The notes: generated from the sequence alone by a model not told the origin. DNA of 64,000 nt from Callorhinchus milii (GCF_018977255.1 NW_024704742.1:12402001-12466000); one strand, 5' to 3'; shown: positions 1 through 64,000, counted from the first letter of the stretch. A program made the numbers and translations.

Positions 1-454
1 TACAGGATTGAGCACTTTCCCTTAAAAAATATATAGTAATAATTTGGTCACTCAATCCACAACTGTTTGTGGGACACTGGCTGCCGTTTCTCCCACAAAA
101 TATACAATCAATTCATTTTACAGTATATTCTCTCTTCTCCATCTCTGTTAGTTTGTTTTCCTTTAGAATTTTCAATTTGAATTTTACATTTTTATCTAAC
201 TAATATAACCTATCTTTGAGCATCTTAACTCTCCAAAATCTGACATTTCAACTCTTTCTGACCTTCTTTGTCTCCTCCTCACTCTTAATATAGGGAAGCA
301 TTTATTTGGATTGTATTTGTAGCTGGGTGAAACTTCCTTTCCATTATTCTCTGATTTCCTGTAATATATTTTTCATATGACTCTCAGAAAGCCCTATTTT
401 TTTTAGCCTTGCAACCCTTAAATAGTTTTGACTTCTTTATTCAACTATTCTGTA

Positions 455-737
455 GGAGTCCTACAGTAGTTAGAGCACTCGCCTCGCAAACGAGAGACAT
501 TGGTTCAGTTCCCATCAGGAACTTGGGCAAGTTTCCTTACTCCACAGGCCTAATAATAAACCCTCAAGAAAAAAACAATAATAATTTGGTCACTCAATCC
601 ACAATATTTTGTGGGACATTACTGCCGCGTTTCGCCCACAAATATACAGTCAATTTAATTTACAGTATAATCTGTGAAATGTTTTGAGACGTCTAGAAGA
701 TGTGAAAAGTGCTATATCAAATGCAAGCATTATTATA
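455..737 (+). mobile_element. tRNA-derived SINE, short form
   Basis: ggagtcct... tRNA-like head, shared body ctgtttgtgggac, L2-like tail + (ATT)n. Confidence 0.85.
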
Positions 738-3044
738 TATTCTGGCATTGCAAAACTGACTTGAAGATTCTTGTCTCAAAATGCTTCACAGGATTTATAG
801 TGTAGTAAGTGTAGTGACTATGTATTTTGTAGGCAAATATGGCAGCCAATTTCAGCTGCTGGAAGGTGTTTCTTGAAGTCCAGGTTTATGAACACATATT
901 TATATAACCAGGGCTTAGAATCCACCTTCATAGGGTTTCAGCTGCTGTTTAAGCTTCATACCTCCAGCTGGTGAAACTCATTCAGGGAGTAAGTAAGTGT
1001 GTCCAAGCTGTTAGCAGGAAGATGGTGGCAATAGGTTCGCACACTTCATGCTGAGCTGTGCTGCTCACCAAAAAAAGCTTACAAGGAGTTTCTGGTACCT
1101 GCCATCCATCTAGTAAGGGCTTGTCAGATGTCAAATTACCAATTAGTGACTATTCTTTGTGGTGGGGAGGGCGGTAGTGGGAGATGAGTAGGGTCTCCTT
1201 GAAGCTGAACTCTCCACTGAGTGGCATATTTGTCAATTGGCAATGAATCAACACTCTGTGATAAGTCTCAGTAGTCTGGTTTCTGAGCCAGGTAGGTCTG
1301 CAGTACTCCAGGCCACTTAGAGTAATAGCAAACCAGCCAGCCAGCCTCACCACAAGACCTGGAGAGACAGAGTGGTCAGCTCCTCCATACACAAGCTGCA
1401 GATTATCCAGAACTCTGCAGCCCATGGCCTTTTCTGCACTAAGCTAAACAAGTGCATCACCCCTATCGCCCACAAATATATGGTCAATTCACTTTACAGC
1501 ATGATCTGTGAAGTGCTTTGAGACGTCTAAAAGAGTGAAAAGCGCTATATCAAATGCAAGGATTATTATTGTTATCCTTGTCGGCTCTACTCTATGGGCT
1601 CCCCATCCTCTGCAAAATGAATTTCAAGATTCTCACCCTCAAATTCAAATGTCTCCATGGTTTTGCCCAATCTACCTCTGTGACCTATAACCCTACTGCC
1701 CCAGCTGCTTCCTCTGCTCAGCAAACACCGCCCTGCTGCGCTATGCTGAACAAGCCTTCAACCAGTCTCTCCCACTCTTGATTATTCTAATGGGCTACAG
1801 ATGTTTTCTCTTCCCATTTTTGAGCACCTAAAATAAGGATAAAAATTAAATACTCAACATTGATAATTCAATATGTTCCTAACAGACGAAGAGTTGCACA
1901 ATATATGGGGTGAAAATCCTCCGTCTTGTTACAACCCCCCCTTCCCCCCACTTCCCCCGCATGTCTTCAACAACAAGAACTTGCATATATAGCGCCCCTC
2001 ATGACGCTGAACTGGGGGAAGGGAGAGGTGACCTAGGCACAGTCAAATAGGAAGGTTTTCAGGCGCAACCTGAAGATGGGGAAGGAAGAAGCAAGGCAGA
2101 GGGATAGGGGAAGAGTGTTCCAGAGTTTCAGGGTGTAGTGGCTGAAAATACAACATCAATGTTGGTCAAAACCCACCATAAGATCTTTCAACTGTACTTT
2201 TGGCTACTTTTCTTCTCCCCTCCTTAGCTTCCCTTCCCCCAGGAACATGATTGTATTTCTAACATGAAAGGTATAAATGTAAAATATTGTTACTGTTAAG
2301 TTGAATCAAGATGAAGCATTTTGATCACCCTTTTTATCACCTTTCCCTTCCTATCTTTTTCAGTTCCCACGCTAACAGCTCAGGTGCCCAGACACCAGTG
2401 TCTGACATCCTCTCAATATATAAGTTGTATTCTATAAATATTGTCAGTCATTAATTTCAATTATAATTAATGCAAGTTACAATAATTGTGATATGGAAAT
2501 AAGCAGATTGCCAGAAGCCTTCCTTATGTTGTATAGTTGTTTACCCTGGGTGGACATGTTGATTTAATTTTTTCTGTGAATGGAAGAGTCATTAATTTTC
2601 ACCCAATATGGTAGCCCATATGTTATGCAACTGTTCATCTGTTAGGAACATATTGAATTCTCCATGTTGACTATTGTTGGATACTGTTTTCAATGAGAGT
2701 CTTCAGACGAATGAAATTTTCAATAAAGTTGTATTCAGTCCTGCAAACAGATGCAGTCCAAGCACAACTTCCTCAGACCCTCATGGCTGCAGAGAGCTTG
2801 GAAACCGTTTTTTGCTGGTTATCATATCTTAGCTCACTCATCACAGCCCAAATAAGGTCTTCTTGTTTTGAGTTCAAACAGTGGTCCAATGGTCTCCCAC
2901 AACTATTTTTTATTCTTGTTTTAAATGCTCAAAAATGGGAAGAGAAAACACCTGTAGCCCAAACTCTGAAGGAATCACAGCCCTAAAGGTCAATGAAATG
3001 AATTTAAAAAAAATAATTTTAATCTTAATAGGTTAAGCAAATAA

Positions 3045-3351
3045 ATAAGAATAATAATCATTGCATTTGATGTAGTGCTTTTCACATCTTCTAGACGTCA
3101 CAAAGTGCTTTAGAATATACTGTAAAGTGAATTGACTGCATATTTGTGGGCGAAATGCGGCAGCCAATTGTGCAGAGCAGTGTCCCACAAACAGTTGTGG
3201 TTGAAGTGACCAATTTTATTATTGTCNTTTTTCTTGAGGGATTATTATCAGGCATGTGGAGTAAGGAAACTTGCCCAAGGTTTTGCCCTGCTGGAAATCG
3301 AACCCAGGTCTCTCGCTTGCGAGGCAAGTGCTCTAATCACTGAGCTACAGG
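3045..3351 (-). mobile_element. tRNA-derived SINE, short form
   Basis: A-box TAGCTCAGTG and B-box GGTTCGATTT on - strand; full body and tail. Confidence 0.9.
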
Positions 3352-5737
3352 TCACCACGTTATCTGATTGATTGTTGACTTAGTGTATATAATCAGTTGG
3401 TATTCACAGCTGAGCAGAGCAATTTCTTTATTTGGATGAAATGAAAATAAATTGGTTGGACTGAGTGTCTAATGGTCCCATTTATTTTCAACCTTTTTCC
3501 ATAAACAGATTATTGCACTGAGACTAAATACTTATGTAATCCTAGCTTTTTGTACCAATTCATTAATCTACAGAACTGTTCATGCCCAGGATAATAAAGA
3601 TGAATTGTGTTTCACGGGACATGTAATATAACATTCTGAATTGTATATTAAATGCCTCCAGCAATGGTTCATACATATAAGCTCTTTATACGCTTAACAG
3701 AAATGCACTTAATATTATTTTCCATTCCACTGGGTAATGCTGTTTAAAATCTTAGTCCAGTGTACTCAAAATAAAACGTCTTTCATGTCTGTCAAATGTT
3801 GGATATTTAGAAAATAATCGCCCACTGTGAATGAATACAGTGCAGTAATTTTATTGAATGGTTTGGGTAACATTACAGGCCATGGCAAGTGATAGTCAAC
3901 ATTTTTTAATTATGACCTAAACTCCAACATAAATTTGCAATATTGAAATCATTCATTTGCTAATGTGCTCTTTGGAGTGTGCTTATTTTAGAATCCATAT
4001 TTTGGATTTTATTTTTGCCTGACACATGCCGAAACATATCGTCATGCTTAAGAGTATCCAAACTATCCTGGGAGTTCAATATATATATGCCACTTACTCA
4101 TGGAAATTTACCTGTATCTGAAATGGAATGTGCACTTTCTCCTATTCTCTCCCGAGGGACGCACCTTGCCTACTTACTTCTGGAGTCTATTAACCTTTAG
4201 GTTAGCAAGAACCAAGGCTTGGAGACTTCAGAGTGTATGTTGAGGCACAATCCACCCACTCATTAGAGCTTTGGTTTCAGGGTTAACAGGAGGTGAGTCA
4301 GAATAATCACTACTCCAGGTGACCAGTCTGCCTCTCCAAATCTTACCATTGTGCCAGGCTGACTGGTCTGTCGTCAGCACTGCTGTGGAATACTTTTGGA
4401 CCTGCCTGGCTCATGAATCGAGACCGGCATTGATATATTTTGAATGTACTGCCTATCATAGTGAATGTATGTTAGTGTTCATACAAATGGATAAGCAATC
4501 ACTGTCAATTTATCAAACATTAAAGTCCAATTACTAGAAATGACACAATGAGTATAAATTATGTTGTGTGACAAATGAGATTGGTGATCTGCAGCTCAAG
4601 TTGCCACATGGGGTTATGATGTAGTGGCAGTAATGGAGACCCGGCCCAAATAAGGGCAGAAATGGGAGCTGAATATTCCTGTCTACAATGTATTCAGATG
4701 GGATAGGGAAGGAATAAAAGGAGATGGGATGGCAATGTTGATTAAGATACGGTTATGGCCCTGGAAAGGGGCAATGTACAAGAGGGTCCAAAAACAGAAT
4801 CTACTTGGTTAGAGTTAAGGAGCAGAAAAAGAGCTGTTACTCTGTTAGGTGTACACTACAGACCACAAAATAGTGGGAAGGAGATAGATGAACAAATCAG
4901 CAAGCAGATTTTAGAAAGATGCAAAACCAATAGAGTAATGATAATGGGGGACTTCAATTTTCCTAACATAGACTGGCAAAATAACAGTGTAAAGGACAAG
5001 GAGGGGGAAGGATTCCTGAATTGTGCAGGATAACTTTCTGGATCAGTATGTTTCCAGCCCAATGAGGAAGGAAGCAGTGCTGGATCTATGTCTGGGGAAT
5101 GAAGTGGGGCAAGTTGAGCAGGTTTCAGTAGGAGAGCATCTGGACAACAACGAACACGATATTATTAGATTTGGAGTACTTATGGAAAGGGACAAGGAGC
5201 AACCAAAAGTGAAAATAATCAACTGCAAGAGGGCTAATTACAGTGAGTTAAAAAAGGACCTAGCCAAGGTGGACTGGAAAGAAAGATTGGCAGGTAAAAC
5301 AGCTAACAAGCAATGGGAAGCCTTCAAGGAGGAGATAGTTCGGGGACAGAACAAATACAAAGGGGAAATACAGGGCATCCAAACCTCCCCGGATAAATAA
5401 GGAAATTGGGATTAAAATAAAACACAAAAAGGAGGCTTATGGCAAATGTCAGGTCCAAAATACAGAAGATAATCAAATAGAATATAGAAAGTACCGAGGA
5501 GAACTGAAAAAGAAAATAAGAGGGGCAAAGAGATTGTGTAACATAAAAGGGAACCCTAAGATATTTTATAACCAAATAAAGAATAAAAGGTTAGTCAAAG
5601 GTAGGGTGGGACCAATTAGGGACCAAAGAGGAAATCTTGGTTAAGCAATCACTGTCAATTTATCAAACGTCAGCCATGCAGAGTGCATGGCTGATGTACT
5701 GAATGAGTACTTTGCATCTGTCTTCACAAAAGAAGAG

Positions 5738-6041
5738 AATAATCCTTGTATTTTGTTATAGCACTTTTCACGTCTTCTAGATGTCTCAAAGCGCTTCACA
5801 GAATATGCTGTAAAGTGAATTGACTCTATATTTGTGGGTGAACGCGGCAGCCAATTGCGCACAGCAGTGTCCCACAAACAGTCATGGATTGAAAATGACC
5901 AATTTATTATTGTTTTGTTTTGGAGGGATTATTATTAGGCATGTGGAGTAAGGAAACTTGCCCAAGGTTTTGCTCTGCCTGGAATTGAACTCAGGTCTCT
6001 CGCTTGCAATGCGAGTGCTCTAACCACTGAGCTACAGGACT
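5738..6041 (-). mobile_element. tRNA-derived SINE, short form, nested in CR1
   Basis: Full head, body and tail interrupting CR1 after FASVFTKE. Confidence 0.9.
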
Positions 6042-6551
6042 TTGTGCAGCCAATGCCACAGTATCAGAGGGAAAGGTAGAGAAATTGGATAAGATAAGAA
6101 GAAACCGAGAGGAGGTACTAAAAAGGTTGTCAGTGCTCAAGGTAGATAAGTCATCCGGTCCGGAAGGGATGCATCCTAGGTTACTGAGGGTGGAAATAAT
6201 GGAAGCTCTGGCCACGATATTTCAATCCTCCTTGGACACTGGGGTGGTGCCAGAGAACTGGAGGGTTGCAAATGTTACTCCACTGCACAAAAAGGGGCAG
6301 AAAGATAAACCCGGGAACTACAGGTCAGTCAGCCTAATGTCAGTAGTGGGGAAACTTCTAGAGATTATAATCTGGGACAAAATAAATTTTCAATTAGCAA
6401 AATATGGGTCAATAAAGAACAGCCAACATGGATTTGTTAAAGGCAAATCATGTCTAACAAACCTGTTAGAGTTTTTGGTGAAGTAACGGAGAGGGTGGAT
6501 AAAGGTAGTGCAGTTGATGCAGTTTATATGGATTTTCAAAAGGCGTTTGAT

Positions 6552-6793
6552 AACAACAACAAGATTCCATTTATAGAGCGCCTTTCATGTCGGGAGGACG
6601 TCCCAAGGCGCTGTACAGTTGGGTCAGGACCCGAGCAGGGGGGAAATGGTCAGGGTGAGGGGAGGGAAGGGAGGGAGCGAGGAGGGGGTAGAGAGTCGAG
6701 AGGGGAGCTGAAGGCACGGTCAAAGAGAAAGGTCTTAAGACCGGCCTTGAAGGAGGAAAGGGAGGAGGCAAGGCGAAGGCACTGGGGGATAGA
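6552..6793 (-). mobile_element. Young L2 3' end nested in CR1 RT
   Basis: (AAC)n + sequence nearly identical to the reverse complement of 17930-18166; interrupts CR1 after FQKAFD. Confidence 0.9.
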
Positions 6794-8407
6794 GAAGAGA
6801 CTTGTAAGCAAAATAGAAGCCCACAGTATTAAAGAGATAGTGGTAGCATGGATACAGAACTGGCTGGGAGACAGAAGGCAGAAAGTGGTGGTGAACAGTT
6901 GTTTTTCTGACTGGAGGGAAGTGTGCAGTGGTGTCCCCCAGCGATCAGTATTGAGACCACTGCTGTTTTTGAGCTATATAAATGACCTGGACTTGGGTAT
7001 AGGGAGTAGAATTTCCAAGATTGCAGATGATACTAAGCGAGGGAAAGCAGTAAACGGTGCGGAGATAGTAGCAGACTGAAAACGGACACAGACAGACTGG
7101 TAAAACGGGCAGACATGTGGCAGATGAAGTTTAATGTGGAAAAATGCAAAGTGATGCATTTTGGGAGGAAGAATGAGGAAAGACGATATAAGCTGATGGT
7201 ACAATCTTAAAGAGGGTGAAGGAACAGAGAGATCTGGGGGTCATATAAGTAAATTTTTGAAGGTGTCAGGACAGGTACATAAAGCTGTTAAAAAAGCATA
7301 TGGCTTTATAAATAGGGGCATAGAATACAAAAGGCAGGAAGTTATGATGAACCTTTATAAAACACTGGTTAGGCCTCAGCGAGAGACTGTTCTGGGCCCC
7401 ACACTTCAGGAAGGATGTCAAGGCATTGGAGAGGTTGCAAAGGAGATTTACCAGGATAGTACCAGGAATTGAGGACTTCAGGATAGGCTAGAGAAACTAG
7501 GATTATTCTCCTTGGAGCAGAGAAGCTTAAGAGGAGACTTAATAGAAGTTTACAAAAGTATGAGGCGATTCGATAGGATGAACAAAGAGAAACTATTTCC
7601 ACTGGTGGATGGGTCGGGAACCTAAGGAAACCGATTTAAAATAGTTGTTGAAAGAAACAGAGAGGAGGGGGGAGACATTTTTTTACACAGTAATTTGTTC
7701 GGATCTGGAATGCATTTCCTGAAAGGGTGGTGGAAGCCGATTCAATAACAGCTTTTAAGAGAAGTAGATAATTATTTGGGGAGGACAAATTTGCAGGGCT
7801 ATGGGGAGAGAATGAGGGAGTGGGATTGAATTGGGTAGCTCTCTTCAAAAAGCCGGCACAGACACGATGGGCCCAATGGCCTCCTTCTGTGCTGTATAAT
7901 TTTATGATTCTATGACGACACAAAGGGTGTTTTAGATATGTGTTTGACGTAAAATTGCTAAAATAGCTTGTGCACACAAAATAGTGTGACTGAGATAGGA
8001 GTAGTATGCAGTGTGGGCAGAGTGAGTCTGTACGATGGAAGATCTATAAACCTTGGAATTGTTGCACTGGGTTCCAACTGGAAAAAGACTATCTGGGCAG
8101 AGAATACATAATGCTTAGACTGTATTTTTGTGCTTATTTGCCATAGTCATTCTGAAAGAGCCTGTAATCTCATTAAGAGTCACCGTTTTCAGAGTCCCAT
8201 GCTCAGTAAGTCATTCTCCCTGATTCCAATGGAATTCAGTGTTAATATTCTTTACCCCCAGCTATTGAAGAAAAATGACAGAACCGCAAGTTCTACTCAC
8301 CAGAAGTATTGAAGGCAATCAATGTTTACATTTAGGTAACAGAATATCCTTTTTAATAATAACATTTAGCAAACTAAAGGTTTCTTTTCTTTTGTCTCTT
8401 TCTGCAG

Positions 8408-8531
8408 AACTTGACTAAGATAAATGACGTCCTGAAACAGCTTCTACTAATTTTTCCACACTTCTGTCTTGGAAGAGGTCTCATTGATATGGCAAAAAAT
8501 CAGGGTATTGCTGATGCATATGCTAGATTTG
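8408..8531 (+). CDS. ABCA1-like: ABCA-subfamily transporter exon (TMD2 region), 124 nt; first exon visible in window
   Basis: Polypyrimidine tract + CAG| and |GTGAGT; encodes [41 protein letters not shown](G); [14 protein letters not shown] is typical of ABCA1/ABCA7. Confidence 0.95.
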
Positions 8532-8610
8532 GTGAGTGTTCAGTCTTTTCCAATTGTTACCTCAGCAGTTTGTTTCACAAAAGAAAATGTGAGCATTTTA
8601 CATGATGAGA

Positions 8611-8665
8611 ATTATTTAATTATTTAATAATTTAATTATTTAATTATTTAATTTAATTATTTAAT
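8611..8665. repeat. (ATTATTTA)n-type repeat continuous with the tail of a - strand SINE fragment (~8660-8800)
   Basis: Visible 8-mer periodicity. Confidence 0.75.
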
Positions 8666-9137
8666 AGTAATAATCCTTGCATTTGATATATCATGTCTTC
8701 GAGACGTCTCAAAGCGCTTCACAGGATATACTGTAAAGTGAAATGTCTGTATATTTTGTGGGAGAAACACTGCAGCGAATTGCACACAGCAGCGTCCCAT
8801 TTACAATTTATTGCTGTATACACCCAACCCAGCTGTACAGGTGTGAGGTTGAAGACACAAGTATGAGGTTGGAGACGGTGCTTTTGATTTTAAATCTCCT
8901 GCCTGCAGAGTGGAAATAATGGGGCACTTTATCCATCCAAATTGTTGTGTGGTGACACCAGCAGCCGTTTCCATTCTCAGCCATTATAGAAGCCAATTAT
9001 GATGTACAAATAGATGGGATTGGGGACTGCTAATGTTTCTAAATTCAAACAGAGTCTTAAAGTAAGATTTCCATTGTGTAAAATAAATTATTGGAACTGG
9101 GTTTTATAGACTGTTAAATTCATCTTTTTCCCAGTAG

Positions 9138-9631
9138 TAATCCAGAACTCTGCAACCCATGTCCTCTCCCACACCAAACTCTGTGACCCCATCTCCCCCA
9201 TTCTCGCCCGACTCCATTGGCTCCCTATCCTTCAGAGGATCCGGTTCAAGATCCTGGTCCTCACCTACAAAGCCCTCCATGGCCTAGCCGCACCCTATCT
9301 CTGCGACCTCCTAACCCACTACCAACCGCCCGCTCCCTCCACTCAGCCGGCTCCGGCTGCTCCACCATTGGTGGGAGAGCCTTCAGCCACTCTGCCCCCA
9401 ACCTCTGGAATTCCATCCTCCAGTCACTCCGCCTCGCCCCCTCCTTAGCCTCCTTCAAGTCCTGCCTCAAGACCCTCCTCTTCGACCATGCCATCAGCCA
9501 CCCCCCTTCCCCTCCACTCCCTTCTCCCCCCTGATCCCAGCTCGGGTCTGAAATGCTGTACACTGTCCAGCGCCTTGGGCCATCCTCCCGACGTGAAAGG
9601 CACTATACAAATGTAATCTTGTTGTTGTTGT
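9138..9631 (+). mobile_element. L2 3' fragment
   Basis: IGGRAFSHSAPNLWNS, tail stem-loop, (TTG)n. Confidence 0.9.
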
Positions 9632-11214
9632 AGTAAGTGTAACAATTGTATGGTATTTGGAATAGTTTTCTTTGGAGCCCTTTGAAACTGTAGGAATTGT
9701 CTTAAGATTTCCAATTACAATAGAATCCTGGTTAAAAGGAAAGAGATTTACAAGTGTCAGATATGTGTTAATCTCAGATTTGCAAACAAGTATGTTCCAT
9801 AGTTTATAGTTTTATTTTTGCTAATACTCTAAGCAAATCAAATACTAGAATTTTGCTTTTACCATATTACACTTGATCTGCAACAAAATACAGCAGCAGA
9901 TTGTGTTTGCTATTAACCTAAACTGGTAAAGAAAAAGGATAGGGAAAGAAAAGATGTTTGTTACAAAGTCCTGTGATTTTCAGCAGTTAGCCACATTCTG
10001 TTTTTCTGGCAGATGGAACTTTTTTGGTATGAAAATTGTATATCACTATAAATACTTTTTTGGCTCCTGCTGGGAACCATGTCAGTTGCAACAGTCACAG
10101 CCTTTAACTGCCTGATATTTTATTCCAACTATAATACATCAAAAGTGTTGTGCTTATTGGAAAATAACCATATAGTTTCCAAATTCTTTTCCAAACCAAG
10201 CATGCTGATTTTCCTGAATCCATATTAAAGCTCTGGAAAATCCTACCGTTCATACAGAAGATGAAACAAGTTTAAAAACACAAGGTTTTCCTTGGTTAAA
10301 TGAGCACAGAATGTAATTTGGCAATTATTATGATTTTAAAGTAATGCTGGGATATTAACACAGTATTATCAATATCTATGCCAGGCTGAGATCAACTAGT
10401 TCACTTGACAGAGAGTTAGCTGCTCTTTTTTAGCTCCATATATTTCAAAGACATTCTAAGGCGCTATATCAAATGCAAGGATTATTATTATTACATTGTA
10501 GAAATAGAATCAGCACCAAGCAACTTAGCTCATGTAAAATTTTCATAATCCATTTGAAACTTTATTACCAATGAATTACAATCTACCCAGTTGATGCTTG
10601 GATTACTTTGTTATTACTGTACAATTCTGCTGTATATGAAAGGTATCGCCTATTATCAAATGTGAAATGAGCAGCAGTAAAATATCATAAGTGATGCATC
10701 TTTTCTTTGCTATTACTTAGGAGAAAAATATCTCGTGCTCTGTATCTTGTGCTGTGGGTGTGACTTGTATTAAGCTAAAAGGATAGGCACTTCTCTGGAA
10801 AGAAGTGTTGCTGCATTTATCGTAGTTTCATGAAGATTTAGACAAAATTCCTTTTTCCCATAACAACACTGTATTAAAAGAAAACACTGAGATCCCAACA
10901 CAATGTATGATGTGTATAATAAGACACAAAGTTTTCACGAGCTGATATTCCCTTGAAAGTTGGCATTTCCGATTTATAAGGACATAAACCTCATTTGTTG
11001 TTGGATTTCTCATACCAGAGTAATCTCAATTGTATGATCTCAATTTACAATGCTCATTGTTCCTCTTTCCATCAGAGGACCGAATACGTTCAGTTTTGAA
11101 TTGGCAAGCAGCTCATAACATACTACAGTCTGGCATTCCTTTTATCACCATTGGAACTTTTTTTGCGAAAAATAATAAAATGCATACTGTGGTAGTGTCA
11201 TGTTCGTGAAATTC

Positions 11215-12190
11215 AACAACAACAATACCTTGCTTTTATATGGCACCTTTTCTCATAGGGATAGATTCTCGATGGACTTAACGGTGATGTAATTTGATGT
11301 TGAGTTGCGGAGAAAAGGGAGGTGACCATAGACAAGGTCAAGGAGGAAAGTCTTCAGGAAAATGGGCAAGGTAGAAAGATTGAGGCAGGGAATTCCACAG
11401 GGTCAGGGCATAGTGGCTGAATGCATGTCCTCCAATGGGGTGGGGTGCAGGGGTTGAGAGACATGCAGAAGAGAGGAGCTGGTTGAGGGAAGGGGATAGG
11501 TAAAGGAGTGGAGCCAGGAGATAGAAAGGTGCCGGGGCATGAAGTGATTTGTAAGTGAATGTGAGAATCTTCACGTTGATCTGTTATGTGACAAGGAGCC
11601 TGGCAAGGACCGGGTTTTGGGGGTGTGGAGTTTAGAGCAAGTCAGGACATGGGTGGCGTAGTTTTGACTTAGCTTGGCTTTGTAAATGGTGGAGCTGGAG
11701 AAGACATTGGAAAATCAAGATGGAAGGTGATAGAAGCATGGATCAGGGTCTCTGCAGTGAAACATTTGGTTCGGAGCTATTGTCTGAGGCAGACGATATA
11801 GCGGAGGTGGAGGAAAGTGATCCTGGTCAGGGAGTGTATTTAGGGTAAGAAGGACAGCTCGGGAGCCAACCTGAAGCCAAGGTTGTGCACAGGTTCAGTG
11901 AATTTGAGGGATAAACTGGGGAAATTAAGAGGTCGAAGCCAGCAGGTGAGAAGACATTGATGGGAACCAAGGAGAATGGCATCCATATTGTCCATGTTCA
12001 ACCGCAGAAAGTTGGCCAGGGCCTATATATCTGACAAGCAAGAGGATAGAACATCAATGGATCTGGGAGTTGCAGATGGAGGAGGAGAAGTAGAATTGGG
12101 CGTCATCCGCATACATGTGAAAGTTGACCTCATGTCTGCAGATGATATCACCAAGAGGGAGCATGGAAAGGGATGAAGATAGAGCTTTGG
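11215..12190 (-). mobile_element. Older L2 3' fragment
   Basis: [39 protein letters not shown], (CAA)n tail on + strand. Confidence 0.85.
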
Positions 12191-13989
12191 AGACAAAATT
12201 ATGGTGGCTGATTAAGTAGTTATTGAGCAAGAAGCGAGCAGTTCCACTGAGATAGAAGAGGGAGGAAAGGTAATTGAGGACCATTTTCTCCATATGCTAC
12301 AACCACATCTCAGCAAGACCTAGGGTTCTCCACAGGGAAGGAGAGGGAGAATTTGATGGTGAAGCAACCTAAGAAACCTAGCCTTCTCTTGTATACTCGG
12401 AATGGTTAGCAACAGGGGCACAAACTGAGGGGAGCTGAGATGTGAAGCTGACCTAGCAGGGAATCATGAACTTTACTGATTTCCTTTGCTGAGTTCTTCC
12501 ATTAAATTGTGTATCTGTATGGCAATTAGCATTAGATGCAAATTATGGTAATCAGCTACCTAAATGATTTTGAACATAGTCAGCTGCTTTCATTTCATGT
12601 TTAAATTTTGTTCCATTAATTATAGATAATTTATAGATAAAATAAATTGTTTTATGCTACACCTCAATTTTGGAAATGCAATGTAATGAGAGGATAAGCG
12701 CTTGTTTCAATGAGCCTAGAGCTGTGAAAAATTGAGAAAAAAATACTCAGTATGAGTAGTTAATGTTTTTTAATACATCGTTCCTGAATGAAACATTAGA
12801 AAATGCAAGTATTATTACACTGGAAATGTATTATAATGTGATAAATTTGGTGATATTCGTAGTATTTCATGAACATCTCTGCTTTTGATCAGTGATTTGC
12901 TAAAAATCAGCTTTACATTATTTTCTCCTGTGTTCCTTGAGGTTGGTGCTTAAACTGCCAGATGTGTCTATTAAGACATTCAAGAGATTATTCTTAATGT
13001 ATGAATATAGGGATTAGGTGTCAACATGAGGAACACAGCCTCATCAAAGACCCACCGTAAACACTAGGAAGGCAGATTCTGACAAACTGGACAAAATTAT
13101 TATTATTATAGGGAAAATAAACAGAAAATAGTCTTCCCTAGACAGCAGGAAATTGTTCAGCATATTGTTCAGGGTTGTGTAGGACAATTTTAGGACACAG
13201 ACCAGGAAGTGTTGCTTTACTCAGTAGGTAATCAACAGCTGGAAAATGGGACCTGGAAGGGTGGTAGTGTCGAGGTTGCTGAATGTATTTAATGTAAAAA
13301 AAATACTTGTTTCAGTAAAGATTGAGGGATTGATGTTCTGGAAGGACAAGGTCAAATTAGGCCGAATGATTTTTTACCTGAGCCTCTCTGCAGTTTGCTG
13401 CAGAAATGTTCGAAAAAATGGGAACCCTGTCTAATTTATTTTTCTCCTTTCCATACTCCAGACTATATTTAGTCTTTGACCAGTGCCCAGCTGAGACAAG
13501 TTAACTTGGCACAAATAGGGCCACTTGCTCTCATAATAATAATAATCCTTGCATTTGATGTAGCGCCTTATCATGTCTTCAAGACATCTCAAAGCACTTC
13601 ACAAAATATACTGCAAAGTGAATTATATTTTGTGGTATTGTAGAAATAGAATCTGCCACATACATAAAACATTCATGTAAGGCCTTCATCATACATTTGA
13701 AACTGTTATTGCTCATGAATTATAATCTATCCCACCCATACACAGAATTCACATATAGTCTAGTTAGTCTAGCATCTGTAGTAGGGAAAATGCTTGAGAG
13801 CATTTTATTATATGCAATTAATATTCATCCAAAGATTGTAGTGTAGTCAAAATTGCTTTAGAAGCAATGGGCCATGCCTCACAATTCTGGAATATTTTGA
13901 GGAAGTAACCAAATTAATTGATGAGGATTAAGCAATAGGCGTAATTTACATAGAATCTTAGATATAATTTATGATAAAGTTGCACATTT

Positions 13990-14238
13990 GAGGGCGAAAC
14001 TTTAGGCAAGTTTCCTTAATTTACTCCACACGCCTGATAATAATCCCTCAAGAAAAGAAACAATAATAATTCAGTCACTCAATCCACGACTGTTTGTGGG
14101 ACACTGCTGTGCGCAAATGGCTGCTGCATTTCGCCCACAAATACACAGTCAATTCACTTTGCAGTATATTCTGTGAAGCACTTTGAGACATCTCAAAGAC
14201 TTGAAAAGCGCTGTATCAAATGCAAGGATTATTATTAT
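13990..14238 (+). mobile_element. 5'-truncated SINE, short form, within an old CR1 remnant
   Basis: Body and tail match other copies. Confidence 0.85.
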
Positions 14239-16569
14239 TTTAAAAGAGATTAAGATTTGTGCAATGTATGTCAAATTCAATTGAAATCTGAATTAGGACT
14301 AAAAGACAAATGGTGTTTTTTTTAAAAGGTGAACGCTCCATTTACATTGACAATGACTAGTGAAGTTTAAAAAAATCTATATTTTTATTAAGTTTTTTTT
14401 AAGTTCTTCCATTCCCGGTCCAAAACTGTTAGTACTCTTCAGAAATAATAATGAAATAAGTTTTGCTTTTAATATTATAAAACTTGTGAATTAATCATAT
14501 CTAAATTGCTATGTGATGAGTGCAAAGAAATGCTGATGGATTTAATAATATTACTCATAAACCTTGCATTTGATAGAGAGCGCCTTGTCACATCTTCGAG
14601 ACGTCTCAAAGCGCTTCCCAAGATATACTGTAAAGTGAATTGATTGTATAATTTTAAATCAGATAATGTGAGGAAATGGACAGTAGAACAAGAAGTACGA
14701 AAAACACTGTATACCAATGCCCATTAACAAAGGTGGAAAATGTAAAATATTTGGATATGTTCTGTTAATACAAAGTTGCCATTGACAGGGCTAACCTAGT
14801 TTTAGAATGCATATTAAAGTTAGTTATGTTAACTGACAATAGATAAGAGATTGAATTGTGTTTGGAATAATATGCACTTGCAGAGAGATGAATTGTTTTT
14901 GACCTTCCTATTCTCATACTCTTCACCTGCCGACAATATCCTTTTATCTTCAGGCAATTTATTTTTCATTACCCGGATTTCTGACAGTATGCATTGCCGG
15001 ATCCTGGCCAACAATCTCCCAAATGGTCATTTCTATGCAAGGATTATTTTTTTCTTATGGGAACTGTCAATCTGGCTTGGATACTCTGAACCACGGTGCT
15101 AGATTTCCGCATTCTTATATATAATGAAGTGTCTGCATTTGAAAGCAATGTTTAGGTTAAGTGTAACACTTTCATATCATGGAGTAGAGATTAGTATTAG
15201 AGCATGTTTTTCACTGTAAAATGATCTTCAAACGTATCAGAAGAATAAAAGTGGAAGAGCAAGATTCTAGTAATCAGACCTGATCTTTATCACAACCAAT
15301 ATTTAGAATTTCGAGAAAGTACAGACAGAGAATCAGTCATTCTTCCGTTAAAAATCAAATAATAAACGTTGCATTTAATATAACGCCTTTTACATCAAGA
15401 AGACTTCTCAAAGCATTTCATAGGATTTAATGTTAAGTGTAGTGTATAAATGCATTTTTACATTAATTTATACTTTGAGACGTCTAGAAGACGTGAAAAG
15501 CGCTATATCAAATGCAAGGATTATTATTATTATTATTACTATAAGTATATAGTAGTGTAAATGCTGAAATACCACCTTGTCTAATGTAGTAAGGGATGTT
15601 TGACACTCCAAGGTACACTAAAATTTACGTAGAAAACAATACAATTTTCCACCTTCTGACAATATTACATCAATCTCTCTCTGAATCACTCTCGCAATAC
15701 ACTACAACAATCAACTTATTCCAATATTGAAAACAAGCAACTGTATTTATAACTAACTTTTGATAAATATGTTCTGAATTATAATTAACAATATTGTATT
15801 TCATAATCTCAGTAAAAGGGGGAATTCATGTCAAATGCAAGAATATTTATGGATACAATTTTTATTTCCTACTAGCTTCTGGACTGATGCAAATCTACAA
15901 AATTCTTTACCTCCATGGTTTATATCTGGCCAAGTTTGACGTGTATTGCATACAAAAAGAATACTTAATTAATTCCATGATTTATCCCAGAAGCTGCAGC
16001 CAAACAATGCATATAGCATTAGCCCACTATTGGGGTATCTATACCATTAGGGTAGTATAGATTTTGTATTGAGTACCATACTACAGAATATTTCATTTCA
16101 TACCAAAAGTGTGACATATAACATGCCATTAGAACTACTACTTTATATTGGTCCTGATGCTATAATATCCCCCATGATTTTATATCATCTTTCTCTGCAC
16201 AATTTCTCCCCAGTGTCTTGAAAATCTGATTTAAAAAGGATTACATTTTGAAAAATGTGTGTAGCTATATAGTTTACAACACTGATCCTCTATTCAGCCT
16301 TCCCACAAGATATAAATACCAGCAAAAGAGACATGCCAAAACTTGAGATGGATTTCTAACTTTAAAGCTGCCTCAGCACAGAATTACAGTGGAAACTCAC
16401 TTTCTATAGTCAGTACTTATGAGGAGACATCAGTATTTAGTTTAAGATTTTTGTTGCCATTATTTCAAATGGGGAACAACTGGAGCCTGAATAATAATAA
16501 TCCTTGCAAAAGATATAGCGTCTTATCACGTCTTTGAGTTGCCTTCATTTACTGAGGTAAATACCCCAC

Positions 16570-18166
16570 ATATCACAGACATCGTCAACCTGTCCCTCTC
16601 CTCTGGCTCCATTCCCATTCCCTTAAAAACTGCCACCATCACTCCCACCTTGAAAAAGCCCTCCCTTGATGCGTCGCAGCTATCAAGCTACCGGCCCATC
16701 TCCAACCTCCCCTTCCTGTTCAAGGTCCTGGAACGAGTTGTCGCCTCCCAGCTGCGCTCTTTCCTCTCCACCCATTCACTATTCGAACCCCTTCAGTCGG
16801 GTTTCCGTGCTGCCCATAACACAGAAACTGCCCTGGTCAAGGTCACCAATGACATCCTGACCATCTGTGACCAGGGCTCCCTCTGCCTCCAAGTCCTCCT
16901 CGACCTATCGGCAGCATTCGATACGGTCGACCATGCTATCCTCCTCCACAGCTTGTCCTCCCACCTAAACCTTCAAGGCCCTGTCCTTGAGTGGTTTAGG
17001 TCGTACCTCTCCCACCGTCTTCACTATGTTTCCACGAATGGCTTTTCCTCCACCCCCCGCACTGTCTCGTGCGGTGTCACTCAGGGCTCTGTCCTCGGTC
17101 CCCTCCTCTTCACCCTCTACATGCTCCCCCTTGGTGATATCATCTGCAGACATGGGGTTAACTTCCACATGTATGCGGATGACACCCAACTCTACCTTTC
17201 CTCCTCTACCCTCAACTCCACGACCACCGATGTCCTGACAGCTGCCTGTCCGACATCGAGTCCTGGACGAGAGACAACTTTCTTCAGCTCAACGTGCGCA
17301 AAACTGAGGCCCTCCTGATTGGCTCACGTCAGCGCCTCCGCACCTCAGGCGCTGACACCATCAGCATCCAAGGCTGCACTCTCCACCTCTCAAAGCCAGT
17401 CAGGAACCTTAGTGTTTTGTTCGATCCTGAGCTATCCTTTCTCCCTCATATCCGCACCACAAGTGGCACTGCCTTCCATCACCTCCGGAATATCGCCAGA
17501 CTATGGCATTACCTCACCCCTCACGCTGCTGAAACCCTGGTCCACGCCTTTATCACCTCAAGGCTGGACTATGGGAACTCTCTCCTCGCCGGCCTTCCCG
17601 GCACCTCCCTCCATAAGCTGCAGGTCATTCAGAACTCTGCAGCTCGTGTACTGTCCCGCACCAGGCTTCAGGACCACATCACTCCCACCCTCGCTCGCCT
17701 CCACTGGCTCCCCATCCCCCAGAGGATCGATTTCAAGATCCTCACCTACAAGGCCATTCACGGCCTTGCTCCCTCCTACCTCTCTGACTTACTATCCCCC
17801 TACCTACCTGCCCGTACCCTCCGTTCCTCTGGCTCCGGTCTGCTCCACATCCCCCGCCCCAACCGCCCTACCATTGGTGGCCGGGCCTTCAGCCTCTCAG
17901 CCCCTAGGCTTTGGAACTCTATCCCCCAGTTCCTTCTCCGCCTCCTCCCTTTCCTCCTTCAAGGCCGGTCTCAAGACCTTTCTCTTTGACTGAGCCTTCG
18001 GCTCCCCTCTCGACTCTCTACCCCCTCCTCGCTCCCTCCCTTCCCTTCAGCTCACCCTGACTATTTCCCCCCTGCTCGGGTCCTGACCCAACTGTACAGC
18101 GCCTTGGGATGTCCTCACAACATGAAAGGCGCTCTATAAATGGAATCTTGTTGTTGTTGTTGTTGT
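16570..18166 (+). mobile_element. L2-clade LINE, 5'-truncated RT half with intact 3' tail; young
   Basis: [48 protein letters not shown]; tail stem-loop + (TTG)n; frameshift near 17240. Confidence 0.95.
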
Positions 18167-18199
18167 TGAGGTGTCCACAAGGTGAGACTCTACTGTATG

Positions 18200-18510
18200 A
18201 GTGTCAGTCTGGCTAGTTGGCAGCACTCTCACCTCAGAGTCAGAAGGTTGTGGGTTTAAGCCCCAAGTCAGGACTTGAAACTCATATAGTTTAAGATGAC
18301 ACTCCAGTGCAGTGCTGGTGGTGTACTTCAATCTCAGAGGTGCCTTCCTTCAGATGAGACATTAAAACTGAGGTCCCAGCTACTACATGTCGCTCACAAA
18401 ACATGTAGTCACTTTACAGTATATGCTGTGAAGCACTTTGAAATATCTTGACGATGTGATAAGGCAACACATCAAATGCAAGGATTATTATTTTTATCAT
18501 TATTATTATT
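18200..18510 (+). mobile_element. Older, different tRNA-headed SINE (DeuSINE/SacSINE1-like); related remnant at ~41045-41420
   Basis: ggcagcactctcacctcagagtcagaaggttgtgggtttaag head, gacactccagtgcagtgctg and gaggtgccttccttcagatgagac body; family assignment from memory. Confidence 0.6.
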
Positions 18511-18799
18511 TACTCATTGTTTACATGGTAGATTATTAGCTGCCATGTTTATTTACATAACATTCTGGATCATGGACAATTATTCATTATTTATTTTCAG
18601 ATCACTATTCTTGTTCTTCAAATGTGGTCATTAATTTTGGGTGCCTTCTGCCTTGTGATGCATAATGACAAATGATTAAAATCTGATGAGTGGTCTGTCA
18701 TCAGCAGTGTCTTGGAGTCCCGTGGAACTCAGGAACTGGTTGACTGAGACTTTCACAGAGAGTTGACTCGATGCTGGCTTTTTGATTCTGCGCTTTCAT

Positions 18800-19020
18800 C
18801 GAGTACGCCCAAAACTCTGGAACACTCTTCCTCTATCCCTCTGCCTTGCCCCTTCCTTCCCCATCTTCAGGTCACGCCTGAAGAATTTCTTGTTTGACCG
18901 TACCTACGGTCATCTCCCCTTCCCCACGGCTCAGCGTCGTGCTGCGCTGCGCCACTGTCAAGCTCTCTGGAACGCTACCCTGCGTGAGGGCCGCAGTATA
19001 AGAGCAAATTGTTGTTGTTG
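18800..19020 (+). mobile_element. L2 3' end fragment
   Basis: PKLWNTLPLSL...FRSRLKNFLFD and (TTG)n tail. Confidence 0.75.
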
Positions 19021-19244
19021 ACAGTGCAAGGATTATTATTATTAAAGTGCCATTTTTGTGAATTTATGCAAATATCAAAAGTTGCATTAACTCTGACCCT
19101 ATTTTGAGACCAGACTTGTCTATATTTGTTCGTCAGGACACACTAGACAACTATACCGTAAGTAATAGGTGCACAGTAGATTATTCTGTTCATATCACAT
19201 GGTTTGGCTGCAACTGGTAATCTGCTCATTCTTCTGCTTTACAG

Positions 19245-19374
19245 GTGAGGACCGGTTTCAAAGCCCATTTGAATGGAATCTCGTGGGCAAGAATCTTTTT
19301 GCAATGTTTGTTCAGGGCATGGTGTTATTCATGTTCACCATACTTTTGGAGTACACGTTTTTCATCAGATCAAG
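19245..19374 (+). CDS. ABCA1-like: ABCA exon, 130 nt (last TM helix of TMD2)
   Basis: tttacag| ... |GTCAGC; (G)EDRFQSPFEWNLVGKNLFAMFVQGMVLFMFTILLEYTFFIRS(R); phase matches neighbouring exons. Confidence 0.95.
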
Positions 19375-19718
19375 GTCAGCAAATATTTCTACTTCAACTA
19401 TTTCTGTTTGCCTTGTAGACAAATGCTACACCGTCAGCACATTTCAAATATCTATATTCATATCTGGCTAAGACGTCTTTCTAAGGACAGATATCAAAGT
19501 TACTCTGCAATCTAAGGCTGGCTTATCAGTCTCCCATAAATGATATAAATATAGGATTAAGTGACTCATAAAACCCTTTGAACAGAAATGGCTGCTTGAG
19601 CAGGTCACGTCTGATCTACACTGCAGCAAAAAAAGTGTTGAGAATGTTGGCAAAAGAATGGAAACTCTCAAAAAGGTTTAGCCCTAACTCACACAGTTGT
19701 CAGCATTAGTTGTATGTA

Positions 19719-20093
19719 TAATAATAATAATCCTTGCATTTGATATAGCGCCTTATTACATCTTCGCGACATCTCAAAGTGTTTCACAGATCAAGGTCAG
19801 CAAATGTAAAGTGAATTGACTTTATATTTTGTGGGCAAAATGCAGCAGCCAATTGCACACAGCAGTGTCCTACAAAGAGTTGTGGATTGAGAGACCAATT
19901 TATTGTTTTTTTGAAGGAATTATTACCCACGGAAAAGCGATCCACCAATCGACTAACAACCGGGTTCCTACCTACTGCTAGATAAACGAGGAGTGTGGAG
20001 TGGAAACTTGCCCAACATTTTGCCCTGCCAAGAATTGAACCCAGGTCTCTCGCTTACGAGGCGAGTCCTCTAACCACTGAGCTACAGAACTCC
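19719..20093 (-). mobile_element. tRNA-derived SINE, long form
   Basis: Full head; includes central tttatctagcagtaggtaggaacccgg segment; tail. Confidence 0.9.
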
Positions 20094-22337
20094 ATTATAA
20101 GGTTCAAAACTGCCTTGTGATGGCTAATTGTAGCTCTGTTTGGTAGGAGGCAGAGTCTACCCATCACTTGCTCTTGGGCTCAGTGTAGTGAATCATAGTG
20201 AATGAGGATGGCATGCCTTTTTCTCAAGAGTCCTCCTTGATAATATCGGAAAGATGTGATTTACTATCAATCATCTGCAACATCATGACTGAAATAACAA
20301 CCCCATAGAACCATGTGATATAGTAGGAGACAGGTTGACCCATTATTTCATGTTGGTGTTAGTTCTAGCAAAAAGTAACCATCCTATTCCCAATTCCTTG
20401 TTCTTTCCCCATACCCTCTGTATATGCTTCTCTAATTATTTTAAATGGCCCCAATTCACTCTGCTTTACCAATGACCAATGTTATTTTGGGGGATTTTTG
20501 GCCAGGACATAAGGAGAAAGGGACCTCGTTTTTAACCTCTCATCTGAAAGATACCACTTCTGACAATGTAGTGCTAAGTGTTAGTATAGACTATATGGGT
20601 TCCAAGTCCAAATTTGAATTAACCCAAATTGTCATCCCTTGTTACAAACACCTCAAAAAGAAATGTAATCTCTGAAATAAATCAATGTTTATGGATAAAG
20701 TAAGAATTTAAAATTTATCCATTTGGATTTTATATTCTAAATAAACAGAAGATGGAGATATTCGGCAATGAGTGATGGGTTGTGATTTAATGGGGGGAGG
20801 AGTAGGGGTCTATTATTTGAAAGCTGGTAATGGCAATTAAACCTGGGATGAAAATGAATAAGTACAGTGAGAAGTTGATCTGACGGCTTCACTGCCCTAT
20901 CAAAACTGTATTTGAAATAGAAGTAAACATGAATGCAGTTTGATGCAGGATTCTGAAAATTTCATAACTCGCCAGAAGTAGCGATTTTGAGTTTCAGAGG
21001 GCACTTTCAACGAGAATAAATGTGCCTGGAACATATGATCATGTTACCATGGAGCCTCTCATTAACTTTTCTGATAGATTTGTACAAATGTTGCAAATTT
21101 TGGGGGACGTGTTTACCTCAGAGTTCATTTGCTCTTTTTCCTCCCATGAACCTAAACTGCATGGGTAACATCTGACAGGAGTGAGATTTCTCAAAGGCAT
21201 TTTCAACAAAGGTGTAAGTACTTCAGAAAGCCTTTATTTAATTAGAAAATCAAGGCTGGAGAGTGAAATCTTCCACAGTTCTGTTGCAGGATTATAAGGG
21301 AATTACAGGTCATTCTCCCACTTACCAGTAGATCATTAAACGTGACAAGAAGCACATGTTATTTTTGCCGGTTAGTAAATTTACCGGCCTTGATGGTGGA
21401 ATTTTATGGTGATATTTTCTCCTTCTGTCAAGGTCACTAAATTTACCAACAATCGACAAAACAACACCTAAGAGCTAAGGAAAAACACCACCTCAGTGAC
21501 TTGGGACGTCCTCCCGACGTGAAAGGCGCTATACAAATGTCTTTTTTTCTTCTTGTTTGCAGGCGCATTCCATTCTCAATTACTGCAGGTTTTTCAGAGG
21601 GTAATTTGTAAAGCATTACTAGGAATGTTCTGTACACCATGGTTGTTTTCCAGCATAATAAACAGTAGAGCAGATGTAGAGTGAGTTTTCCCGCTTCCAG
21701 CTCTCTTTTTAAAGCAACATGTTTAAGAAACATTGGGTATGACATAATATCTTCTTGAGTAGCTCAGTGAATCCCCAGGTGTGAGAAGGTTAAAGCAGCT
21801 TTTGATAGCAGCCCCCGTAGAACTGAATAACTATTCAATGAACCAACAAGAATCATGTCTCCAGAGAGCACTCTGTACACAGAGGTCCCTCCCTCTCATG
21901 TTCTACAACATAACGCGAGCGCCATCTGTAACAAATAATAATAATAATCCTTGCATTTGATATAGCACCTTATCATGTCTTTGAGACATCTCAAAGCGCT
22001 TCACGGAATATACCAAAAAGTACATTGACTGAACATTTTGTGAGGGCAGCACAGAAGCCAAATGTGCACAGCAGAGTCCCACAAACAGTCATTGATTGAG
22101 TGACAAAATTATTTTTAATTTAATAAAAGCTAATATCCGATGAACAACTTTGCAGAACAATGTCTTCCTCTACAGCCACCAGACAGAGAACCCCAAATGA
22201 GTAGGTTCTCACCATTTACCTACAGCTTTACATCATTCACTTACAATCCTTGTGCTTTTCACACAGTATACGGTACTGCTCCGTATATGGTACTCATCAT
22301 GTGTTAGTTTCTGTAACCTGTATCTTCTCTCCACTAG

Positions 22338-22458
22338 ACGTGACAAAGTGGTTCCTCAGTCTGCCGTTGAGGAGGATGAAGATGTATCTCGTGAACGGAT
22401 GAGAATTCTGAGTGGCGAGGCACAAAGTGACCTGTTAACAATATGTGAACTAACCAAG
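22338..22458 (+). CDS. ABCA1-like: ABCA exon, 121 nt (linker to NBD2)
   Basis: cttctctccactag| ... |GTATAT; RDKVVPQSAVEEDEDVSRERMRILSGEAQSDLLTICELTK (EDEDVxRER motif). Confidence 0.93.
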
Positions 22459-23329
22459 GTATATCTAAAGTCTATATTGCGTGATGGCTATTTAGTCTTA
22501 TATTAATAATAATCATAATAATAATGCTTGCATTTGGTACAGTGCCTTTCATGTCAGGAGGATATCCCAAAGTGCATCACAAGATATCTTGTAAAGAGTG
22601 CTACCAAGCTGACACAATTAACAGACGATATCTTCCAGTTACCTTGATTCCAGTTTCCTGAAACTCGATGTCACAGGCTAAGCGCTTTCAGTGTGAAATG
22701 AACTTTGTGAAATGTGAACAGGATAAAATTTTCATCCACAAGATACAACCGCCATGTCGCTTTATAGTAAATTTCTGTGAAGCACTTTGAGACATCTCGG
22801 TGACAGATGCATGTATTATTATTATCATAAATAAGTTACAAAATAATAATAATAATCCTTGCATTTGATAATGTTGAAATGTCTGAAAGCACATCAAAAG
22901 GTTTTGTGTACCATGTAAAGACTGCATATTTAATTCATACCAGGTATTATCATTTTTGCTTAAGCAACAATGGGAGCAGTTCTTTGAACACAGAGTATTC
23001 CCTAGAGAATTTTCCATTTCTCGACTCCTCTATATTCAGGATCACTGCTCAATCAGTGTTCAGTCTTTTTTGTTTGCAAGAAGCATCAGCTGTTTTTTTT
23101 TAACACAAGCAAAACATCAAACCTCTGGTCTGCGAAATTATTAATCAGGTTTATCACGGTCTCCATAATGGAAGTCGTAAAAAATGTCAATAAAGCAGCA
23201 TCTGAAAAAAAATCATAAATGAATGTGTACCATTTAATTTTCATTGCTATTAAGCAAACATGTTCATTCTGAATGGTTAATCAGATATTCACAAAGAGTT
23301 CATGTCTTTATGAACATCTGATTATGAAT

Positions 23330-25397
23330 ATCCCGCATGAAATCAACCACTTGCTCCCTCAACTCCATCCCTACCCTTCTCCTTACCTCCCAGGTCCATC
23401 TCCTACTGACAGACATCATAAATCTCTCCCTGTCCACTGGTACCGTTCCCACCCCATTAAAAACTGCCGTCATCACTCCTATCCTTAAAAAAACCCTCCC
23501 TGGACCCATCCTCTACTCTCAAACCACTGCCCCATCACCAATCTCCCTTTCCTCTCCAATGTCCTGGAACGAATTGTTGCTTCCCAGCTTCGCTTCTTCC
23601 TCTCCCGCCACTCCTTTCTCGAACCCCTCCAATAGGCTTTCTATGCCACCCACAGCACAGAAACAATCTGGTCAAAGTGACAAATGATATTCTGTCCATC
23701 TGGGACCACGGCTCCCTCTGCCTCCTCGTCCTCCTTGACCTCTCTGCTACCTTCGACACCATCGACCACTCTATCCTCCTCTCACCTCAACTTTCACAGC
23801 TCTGTCCTTGACTGGTTCAGATTGTACCTCTCACGCTGCTTCCACTTCATCTTCACAAACGGCTTCCCCTATAGCCCCTGCACCGTCTCGTGCAGTGTTC
23901 CTCAGGGCTCTATCCTTGGTCCCCTTCTTTCAGTATCTATGTGGTCCCTCTTGGTGACATCATCCGCAGACAACTTCCACATGTATGTGGATGTACCTCT
24001 CTACCTCCCCACTTGACTCCAGGACCACTGCTATTCTTTCAGAATGTCTGTCAGACATCAAGTCCTGGATGAGAGCTAACTTTCTTCAGTTGAATATCAA
24101 CAAGACCGAGGCTCTCCTGATTGGCTCCCGTCAGCGCCTCCTCACCTCAGGCGCTGACAGCATCACCATCAACAACAACAACAACAAGATTCCATTTATA
24201 AAGCGCCTTTCACGTCAGGAGGACGTCCCAAGGCGCTGCACAGTTGGGTCAGGACCCGAGCAGGGGGTGAAATGGTCAGGGTGAGGGGAGGGAAGGGAAG
24301 GGAGGGAGCGAGGAAGGGGGAAATGGTCAGGGTGACGGAGGGAAGGGAGGGAGCGAGGAGGGGGAAGAGAGTCGAGAGGGGAGCTGAAGGCTCGGTCAAA
24401 GAGAAAGGTTTTGAGACCGGCCTTGAAGGAGGAGAGGGAGGAGGCAAGGCGAAGGCACTGGGGGATGGAGTTCCAGAGCCTAGGGGCTGAGAGGCTGAAG
24501 GCCCGACCACCGATGGTAGGGCGATTGGGGCGGGGGATGTGGAGCAGACCGGAGCCGGAGGAACGGAGGGTACGGGCAGGTAGGTAGGGGGATAGTAGGT
24601 TGGAGAGGTAGGAGGGAGCAAGGCCGTGGATGGCCTTATAGATGAGGATGAGGATCTTGAAATCAATCCTCTGGGGGATGGGGAGCCAGTGGAGGCGAGC
24701 AAGGGTGGGTGTGATGTGGTCCCGAAGCCTGGTGCGGGACAGTACACGAGCTGCAGAGTTGTGAATGACCTCCATCCATGGTTGCACATTCCAAACTACT
24801 AAGCCAGTCCGGAACCTTGGGGTCTTGTTAGACCCTCAACTATACTTTCTACCCACATCTGCGTCATGACCCACTCAGCCTTCCCCCATCACCGCAACAT
24901 CGTCCAGCTCTGCCACTGACTCACACCTCAGGCCGCCGAAACCCTCATACATGCATTTATTACATCAAGGCTTGACTTTGCACGCAGAGGATACAGTTCA
25001 AGGTGGTGGTCCTCAACTTCACAGCCCTACCTCTGCGACCTTCTAACTCCCTACCATTCTGCTCGCTCCCTCCACTCAGCAGGCTCCGGCCTGCTTCACA
25101 TCCTCCACCTCGCTCGCCCCACTATTGGCGGGAGGGCCTTCTGCCACTTTGCCCACACCCTCTGGAACTCCATCCCGCAGTCCTTCCACCTCACCCCCTC
25201 CCTTTCCTCCTTCAAGACCCATCTTAAGACCCTCCTTTTCAACTGTACTTTCGATCACCCTGCTTCCCCCCCCCCACTGCCCTCCACCCTCCCCGATCCA
25301 CCCCCAGCTCGGGTCCGAAACTATGTCTGTCCAGCGCTTTGGGACATCTTCCCGACGTGAAAGACGCTATACAAATGGAATTTTGTTGTTCTTGTTG
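23330..25397 (+). mobile_element. L2 RT-to-3' fragment, degenerate, hosting a younger inverted L2
   Basis: [43 protein letters not shown]2 tail at 25330-25397. Confidence 0.9.
24171..24771 (-). mobile_element. Young L2 3' fragment nested in L2
   Basis: Open ORF2 C-terminus (LHWLPIPQRIDFK), (AAC)n tail; 5-bp duplication CCATC at 24166-24170 and 24772-24776. Confidence 0.93.
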
Positions 25398-26517
25398 TCT
25401 TTCTGTATCGGACCTCCACATATTAATACTATCTTTGCCATTATCCAGCACTAGACTAATACAGTATTCAGATCATTTGTTTAATGACTAAACCAACTCA
25501 AAAACGTATTTATAATAAATGGTAAGGTGATTATTTAACATCTTTTCTTTTTTCACAATTTGCTCTGATGCTTTTCTCTAACTTTTCTTTTGAATTTATT
25601 TTAATCCCCAGCCTTCTGAGATGCTAACTAACCCTTTGGAGATGCTAACCCAAAGTTTCTTAAAAAAAACACTAAATTTTCATCAAAAATAAATATGAAA
25701 TACTGCATTTGCCCTGCAGTCCCTTAAAAAACCCAGGGGGGTTTTCTGCTGTTTGCAGTACTGCAATTCTAATACTGGCTTGTTCCTCATTTTGATTTTT
25801 TACTTTTTGAACAATACTGAACAGTAAACACAACACACTTTACAAACTGAGCCCTCGATTGTTATCAGCAATATTGTTGAATGACATTCAAATGATTGCC
25901 CATAGAGAGTTCTAGCCACAGATCTCTCAAGCCTGAAGTCTGGTTACCTCCCCATTGATTCTATTCCAGTCCCCTGCCAACGACGATGATGGGTTGGTTT
26001 TATAAAAAAGAGGTTGAGTGAAGAGAAAACAGTTGTCAACTCAACACCAGTGGGATTTCACTATCAACCCAGATTAGCAAAATAACCCACTCACTGCATG
26101 CATGAATGCCATTCAGATCTGCCCCCCAGTGGGATCTGGACAGATCTCAAGCTGTGGGAAGAGATGAACAAAATAATATTGTCGAGCAAGTACTTTTAAT
26201 TTTTCCTGCTAATTAGTTTAGTCGTATGAGCCAAAACGTTATGGTTTTGATTGATTTAGAAGGCGACCAAAGCCAAGATAAACCGGATATCACGGATCAA
26301 AAAAAAAAGTTTACCTGTCGATGTTCTACCATCCTACTGGGGGAAAAAAAAATTCTAGGTCAAGTAGATTAAAGAGGACGACAGCTATTTATTAAATGTA
26401 CCTTATTCAAATATAACTTCTATCTGCATCTAGAATTCTGATGACCTGAACAGTTTTCGAGTAATTTTATGCTACCATCAAATTTTTGGTCTAGATATCA
26501 CGCAATTCTTCAATTGT

Positions 26518-26849
26518 GGAGTCCTGTAGCTCAGTGGTTAGAGCACTCGCTTCGCAAGCAAGAGTCCTGGGTTCGATTCCTGGCAGGACAAAATCTTGAG
26601 CAAGTTTCTTACTCCACATGCCTGATAATAATCCCTCAAGAAAAAAAACAATAATAAAAAAATTTGGTCACTTCAATCCATGACTGTTTGTGGGACACTG
26701 TTGGTGTTGAAACAATTGTTGACACAATTGGTTGCTGCATTTCGCCCACAAATATACAGTCAATTCACTTTACACTATATTCTGCGAAGTGCTTTGAGAT
26801 GTCTAGAAAACGTTAAAAGTGCTATCTCAAATGCAAGGATTATTATTAT
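26518..26849 (+). mobile_element. tRNA-derived SINE, short form
   Basis: TAGCTCAGTGG A-box, GGTTCGATTCC B-box, body, tail. Confidence 0.92.
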
Positions 26850-27183
26850 CCCATTATAATCCATGATACATTAGGAATGCACAGCCGAACACCAAAATCT
26901 ATCTGCACACAGCAGGCCATTTTAGAAATCTGATCAATCATTTTGAGAAAAATATTTATGCTCCATCGTAACTATTTTTTATTTAATAATGGTTCAGATT
27001 AGATTGCTAAAACCATTGAGAAATTAAAAGGACTGCAGTTGAAAAAATCTATAGGTTTCACTGTAGTTCTTAGAAATTCTGACCCAAGCTTAAAAATACA
27101 TTGCGAACCAATTCAGGATTCACTAGTAGTTCATTTACGCAGTAGGCTTTGAACTTGAGATTTATATTGTGTACCCCTACTCT

Positions 27184-28368
27184 ACAACAACAACAAAATT
27201 ATATTTAGGCGCTGGACAGTCAGAGTTTCGGACTCAAGCTGGGGGTCAGGATTGGGGAGGGTGCAGTGCAGGGGGGGAAAGCAGGTTGATCAAAAGCACG
27301 GTCAAAGAGGAGGGTCTTGAAATGGGTCTTGAAGGAGGCAAGGATCTTGAACTGTATCCTCTGTGTGATATGAAGCCAGTGGAGTCAGGCGAGGATGGGG
27401 ATGGGGACGGAGCCTGGTGCGGGAGGGGACACGACCTGCAGAGTTCTGGATGATCTGCAGGCCAGGGAGGGAGGAGTTGGGGAGGCTGACAAGCAGGAGT
27501 TTGCATAGTCAAGCCTTGATGTAATAAATGCATGTATGAGGGTTTCAGCGACCTCCGGTGTGAGACAGTGTCGGAGCTGGACGATGTAGCAGAGGTGGGG
27601 GAAAGGCAGAGCAGGTCATGGCATGGATGCATGTTAGAAAGGATAGTTGAGGGTCAAACAAGACTCCAAGGTTCCGGACTGGCTCAGTGAGGTGGAGTTT
27701 GCAACCATGGATGGTGATGCTGTCAGCGCCTGAGGTGAGGAGGCACTGACGGGAGCCAATCAGGAGAGCCTCGGTCTTGTTGACGTTCAACTGAAGAAAG
27801 TTAGCTCTCATCCAGGACTTGATGTCTGACAGACATTCTGTCAGCACAGCAGTGGTCCTGGAGGCAGAGAGGTACAGTTGGGTGTTATCCGCATAACTGT
27901 GGAAGTTGATGTCACCAAGAGGGAGCATACAGATATAGATATTGAAGAGGAGGGGACCAAGGACAGAGCCCTGAGGAAGACCCCACAATACCGGGGGCGA
28001 GAGGAGAAACCATTTGTGGAGGTGGAGTGCAGGTGGTGTGAGAGGTACGACCTGAACCAGTCAAGGACAGAGCCGTGAAGGTTGAGGTGAGAGGAGAGGT
28101 GGTGGATGAGGATACAGTGGTCGACAGTGTCGAATGCAGCAGAGAGGTCAAGGAGTGCGAGGAGGCAGAGGGAGCCCTGGTTGCAGATGGACAGAATGTC
28201 ATTTGTCACTTTGACCAGGGCTGTTTCTGAGCTGTGAGCGGCACAGAAACCAGATTAGAGGGGTTTGTGAAGGGAGTGGCGGGAGAGGAAGGAGCGAAGC
28301 TGGAAAGCAGCAACTTATTCCAGGACCTTGAAGAAGAAAGGGAGGTTGGAGATGGGGCAGTAGTTTGA
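27184..28368 (-). mobile_element. L2 fragment with internal deletions
   Basis: [30 protein letters not shown]; (CAA)n tail on + strand. Confidence 0.9.
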
Positions 28369-28738
28369 GACAAATTATCATTATTCCATCCGTTATTCTC
28401 CATTTCCTAAAATATGTTTGTGATGTATTGCTCTTTGGTGTCTACCACACACATTTGAGGCATTTCAAAGATATGCAGGCTTGTCTAAAATGGATCTTTG
28501 CTTCATATTCACAATACAATGATGATTTCAGTTGTGTTAAGATGTGTACAGAGGAAATCACAGCTGTATACAATTGGGGCTATTGCTTTGATCTTGGGCT
28601 CTTCCTTTTTATGAGAAAAATCCTGAAAAAATCCAGCAAAAGCAAAATGAGCTCATTGGGATCATTTTTTATTCTTAGTGAATTTGGCAACTTAAATTTT
28701 CAGTCAAAATGTTCAGTAACAGATCAGAAGAAGGTGTA

Positions 28739-29040
28739 TAATAATAATAATACTTGCATTTGATATAGCGTTTTATCATGTATTCGAGACGTCGCAAAGC
28801 GCTTCACAGAATATATTGTCAAATGGATTGATTATATATTTAGGCAGCAAAACATAAGAATTGCACGCAATAGTTTCCCACAAACAGTCATGAATTGAGT
28901 GACCAGATTATTATTATTTATTAAAAATTGTTTTAATTTTTTTTGAAGGGATTATTATCCTCCGAAAAGCGATCCACCAATCGACTGACAGCTGGGTTCT
29001 TACTTACTGCTAGGTAAACAGAAGCGTGTGGAGCAAGGAA
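28739..29040 (-). mobile_element. 5'-truncated SINE, long form
   Basis: Tail, body and central segment; head missing. Confidence 0.8.
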
Positions 29041-29461
29041 TACAATGGAGTAAAATGGTGCAATAGCATTAAAGGACAAATATAGAAAATGTATTTCAAA
29101 TGATAACTTCAGTGCTCCGAGATACTATTCTGTGCGAAGGGCACTATATAAATATAAGGTGTTGTGCTGTTGTAATTAAGAAAAGAGGACTACTAACTAA
29201 AAATATCCATACTCCAAGGCTGAAGATTAAGTCAACCTGAAAACATATCTAAAATATGCTGTTTCTTCAAAAGTTTCAACATGACAAAGCTTTTCCTTTG
29301 TTATCTAGCTGGGGAAATGAACAGTTTTTAACAGTGTGAAATCTGTCTTTGTTTGGGGCAATTATACTGGCTTGTGCTTGATACCATTCTCTTACTCAGG
29401 TGTGTTGTGAGTATGATTAAAATTAGGCTATTATTTAGCCTTGTTTTAACTTTCATTTCAG

Positions 29462-29524
29462 TTTTACAGAAGGAAGAAAAAACCTGCAGTCAATAAAATC
29501 TGTCTGGGGATCCCCCCAGCTCAG
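29462..29524 (+). CDS. ABCA1-like: ABCA exon, 63 nt (not in ORF track)
   Basis: tttcatttcag| ... |GTAAGG; FYRRKKKPAVNKICLGIPPAQ. Confidence 0.93.
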
Positions 29525-30249
29525 GTAAGGTTGACCTAGAAACTCAACCAATATTGGGGTATATGTTTCATAATATTTAAATAACAACATTACTGTTCTT
29601 TTCTCACACCATTAAGAGACTGAAATGTCCAGTAGAAACTTATGAGAATTTAAGAACTTAATCCCTTAAGCAAGAAATGGCATGAATAATAATTAAAGCA
29701 GAGATTTCTCCATTTCAAAGGCTTATCTAAAATGGATTATTGCTTCATATTCACAATACAATGATGATTACAATTCTTATCCAACTGAGAGTATAATTTA
29801 TTGAACAAGGAGACAAACTGTTTCCATTTAGGAATAACACTTTTTTTGTAATACTTTTAGACAAATTCTCAACTCTGTGATGGGACATTTTTATAAACTC
29901 TAAAAAATGTGTTAAATTAACAGAATTAAAATAAAGCAGGATAAAGGCATGAGTGGAAATTGGTCAAAAGTTTATCAACTTAAAAGTTTTTAAAAAAACC
30001 ACTCAAAGAATAGTGAATAGTTGAACCAATAAACCAAGTGAGATAATGGAGTTAAAACTTCACTTAAAGAGTGGTGGTGAATGGTTACAGCAAAAGAAAG
30101 GAGGCAAAACATTGTACTTATTCAAAGTAAAATTAGTTAGCATGGTGGGCTACCTAGTGAACTAGACAGACGTTCTGGGATAAAAAATCCAGATTCACAA
30201 CCAACATTATGTAATCATAGGTATTATGTATTATAGGTAATCATAGGTA

Positions 30250-30637
30250 TTGAAACATATAAGATTCTTAAAGGGCTGATAAAGTTGACACTGAGGGTCT
30301 GTTTCCCCTGGTAGGAGAATCTATAGCGAGGGGTCACAGTCTTAAAATTAAGGGTCAGCCTTTTAGAACAGAGTTGAGGAAACATTTCTTCACTCGGAGG
30401 GTAGTGAATCTATGGAATTCACTACCCCAGAAGGCTGTAGATGCTCAGTCCTTGAACATCTTCAAGGCTGAGACTGATAAATTTTTTAAAAAACAGAGGG
30501 ATTAGGGGATATGGGGATAGGGCAGGTAATTAGAGTTAGGTCTGAAGATCAGCCATGATCTTATCGAATGGCGGGGCAGGCTCAAGGGGCCGAATGGCCT
30601 ACTTCTGCTCCTAATTCTTATGTTCTTATGTTCTTAT
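30250..30637 (+). mobile_element. CR1 3' fragment, second subfamily
   Basis: FFTRRVVNLWNSLP-coding segment, ggggccgaatggcct hairpin and (TTCTTATG)n tail. Confidence 0.85.
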
Positions 30638-30982
30638 TATCTTAACTACTACAAATAGTTCAAGCAGGCCAGAAATTAACAATCTGAACATGAACCTTTT
30701 TAGATGCTAAACATTGATCTCTTCATTGAGCTAGAAAGCAATTTGTCCTAGAAAGAAACTTGCTGTGGTATAACTGTGGGCCGTTGAAGGGAATGGAAAA
30801 TGGACGAAACAACGGTCATCATTTTGTAGAACTTCAGGGTTTCTCTCAAACTGTCCAGCAGGATTTGACCAAACCCCAACCTAGATATTAGATATAAGAA
30901 AATTATTATCTATAATATGTTAGCATTTAATTGTGCTGCTTGCCTATGGAATGACTTATTAAGGTGACATTTTCATTGACAG

Positions 30983-31089
30983 TGCTTTGGCCTTCTGGGA
31001 ATAAACGGTGCGGGCAAAACAACGACCTTCAAGATGCTGACTGGAGACATTTCTGTAACCAGCGGAGATGCCTTCCTAAATGGATATAG
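30983..31089 (+). CDS. ABCA1-like: ABCA exon, 107 nt, Walker A of NBD2 (not in ORF track)
   Basis: ttgacag| ... |[41 protein letters not shown](S). Confidence 0.97.
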
Positions 31090-31126
31090 GTAAGTGAGAA
31101 CAACAGACACAAAGATGGAGACATAT

Positions 31127-31478
31127 GGAGTCCTGTAGCTCAGTGGTTAGAGCACTCGCCTCACAAGCGAGAATCCTGAGTTCGATTCCTGGCAGAGCAA
31201 AATGTTGGGCAAGTTTCCTTACTCCACACGTCTCTGTTTACCTATCATTAAGTAGAAACCTGGTTGTTAGTCAATTTGCGGATCACTTTTCCAGAGGTAA
31301 TAATTCCTTCAAAAAGATAATTATAATAATTTGGTCACTCAATCCACGATTGTTTGTGGGCACTGCTGTGCACAATTGGCTGCCACATTTTGCCCACAAA
31401 ATATACAGTCAATTCACTTTACAGTATATTCTGTGAAGAGCTTTGAAGCGTCTTGAAGATGCTATATCAAATTATTAT
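31127..31478 (+). mobile_element. tRNA-derived SINE, long form
   Basis: A/B boxes, central segment, body, shortened tail; begins 38 nt after the Walker A exon. Confidence 0.9.
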
Positions 31479-31844
31479 GTTTCAGCACCTTGCATAGAGA
31501 AAAGTTTTTTGTAAAAATTCTATTGTCGCCAAGCACATCCTTCTCACTTGTGCTGCCATTTCAAACCTTGAGCGCTTATATATTCTGATATTTAAGAAAT
31601 GCTCATTGTTCACATTTCTGTGTGTTATTAACCTCTATAACATACAGTCATGTAAGAAATCAAAGGAATTTGAATTTTCATACTAGATACATGTATCCGT
31701 CCCTTCTTTCAGTAGTTAGTTCTACATAATTTAAGTGACCCTGTAACATATGTTGTGTCCCAAGACACTTGGATTCCATTCTTTGCTAACACTGGTGTAT
31801 AATTAGCTCAAGGATCCAAGAATATACTCTGGTGACTTTCATAG

Positions 31845-32085
31845 TGTCTTCCTCTCCCTCTGTCTTGCTCGCTCTCCCTATCTCTGTCTCTGTCCTTCTC
31901 TCATTCTCTTTGTCCCTCTCTGTTTCTTTCTGTTCCCCCTCTCTTTTTCTCTCTTTCCCTGTCCTTTTCCTCTCTTACTCTCTCTGTTATCTCTCTCTCT
32001 ATCCCCCTCTACCACACTTTCTCTCTCCCCTTGTCTCCCATTCTCTCCTCCCCTTGATCTCACTCTGTTTTTCTCACACACTCTG
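31845..32085. repeat. Degenerate (CT)n polypyrimidine microsatellite
   Basis: About 240 bp almost entirely C/T on + strand. Confidence 0.85.
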
Positions 32086-32090
32086 GCCAT

Positions 32091-32225
32091 TCATAGAATC
32101 ATAGAATATTACAGCCCAGAAGACCATTCGGTCTCTTGTGCCTGTGTCGGCTCTTTGGAAAAGCTACCTAATCAGTCCTGCTCCCCCACTCTATCTCCAT
32201 ACCCCTGCAAATTTTCCTTTTTAAG
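32091..32225 (-). mobile_element. CR1 3' end fragment
   Basis: (CATAGAAT)2 on + strand followed by sequence matching the CR1 3' UTR at 36306-36430. Confidence 0.75.
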
Positions 32226-32825
32226 TCCATTTGTTTTCACTCTGTCCAATGTCTATACTTCACTCGTCACTCTGGTGACATCTATTGGTGTGGAACTGAG
32301 GTAACTATCAAAATATATACTTTTAATAATGGACTTTTGAATTAACTCTTTGGATTTTCAAAAAAAACAAAGGCTCAAATATTGTTTACAACATATCCCT
32401 ACACTATTATAACGAAGGTAACAAACCCAATCCTACCTCCGTGACCTCCCATGACATTACTGCCCCACTCAGCAAACAGGAGTCTGCTTTATGCGCTTCA
32501 CCCTTCCTTTGTTTTATGGAACTCCATCCTGGAGTCCCTCTCACCCTATCCTTCCTCACCATTAACGCCCTCCTTAAGTCCTATCTTTCAACCGTGCTTT
32601 CAATCGCCTTCCCTGCCACCCGTGCCCCTATCCCCCCCACCCACTCATCTCAGGCCCTGTAAGCTGTATGAAGCATCTTGAGACATCCTTTCAATGTGGG
32701 AGGATAATAATAATAATAATAATAATAATATACAAATAGATAATGTTGTTTCAACCAAAAACTGCAGGATTTCAGATCTTTCATCTGCCTATAATCATAA
32801 TTGTTGCTGATTCTTTTCCAAACAG

Positions 32826-32967
32826 TATTTTGACTCAAATAGGAGAGGTACACCAAAATATGGGCTATTGTCCTCAGTTTGATGCTATCAATGACCTTTT
32901 GAATGGACGAGAGCACCTGGAATTGTATGCCCGTCTGCGAGGTATCCCAGAGGAGGAAGTTCAAAAG
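32826..32967 (+). CDS. ABCA1-like: ABCA exon, 142 nt, Q-loop
   Basis: ttttccaaacag| ... |[53 protein letters not shown]. Confidence 0.97.
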
Positions 32968-33613
32968 GTATGAAGCACCTCTGACTGAGGATCAATGAGG
33001 GTGCCGCTCCTGTTATTCTCTGGTCAAACTGCTTTTCAGTATATTGTATTGATGCCAAAACCATGTGCATCCTGTCTTCTCTGTCAGAATTCAGCGCTGT
33101 GAAGCACTTTGAGACATCTCAAAGACATGATAAGGCGCTATATCAAATGCAAGGATTATTATTATTAAAGAATATCAATTACCATTCACGTACAAAATAC
33201 ACAGTCTCTATATTTTACAGCGGATCCTGTGAAGCATCTTAACACTTCCTCCCAAAGCCAAAGGCATTATATCAAATTATGTTATTTATTATTTTATTAT
33301 ATTTTACCTCAGTTATTTACCCTCATGTATTAATGGACTCCAAAAATCAAAAGCAGACTAAGAGTTCAGATGATTCACTGTGGGTTTATATTCTCTTACT
33401 CCTGTTTGCTGAAACCAGAGGCAGCTTGATCTCTAAATATGTGTAAAGGTGCCACTGTGTTAGTTGCTACTGGACTCACAGTGAATCATAGAATAGATTC
33501 TGTTCAACGTTATGCATAGGGCAATTAGCAATGCACAACTATAATGCGTTAATGGGAAAGTCCATTAGTGGCTGACATCGCCTTTGACAATATGCTGAAA
33601 AGAATACTTACCC

Positions 33614-34900
33614 CATAGAACAGTACAACACAGAGACAGGACATTTGGCCCATCACACCTGTGGTGGTGGGTTTTTTTTCAATTTAAACCAATTTAATCA
33701 GACTCTCCATGTTGTTCCATTACTATTCTTACTCGTCAATCATCCATCCCATTCCCTTTTAATAGAATTCATGGATGCTTCAAGGACAGAGAATTTCATC
33801 ATTCACTGCCTGTGAAAGGACTTTGTTAATTCCTTTCATAATATATACATTTATGTTGCCTCTTTATTAACTTGCTGACGACTAGAAGTAATCCATTGCT
33901 ATTTACCATATTATACCACCACATTCCTTCATAATCCTGACAATTTCTGTATCAGGTTACCAATTAACCAGCTCACATCTAATGAAAAGCCCCATATTTT
34001 CAAGTCATCTGCATAACTGAAACTCCTCATTCCTGGTGAAAGTTCATTGAACGCTAAAACTCTTGTTCATGCCTTCATCACCTCCAGGCTTGACTATACA
34101 AACTCGCTGCTTGTCAGCCTTCCCAACTCCTCCCTCCACAGGCTGCAGATAATCCAGAACTCTGCAACCACACCAAACTCTCCCACACCAAACTCCGTGA
34201 CCCCATCCTCCCCATTCTCGCCTAACTCCATTGGCTCTCTATCCTTCAGAGGATCCAGTTCAAGATCCTGGTCCTCACCTACAAAGCCCTCCATGGCCTC
34301 GCCCCACCCTACCTCTGTAATCTCCTAACCCCCTACCAACCGGCCCGCTCCCCCCGCTCAGCCGACTCCAGCCTGCTCCACATCCTCCAACCCACCCGCC
34401 CCACCATTGGCGGGAGAGCCTTCAGCCACTCTGCCCCCAACCTCTGGAATTCCATCCCCCAATCACTCCGCCTCCCTCCTTTGCCTCCTTCTAGTCCCGC
34501 CTCAAAACCCTCCTCTTCAACCATGTCACCCCCTTTCCCCTCCCTTCCCTTCTCCTCCCCTGACCCCAGCTCGAGTCTGAAATGCTGATACTGTCCAGCA
34601 CCTTGGGACATCCTCCCGACATGAAAGGCGCTATACAAATGTAATCTTGTTGTTGTTGTTGTTGTACCATTTCTATTGTTCTATTGTTTCTATTGAAAGG
34701 TGTATATCCTTTCTGTCATGAGGTACCCAAAACTGTACACTATATTCTGGACAAGTTCAACATTTGCTTTTGTATTCTGTGCCTCTAGAGACCATACCAA
34801 TATCTAGATTGAGAGCTATTTATGGCCTCATCTACCTGTGATGACCTGTGCATCTGCACACCAAGATCCTTATGTACCTCCCACTCTATTTAAAATCTTG
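33614..34900 (-). mobile_element. Old CR1 3' fragment interrupted by the L2 at 34047-34663
   Basis: catagaacagtacaacacagagacaggacatttggccc start; degenerate similarity to 36306-36960 on both sides of the L2. Confidence 0.55.
34047..34663 (+). mobile_element. L2 3' fragment
   Basis: TLVHAFITSRLDY, tail stem-loop + (TTG)n; closely similar to 9138-9631. Confidence 0.9.
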
Positions 34901-35680
34901 TCTTCAGCATTGCATCAACTGCTTTCAAATTCAAGGAACTAGCATGTCCCCAGAATTCATTGTGTAGCAATCTCATTCTGTGAATCCATGCAACTGGTCA
35001 AATCTGACAGCACATCATTAAGGAAATATAATTGATAATACACTGGAGACAAGGATAACAGTAATGGTAGGGCAACATGTTGGGCAAATTTCCTTACTCC
35101 CTCCCCACCCCCCCCACCCCCCCACACACATGCCTTTGTTTATTTAACAGGAAGTAGGAACCCGCTTGTTAGTCGATTGCAGGTTGGCTTTCCGGGGGGT
35201 AATAACCCCTTCAAAAAATATATATAATAATAATTGGGTCACTCAATCCATGACTTTTTGTGGGACACTGCTGTGTGCAATGAGCTGTTGCGTTTCTCCC
35301 ACAAAACACACAACAACTACATTTTATAGTATATCACGTGAAGCACTTTGAGATATCTCAACGATGCTCGAATTATTATTATTATTATTATTTTAATACA
35401 ATACAACTTCTTCAGCCACTCATTGTTCCATCAAATACACTGTGTATTTTCAGGGTATGGCCACGCACTGTGTGATGGAGGTGGTACATGGTGCTTCTAA
35501 GGGTGTGGCAAGCTTTCTAAGGCTGACTTCACAACTATGTGGCGAAGGACCGTACATATTTAATAAATTGCCCACATGACTGATCAGTTTGACCCATTTC
35601 TTTTGCACTGTCGGAACCTTGGATAATAGATGGCCATCTATACAATAATCAGTTACTTTTTAAAACCTACAGGAATTGTA

Positions 35681-36050
35681 GGAGTCCTGTAGCTCAGTGG
35701 TTAGAGCACCCACCTCGCAAGTAAGAGACCTGGGTTCAATTCCCAATGGGGAAAAATGTTGAGCCTGTTTCCTTACTCCACACGCCTCTGTTTACCTAGC
35801 AGTAAGTAGGAGCCCGGTTTTTAGTCAACTGGTGGATCACTTTTCCGGGGGTAATAATTACTTCAAAAAAATAATAAATTGGTTACTCAATCCACGACTG
35901 TTTGTGGGACACTGCTGTGTGCAATTGGTTTCTGCGTTTTGCCCACAAAATGTACAGTCAATTCACTTTACAGTATATTCTGTGAAGCGTTTTGAGATGT
36001 CTCGAAAAAGTGATAAGGTGCTATATCAATTGCAAGGATTATTCTTACTA
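35681..36050 (+). mobile_element. tRNA-derived SINE, long form
   Basis: Complete head, central segment, body and tail; a headless long copy also lies at ~35070-35393. Confidence 0.9.
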
Positions 36051-36097
36051 TTCATGTAAATATGGTCTAAGTTTACTCTGCTTTTTATTTTGTCCAG

Positions 36098-36232
36098 GTA
36101 GCCGAATGGGGAATCCAGAAGTTGGGTCTGATTAAATACTCTAGTAGGTCAGCTGGAACCTACAGCGGAGGCAATAAGCGCAAATTATCAACAGCAATAG
36201 CTCTTATTGGATGTCCTCCAGTTGTCTTTCTG
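36098..36232 (+). CDS. ABCA1-like: ABCA exon, 135 nt, ABC signature (YSGGN) and start of Walker B (not in ORF track)
   Basis: ttttgtccag| ... |[51 protein letters not shown]. Confidence 0.97.
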
Positions 36233-36988
36233 GTATGATTTATAACCACTTTTCATTCTGTTTCACTTTGTCTCACTCCAAACATTGTTTTGAGGGGCTA
36301 CACTACATAGAATCGTACAGCACAAAAAGAGGCCATTCGGCCCATCGAGTCTGTGCCGACTCTTTGAAAAGAGAAATGTAATGTCAGTCCCACTCCCCAG
36401 CCCTTTCCCCATAACCCTGCAAACCCGTCCTCCTCAAATACCCGTCCACCGCGTTTTTAAAAGTAGTTATCGAATCGGCCTCAACCACCCTTTCAGGAAA
36501 TGCGTTCCAGATTCAAACAACTCGCTGCGTGAAAACATTTCTTCTCACCTCCCCTCTGCTTCTTTTAGAGACTATTTTGAATATGTGACCTCGAGTCACC
36601 GACACAACCACCAGTGGAAACAGTTTTTCCCTTTCTAACCTATCAAATCCCCTCATGATTTTGAAAACCTCTATTAGGTCTCCTCAAAATCTTCTCTGCT
36701 CCAATGAGAATAATCCTCGCCTCTCAAGCCTTTCCTCATAATCAAGGTCGCTCATTCCTGGTACCATCCTCGTAAATCTCTTCTGCACCCTTTCCAATGC
36801 CTTAACATCCTTCCTATAGTGTGGTGCCCAGAACTGGGCGCAATATTCTAACTGAGGCCTAACCAGTGTTTTATATAAGTTAATCATAACCTCCTGACTC
36901 TTGTACTCTATGCCCCTATTTATAAAGCCTAGTATTCCATATGCCCTTTTTGTAGCTTTATCTACGTGAAGTCCTGTAGCTCAGTTGT

Positions 36989-37312
36989 GGAGTCCTGTAG
37001 CTCAGTGGTTAGAGCACTCGCTTTGCAAGTGAGAGACCTGAGTTCAATTCCAGGCAGAGCGAAAACTTGGGCAAGTTTCCTTACTCCACACAGAGCCTAA
37101 TAATAATCCCTCCAAAAAAACAAACAAAAAAAAAATCAGTCATTTTCAATCCACGACTGTTTGTGGGACATTGCTGTGTGCAATTGGCTGCCGTGTTCGC
37201 CCACAAATATACAGTCAATTCACTTTACAGTGTGTTCTGTGAAGCACTTTGGGATGTCCTCCCGACCTGAAAAGCGCTATATCAAATGCAAGGATTATTA
37301 TTATTATTATTA
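36989..37312 (+). mobile_element. Young SINE, short form, nested in CR1
   Basis: Complete; pure (ATT)n tail; 16-nt head duplication at 36970-36985. Confidence 0.92.
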
Positions 37313-38718
37313 CCTGTCCTGCCACCTTCAAGGATTCATTTACCTGCACCCCCAGGTCTCTCTTTCCTTCACCCCCCTTAAGATTGTATTACCAGCCTAT
37401 ATTGCCCTCATTCTTTCTACCAAAATGCATTACCTCACATTGCTCCACATTGAAACTCATCTGCCATGTGTCTGCCCATTTTACCATTCTGTCTATATCT
37501 TCCTGCAGTTGGCTACTATCCTTCTCACTGTTTACTATCCGACCTAACTTTGTGTCGTCCACAAACTTGGAAATGGTACTTGCTATACCCAAGTCCAGAT
37601 CATTTATGTATATTAAGAAGAGCAGTGTTCCTAATACCGATCCCTGGGGGACGCCACTGTACACTTCCCTCTGGTCAGAAAAGCAGCCGTTCACCACAAC
37701 TCTCTGCTTTCTGTCTCCCAGCCAGTCTGGATCCATGCTGCCACTGTCCATTTTATACCATAGGTTTCTACCTTTCTTACAAGTCTTTCATGTGGCACTT
37801 TGTCAAATGCCTTTTGAAAGTCCATATAAACTACATCAACTGCACTACCTTTATCCACCCTCTCCGTTACCTCATCTAAAAATTCTATTAGATTTGTTAG
37901 ACAAGATCTGCCTTTAACAAATCCATGTTGGCTGTCCCTAATTAACCCATATTCTTCTAAGTGAAGATTTATTCTGTCCCGTATTATAGTCTCCAGGAGT
38001 TTCCCCACTGCTGATGTTAGGCTGACTGGCCTGTGGTTCCCAGGTTTGTCCTTCTGTCCCTTTTTGTATAGGGGAGTCACATTGGACACTCTCCAGTCCT
38101 CTGGCACCACCCCTGTGTCCAACAAAGATTGAAAAATTGTAGCCAAAGCCTCCACTATTTGCACCCGTGCCTCCCATAGTAACCTTGGTTGCATCCCGTC
38201 CGGACCGGGCGACTTATCTACCTTCAGCCTGTCCTATCCATTTCCTCTGCTCTCTCTTCCAATACTGCGGCATTTGGTGTTTCCACTTCTTTTGTGAAGA
38301 CAGATGCAAAGTACTCATTCAGTACATCAGCCGTGCCCTCTGCCTCCACAATACGATTTCCGCCTTGGTCCTTAATTGGCCCCACCCTACCTTTGACTAC
38401 CTTTGGCTATAACCGTATCCTTGATTAACATTGCCACACCCCCTCCTTTTTTTCCTTCCCTATCCCTCCTGAATACATTATAGCCAGGAATATTCAGCTC
38501 CCATTCCTGTCCTTGTTTGAGCCAAGTCTCTGTTACTGCTACTACATCGTATCCCCCTATGACCACTTGAGCCTGCAGCTCACCAATCTTGTTTGCTAAA
38601 CTCCGTGCTTTTAGGCACATGCACTCCAAGACCGACTTGACCTGTTCTGCACTTCCCCTCTGTTTTATTTCTCCATTTTCTAGCTCTTCGTTTTTTGCAT
38701 TGCCTTCCCCCCTCAAAA

Positions 38719-39810
38719 CTAGTTTAAACCCTCCCCAACAGCATTAGTTAGCCTGTCTGCAAACACATTTGCCCAGCCCAGTTTAGGTGTAACCCATCCA
38801 TATGGTACAGGTCCCACCTGCCCCAGAACCGGTCCCAATGATCCAGAAACCTGAAGCCCTCTTTTCTGAACCATTGCTCCAGCCCAGCATTTATATGTTT
38901 GATCCTGCCATTATGGTACTTATTTTCCCGAGGCACAGGGAGTAATCCAGAGATCACCACCTTGGATGGTCTATTCTTTAGTTTGTTCCCCAGCTTTTGA
39001 TATTCACTCTGTAGCGTCTCAGCCCTTTTTTTTACCAATATCATGGATCCCAACCTGGACCACCAATTCTGGATGTTCTCCTTTCCCCCTGAAGAATTTT
39101 ATCCACCCATTCCGCGATGTCTGAGACTGTTGCACCAGGGGGGGCAGCATACCATCCTTGACTCCCATCTTCTGTTGCAGAAATGTCTGTCTCTACCTCT
39201 TACTGTTGTATCCCCTATAACAACAGCATTGCTCCTGTTACCTATGTCCCCCTGTTCAACAAATCGTTTTTTACTGTCCTCCCTGGAGATATCAACACTC
39301 TCAATGTTCAGTACAGAGCACTGGTTTGAGAGTGCTACACTATTGCGGGCATTCTGCCCAGCCCGTCCCCTCTTCCTAGCATGCAGGACAGTCACCCAGT
39401 CATTTTCTGTCTGAACCCTCGGTGTGTGGTGTGGGGTGGCCACCTCCTGAGGTGTCTGGTCCATCAAATACTCACATCTGCTGTACAAGTTTGAAGCCCA
39501 TTGCTCCATCATCCCTCTCACAGAGGTCCCTTTATCTGCAGAACTGATAAAACTATCCTGTCCCTGAGCATTAACCGGAAGCAAGCATCTCCGAAGCCTC
39601 AGGGGAGTGATGGTTTCCTCCAACATTCTGTCCAGGAACCTCTCATTGTCCCTGATGGAGCGCAGTGTCTGCACCTCGGCTTCCAGCTCAGCTACTCTCA
39701 GCTGGAGCTTCCTGAGTTGCAGACACTTGCTGCAGATGAAGTCGCCCGGACTCAGGGCCCTCCATTAACTCCCACATGTCACAGTCCTCGCATTTCACTT
39801 GCCACATCAT
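38719..39810 (-). pseudogene. CR1 ORF1 (zinc finger/leucine zipper + SGNH esterase-like), frameshifted
   Basis: CEDC...CSKC followed by heptad LQLRVAELEAEVQTL; VVIGDT, VVISGLLPV, DGLHLN; ends AVGEGLN*. Confidence 0.85.
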
Positions 39811-40452
39811 AGGCTCACACGGTGTTTTCAATATATATATTTTTTATTTTTTGTTTTTTTGTTTTAATTTGCCGTCAGTGTTGTAGTTTCTGAGTTTGTC
39901 AATGTTTGTCGCTGGTTCTGCTGTTGAAAAATGACGTCACACCAACGTCACTTTTTCTTTTTTCATCGCTCCGACAGTAGCTTTACCTCAGCCACTCCTT
40001 TTATGCTGATCGCTAGGCCCAGGCTCCACCTCCGCTCTGACCTGATTGCTCGCCCCGAATAGATGCTGATTTTAGTAAATATAATATTTCCAGATGGTTG
40101 ACTCTGGGATACTATGCTGCATGAGGGGCACTATGTAAATGCAAGTTGTTGTTGTTGTTGATGATAATTTTCCTCCTTTGAAAATGACAATGCTCCCAAC
40201 GGATGAACAACACGTAACCAAAAGAAGCTTGATGCTCCATTTGTTTCTGTTACTTAGGTAATTCTGAGCACCAGTTTTAATTCTTAACCAAATTTAGATC
40301 TACCTGTGATCAACTAAATATATTCAATTTTAAACATTTCCAGTTCGGGGGAAGAGAAATTCCACCAAGGTTTAGATTTAGACTTGGTTCTTAGCATGGT
40401 GTACGAATGTGTATGCAAATTTTGGACAATTCTTAAATTCAGTCATAATCAC

Positions 40453-40625
40453 ATACATAGAATTACATAGAATACACAGCACAGAAACAGGTCATTTGGC
40501 CCAACTGGTCTATGCCGGCATATATGCTCCACCTGAGCCTCCTCCTGCTCTTCCTCAACTAAGCCTTTAAGCATAACCTTTCTTTTCTTTTCATTCCTTT
40601 CTCCCTCATGTACTTATCTAGCTTA
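40453..40625 (-). mobile_element. CR1 3' end fragment
   Basis: acatagaattacatagaat followed by cagcacagaaacaggtcatttggccc. Confidence 0.7.
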
Positions 40626-40769
40626 ATTTTGAAGTTAGTATCTATTGGTCCTTTGAAAACTTCAAAATGCAGATTGGATCTTATTTCTAAAATCCTAAGA
40701 AACAAATTTAAATTTAGGCCCAGATAGATTTGGGATTAATGTTCCATTTTCTCTTTTTAAAAAAAACCA

Positions 40770-41024
40770 AGGTCTTCAGCCTTTCTGCCCCCACCCTATT
40801 GGAAATTCATCCCAGAGTCCCTCCACCTTGCCCCCTCCTTTGCCTCCTTCAAGGCCCATCTCAAGACCGTCCTCTTCGACCGTGCTTTCCTTCACTGTCC
40901 TACCCTATCTTCTCCACACTCCGCCCCTACTGATCCCAACCACCAGCTCAGGTATGCATCCTTGACAGTGCCTTGGGATGTCCTCCTGACGTGAAAGACG
41001 CTGTACAAATGTAATTTGTTGTTA
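40770..41024 (+). mobile_element. L2 3' end fragment
   Basis: ccttgggatgtcctcctgacgtgaaagacgct tail + TTG repeats. Confidence 0.8.
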
Positions 41025-41519
41025 TAAGAAGTCTAACATTTTCTCCTGTAGTCAGAAGCTTGTGATTCAAGCTTACAATGGGTCTTGAAATTATAGTCTA
41101 GGATTAAAGACTCAAAATAACAATGGGAAAATTCCTAAATTGACAGAGGTTATACCAAGGTCTCCTCTATCTGTTCTTCAGTTGGATGTTAAGATGCCTT
41201 GAAACAATTTGAAAAGAGAATTGAGTTTCTCCCAGGTTAATTGATAATTCCCCCAAGTTATTCGATCAATCAACTCATGACTATTTGTGGGATATTGCAG
41301 TGCGCAAAATAGCTCCTGCATTTGCCCATATAAAAAAAGACTCCATAAATGTGACAATAATTCCCATGAAGGCTTTGAGATGTTTCAATGTTATAGAGCT
41401 ATAACAATTCAAATTCCGTTCGTATTGTAGTTGAGAAATGCAATTGGCACAATTCTGTTTCAATGAAGCAGGCACTTCTGCTGCACTTAGTAAATATTAA
41501 TAAAAACTTTATATTTCAG

Positions 41520-41623
41520 GATGAACCTACCACAGGAATGGATCCCAAGGCTCGAAGGTTCCTATGGAATTGCATCCTCAGTATTGTCAAAGAGGGAAGA
41601 TCAATTGTTTTAACATCACACAG
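41520..41623 (+). CDS. ABCA1-like: ABCA exon, 104 nt, Walker B/D-loop and H-loop
   Basis: atttcag| ... |[40 protein letters not shown](S). Confidence 0.97.
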
Positions 41624-41743
41624 GTATTTTTGTATGTCTTCCATTCACAGCAGCACATGTAAGCAATAAGCAAGACGTTTTTCTTTGTGCACACTCAGTC
41701 TAGAAATGGATGTCATTTTCTCCACTTTGTATTTATTGGGCAG

Positions 41744-41836
41744 CATGGAAGAATGTGAGGCCTTATGCAACCGAATGGCTATTATGGTGAATGGACAATT
41801 TAAGTGCCTTGGGAGTATTCAGCACTTGAAAAGCAG
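41744..41836 (+). CDS. ABCA1-like: ABCA exon, 93 nt (follows a 120-bp intron; not in ORF track)
   Basis: gggcag| ... |[36 protein letters not shown](R). Confidence 0.97.
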
Positions 41837-42606
41837 GTAGGTTTTCTTTCCTATCCTACAAAGAATTTTTAAAAATCTGCGTTTATTATGCAGTGATATT
41901 TGGTGGTAAACTAGTTTCTTTTAAAGACAAATTCTTTGAACAAACCGATGTGGTAGCAGGGAGTGAAGAAAGGAAATGGAGGCAAGCATTTCACTGCTTT
42001 AGGAAAATATTTATTACCAACAGTGCCTGCTTGTTTGTCCACAAATCCATCTTAGTTCCCAAACTAATCGGCAGATGTCGTTATGAGGGACGGACAGACT
42101 CACGTTTAAATAATGAGCCGACTGGGCGATGGAATGCTGTGCTCAGCCACTTATTGGATTTTCTGACTTCGCGTGTGTGTCAAATATTAGAAAATTCTAG
42201 AATCACTCAAAGGGGTCAAATAAGTGTTCCCTCTCAGGAAAGCACAGGTGGGTGTAACAGTCGAGGGTTTGAACCTGAGCTGGGGGTTGGAGTCAAGAGG
42301 GGTGGAGGGTAAGGGTGATGAGGGTGAGAGGATGATCGAAGGCACGGTTAAAGAGAAAAGTTTTGAGACAGGCCTTGAAGGAGGAAAGTTAATGGGTGAG
42401 TTGGAAGGACTCTGGGATAGAGTTCCAGAGGGTGGGGGTAGGAAGGCTGAAAACCCGACCGCCAATGGTGGGATGGACAGGGCAGGGGACATGGAGCTGT
42501 CCAGTGCCCACTGGACTTGGTTCGTTTTTAATAGGTCTGAAGGTAGGGAGGAGCAAGACCATAGAGTGCTTCAAAAATGAGGACAAGAATCTTGATCCTG
42601 AGGGAT

Positions 42607-43013
42607 TGTTAAATCCAGATTTCGATGTGCAATTGCTCTTTAAAGACCTGAAAAACTCAACACGGAGTCAGTGTGGTATACATCCAAAAAACGCTTTATT
42701 TCATATATATATGAGGTGCAGAGCAGTAGCAACAACTCTCTCAAGATAATGCTCCCCACACTGCACACCAGATAAAAACAACATCTGACTTTTATACATG
42801 TTCCATTTTCCCATAATTGGATGTCTGTTTCTTTCATAAAAAGAGATATGGGTCCCGGGTTCCTTAGCACAATAACATATACATTGATAGTTGCAAACCA
42901 AAACAAAGCTGAGCTTACACCAAATGCAAAAACATGTTTTGTCTCATTGCCTTTGCTTATTCTGTAACTTTTGCGATTGCCCAAAGATGAACAACATCCC
43001 CACACTTTCCACA
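42607..43013 (-). repeat. ERV 3' LTR (407 bp)
   Basis: Differs from 5' LTR by 9 substitutions and one 1-nt indel (manual count); TATAAAA at 42790-42796, AATAAA at 42695-42700 on - strand. Confidence 0.97.
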
Positions 43014-43025
43014 CTCCTCCCTTTT
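43014..43025 (-). promoter_or_regulatory. Polypurine tract
   Basis: - strand AAAAGGGAGGAG immediately before the TG of the 3' LTR. Confidence 0.9.
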
Positions 43026-43076
43026 ATCCCTGGGATAACTCACCATCCCTCAGTAACAGGGCACCAGGTAGGCTCC

Positions 43077-45103
43077 CTAGGATGAACTATCGATTTCCAA
43101 GAAGGAATCCGGGAAAGTAGCATGAAAACTTTCCATCTCATAACTTAGCTCATCACATGAGGGGGTGGGAGTGAGGTGGTAGTTAACTCGGACTGAATGC
43201 CTAGCCATCATTGATTTTGCAGTCTTTCGACAACACTGGGTGCAACATATGAGAACACATTTTACAAAAACAAAGATTAACAAAATAACTAAACTTATTT
43301 CTAACAAAATTCTGACTATACTTCCTAACCAACCCACTCCCATATTCTGCAACCAATTACTCAGCCAATCCAATAGTCCTCCGCCCGAATGAATAATGAT
43401 ATTACCCGCATCCTGCCCCGTTTGGTTAATCTCTTTGGTGATATTTGAAATTTTCCCAGAAAAATCATCTATACAACATTCAGGGCCAATAACCTTACAC
43501 ACTCCTCCCGTCGCAGCCAAGACATAGTCAAGGGCCATGCGGTTCTGTAGTGTGTAAAGGCGAATCTCGGACATTTCCTTTCCAATAAGGGCCAACGCTG
43601 CGGATGTTTCGGCGGCCAAGGAAGAGACAGCCTGAGACAGGATAGAAATCTGATCAAGGGTACACATCACCCCATAAAAGGGAAGAAGGGCCCCAAGAAA
43701 GCGATTCCACTGGGTCTGGGCATGTGTTTGAAAGGGATCAGCCCTGCGAGAGCGATGGATATGGCGGGGAACATACGGATTGGAAACGTTCAACACCTGT
43801 GGGCCTGGGGCAGATGGCAGGGTTTCAGTCAAACGGATCATGGGAAAATAATGAGCAAGGGCACATCTTCCTTTAAAGTTTGCCGGAAGGTAAGCATAAA
43901 CAGTAGAATTGCAAATCCAATAAAAATTCTTATGAATCGGGGATAGGGAGCAACGCTGAGTAATTGAGTAAGTCAGCATCCGGTGAACCCGTAAAGGTAG
44001 AACGAACCGACAATCCCCGAAACTGGATAATGGAACATCCACCGCCGCGTAAGGGTAGGTGGTATAACAGAAATCAGAATCCAAAAACCCAAGTGATTCA
44101 GTCCCAGTAAGAGATTCAACGCAGAATGCGAATCCTGTATAGACTGTAGTGGCCACATCAATTTTAGGGGGCTTTCCGCAGTCACGATTACACATTCGCA
44201 GTCTCCAGGGCTGGTGACCACACTGCAATTCTCGCAAATGAGGATTTAAAGGAGGGCAAATAATAGTTTGCATTATTTGTAGGTAGAAAAGTGAACAAAT
44301 TTCACATTCCGACAACGGGAACGCCATCATGGGATACCCCATGTGGACCGACGGAGGGGATAACCCACACACATGATGCTGGGTTGCAGTTTTGTGCTGG
44401 CTGACAGTCAGGAGCATCTGAATGTAAACATTGTGCAACTGAAAAGGAGGGGAAGTAATTTTAGGCAGAGAATTGCCAAAAATTCCTCTGAGTAGGGGAA
44501 CAAGTGGATCTTCAGAAGAGCTAAGAGCTGGGCACCAACTCGGTGGTAGCTCGGTATAAATCCTAGTTGTCGTCTCATTGAAATCTAGACTCATATACAC
44601 AAATTGGGAAGCTTTGGGGAATCGCGAAAGCATATTCCAAAATGAACAAGAATTATTAAACTTACATGCATATAAACCAGTACAATAACACATTATCATG
44701 AGATTATTGGTAAGGGTGCAGCGAATAGAACTCCGGGAACAATTAAGAGTGCGTATAGAGGCGGAAGATATATTCCTCCAGAGGGGCCTCATACTGAATC
44801 CGAAAGATCTCATCCCGCATTGTATCAGTTACAGAGGGGTACTCGACAGCTTGTTGTAATATCAACATTTTCACTGGTCAGAAAAGGATGCAATACAAAA
44901 TGGGAGGAGAAAGTTCGCTCCTCTAGAGGTAAATTAGTGTAACATATGGCAGAAGAACAGCGCACAGGCTCACTCGCATTGTACATTATGACATGGTCTC
45001 GGTGAAAAGACAGCAAGAGCTGGTGATCACCTACTTTCGAAGCAAAACAACAAACATCGCTTAAAATTGAAAACAATAACAAACACAGAATAAGCCACTT
45101 CAT
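43077..45103 (-). pseudogene. env: ERV env, gamma-type class I fusion protein; open except for one insertion near the 5' end
   Basis: Signal peptide MKWLILCLLLFSILS from ATG 45103; furin site RSRR; fusion peptide; immunosuppressive motif LQNRMALDYVLA; CX6CC (CKVIGPECC); TM helix; stop 43077; frame broken at the pol-derived insert 44773-44878. Confidence 0.93.
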
Positions 45104-45116
45104 AGTCACACAAAGT

Positions 45117-45146
45117 CTGTTCAGAGAAGGGCGGGAAGTGTCAATT
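45117..45146 (-). promoter_or_regulatory. Putative ERV splice acceptor for env mRNA
   Basis: - strand aattgacacttcccgcccttctctgaaCAG| between the pol stop (45147) and the env ATG (45103). Confidence 0.65.
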
Positions 45147-48100
45147 TCACGGTTCTTCACTTTGGCCGGAGTCCACTGTGGCTTGTTTGCAGTGACTGGC
45201 ATGTATTCACGTAGATCTTTCGCGAACCTTTACAGCGGTATGAGTCACCAATAGTACTTGAAATGGTCCCTCCCAACGTGGGCTTAGTCCGTGTTTACGC
45301 TTGAAAGTCTTTACGTATACAAATTCACCCGGTTGAAACTTGTGGCATTGATTAGATGCCTGAGGTTGTTGGAGCGCTCGAATCTGTGAATGAAAACTAG
45401 ACAGGGTTTTAGTCAATGCTATACAATATTGCATCATTCCTTCCTCGAGGGCATGAACATCAGGCAATGGCTGTACGCATGCAGAAAAGATCATAGGCAT
45501 ACTTTTTCCAAAAATGACCTCGTGAGGAGTCAACTTATTTTTAGTATTTGAATGATTCCTTATTTGCATTAGAGCTAGTGGCAACACGGCAACCCAATTT
45601 AATTTTGTTTGGTCGGACAACTTTGATAATTTCAATTTTAATGTTTCATTTGCCCTTTCTACGTCCCCCGCAGATTGGGGATGATACGCGCAATGTAAAT
45701 GCTGCTTGATTTGCAACATTTATGCGTATATCTTTTATTACCGCAGCAATAAAGTGAGGACCATTGTCAGAGGAAAGGCGTGATGGAATACCAAATCGAG
45801 GAAGGATGTCTCTTAATAACACTTTGGCAGTAGTTGTGGCATCATTCTTCCTACAGGGAAAAGCTTCTATCCATGGGAACATTTTTCGTGGCAGAACCAC
45901 CTTTAACTCATTTGAGACCCAAATTCCCAGATTATTAATAAAACAATCTAGACGGGCCCATTTTTGTTTTTCCTCCAGAGGGGCCTCATACTGAATCCGA
46001 AAGATCTCATCCCGCATTGTATCAGTTACAGAGGGGTACTCGACAGCTTGTTGTAATATTAACATTTTCACTGGTTTATTTAAAGCAGCATGTCTAGCAG
46101 CTGTGTCTGCATAAGCGTTACCTTTAGAAATTGGGTCAGCTTGGTTTGTGTGGGCTGCACACTTTATCACTGCCATTGCCCTTGGTAGCAATAATGCGGC
46201 AAGGAGATTAACTATAAGATCTCGATGTTTAATGGGAGACCCACTGGAGGTGAGAAACCCTTTATTTTTCCAAAGTTGACCAAAATCATGACACACCCCA
46301 AATGCGTAGCGAGAGTCAGTAAACACATTAATCACTTTTCCTTCTGCTAACTCACATGCTCATTTTAAGGCGGTTAGTTCTGCAGCCTGCGCAGATGTGT
46401 TGGAGGGTAATGAGTCGCTTTCTATGACAGCAGCAGCTGACACTATAGCATATCCTGCACAGGGCTGACCACACTCGTTCCTGCATGCTGATCCATCCAC
46501 AAACCACTCACACTCTGCATTATGTAAGGGACTCTCCTTCAAATCTAGTCGTGGTTTTGTCTCTAGGTTTATAACCTCTAGGCAATCATGGGGTTCTCCC
46601 TCGTCTTCTACGGGTACAAGAGTTGCCGGGTTCAAAACAGTGCAACGCTTGATAGTCAAATTTGGATTGGATAACAGACCCACCTCGTATTTGCTACTTC
46701 TGGCACTCGTTAAATGTTGCGTTGCATGACGGAGCAGGCATGATTCAACCGAGTGTGGAACATGCACAACAAGGGGATGATTAAGCGTTAATCCCTCATC
46801 TTGCATAACCGCATAGTAAGTAGCAGCTACCGCCTTTAGGCACCCCGGCAGAGCACTAGCAACCGGATCCAACTTTGTGGTAAAATATGAAACTGGTCGC
46901 TGCCTACCCCCGTGCTCTTGAGTGAAAACCGCTTGCGCGAATCCTCCAACCTCATGCACAAACAATTTAAATACCTTCTCATAATTAGGAATGCCTAAAG
47001 CGGGGGCACTTTGCAAAGCTGTTTTGAGCTGGTCAAAGGCTTGTTCTGCCTCCGTTGTCCACACCAGAGGCTCCACTGTGATAGTGGGCTTAGTCATCTC
47101 CGTCAATGGCTTGGATAACTGGGCGTAATCACTAATCCACTGTCTACAGTAGTTGGCCATTCCCAAAAAGTGTTTCATTTGTCTGATCGTGATTGGTTTA
47201 GGAATTTTCCTAATACCCTCTATCCTATCGGGGGATAGCTGACGGGTGTCCTGACACAAGTCATGTCCCAGATAATGGACCTGTGGTCTTACAAGTTGCA
47301 ATTTATCCCTAGCCACTTTGTGTCCCTTCACAACCAATTGTTGTAATAAGTATTTAGTGTCTTTTTCGCAATCTTCCACAGAGGGACTGGCAATCAGTAG
47401 ATCGTCCACATACTGGATCAGGGTAGACTTCCCTGGAAATTGCAAATCTTGCAAGTCATTCCGCAAAGTTTGGGAAAAGATAGTGGGGCTCTCACAGTAC
47501 CCCTGGGGTAATCTAGTCCAAGTTTATTGTTCACCCTTATATGTAAAGGCAAACAAGTAATAGGACTCTGGGTGGATGGGAACTGAAAAGAACGCAGAGC
47601 ACAATAGAATAACAAACTGAATCAGCAGGAATAGCTGTTATTATAGTCGCAGGATTAGGCACTACAGGGCAGCACTGGATTACTATATTATTAATAGCTC
47701 TCAAATCTTGCACAAAACGCCATCGCTTCCCATCCGATTTGAGTACTGGCAGGATGGGTGTTACAAGGACTACGGTATTTTATGATGATTCCCTGATCTA
47801 ACAGGCTTTCTACAACTGATCGTATTCCCTCCTCAGCCTCCTTTTTCAGGGGATACTGTGCTTGATAGGGAAGGGGTTTTTCTGGGTGAACCTGAACCTT
47901 AAAGGGGGGCGCAGTTAGTATTTTCCCCACATCATTTGGGTGTAACGTCCATAGAGCAGAATCTATGTCTTTTAACCACTTAGGCTCTGCTGCCAAAACA
48001 TGCAGGGTGTGGTGAGACAGAGTGTGGCGAGAAAACTCAAATACCGAGAACAGCGAGAGCAAACCGACGCACAGCTTATAAACCCGTAGGCACGGGTCGT

Positions 48101-48962
48101 ACAACACGTCGGGGCGAAGCTCAGTAAAATTTGTAGACCAATTTGCCCTTCTAACCATAGTTCCTAAGTCTTTTGGGCTGTATCCCTCAACCACCCGCAA
48201 TGTCACATGAGGGTCAGAGTTCTCACTTTTAAAGTAAGGCTGCTCGTCTGTTTCCAGAGTGCATGCAGCCGCAATACCCTCTGGCCCTAAGTAGAGGGAG
48301 TGAACCTGTAAAGTGGAAGAAATTCCCACATGGTCCTCGAACCGAGTTATATCTACTTCTCCACTTTTTACGTAAAAAGCTGTACAATGTAAAGGGGAAG
48401 TACATGCAGACAACGTATGCTCCAAGTAATAGCATTCAAGGAGCAAGTTCGTTTTATAAAGCAGCATGACATGAATTAATACTTCAGGATTTAACAATGT
48501 CCAACGGAAATAGCCTGGGGATTGTAACTTTGGGGAACTGGGAGAAACAAGGGAGCACAGTCTCGGGTATTCATGCTCAGGCGTCAGCAAGGTGATTCCA
48601 TCTGGGGCGCACTTAATGATTATTCCCATTTTACACAGCAAATCCCGTCCACACAAATTGATCGGCAATTCACTGTTTACTAGGAACTGGTGGTAACCCT
48701 CAATCGTACTTTCCCCTATGTCTCCCCTCACCTGAACTGGATGGGTCGTAGCCATCTCTACAGGCTTTCCTGATACGCCAACAACCGCTACAGTCCCGCC
48801 TTGCTGGACAGAGTTAGAATGAGTCAAAGCTGAATAAGTGGCCCCAGTATCGACAAGCAATGTCTTTACCTCCCCATCTACAGTTAAGCGAATACAGGGA
48901 TCCGGGATATCTGAGTGTTTTGAAAAACCACGGGATTGGGGAGTCAGTGGGGCCGCTAAACT
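45147..48962 (-). pseudogene. pol: ERV pro-pol (protease, candidate 2H domain, RT, RNase H, integrase; disrupted)
   Basis: LVDTGA and NLCGRDLL; WRFVQDLRAIN; LPQG; YVDD; WFVDGS; TDSRYA; SSDNG; HPQSAGDVER; WEGPF. Lesions: frameshifts near 47760, 47605 and 45720; stops at 47524, 46360 and 45207; integrase N-terminal deletion near 45872. Confidence 0.95.
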
Positions 48963-51265
48963 TCATTGTGGTGAAAGCTCTTCCGATATCGCAAGCATCT
49001 GGCGCGCTGGGGCTTGGTACTGGGACTGTGACTGTTGGAAACCCTGAGGTGCATAGACAATTTTACCTTGGGGGCAGAACTGGACCTGGGATCCCTGGCA
49101 CCTATTAGGGCAATCTCGGGACCAATGTCCATATGCTCCACAGGCAAAGCAATTCTAGTTAGGACATCCAGGCTGGGACGGAGGAGGAGGAGGGCAATTC
49201 AGCCCATAGTTTGGTTGACTATATCCGTGATTGTACCCTGAATTATAACCTCCTTCCCATCTACCGTAACCTCCTCTACCCCGACCTCGTCCTCGCGTTC
49301 TTCGCCTCTGAAAACCTCTTATCTGTGTATTCATACCTCTGGCGGCTTGACTTAAGGCAGGGGTGGTAGGCACAGGTGCAGTAGTAGCGACGGGTAATTG
49401 TGCGTCTGTAGCCAACATAGTCCTGGAGTCCGGTAGCTCAGTGGTTAGAGCACTCGCTTTGCAAGTGAGAGACCTGAGTTAAATTCCAGGCAGGGCGAAA
49501 CCTTGGGCAAGCTTCCTTACTCCACACGCCTAATAATAATCCCTCCAAAACCAAAAACAATAATAAATTGGTCATTTTCAATCCACGACTGTTTGTGGGA
49601 CATTGCTGTGTGCAATTAGCTGCCGCGTTCGCCCACAAATATACAGTCAATTCACTTTACAGTGTGTTCTGTGAAGCGCTTTGGGACGTCCTCCCGATGT
49701 GAAAAGCGCTATATCAAATGCAAGGATTATTATTATTATTATTATAGGGCTCAGCCCCTGTGTTGCCGATGTCAACCCACCAGCAATGGTAGAGACTGCC
49801 ATCTCAAAAGCCGCTTTAGTCCCTTTTTCCCTTTTCGTCTCAAGCTGCTTGTAACAATGCTTTAATGTTGGCATTAAATCTATCATGACCTTGCCTTCCC
49901 ACCCGATACATAAGGACTTGAACATGTCTTGCAATTCTTTCTCAAGACCTGCCACAAGCGCTGCCACAAAGGGCGACTGGTTGGCAGTCACATTCTCAAT
50001 TCCCGAATAGCGCGAGAAAACTTTCCTAAACCTCTCAACATAATCCTCGAGAGACTCTCCTTTCTTCTGAGTACAGTCGCTAATTTTAGTCCAATCAGAG
50101 GTTTGGGGGTACAAATTGCGCAAGACTTGTATAATAGCTGTGAACATTTGTGGATGGTCTGGCCCTGAATTGTCTCCGACAAGGTTATTACACCGACGCC
50201 TAATTTCTTGTAGCATGTGGTGTCCCTTGGAAGGGGGCAACCATGCTTCCAAAAACACGATCCAATCAGACATAGTAGGATTATGACACAAACGCATAAT
50301 AGTCAATGCCCTTTCAGCCTTTGCAAAATCTACATCTGGGAGGGGGTTTGCAAAATCAAATCTTTTAGTTCAGTGGCTGTCCATGGGCGGTAAATTTCCA
50401 TCGTGCCCCCCATAGGGGCTGGAAATTCGCGCATAGGGAACATTAATGGTCCATTGTTGCTCACGGATCCTGCAGGTAAGGAGCCGTCAGTAGGCGAGGA
50501 ATATGGTGGTGGAGCAGAGGGATAGGGGTCAGGAATGGGACAGGATGTGTAGGGAGTGCTTGTCAGTGGACCCAGGTTAATGGGAGCAAACGTCTCCGAT
50601 TGTCCCATGGAGGACAGAGGTGAATTGAATGAGCCCGGTGAGGGGGTAGCCGATATGGTTGACAGTCCTCCTACACTCTCTCTATTTGTCGACACCAAAG
50701 AAGCTGGGAACACAGCCGAACTACTTGGAGGTGTCTGTATATTTGTGGTGGAACCCGTCAAAGTAGAGGCAGAGGCTATATTGGGATATTGGCATACACC
50801 GGTTGCTGCAAGAGCTGCTGGTATTGTCAACTCCTCATCCTCATTATAACCCGTCGAAGGGACAGTTTCCTCAGCTTCCTCCATTTCCTTTTCTGCCTTA
50901 TTTCTTAGCTGCTGAGCTACCATTACCTTTGCTGCTGAGTTTTGTCGACTTGCCAAAACGCCTGTCGTTTTTCACTTTTCAGTAATCCACGAATTAAGTG
51001 CTTCTATTTGCAGGGTCATATTATGCTTTCTGCAGACACAATTACCGCACCCACCTTGTTCAGATTTGGCATGGACCGTTGCATGAAGAGCGGCAATACG
51101 GTCTTTATTAAAGGATCTGTCTGGAGGCCAAGAAAAAGGTTGGCCCTTAGTTAATTTAGTCCAGGTCCGCAAATAACGAACACTGTGCTGACCAAAATGA
51201 CTTTTCATATAGGCAGCTGGGGTGCCCTTATCTCCCTTCTGAGCCGAGCTAAACGTTTGTCCCAT
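48963..51265 (-). pseudogene. gag: ERV gag (disrupted)
   Basis: ATG 51265 MGQTFS (myristoylation-like); PSAPPPY 50501-50521; MHR-like QKKGESLEDYVERF; RG-rich stretch; one CX2CX4HX4C knuckle (CFACGAYGHWSRDC, 49110-49151); ends TGA 48963-48965. Lesions: in-frame TGA 50972, frameshift near 50340, SINE 49425-49745, in-frame TAG 49155. Confidence 0.92.
49425..49745 (+). mobile_element. Young SINE, short form, inserted in ERV gag
   Basis: Complete copy with pure (ATT)n tail; removing these 321 bp rejoins gag in frame (GLSP|RTMLAT). Confidence 0.95.
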
Positions 51266-51417
51266 GACGATTGTTAATAACGAAGTAAATGGCCTCCCCA
51301 GCACAATTAAATACACACAAAGTATCTAAATGACTTAAACTTCAACGGCCGACTTCTTATACATACAAGATCTTAACTTATCAAGACATCTAATTTATCA
51401 ATTACCACTTATAATAT

Positions 51418-51535
51418 TAGGGACTCAAACCCGTAGTCGACTTAATATTAGGGATCCGAACCCGTAGTCTACTTAACCTTAGGGACTCGAACCCGTAGTC
51501 TACTTAACCTTAATCCTAGGGACTCGAACCCTTAG
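51418..51535 (-). repeat. Four tandem ~31-bp repeats in the ERV leader, each with a GGGTTCGAGTCCC-like core
   Basis: Cores at 51420-51432, 51451-51463, 51482-51494 and 51519-51531. Confidence 0.9.
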
Positions 51536-51789
51536 TTTAACAACCTTAATATTAAACAACTTTAATATTAAACAACCGATCGGAGTTATAACTTTATCTG
51601 TGTCGGGCGGAAACACCAGCGGCCGACTTTCCTGAAGACGTCTTATCCATGTACTATACCTTATAGTACTAAACCGCCTGGAATCATTTAGGTCTAACAA
51701 ATCGCAATTTTGCACCTTAAATCGAAGAGGTCGGGAACCCTCGACAACCACGTCTCAACAACGTATCGTACACAAACAATGGTAAGAAT

Positions 51790-51798
51790 GCTCACCTG
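51790..51798 (-). promoter_or_regulatory. Putative ERV splice donor for env mRNA
   Basis: - strand CAG|GTGAGC about 65 nt downstream of the PBS. Confidence 0.6.
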
Positions 51799-51862
51799 TG
51801 CACGATGTTTGTGCTGATAAATGCAGAGCCGTGGAAAGCCAAAGGGAAAACCCGGTCTTTCG

Positions 51863-51880
51863 ATCTCGGTGGAACCTCCA
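51863..51880 (-). promoter_or_regulatory. Primer-binding site, tRNA-Gln
   Basis: - strand TGGAGGTTCCACCGAGAT, 3 nt inside the 5' LTR; 18/18 complementary to the 3' end of vertebrate tRNA-Gln (ATCTCGGTGGAACCTCCA). Confidence 0.93.
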
Positions 51881-51883
51881 AAT

Positions 51884-52289
51884 TGTTAAATCCAGATTTC
51901 GATGTGCGATTGCTCTTAAAGACCTGAAAAACTCAACACGGAGTCAGTGCGGTATACATCCAAAAAACGCTTTATTTCATATATATATGAGGTGCAGAGT
52001 GGTAGCAACAACTCTCTCAAGATACTGCTCCCCACACTGCACACCAGATAAAAACAACATCTGACTTTTATACATGTTCCATTTTCCCATAATTGGATGT
52101 CTGTTTCTTTCATAAAAAGAGATATGGGTCCCGGGTTCCTCAGCACAATAACATATACATTGATAGTTGCAAACCAAAACAAAGCTGAGCTTACACCAAA
52201 TGCGAAAACATGTTTTGTCTCATTGCCTTTGCTTATTCTGTAACTTTTGCGATTGCCCAAAGATGAACAACATTCCCACATTTTCCACA
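51884..52289 (-). repeat. ERV 5' LTR (406 bp)
   Basis: On - strand starts TGTGGAAA, ends TTTAACA; CCAAT at 52092-52096, TATAAAA at 52066-52072; abuts PBS. Confidence 0.97.
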
Positions 52290-52599
52290 GGATGGAGGAG
52301 CTAGTGAAAATGGACCAGGATAGGGGTGATCGGCTCAAGAAGCTTAGTGCAGGAGAGGACACGAGCTTCAGAATTGTGAATATTCTGCAGTTTACAGAGG
52401 GAAGTGTTGGGAGCTCCTATGAGCAGGGAGTTAGCAAAGTCAAGCCTAGACATAATTAAAGCATGCATCACCATTTCATTCTACCAACAACCACAATATC
52501 TTAACAAAAATGTTTTGATCAATGGAGTAGATCAATATGTTTTTGTACCTACCCCCCAAACCCCCGCCCAGAATATAGTTTTGAAATATGGTACTGATT

Positions 52600-53300
52600 T
52601 TATTGGACAAGATGGAAGCCATACTCCTTGGCTCCCATCAACGTCTTGATTCCTGCGGATCTAAATTCCTCAACCTCCCTGGGCTCTCCCTCAGACTCAC
52701 CGAACCAGTGCACAACCTAGGCGTCTGGTTCAACACCCAACTGTCCTTCCTCCCCCACATTTGGTCCCTGACCAGGACCATCTTCTTCCACCTCTGCCAC
52801 ATTGCCCACCTCCAGCTTTACCTTACCCAAAATGCAGCCGATACCCTCATGCATGCATTTGTCACCTCCTGTCTGGATTACTCAAACGCACTCCTCACCA
52901 GTCTCCCCAGCCACACATTCAAAAGATACAGTTCATTCAAAACTCTGCTGCCCGCATACTGACCCGGACTAAACTCTATACCCAGATCTCACCAGTTCTG
53001 GCCCAGGCTCCACTAGCTCTCCATCACCAAACGGATCAACTTCAAGATCCTCACACTCACATTCAAATCCATTCACTCTCTGGCATCTCCCAACCTCTCC
53101 TACCTCCTCACCCCCCAATCCACCACCATGCTCGACTGACAGCAACCTCCTGCTCGTCCCTCCCACCCTCTACCCCCACCATCGGAGGTCGCAGTTTCAA
53201 CCACTATACCCCTAAATTCTGGAACAGTCTCCCTCAATCCCTCCGCCTTGCCTCCTCTCTCCCCTTTTTCAAGTCCTGCCCAAAAACCTTCCTCTTCGAC
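52600..53300 (+). mobile_element. Older L2 fragment
   Basis: HNLGVWFNTQLSF, HAFVTSCLDYSN, IQNSAARIL, IGGRSFNHYTPKFWNSLP. Confidence 0.85.
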
Positions 53301-54229
53301 TGTAAGAGAAGCACAACCAGAGGCCAATAAGCAAGTCTCTCACCTGCCTTTGGGCGTAGAATATTTTACCGAAATTAGAAGAAAATACATAGATTTACAA
53401 AGAATGTTAAAGCATAGAAATAAGGCATCCAGCCCAATCAACTTGTGATGCTGTTTATTCTCCACATGAGCCTCCACACTTTCAAATTCACTTCTCCCAT
53501 ACTCCACTCTTCCCTTCTCATGTTAATGTTTTCTGTTTGTGGGACACTGCAGTGTGCAATTGGCTGCTGGGTTTCGCCCACAAAACACACAATCACTACA
53601 CTTGTTAGTATATTCTGTGAAGCACTTTGAAATGTCTCGAGGACGTGGTAAGGCCCTATATCAAATGCAAGGATTGTTATTATTATTATTCTTCATCTAG
53701 AGCTTCTGTCAATGAGTTCCAGATCCTCACCATCCTGTGTTATTTTTGGTCAGCCGGGTATCTGACATATCTGATACATGAAACCCATCACTATGCTTAA
53801 GAGTATCTAAACCAAGCTGAGATTTCCATGCATCCCACCTACACATGGAAATCGCTGAGATAGATTGTTGGAATGGAATGCAAACTCTCTTCCTGGAGGG
53901 ATGCATCCTGCTTACCATTCTTTGTGTAAAGCAGTTCCTCCTAAACGTTAGACGCGTTACTTATATTTATGACTTTTTTGGGATTCACCAACAACTGGAA
54001 ACGCTCTACCTTATGGAATCCTTTTAGAATTTTAAACACTTCCTTCAGACTCCCTCTGAATTGTGTCATCTCCAGAGAGAAAAACTCCAACCTGTTTTTA
54101 ATCTTTCTTGATCGCTCCTCATCTTGCTAACAAATTGGTATTTGTACACTGCACTTTCTCCAATGCTACAGTATTCTGACCAGAATTGCAATTGCACATA
54201 GTACTCCAAATGTGGTCTAACCAAATTTG

Positions 54230-54602
54230 CTATGCAAGCAAGAGACTGGGTTCGATTCCTGGCAGGGCGAAATGTTGGGCAAGTTTCCTTATTCCACACA
54301 CCTCTGTTTACCTAGCAGTAAGTAGGAACCTGATTGTTAAAGTAAATTGGCAGATGGCTTTTCCGGGGGTAATAATTCCTTAAAAAAATATTGGTCGTCT
54401 ATACATAAATATATATATAATAATAATTGGGTCATTCAATCCACAACTGTTTGTGGGACACTGTTGTGCATAATTGTTTGCCACATTTCACCCACAAATT
54501 ACGCAGTCAATTCACTTTACAGTATATTCTGTGAAGCGCTTTGAGACGTGTCGAAGACATGATAAGGCACTATATCAAAGGCAAAGATTATTATTATTAT
54601 TA
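54230..54602 (+). mobile_element. SINE, long form, head partly truncated
   Basis: B-box GGTTCGATTCC, central segment, body, tail. Confidence 0.88.
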
Positions 54603-56007
54603 CTTAATTTAGATTACATTGATTTACTGTTGCCCATGACAAATAAGCATCCAATTTGGTGAAATTATTGCAGTTGCTGCTGTTTCTGTCTTTAACTGAA
54701 AAAGACCAGGAAGTATAATGGTACCAGTTTAGTTTAAAATCACATTAAGAAAAGAAACAGAAATGGGACAAGCTTTCTGGTCAGACACCTGACAGTGCTA
54801 TTGTAGCTGACAATGCAAGTACATGAGTTACGCAATCATATTTCACAATATCTGAATCCCCAGACTCCATAGAACAGAGACCTTATTGAGGTCACTGAGG
54901 TCATTACCTCCAAATTGAAAATAAAACAAAGAATTAGAGATTTTCTTGAATTTTGTGGAGTACAGTTACCAAATAAAGCGGGTCAGTCCTGCATTTGGAT
55001 ATCTTATGCATCATTCAGCGTTATATCTTCCACACTGTGCACAGAATAGACAAAATGCATTTTCAGCTGTAAATTTAAAGTAAAACAACAAAATTGTATG
55101 GGCCGATGCCAACCACGTTATCTGACTCTGTGCATGGGCCAGATAGATTCAAATTAAGAACAACAACAAAACTACATTTGTCTAGCGCCTTTCACATCAG
55201 GAAGATGCCCCAAGACGCTGGCCTTGGGACATCAGTCAAGAACAAGCAGGGCTACAAGTTTTGGCAAAGGAAATAATTTCTTTTGCTGCCTTTGTTGATC
55301 GTTTTTGTTTACAAATAATGTCTGATTTGTATAAGCTCGTTTGTAATCTGCATATTGTTCTGCATATAATTTGCACATACAGCAAGTTGCATATTACATT
55401 TGAGGTTTCCTTACTTTATTGCTGAAGATCACTGCTGATCATCACATATCACATGTATTGCTGTGAGTCAGCTAGCTTATATGATCTTAGTGGTGTTGGT
55501 TGTGGTGGTGGGTTGGTCTGTGTGGAATCAAACAAAGAGACATAAAGATCGCTTTATCCAGAAACGTGCGTTAGAATAAAAACAGATTCAATATTTTTCA
55601 TTATTTGAAAGTAATGGAATAGACATGTGTTAGTAATGTGATAGGTAATATTTTAAAACCTCACATGTTCTCTGTCAGGTTAGAAGGTTATACCAGTCAC
55701 ACAATTATTTTGAGAATTATCAAATATATTGTACCCTGTTCAGATAATGCTTTTTTTGTGAGCGATTTGAAAGCTATGTATGGGCAGGCAAGGTGGTATA
55801 GAGGTCTCTTTGATGTACGGAAAATAGTCAGTGAAAATAGTAGAACCGTTTACTAGTAAAATTACAAAATATAATATTTGTTATAATCGGACCTTTCTGT
55901 AGTACACCTGCAGGTAAGTAAACTGCATACTTATGATTTATGAAATGAAACTGGCAGTGGATCATTTTACATTGTCTTTTTAATGTATCCCTGTTTTAAT
56001 CTGATGT

Positions 56008-56323
56008 GGAGCCCTGTAGTTTAGTGGTTAGAGCATTCCTCCTTGCGAGAGGATCCAGGTTCGATTCTTGGCAGGGCAAAACGTTGGGCAAGCTTCCTTA
56101 CTCCACAAGCCTCTATTTACCTAGCAGTAAATAGGAACTTGGTTGTTAATAAATAAAAATGATTTGGTCATTCAGTCCACCTGTTTGTGGGACACTGCTG
56201 TGCGCAATTAGCTGCCACGTTTTGCCCACAAAATAACAGTCAATTCACTTTATGGTATATTCTGTGAAGTGCTTTGAGACGTCTCGAAGACGTGATAACA
56301 AATGCAAAGATTATTATTATTAT
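56008..56323 (+). mobile_element. SINE, long form with internal deletion
   Basis: Head, part of central segment, body, tail. Confidence 0.88.
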
Positions 56324-56326
56324 CTA

Positions 56327-56456
56327 CAATAAAACCAGTCTTTGACAACCATTTGGGGGACTGGGCCAATGTAGTCTTTGTATAAGGGTGGCCTCCCAGT
56401 AAGAGTTTGTTGGTGCGGTTGTTAACAGGAGGTGGTTGCTTCAACAGGGTTGACTG
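56327..56456. mobile_element. Tc1/mariner(pogo)-type MITE, ~130 bp
   Basis: TA on both sides (56325-56326, 56457-56458); imperfect ~26-bp terminal inverted repeats caataaaaccagtctttgacaaccat / ggtggttgcttcaacagggttgactg. Confidence 0.6.
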
Positions 56457-56969
56457 TATTCTATTTCTGGTTCCATGAATTTCATTATGTGTAAATGGCA
56501 TTACAATAACATTTTTTAAGTTGAATGCCAGAGGTTTTTTGTTATTGTTTTTGTTTTTTGATATTTTTGTTATTGGCTTAGAGCATGGTTAGAATTTCAT
56601 TACGCAGTGTATTTAACAGGTGGAACACTTTACTGGAAAGGGAGGTAGAAGGCAAGACAAGAAGATTCATTTCAGAAACGATTTTATGCAGGAATGGGAA
56701 GATGAGGGTTGGGTATTCTCCTGGAAGAATGGCATCAACTAGGCTGCAGGGATTTCTTCATTCAAACCTGTGTGATTTTGTCATGTCCTGGTTAAATGCA
56801 AATAATGAAAATGTTGAATCTGTTTCTATTCTAACGCATGTTTCAGGATGAAGGTTGCTTCAATGAATTCAAAAACTGTATAATCCCTGTCATACTATTC
56901 TGTTTTCATGTTATTTTTAAGAAATTAAAATGCAATTCTTATGCAATTGTATTTTTAAATTTATAACAG

Positions 56970-57213
56970 GTTTGGAGACGGTTATACAATGAGTGTTCGA
57001 GTTGGAGGCGATCTTTTGGATCTGAGATCAGTGGAGGATTTTGTACAGTCCTCCTTCCCTAACAGCGTACTGAAGGAGAAACACCACAACATACTACAGT
57101 ACCAGCTTCCATCTAGTGAAAACTCCTTAGCAAAGATTTTCAGCACTTTCACCAATAACAAAGAGAGGCTTAACATCGAGGATTATACTGTTTCACAGAC
57201 AACTCTAGACCAG
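56970..57213 (+). CDS. ABCA1-like: ABCA exon, 244 nt, regulatory domain 2
   Basis: ataacag| ... |[19 protein letters not shown]...[15 protein letters not shown]. Confidence 0.97.
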
Positions 57214-58072
57214 GTACCTTCTCAGCCATTAAAAGCCTGGAAATTGTTTCTTTTCGCTTCCATAATGTTTTTTTTTACCTTTGATTATTCCTCTTACATT
57301 CTTCAGGATGTCAAGAAATTATGAAGTGTTGTGAGCGTGCAGAATGTACATAGTCTTATGAAGCAAGTAGGCTCAATAACCTTTTTTTTAAAAACTTATG
57401 AAAGACTGCAGGTTCCATATTGCAGCATGTGATCAAAGTTGAAAAGAATAGACAAGATGTCGAGATACATCAAAGAGTAAAGAATAGGTGATACAAAGCT
57501 TGCCTATAGATTTTTGGAAGGAAGGAGATGATGTATTGCACAAACTAAATGTCAGGAAAGCATGAGATTAACGTATAGCATTATATACCATTATTAGTAG
57601 CAGTAATATAGAAACACACTAGACTGAAGATGAAAGAGGGGCTTATTTAATAGGCTTTTCTCTTTCCACAATATCTAATGTGTTTTTAAAACATTAATGA
57701 GGACATTTCCCTCCAAGGATTCAATCTGATATTGAATTGTTGTGAAATATTTCAATTGCTTTTGCAACATTTTTCATATATCGTGTATATAAGCATAAAG
57801 CACGGTCATCAATTTGCAACAGTATTTTGGGGAAAGAAAGCACAGCCTCAGGCCTTTGAGAATAGTAATGAAAAGAAGCCAGATTTACTGAAGTCTTAAT
57901 TGCTTTAATTGTTTTTATTCTGTCAGGATACCGGCTTGGGTTTAAGGAATAATCGGTCACAATAATTATCCTTGCAACGTTATCTCATTATCTCGATGAA
58001 CTTGACTAGAAGCATGAAACATTAATTTCAGTAATGTTGCATTGACNTTTTTTTCTTCAATAAACTGCACAG

Positions 58073-58201
58073 GTATTTGTCAATTTTGCCAAGGATCAGA
58101 TTGAGATCGACGAAGATGCCGAAATGTACACTAACAGTACTGCAGTAACCAACGAAGAATTGAAGATGGAGGCAGTGAACTTCCCTCACGCTAAAGTTTA
58201 A
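58073..58201 (+). CDS. ABCA1-like: ABCA terminal coding exon to TAA stop
   Basis: ctgcacag|; VFVNFAKDQIEIDEDAEMYTNSTAVTNEELKMEAVNFPHAKV*; conserved VFVNFA motif. Confidence 0.92.
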   Translation, partial: VFVNFAKDQIEIDEDAEMYTNSTAVTNEELKMEAVNFPHAKV

Positions 58202-60600
58202 ATATAAAACACAGAATTGCAGGAAATGCATTATGGGTGCTGTTCTTCAGGGGAGTGCACCAGTCAACAACCTTCGTAGTTAACAAAAAATATTTTTGCT
58301 GAATAATACATTGAATAATCAATAATTTTGGTAGTCATTTTACTTGCAATTTGACAGAGTAAATGTGGAGTGATATTTTATTGATACATTCATTTCCATC
58401 TTAATACATTTGCGCAATTTATATTTTATTCTACTTGTTCCGGACCCAATAAGTTTGAAGCGAGCAATCTTATGATCCACAGGACTGATTTGATTGACTA
58501 TAAATAATACACACTTGCCTTCCATTTTGATTCATATTTTACTTCTGGATATTGTTTTCATAATATACCACTTCAAGTCTGTTTTCCTTACACAAAGCAT
58601 GCGTATCTAAATTGGGGTTTACTTCTGCAGCATTTTTTGTCATGAGGATATTGATTTTGTAACTTTATATTCATTAAATCCTGTTTTATTACATTCCATA
58701 TGTACATTATATTAGGTCCTTGCGTTCTGAAGCTTATTGTAGTTTCTCCCTAGCCATAATGTACAAAACGCAGGCGAATTAAGATACTTATATAGTGATG
58801 AAATCTGAGTGACACTTAGTGCAGCAATAGATTATTCCTTTCTGTGGTATTTTTAGCCATTTTGTGACATCTGTGACTCAATATCTCTCTTTTATTTCAG
58901 AAGAATGTTCTTAAGTTTAGGGGTACAGAGTGCAATTTTTTAAAAAGCATTTCTTGAGTTAGTTTAGAGTGGCTTTTAAGTTATTTTTTTGCTTTTTTTA
59001 AACTGATCATACAGCGAAGGTTCAGGGCCAATCAATTAAAAACATAATTTACAGATGGTGTAGATTTTATCCCTCTTTGACAGATCAACCCTAATAAATA
59101 TATAAAAAGCGGAAGTCATTTTAGGGCCTTCAATTTACTATAGAAATCACTCTCACTCCATCAAAGATCCAGGCAAAAGAGAGTATCCACTTACTGAAAA
59201 ATGAGTGCCATCTAGAGATTGTTTATGCAGCATAAACCAAAAATAACAATCTACTTGAATATAGTGTCTTACATGTCAGGAGAATATCTCAAAGCGCTTC
59301 ACACAGTCGATTTGAAGCAAAAAGATACCTATTTTGCTGAGCAGAGAGAGAGGTTGGAGAGAAAGAGATGCAGGAGGTCAAAGAGGTAGAGTGGGACGAG
59401 GCATTTGAAAGTGAGGATGAGATCTTGAATTCAATCCATTGGGGGATGGTAGAGCCAAGCAATGGTCTGGATAATACAAGTAATGCCAGACAAATCACAA
59501 ACTTTACCCCATACCACAAACTTCAAATCATGTAGTCAGAGATTTAAACAGGCGGGCACTAACTTGAAGTTGGCATTTGCCAGCAGCTCTTAGTTGTTTA
59601 CTGTTGATATAGAAAGCGATGTAAATCAGGAATCTTAATTGTGCAAAGACATGTAATTGGCTGCTGCGTTTTGCTCACAAAATAGCCAGTCACTACACTT
59701 TACAGTAAATCCTGTGAAGTGCTTTGAGACGTCTCAAGGTGATCTCAAATGCAAAGATTATTATAAATGAGCATGATTAAAAAAAATTGTTTATTGTAGC
59801 TGCTACTAATCCTGATACACAGATCATTCAGACTTGTGAAGATCTTGTGAATTATTTTCTTTATATTCGCTTTCTCCTCCACAATATTTTGCTTCTCGAT
59901 GTAAAACCAAATCCATGTACTCTTTGTTAATGACTTCTTAACAGCTATTATAATGTGCTAATTACTTTCCAAAAGTTACTTATATGTCACGTTAGATTTG
60001 TAAAAAAAAATTGGCATTCTGTCTCAAAATATGAAGGGGGTTGATCTTTTTGTGTCTTGCGAAGGGTTAGATATGCATGCAAGGGGATAGATTTATGAGT
60101 CTATGTTATAGTTATGTGTTGTCATATTTTATTATCTATGGTAAAGTATGGTATTTAATAAACTGGCAGCATTCATTTCTGCAGATTTGAGACTCCTTTT
60201 TCTCTATTCCCAAATGATTTGATTTACAAGAAACAAACCGCCATTTAAATAATTTAAATAGACTTTGAAATCTGTGATTCTGCAACAGTGGTGAATTTAT
60301 TAAGCATGCTCCATCTTTTTGCTCCTGTTATGCATAAAGAATTATTAGAGAACCGAGAGAAGTAACACTATAAAGGTGCCCCACAAACAGTGATTCTGAT
60401 CTAAGTCAGTAATATTCAGAGTTATATTTAATGTGTTTCAAAAGACTGTTTTATCTTTAAAATCATGCCTCTGTCCCCAAACCTATTTCCCCTCATTTTT
60501 ATTGATATTGTTTCAATGTTTATAAATGTAAGATTTACTTGAAGCTATTCTAGTATGTTTGATACTCAATAATTTTTTATATTAAACTATCTAAGCAAGC
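58202..60600 (+). other. Probable 3' UTR of the ABCA gene; end uncertain
   Basis: AT-rich, relatively repeat-poor stretch after the stop; AATAAA at 59093-59098 and 60157-60162, ATTAAA at 60581-60586. Confidence 0.4.
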
Positions 60601-61689
60601 AGCTTTGAAATCAATGTAATTTTAGTTGACCATTTTCACATGTTGTCAGCGTAGTCTTTGTAAATGGGGAGTAAATAGGATTTACCTGCAGCCGAAGTGA
60701 CCTTAAGATGATGTGCTTGGCAATGGAATCAAGTCAACCCTCTGCATTAGTCTCGGTAGTCCAATTTTTGAACCAGGCAGGTCCTCAGTACTCTGGGGCA
60801 CTGCTCCATGCACAGACCAACCAATCTTGTGATTTTGTGATTCTCTGAATCCCTGGTCCCAGTGATCAGCCTGACCTTCAGGTTGGCTGGTCTATCATCA
60901 ACAGTGCCCTAGAGTATTGTAGACCTGGAGTAGTTTAGGAAACAGATTAGTCAGATTGCCTCAGAGGATGGACTCGATTCAGGGAGGTAAGTGGGGTCTC
61001 CTTACAGCTGAGCTGGGTCCAAGCTGACATGCTTGTCAAAGGCTCTCACCTCCTTGTGTCTAATACGCTCTGAAATGAGGTTATCAGGGTGCATTCCTCC
61101 AGTGAAAGAGTATGTGTTTCATTTCTGACACCGTGGGATTTTCCATGTATCGGTGACATACATATGTGGAACACTGGTATGCATGGTGAGGTGTTTCCAC
61201 ATATGTCAGACATATCAAACCCAGCTGATCAAACTGTTCAAGAGTAATCCCAATACTTCTACTGCTTGCTGAAGTTTGTCATCAGTCATTGCCGGAAGGG
61301 CCGCCCTGGGCACATTCAAGTTTTAGACAAGTCTGGTGTTCTACAATGAGAGACCTTGTGGTCTGGAGGGAACATTAAAGTTGGAATCTGACCCAACAGA
61401 CCGTAGCAGAGACCCATCTGTGTGGAGACTGGAAGCGCTGGCGGGAGGCAGGAGACAGATTGAAGGTTTTAATGACCCAATCTGCTGGTAGGAGGTGGAG
61501 TCTACATTGCAGCACCTACTATGAATGGCATCAATGCTGAATTCCTAAAGTTGCTCTGAGGCTGGAGAATGGTGAGGATCTTACAGGTCAAAGCCAGTAA
61601 CCTCCAACTCACCTTGGAACTGCCCTCCTAGTGCTGGTCACCAGGATTGTCTCAGAGGCAGTGTTCCAGAGTACAATTGTGGCTTCGGT

Positions 61690-62320
61690 CAACAGAAGGG
61701 TGGCCCTAGTGAGACAGAGAACTACAGAGCGGTCGGCTCTTAAGGTGGTGCTTCAGGTGGTCACTGCTATGTATTGCACATATTGGAGGCTCGCCGTTTA
61801 ATTAGGAAGGAGCAGCCTGGCTTCGGCCCTTTTGATCATTTGTGGGACAGGTTGTGGATTTGTATGAAATCACAAGACTTTGTAAGGCTTCGGGGCTAAG
61901 GGTTGCATTCGTCAACTTCCGCAAAGCTCTCCACCTGGTGCCTCACAAAGATGTGATGGACCTGGAAGCCACAGAACATGACCAAATCTTGGATTTTATC
62001 CGAAATGTGTATTCCAGCTCCAAGATCCACATAATGGTTGACAGTGTACTTACTGAGCTCATTGCTCTGGAAATGAGGCAAGGCAAGGCTACCCATTGTC
62101 ACTCACCCTGTTCGATGTGTTCATCAATGACATGTTGGATGGCATCAGGGATGGACTTGACTATCTGTCCCAGGCCTCTCTGACAGGATTATGGTGCTCC
62201 TGTTTGCAGACGAAATTGTGCTTCTGAGAAATTCATCTTCTGGGATGCACTCGCCATCTTTCACATCAGGAGGATGTCACGTTTGGCAATGGAATGTCAG
62301 AATCAACATTCTGATGACCC
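61690..62320 (+). mobile_element. Degenerate non-LTR reverse transcriptase, not of the local CR1/L2 families
   Basis: Across frames: TENYR, IRKEQPGF, VAFVNFRKA..VPH, RQGYPLSLTLFDVFINDML, LLFADEIVLL. Confidence 0.7.
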
Positions 62321-64000
62321 TAGCGAGTCTGGCTTATTAGCAGTACTTGGAAGAGCAGACCAGTCATTGGTTCAAGGATTCTTCCCACTCAGCTCCCATT
62401 AACCTTGCAAGTCAAATATGTAAAGGGTAGAGTGGTCCCAGTTGAATAAGCTAGGCAGGCAGTGCTTTCATTGTGGTTTTAGCTGATTATTCGCAGTCTG
62501 CAAAGTCTTAACTTGCCATTGGCGATGCAATGGTGGAGTCAGCTAATGATGAATGGTGACTTAAGACAACTGATGTGGAAAACACCATAAATGCGCTATT
62601 GAAAGTATTTCATTCTCCCTTAATCCTAATACATTTTCTTTTCATTATTTTTTATACATTTGTTTATACATTTTATGTATGCACTCCAAGACGCCGTCTG
62701 GCGTGAAAGGCACTATATAAATGCAAGTTATTGTTATTTTATTCAAAAAGGAAGTTTCTAGCAATTCAATCAAAGGGTGCGGGGGGGGGGGGGGGGGGCA
62801 TTTTCATAGTCTTTTTAGCCCTGTTTAAAAAAGCCTACTATAAAATTTCAGTCATCAATGAGCAACATGATGTAATTATTCGCTTACCAAAAATTAAAGA
62901 TGAAGTAACACAAACTGAGTTGCTTTTAAGTGGGTTATAAAAAGCATTCATTTTGAAACATCTGTTTTGGCTGAGTAGATGTGAATGATAAAAAAAACAT
63001 TTTTGAAAGCTTCCTTTAAATGATGGCCAAGCAAAGGTATTAAAATGATCTGCAGTTCATTTTAAACAGATTCGCCAGGCTCGTTATTCACTGAGATGCC
63101 TGAAGCTTGGGTTCCTAAACCTTAGTGTATTTTTCACTCAATTGTCTTAATCTGCTTTAGTTGTAAATCTCAAATAATTTAGTCAAATGCATACTTTTTA
63201 GAGTGAACATTTATTTGATGGCCGCCTAGGACCAATAAAAGTGAGCTCCGGCCTATCATGAATTGATGGATTAGAATGAATTTACATGGCACTATATTTA
63301 AACAATATCTTTAAAATTCAGCAAACAGCCTTATCTTATTGCTGAAACATAAATATTTAATGGCTGTCCTGCTAATGGTGCTGAGTAAGGCTGCTGGTTT
63401 CAAATATATAATCAAATTTACATCTGCAAAAACTGGTTGAGGTACATTCATTCAATAGATGTACAATTAGTATACCTTTTTTAAAATTACAAAAACATAC
63501 ATGTTTGTAATGCTATTACAAAAAGGGTTTTATAATAATTACTATTAAGTATCATGACCATTTTTGTAGGCACACACAGCTATTTTGCACACAACAAATG
63601 ACCATAAGTTAAATGATCAATCTATCTGGAGGATCGTTGGCTAAGACACTGGCTAATAGCAGCAAATAATTTCTAACATCCATCTGAGGAATTCTTTCTG
63701 ATGTTGTGTGATCACTACTGTATCATAATAATCCTTATTTCTGATAGAATCACATCATTGGAACATCTCAAAATACTTCCCAGAATGTATTGCAAAGTGG
63801 ATTGACTGTGTATTGTGTAGGTGAAACGCAGCAGCCAATTACGCACGTATCAGTAAATGATATGACAATTAAAACATCTGATGAGGGACAAGATTAAGTT
63901 TGTTAAAGTTGTGAGGTGTCAGTTCCCACAATGGCTCAATTGGAAGAGATACCGACTAGTGTGTAACTGAGACCTAGAAATGCCCAAGATCATCGCTCCC

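What the first reader, a model, noticed from the sequence alone, without database searches (positions are those of the whole stretch)
42603..52293. Complete, recently integrated epsilon-like provirus with a tRNA-Gln primer in a probable cartilaginous fish
Seen: all cis elements are present (GGAT TSD, LTRs, perfect 18-nt Gln PBS, PPT, splice donor and acceptor). The LTRs differ by 9 substitutions and 1 indel, 5 of the substitutions at CpG/TpG/CpA sites. Only ~50 nt separate the env stop from the PPT, so there is no room for WDSV-like 3' accessory genes. Inference: a simple-genome epsilon-like lineage, reconstructible from this copy apart from the integrase deletion. Full-length chondrichthyan class I ERVs are thinly described. 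Host assignment is inferred only from the repeat content.
Basis: partly seen in the sequence, partly recalled or inferred. Interest (0 to 1): 0.7.

Follow-up and report, generated by a model that had tools for sequence, protein, structure and literature searches.

The report
Broken elephant-shark retrovirus in an intron
This is a real but long-dead retrovirus copy in an intron of an elephant-shark lipid-transporter gene, a close relative of an elephant-shark retrovirus already published in 2015, so it adds detail to a known lineage rather than a new kind of virus.

Summary
The cis anatomy is right: 4-nt target duplication, LTRs with 9 substitutions and 1 indel, tRNA-Gln primer site, purine tract 51 nt after env, and a splice pair seen joined in 2 probable RNA runs. 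The host is the elephant shark, Callorhinchus milii (ABCA1-like exons up to 100% identical); the provirus lies antisense in an intron, inside an old L2 LINE. It is not a new lineage: it is a sister of CmiERV lineage II (Han 2015), with 95 of 101 RT residues identical (hand count), the same primer site and purine tract, but a different U3. 'Complete' is wrong: 5 premature stops, at least 4 frame changes, a SINE in gag, an integrase gap and a pol duplicate in env. 'Recent' is doubtful: 2.3% LTR divergence gives about 5-50 My and equals that of the published copy. Verdict: new dead member of a known epsilon-like lineage.

The parts
42603..42606 (.). target-site duplication (left copy, 4 nt)
   Evidence: flanks co-linear with L2 copies across the junction
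42607..43013 (-). 3' LTR (407 nt)
43014..43025 (-). polypurine tract
   Evidence: same tract in CmiERV scaffold 324 by eye
43077..45103 (-). env, broken; gamma-type TM with furin site, immunosuppressive domain, CX6CC, membrane anchor
   Evidence: Pfam TLV_coat E 2e-4 (below cut-off) and HR1-HR2; ATG at 45103
44773..44878 (-). 106-nt duplicate of pol 45970-46075 lying inside env (1 mismatch); breaks the env frame
   Evidence: skipped by family contigs in X1, X5, X6
45397..45398 (-). env splice acceptor
   Evidence: joint 45396-51796 with GT..AG ends on the - strand in X5 and X6
45147..48962 (-). pro-pol, broken: protease, 2H domain, RT (YVDD), tether, RNase H, partial integrase
45869..45874 (-). 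junction of the integrase gap (about 94 codons missing, zinc finger and start of the core), 6-nt overlap at the junction
   Evidence: P0111 822 to 916; P0112 1016 to 1111; records 19 and 27
47991..48590 (-). CNPase-like 2H phosphoesterase domain between protease and RT, both HxT motifs present (codons at 48389 and 48209), frame open
48618..48902 (-). aspartic protease (DTGA)
   Evidence: Pfam RVP E 4e-8
48963..48965 (-). in-frame UGA between gag and pro (presumed readthrough site, context UGAAGU)
48963..51265 (-). gag, broken; Met-Gly start, one CCHC zinc knuckle
49424..49745 (+). tRNA-derived SINE with (ATT)n tail inserted in gag, opposite to the provirus
   Evidence: 93% to the copy at 36988-37312
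51405..51540 (-). four short repeats in the 5' leader; no ATG-started frame of 25 codons or more other than gag
51794..51795 (-). major splice donor
51863..51880 (-). primer-binding site, tRNA-Gln, 3 nt after the LTR
51884..52289 (-). 5' LTR (406 nt), TATA box at 52072, AATAAA at 51976
52290..52293 (.). target-site duplication (right copy)
   Evidence: junction spanned by X1 record 8
41837..56965 (+). intron of the host ABCA1-like gene that holds the provirus antisense

Best explanation
A dead germ-line provirus of an epsilon-like (class I) retrovirus of the elephant shark, a sister subfamily of CmiERV lineage II. The ancestral virus had a simple gag-pro-pol-env genome, primed reverse transcription with tRNA-Gln, made Pol by readthrough of an in-frame UGA, made Env from a singly spliced RNA, and carried a CNPase-like 2H phosphoesterase between protease and RT (shown: anatomy, motifs, fold, splice joint; inferred: readthrough and enzyme activity, most likely hydrolysis of 2',3'-cyclic phosphate RNA ends or cyclic nucleotides). 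It integrated with a 4-nt duplication into an old L2 fragment in an ABCA1-like intron, antisense to the gene, in a small burst with other copies, and has since decayed neutrally and caught a SINE. The integrase gap and the pol duplicate in env are template-switch or repair accidents private to this copy; whether they arose during reverse transcription or after integration is open.
For: Host: exon 56965-57216 is 99% identical to C. milii ABCA1-like and 52-73% to all 112 other listed proteins; 10 exon blocks map in order on the + strand around the provirus. Kinship: hand comparison gives 95 of 101 residues and 246 of 303 nt identical in RT (window 47221-47523), same PBS, leader start, PPT, UGA and both HxT motifs; the best database proteins reach only 55%. 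Han's tree places lineage II with walleye and amphibian epsilonretroviruses. 2H domain: model pLDDT 80, the 41 PDB rows listed are all CNPase/RICH, WEHV-1 and WDSV polyproteins rank 2 and 3 among viral models. Neutral decay: 5 premature stops against 2.6 expected from half the LTR divergence, P 0.13; the 6 long internal X1 pieces differ at 40 of 3072 nt (1.3%), close to the 1.1% expected.
Against: The comparison with CmiERV is by eye over 303 nt plus landmarks, not a computed alignment. My tree holds no named reference virus and has a weak backbone. U3 shows no likeness to CmiERV 324 by eye and the LTR is shorter (406 against about 600 nt). The env Pfam match is under the curated cut-off. The splice joints have only 26 and 28 letters on the short side and the runs are only guessed to be RNA.
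Confidence: 0.9

Rival explanations
1. The insertion is young (under about 5 My) and perhaps still polymorphic; the LTR divergence is inflated by CpG decay.
For: 5 of 9 LTR substitutions are CpG-type; at a mammal-like rate the age is 5 My.
Against: Shark rates are low: 7e-10 per base per generation in the epaulette shark (PMC10587355); Han's 2.2e-10 per year gives 51 My. The copy has had time for 5 stops, 4 or more frame changes and a SINE. X1 holds the LTR-flank junction, though X1 may be the source animal.
Confidence: 0.15
2. It is a non-autonomous copy: an already broken provirus was transcribed, packaged by a helper and re-inserted, so most lesions predate this integration.
For: The integrase gap and the duplicate in env lie about 95 nt apart in source position and look like template switches; the duplicate has 1 mismatch in 106 nt, which fits an origin as old as the integration (P 0.31).
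Against: Family contigs in the laid runs do not share the gap, the duplicate or the SINE junction shown; the number of stops needs no extra age.
Confidence: 0.15
3. Some of the lesions are assembly errors of long-read sequence.
For: Several frame changes are of 1-2 nt; no laid contig covers the internal alleles of this locus.
Against: Host exons nearby are clean; the stops are substitutions, the SINE, gap and duplicate are large, and the LTRs themselves carry an indel.
Confidence: 0.05

Closest known systems
CmiERV lineage II, scaffold 324 of Callorhinchus milii (Han 2015, PMC4422223; whole text and both supplements read)
   Same: Host; RT core 95 of 101 residues (hand count); PBS, 3-nt spacer, leader start and donor; gag start; UGA at the gag end; 2H motifs; env; PPT with short gap after env; LTR divergence 0.024 against 0.023; both are broken and carry a retroposon in gag.
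   Different: About 19% nucleotide difference in RT, nearly all silent; U3 unalike, LTR 406 against about 600 nt; length 9,683 against 10,086; other lesions, other retroposon (SINE here, L2 tail there); another locus.
Epsilonretroviruses WDSV, WEHV-1/2
   Same: 2H domain between protease and RT (PMC9503650 passage); in-frame stop between gag and pro; class I.
   Different: No orf in the leader and no room for 3' accessory genes; UGA in place of UAG (PMC13517186); the walleye viruses are exogenous.
SSSV, ZFERV and the Rhinella marina ERV (simple epsilon-related fish and amphibian retroviruses)
   Same: [quoted passage not shown]
   Different: Host class; database relatives from fish, turtles and amphibians are at most 55% identical in RT-RNase H. 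No direct sequence comparison with these three viruses was possible.

Membership tests
Class I ERV (gamma/epsilon-related) | RT groups with gamma/epsilon retroviruses | tested here: met
   Hits are vertebrate ERV Pol proteins; near identity to CmiERV II, placed with epsilon in PMC4422223; best PDB matches of the protease-RT frame are XMRV protease and MLV RT
Class I ERV (gamma/epsilon-related) | gag and pro-pol in one frame, parted by one stop | tested here: met
   UGA at 48963-48965, frames adjoin
Class I ERV (gamma/epsilon-related) | Gamma-type TM (ISD, CX6CC), single zinc knuckle, MLV-like integrase C-terminus, 4-nt target duplication (the 4-nt rule is recalled) | tested here: met
CmiERV lineage II | Pol clusters with the scaffold 324 element in C. 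milii | tested here: met
   94% RT residues by hand; no computed tree with CmiERV
CmiERV lineage II | Same LTR family as the scaffold 324 element | tested here: not met
   By eye only the first 7 nt and the R/U5 end are alike; lengths 406 and about 600. Hence sister subfamily
Genus Epsilonretrovirus (WDSV, WEHV) | Additional ORFs outside gag-pol and env (PMC13517186 passage) | tested here: not met
   No ATG frame in the leader; 51 nt between env and PPT
Genus Epsilonretrovirus (WDSV, WEHV) | RT clade with WDSV/WEHV in a tree with named references | tested here: inconclusive
   Tree of 145 rows without named viruses: query apart from 10 of 11 Gag-p30-bearing rows, in a group (0.91) where 9 of 18 others bear the 2H domain and 9 are too short to tell
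2H phosphoesterase, CNPase-like | Two Hx[T/S] motifs on a bilobed fold | tested here: met
   First His in 41 of 50 rows (8 gaps), second in 49 of 50; fold matches CNPase, E 1.5e-5
2H phosphoesterase, CNPase-like | Phosphodiesterase activity | not testable with these tools
   No assay
Named Repbase/Dfam C. milii ERV family | Match to a library consensus | not testable with these tools
   Libraries not held

The most novel reading that the evidence does not exclude
This is an undescribed subfamily of elephant-shark epsilon-like retroviruses that split from CmiERV II while replicating under purifying selection (57 nucleotide but only 6 residue differences in 101 RT codons), replaced its U3, and whose other copies still make spliced env RNA; with its conserved CNPase-like domain it would be a chondrichthyan model for what this untested retroviral enzyme does.
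Probability: 0.45. Interest if true: 0.4.

Novelty: new member of a known kind. Interest (0 to 1): 0.22.

Why it matters
It modestly extends the thin record of full-length cartilaginous-fish retroviruses: a second LTR subfamily of CmiERV lineage II, with primer, readthrough codon, splice sites and a 2H domain now annotated (the 2015 paper mentions none of these). It also warns that 2% LTR divergence is not 'recent' in a slowly mutating shark genome. It opens no new mechanism; the function of the retroviral CNPase-like domain is the only open question it touches, and that domain is widespread in fish ERVs.

Tried and rejected
No whole genome is held, so copy number and solo LTRs could not be counted. 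No relative in viral contigs. No run listed is on record as RNA; X5 and X6 are guesses. X17 gave only short, unlike pieces and no cover of the unique flank, so it says nothing on presence or absence; no joint across an empty site is among the 15 joints shown, 249 were not shown. Depth sums (about 25-87 inside against 7-9 on the flank in X1) hint at several copies but are no copy number. A 123-codon stop-free frame in the LTR (reached by 0.9% of 3000 resamples) was considered as an LTR-encoded accessory gene and set aside: its first ATG gives 65 codons that run past the poly(A) signal, family LTR contigs carry 1-, 2- and 4-nt gaps in it, and the Atlas gave no usable hit. Sequence search of the PDB with the 2H alignment gave CNPase only at E 0.6-1.1; Pfam does not name the domain. 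CmiERV scaffold 2 and 2324 are clearly more distant by eye. The tree kept 144 of 224 homologues (those aligned over 340 residues or more). The scan's index held no look-alike of the RT. Literature searches found no paper on this locus or on a second lineage II subfamily; subscription papers, Repbase and Dfam were not searched, and Basta 2009 and Mazumder 2002 were seen only as citations.

Full report
Observation. The element lies on the minus strand, 42607-52289, 9,683 nt. GGAT flanks both ends. The LTRs are 407 and 406 nt and differ by 9 substitutions and 1 indel; 5 of the 9 are in CpG/TpG/CpA contexts. The 18-nt primer site starts 3 nt after the 5' LTR. Its 15 non-CCA bases were searched in metagenome contigs: of 120 loci returned, 20 held a tRNA call and 19 of these were tRNA-Gln, with the motif at the 3' end. 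The purine tract (43014-43025) lies 51 nt from the env stop. The target site is real: the two host flanks, without the provirus, align across the junction to 5 other L2 copies in the window, the best at 68% over 435 columns.

The copy is not complete. Open frames, Pfam and tblastn with 5 homologous Pol proteins show premature stops at 50972 and 49155 (gag) and 47524, 46360 and 45207 (pol), frame changes near 50345, 47760, 47605 and 45720, and about 94 codons missing from the integrase at 45869-45874. A tRNA-derived SINE sits in gag at about 49424-49745 on the opposite strand, 93% identical to another copy in the window. A 106-nt duplicate of pol 45970-46075 lies within env at 44773-44878 and breaks its frame; TM has a further small gap. 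Five stops fit neutral decay since integration: 2.6 are expected over 2526 codons from half the LTR divergence, P 0.13.

Host and setting. One of 94 non-repeat frames scanned (of 140 listed) matched an ABCA1 domain. It is 99% identical to Callorhinchus milii ABCA1-like proteins (8 rows) and 52-73% to the other 112 rows listed. Ten exon blocks map in order on the plus strand from 8414 to 58198, and the provirus lies antisense in the intron between about 41837 and 56965. The window's L2 tail is, by eye, nearly identical to the L2 tail inserted in a published C. milii ERV. The host is the elephant shark or a very close congener.

What it is. Database proteins reach at most 55% identity over the RT-RNase H frame (104 hits; best 120 of 217). 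The supplement of Han 2015 (PMC4422223; whole text and both supplements read) holds a far closer relative, CmiERV scaffold 324, lineage II. A hand count over window 47221-47523 gives 95 of 101 residues and 246 of 303 nucleotides identical. The primer site with its 3-nt spacer, the leader start with the donor, the gag start, the UGA at the gag end, env and the purine tract are shared by eye; U3 is not, and the LTR there is about 600 nt. Han's tree puts lineage II with walleye and amphibian epsilonretroviruses. The excess of silent differences means that the two subfamilies diverged while replicating under selection (inference). My own tree (144 of 224 homologues kept, no named viruses, midpoint root, weak backbone) places the query apart from 10 of 11 Gag-p30-bearing rows and in a group of support 0.91 in which 9 of 18 other rows bear the 2H domain and 9 are too short to tell.

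About 200 open codons lie between protease and RT. They hold two HxT motifs. A search of 1.84 billion proteins gave 78 relatives; in an alignment of 49 of them with the query the first His stands in 41 of 50 rows (8 gaps) and the second in 49 of 50. The model (pLDDT 80) matches vertebrate CNPase and goldfish RICH in all 41 PDB rows listed (best E 1.5e-5), and polyproteins of WEHV-1 and WDSV at E 2e-8 and 5e-8 (those entries are labelled envelope polyprotein, I take them for Pol from their length). The Atlas pointed to tRNA-ligase phosphodiesterase and 2H clusters, with a recognition score under its threshold. This is known: 2H domains in WDSV (PMC9503650, passages) and CNPase-like frames in ray-finned-fish ERVs (PMC4977317, passages). 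Both motifs are also present in CmiERV 324 by eye. The activity is untested; I think cleavage of 2',3'-cyclic phosphates most likely, from the CNPase fold (inference, about 55%), against 2-5A or cyclic dinucleotide cleavage.

How it worked. Gag and pro-pol share a frame, parted by UGA in the context UGAAGU. A review reports UAG for WDSV and MLV but UGA for SSSV, ZFERV and a frog ERV, the last with this same hexamer, and says that readthrough is unverified in this group (PMC13517186, passages). Four of 24 listed runs were laid. In X5 and X6, guessed to be RNA and from two studies, a contig joins 51796 to 45396 with GT..AG ends on the minus strand, exactly at the predicted donor and acceptor; X1 and X17 do not show it. 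The short sides are 26 and 28 letters, so this is good but not firm evidence of spliced env RNA, and it belongs to the family, not demonstrably to this locus: contigs in these runs differ from the window by about 1-3% and do not share its large lesions. No ATG frame of 25 codons lies in the leader, and none fits between env and the purine tract, so the genome is simple, unlike WDSV.

Age. The K2P distance of the LTRs is 0.023 (95% interval for 9 events 0.010-0.042). That is 5 My at 2.2e-9, 11 My at 1e-9 and 51 My at 2.2e-10 per site per year; the last is Han's assumed shark rate, which gave 54.5 My for CmiERV 324 at 0.024. A pedigree rate of 7e-10 per generation in the epaulette shark supports the slow end (PMC10587355, passages). 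CpG sites pull the other way. X1 holds the 5' LTR-flank junction in one contig, but it may be the source animal; X17 does not cover the flank; fixation is untested.

Novelty. Searches found no paper on this locus or subfamily; passages of PMC6001957, PMC10699275, PMC8672886 and PMC8278194 show that epsilon-like ERVs are common across jawed vertebrates. Repbase and Dfam could not be checked. It works like a simple epsilon-related fish retrovirus; it is a member of class I and a sister subfamily within CmiERV lineage II; it fails the accessory-gene test for the genus Epsilonretrovirus. Verdict: new, dead member of a known kind; interest 0.22.

Noticed in passing
window 8414-58198 (+): Ten 3' exon blocks of the C. 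milii ABCA1-like gene; the frame ends near 58198.
   Followed up: partly
window 42640-43013 and 51916-52289 (-): A 123-codon stop-free frame spans nearly the whole LTR in both copies; 0.9% of resamples reach this. Probably chance; not conserved in other family LTRs.
   Followed up: yes
window 43022-43036 (-): A perfect 7-bp inverted repeat directly before and overlapping the purine tract, identical by eye in CmiERV 324 although the sequence upstream differs; the folding run preferred another hairpin.
   Followed up: partly
window 51405-51540: Four short repeats, 31-37 nt apart, in the 5' leader; CmiERV 324 has unrelated tandem repeats at the same place by eye.
   Followed up: no
window 43029-43471: One contig in X5 skips the 3' 441 nt of env (non-canonical ends): a deleted family variant.
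   Followed up: no
window 38751-39764 (-): Frame with a GDSL/SGNH-like match (E 2e-6, under cut-off) upstream of a CR1-type RT: probably ORF1 of a CR1 LINE; the family label is recalled.
   Followed up: no
window-wide: Seven tRNA calls (Ala, Thr, Val) are heads of one abundant SINE; about 38% of the non-proviral window is repeated within the window.
   Followed up: partly
PMC4422223 supplement 1, scaffold 324 and 2324: Both published lineage II and III elements appear by eye to carry the 2H motifs between protease and RT, which the paper does not mention.
   Followed up: no
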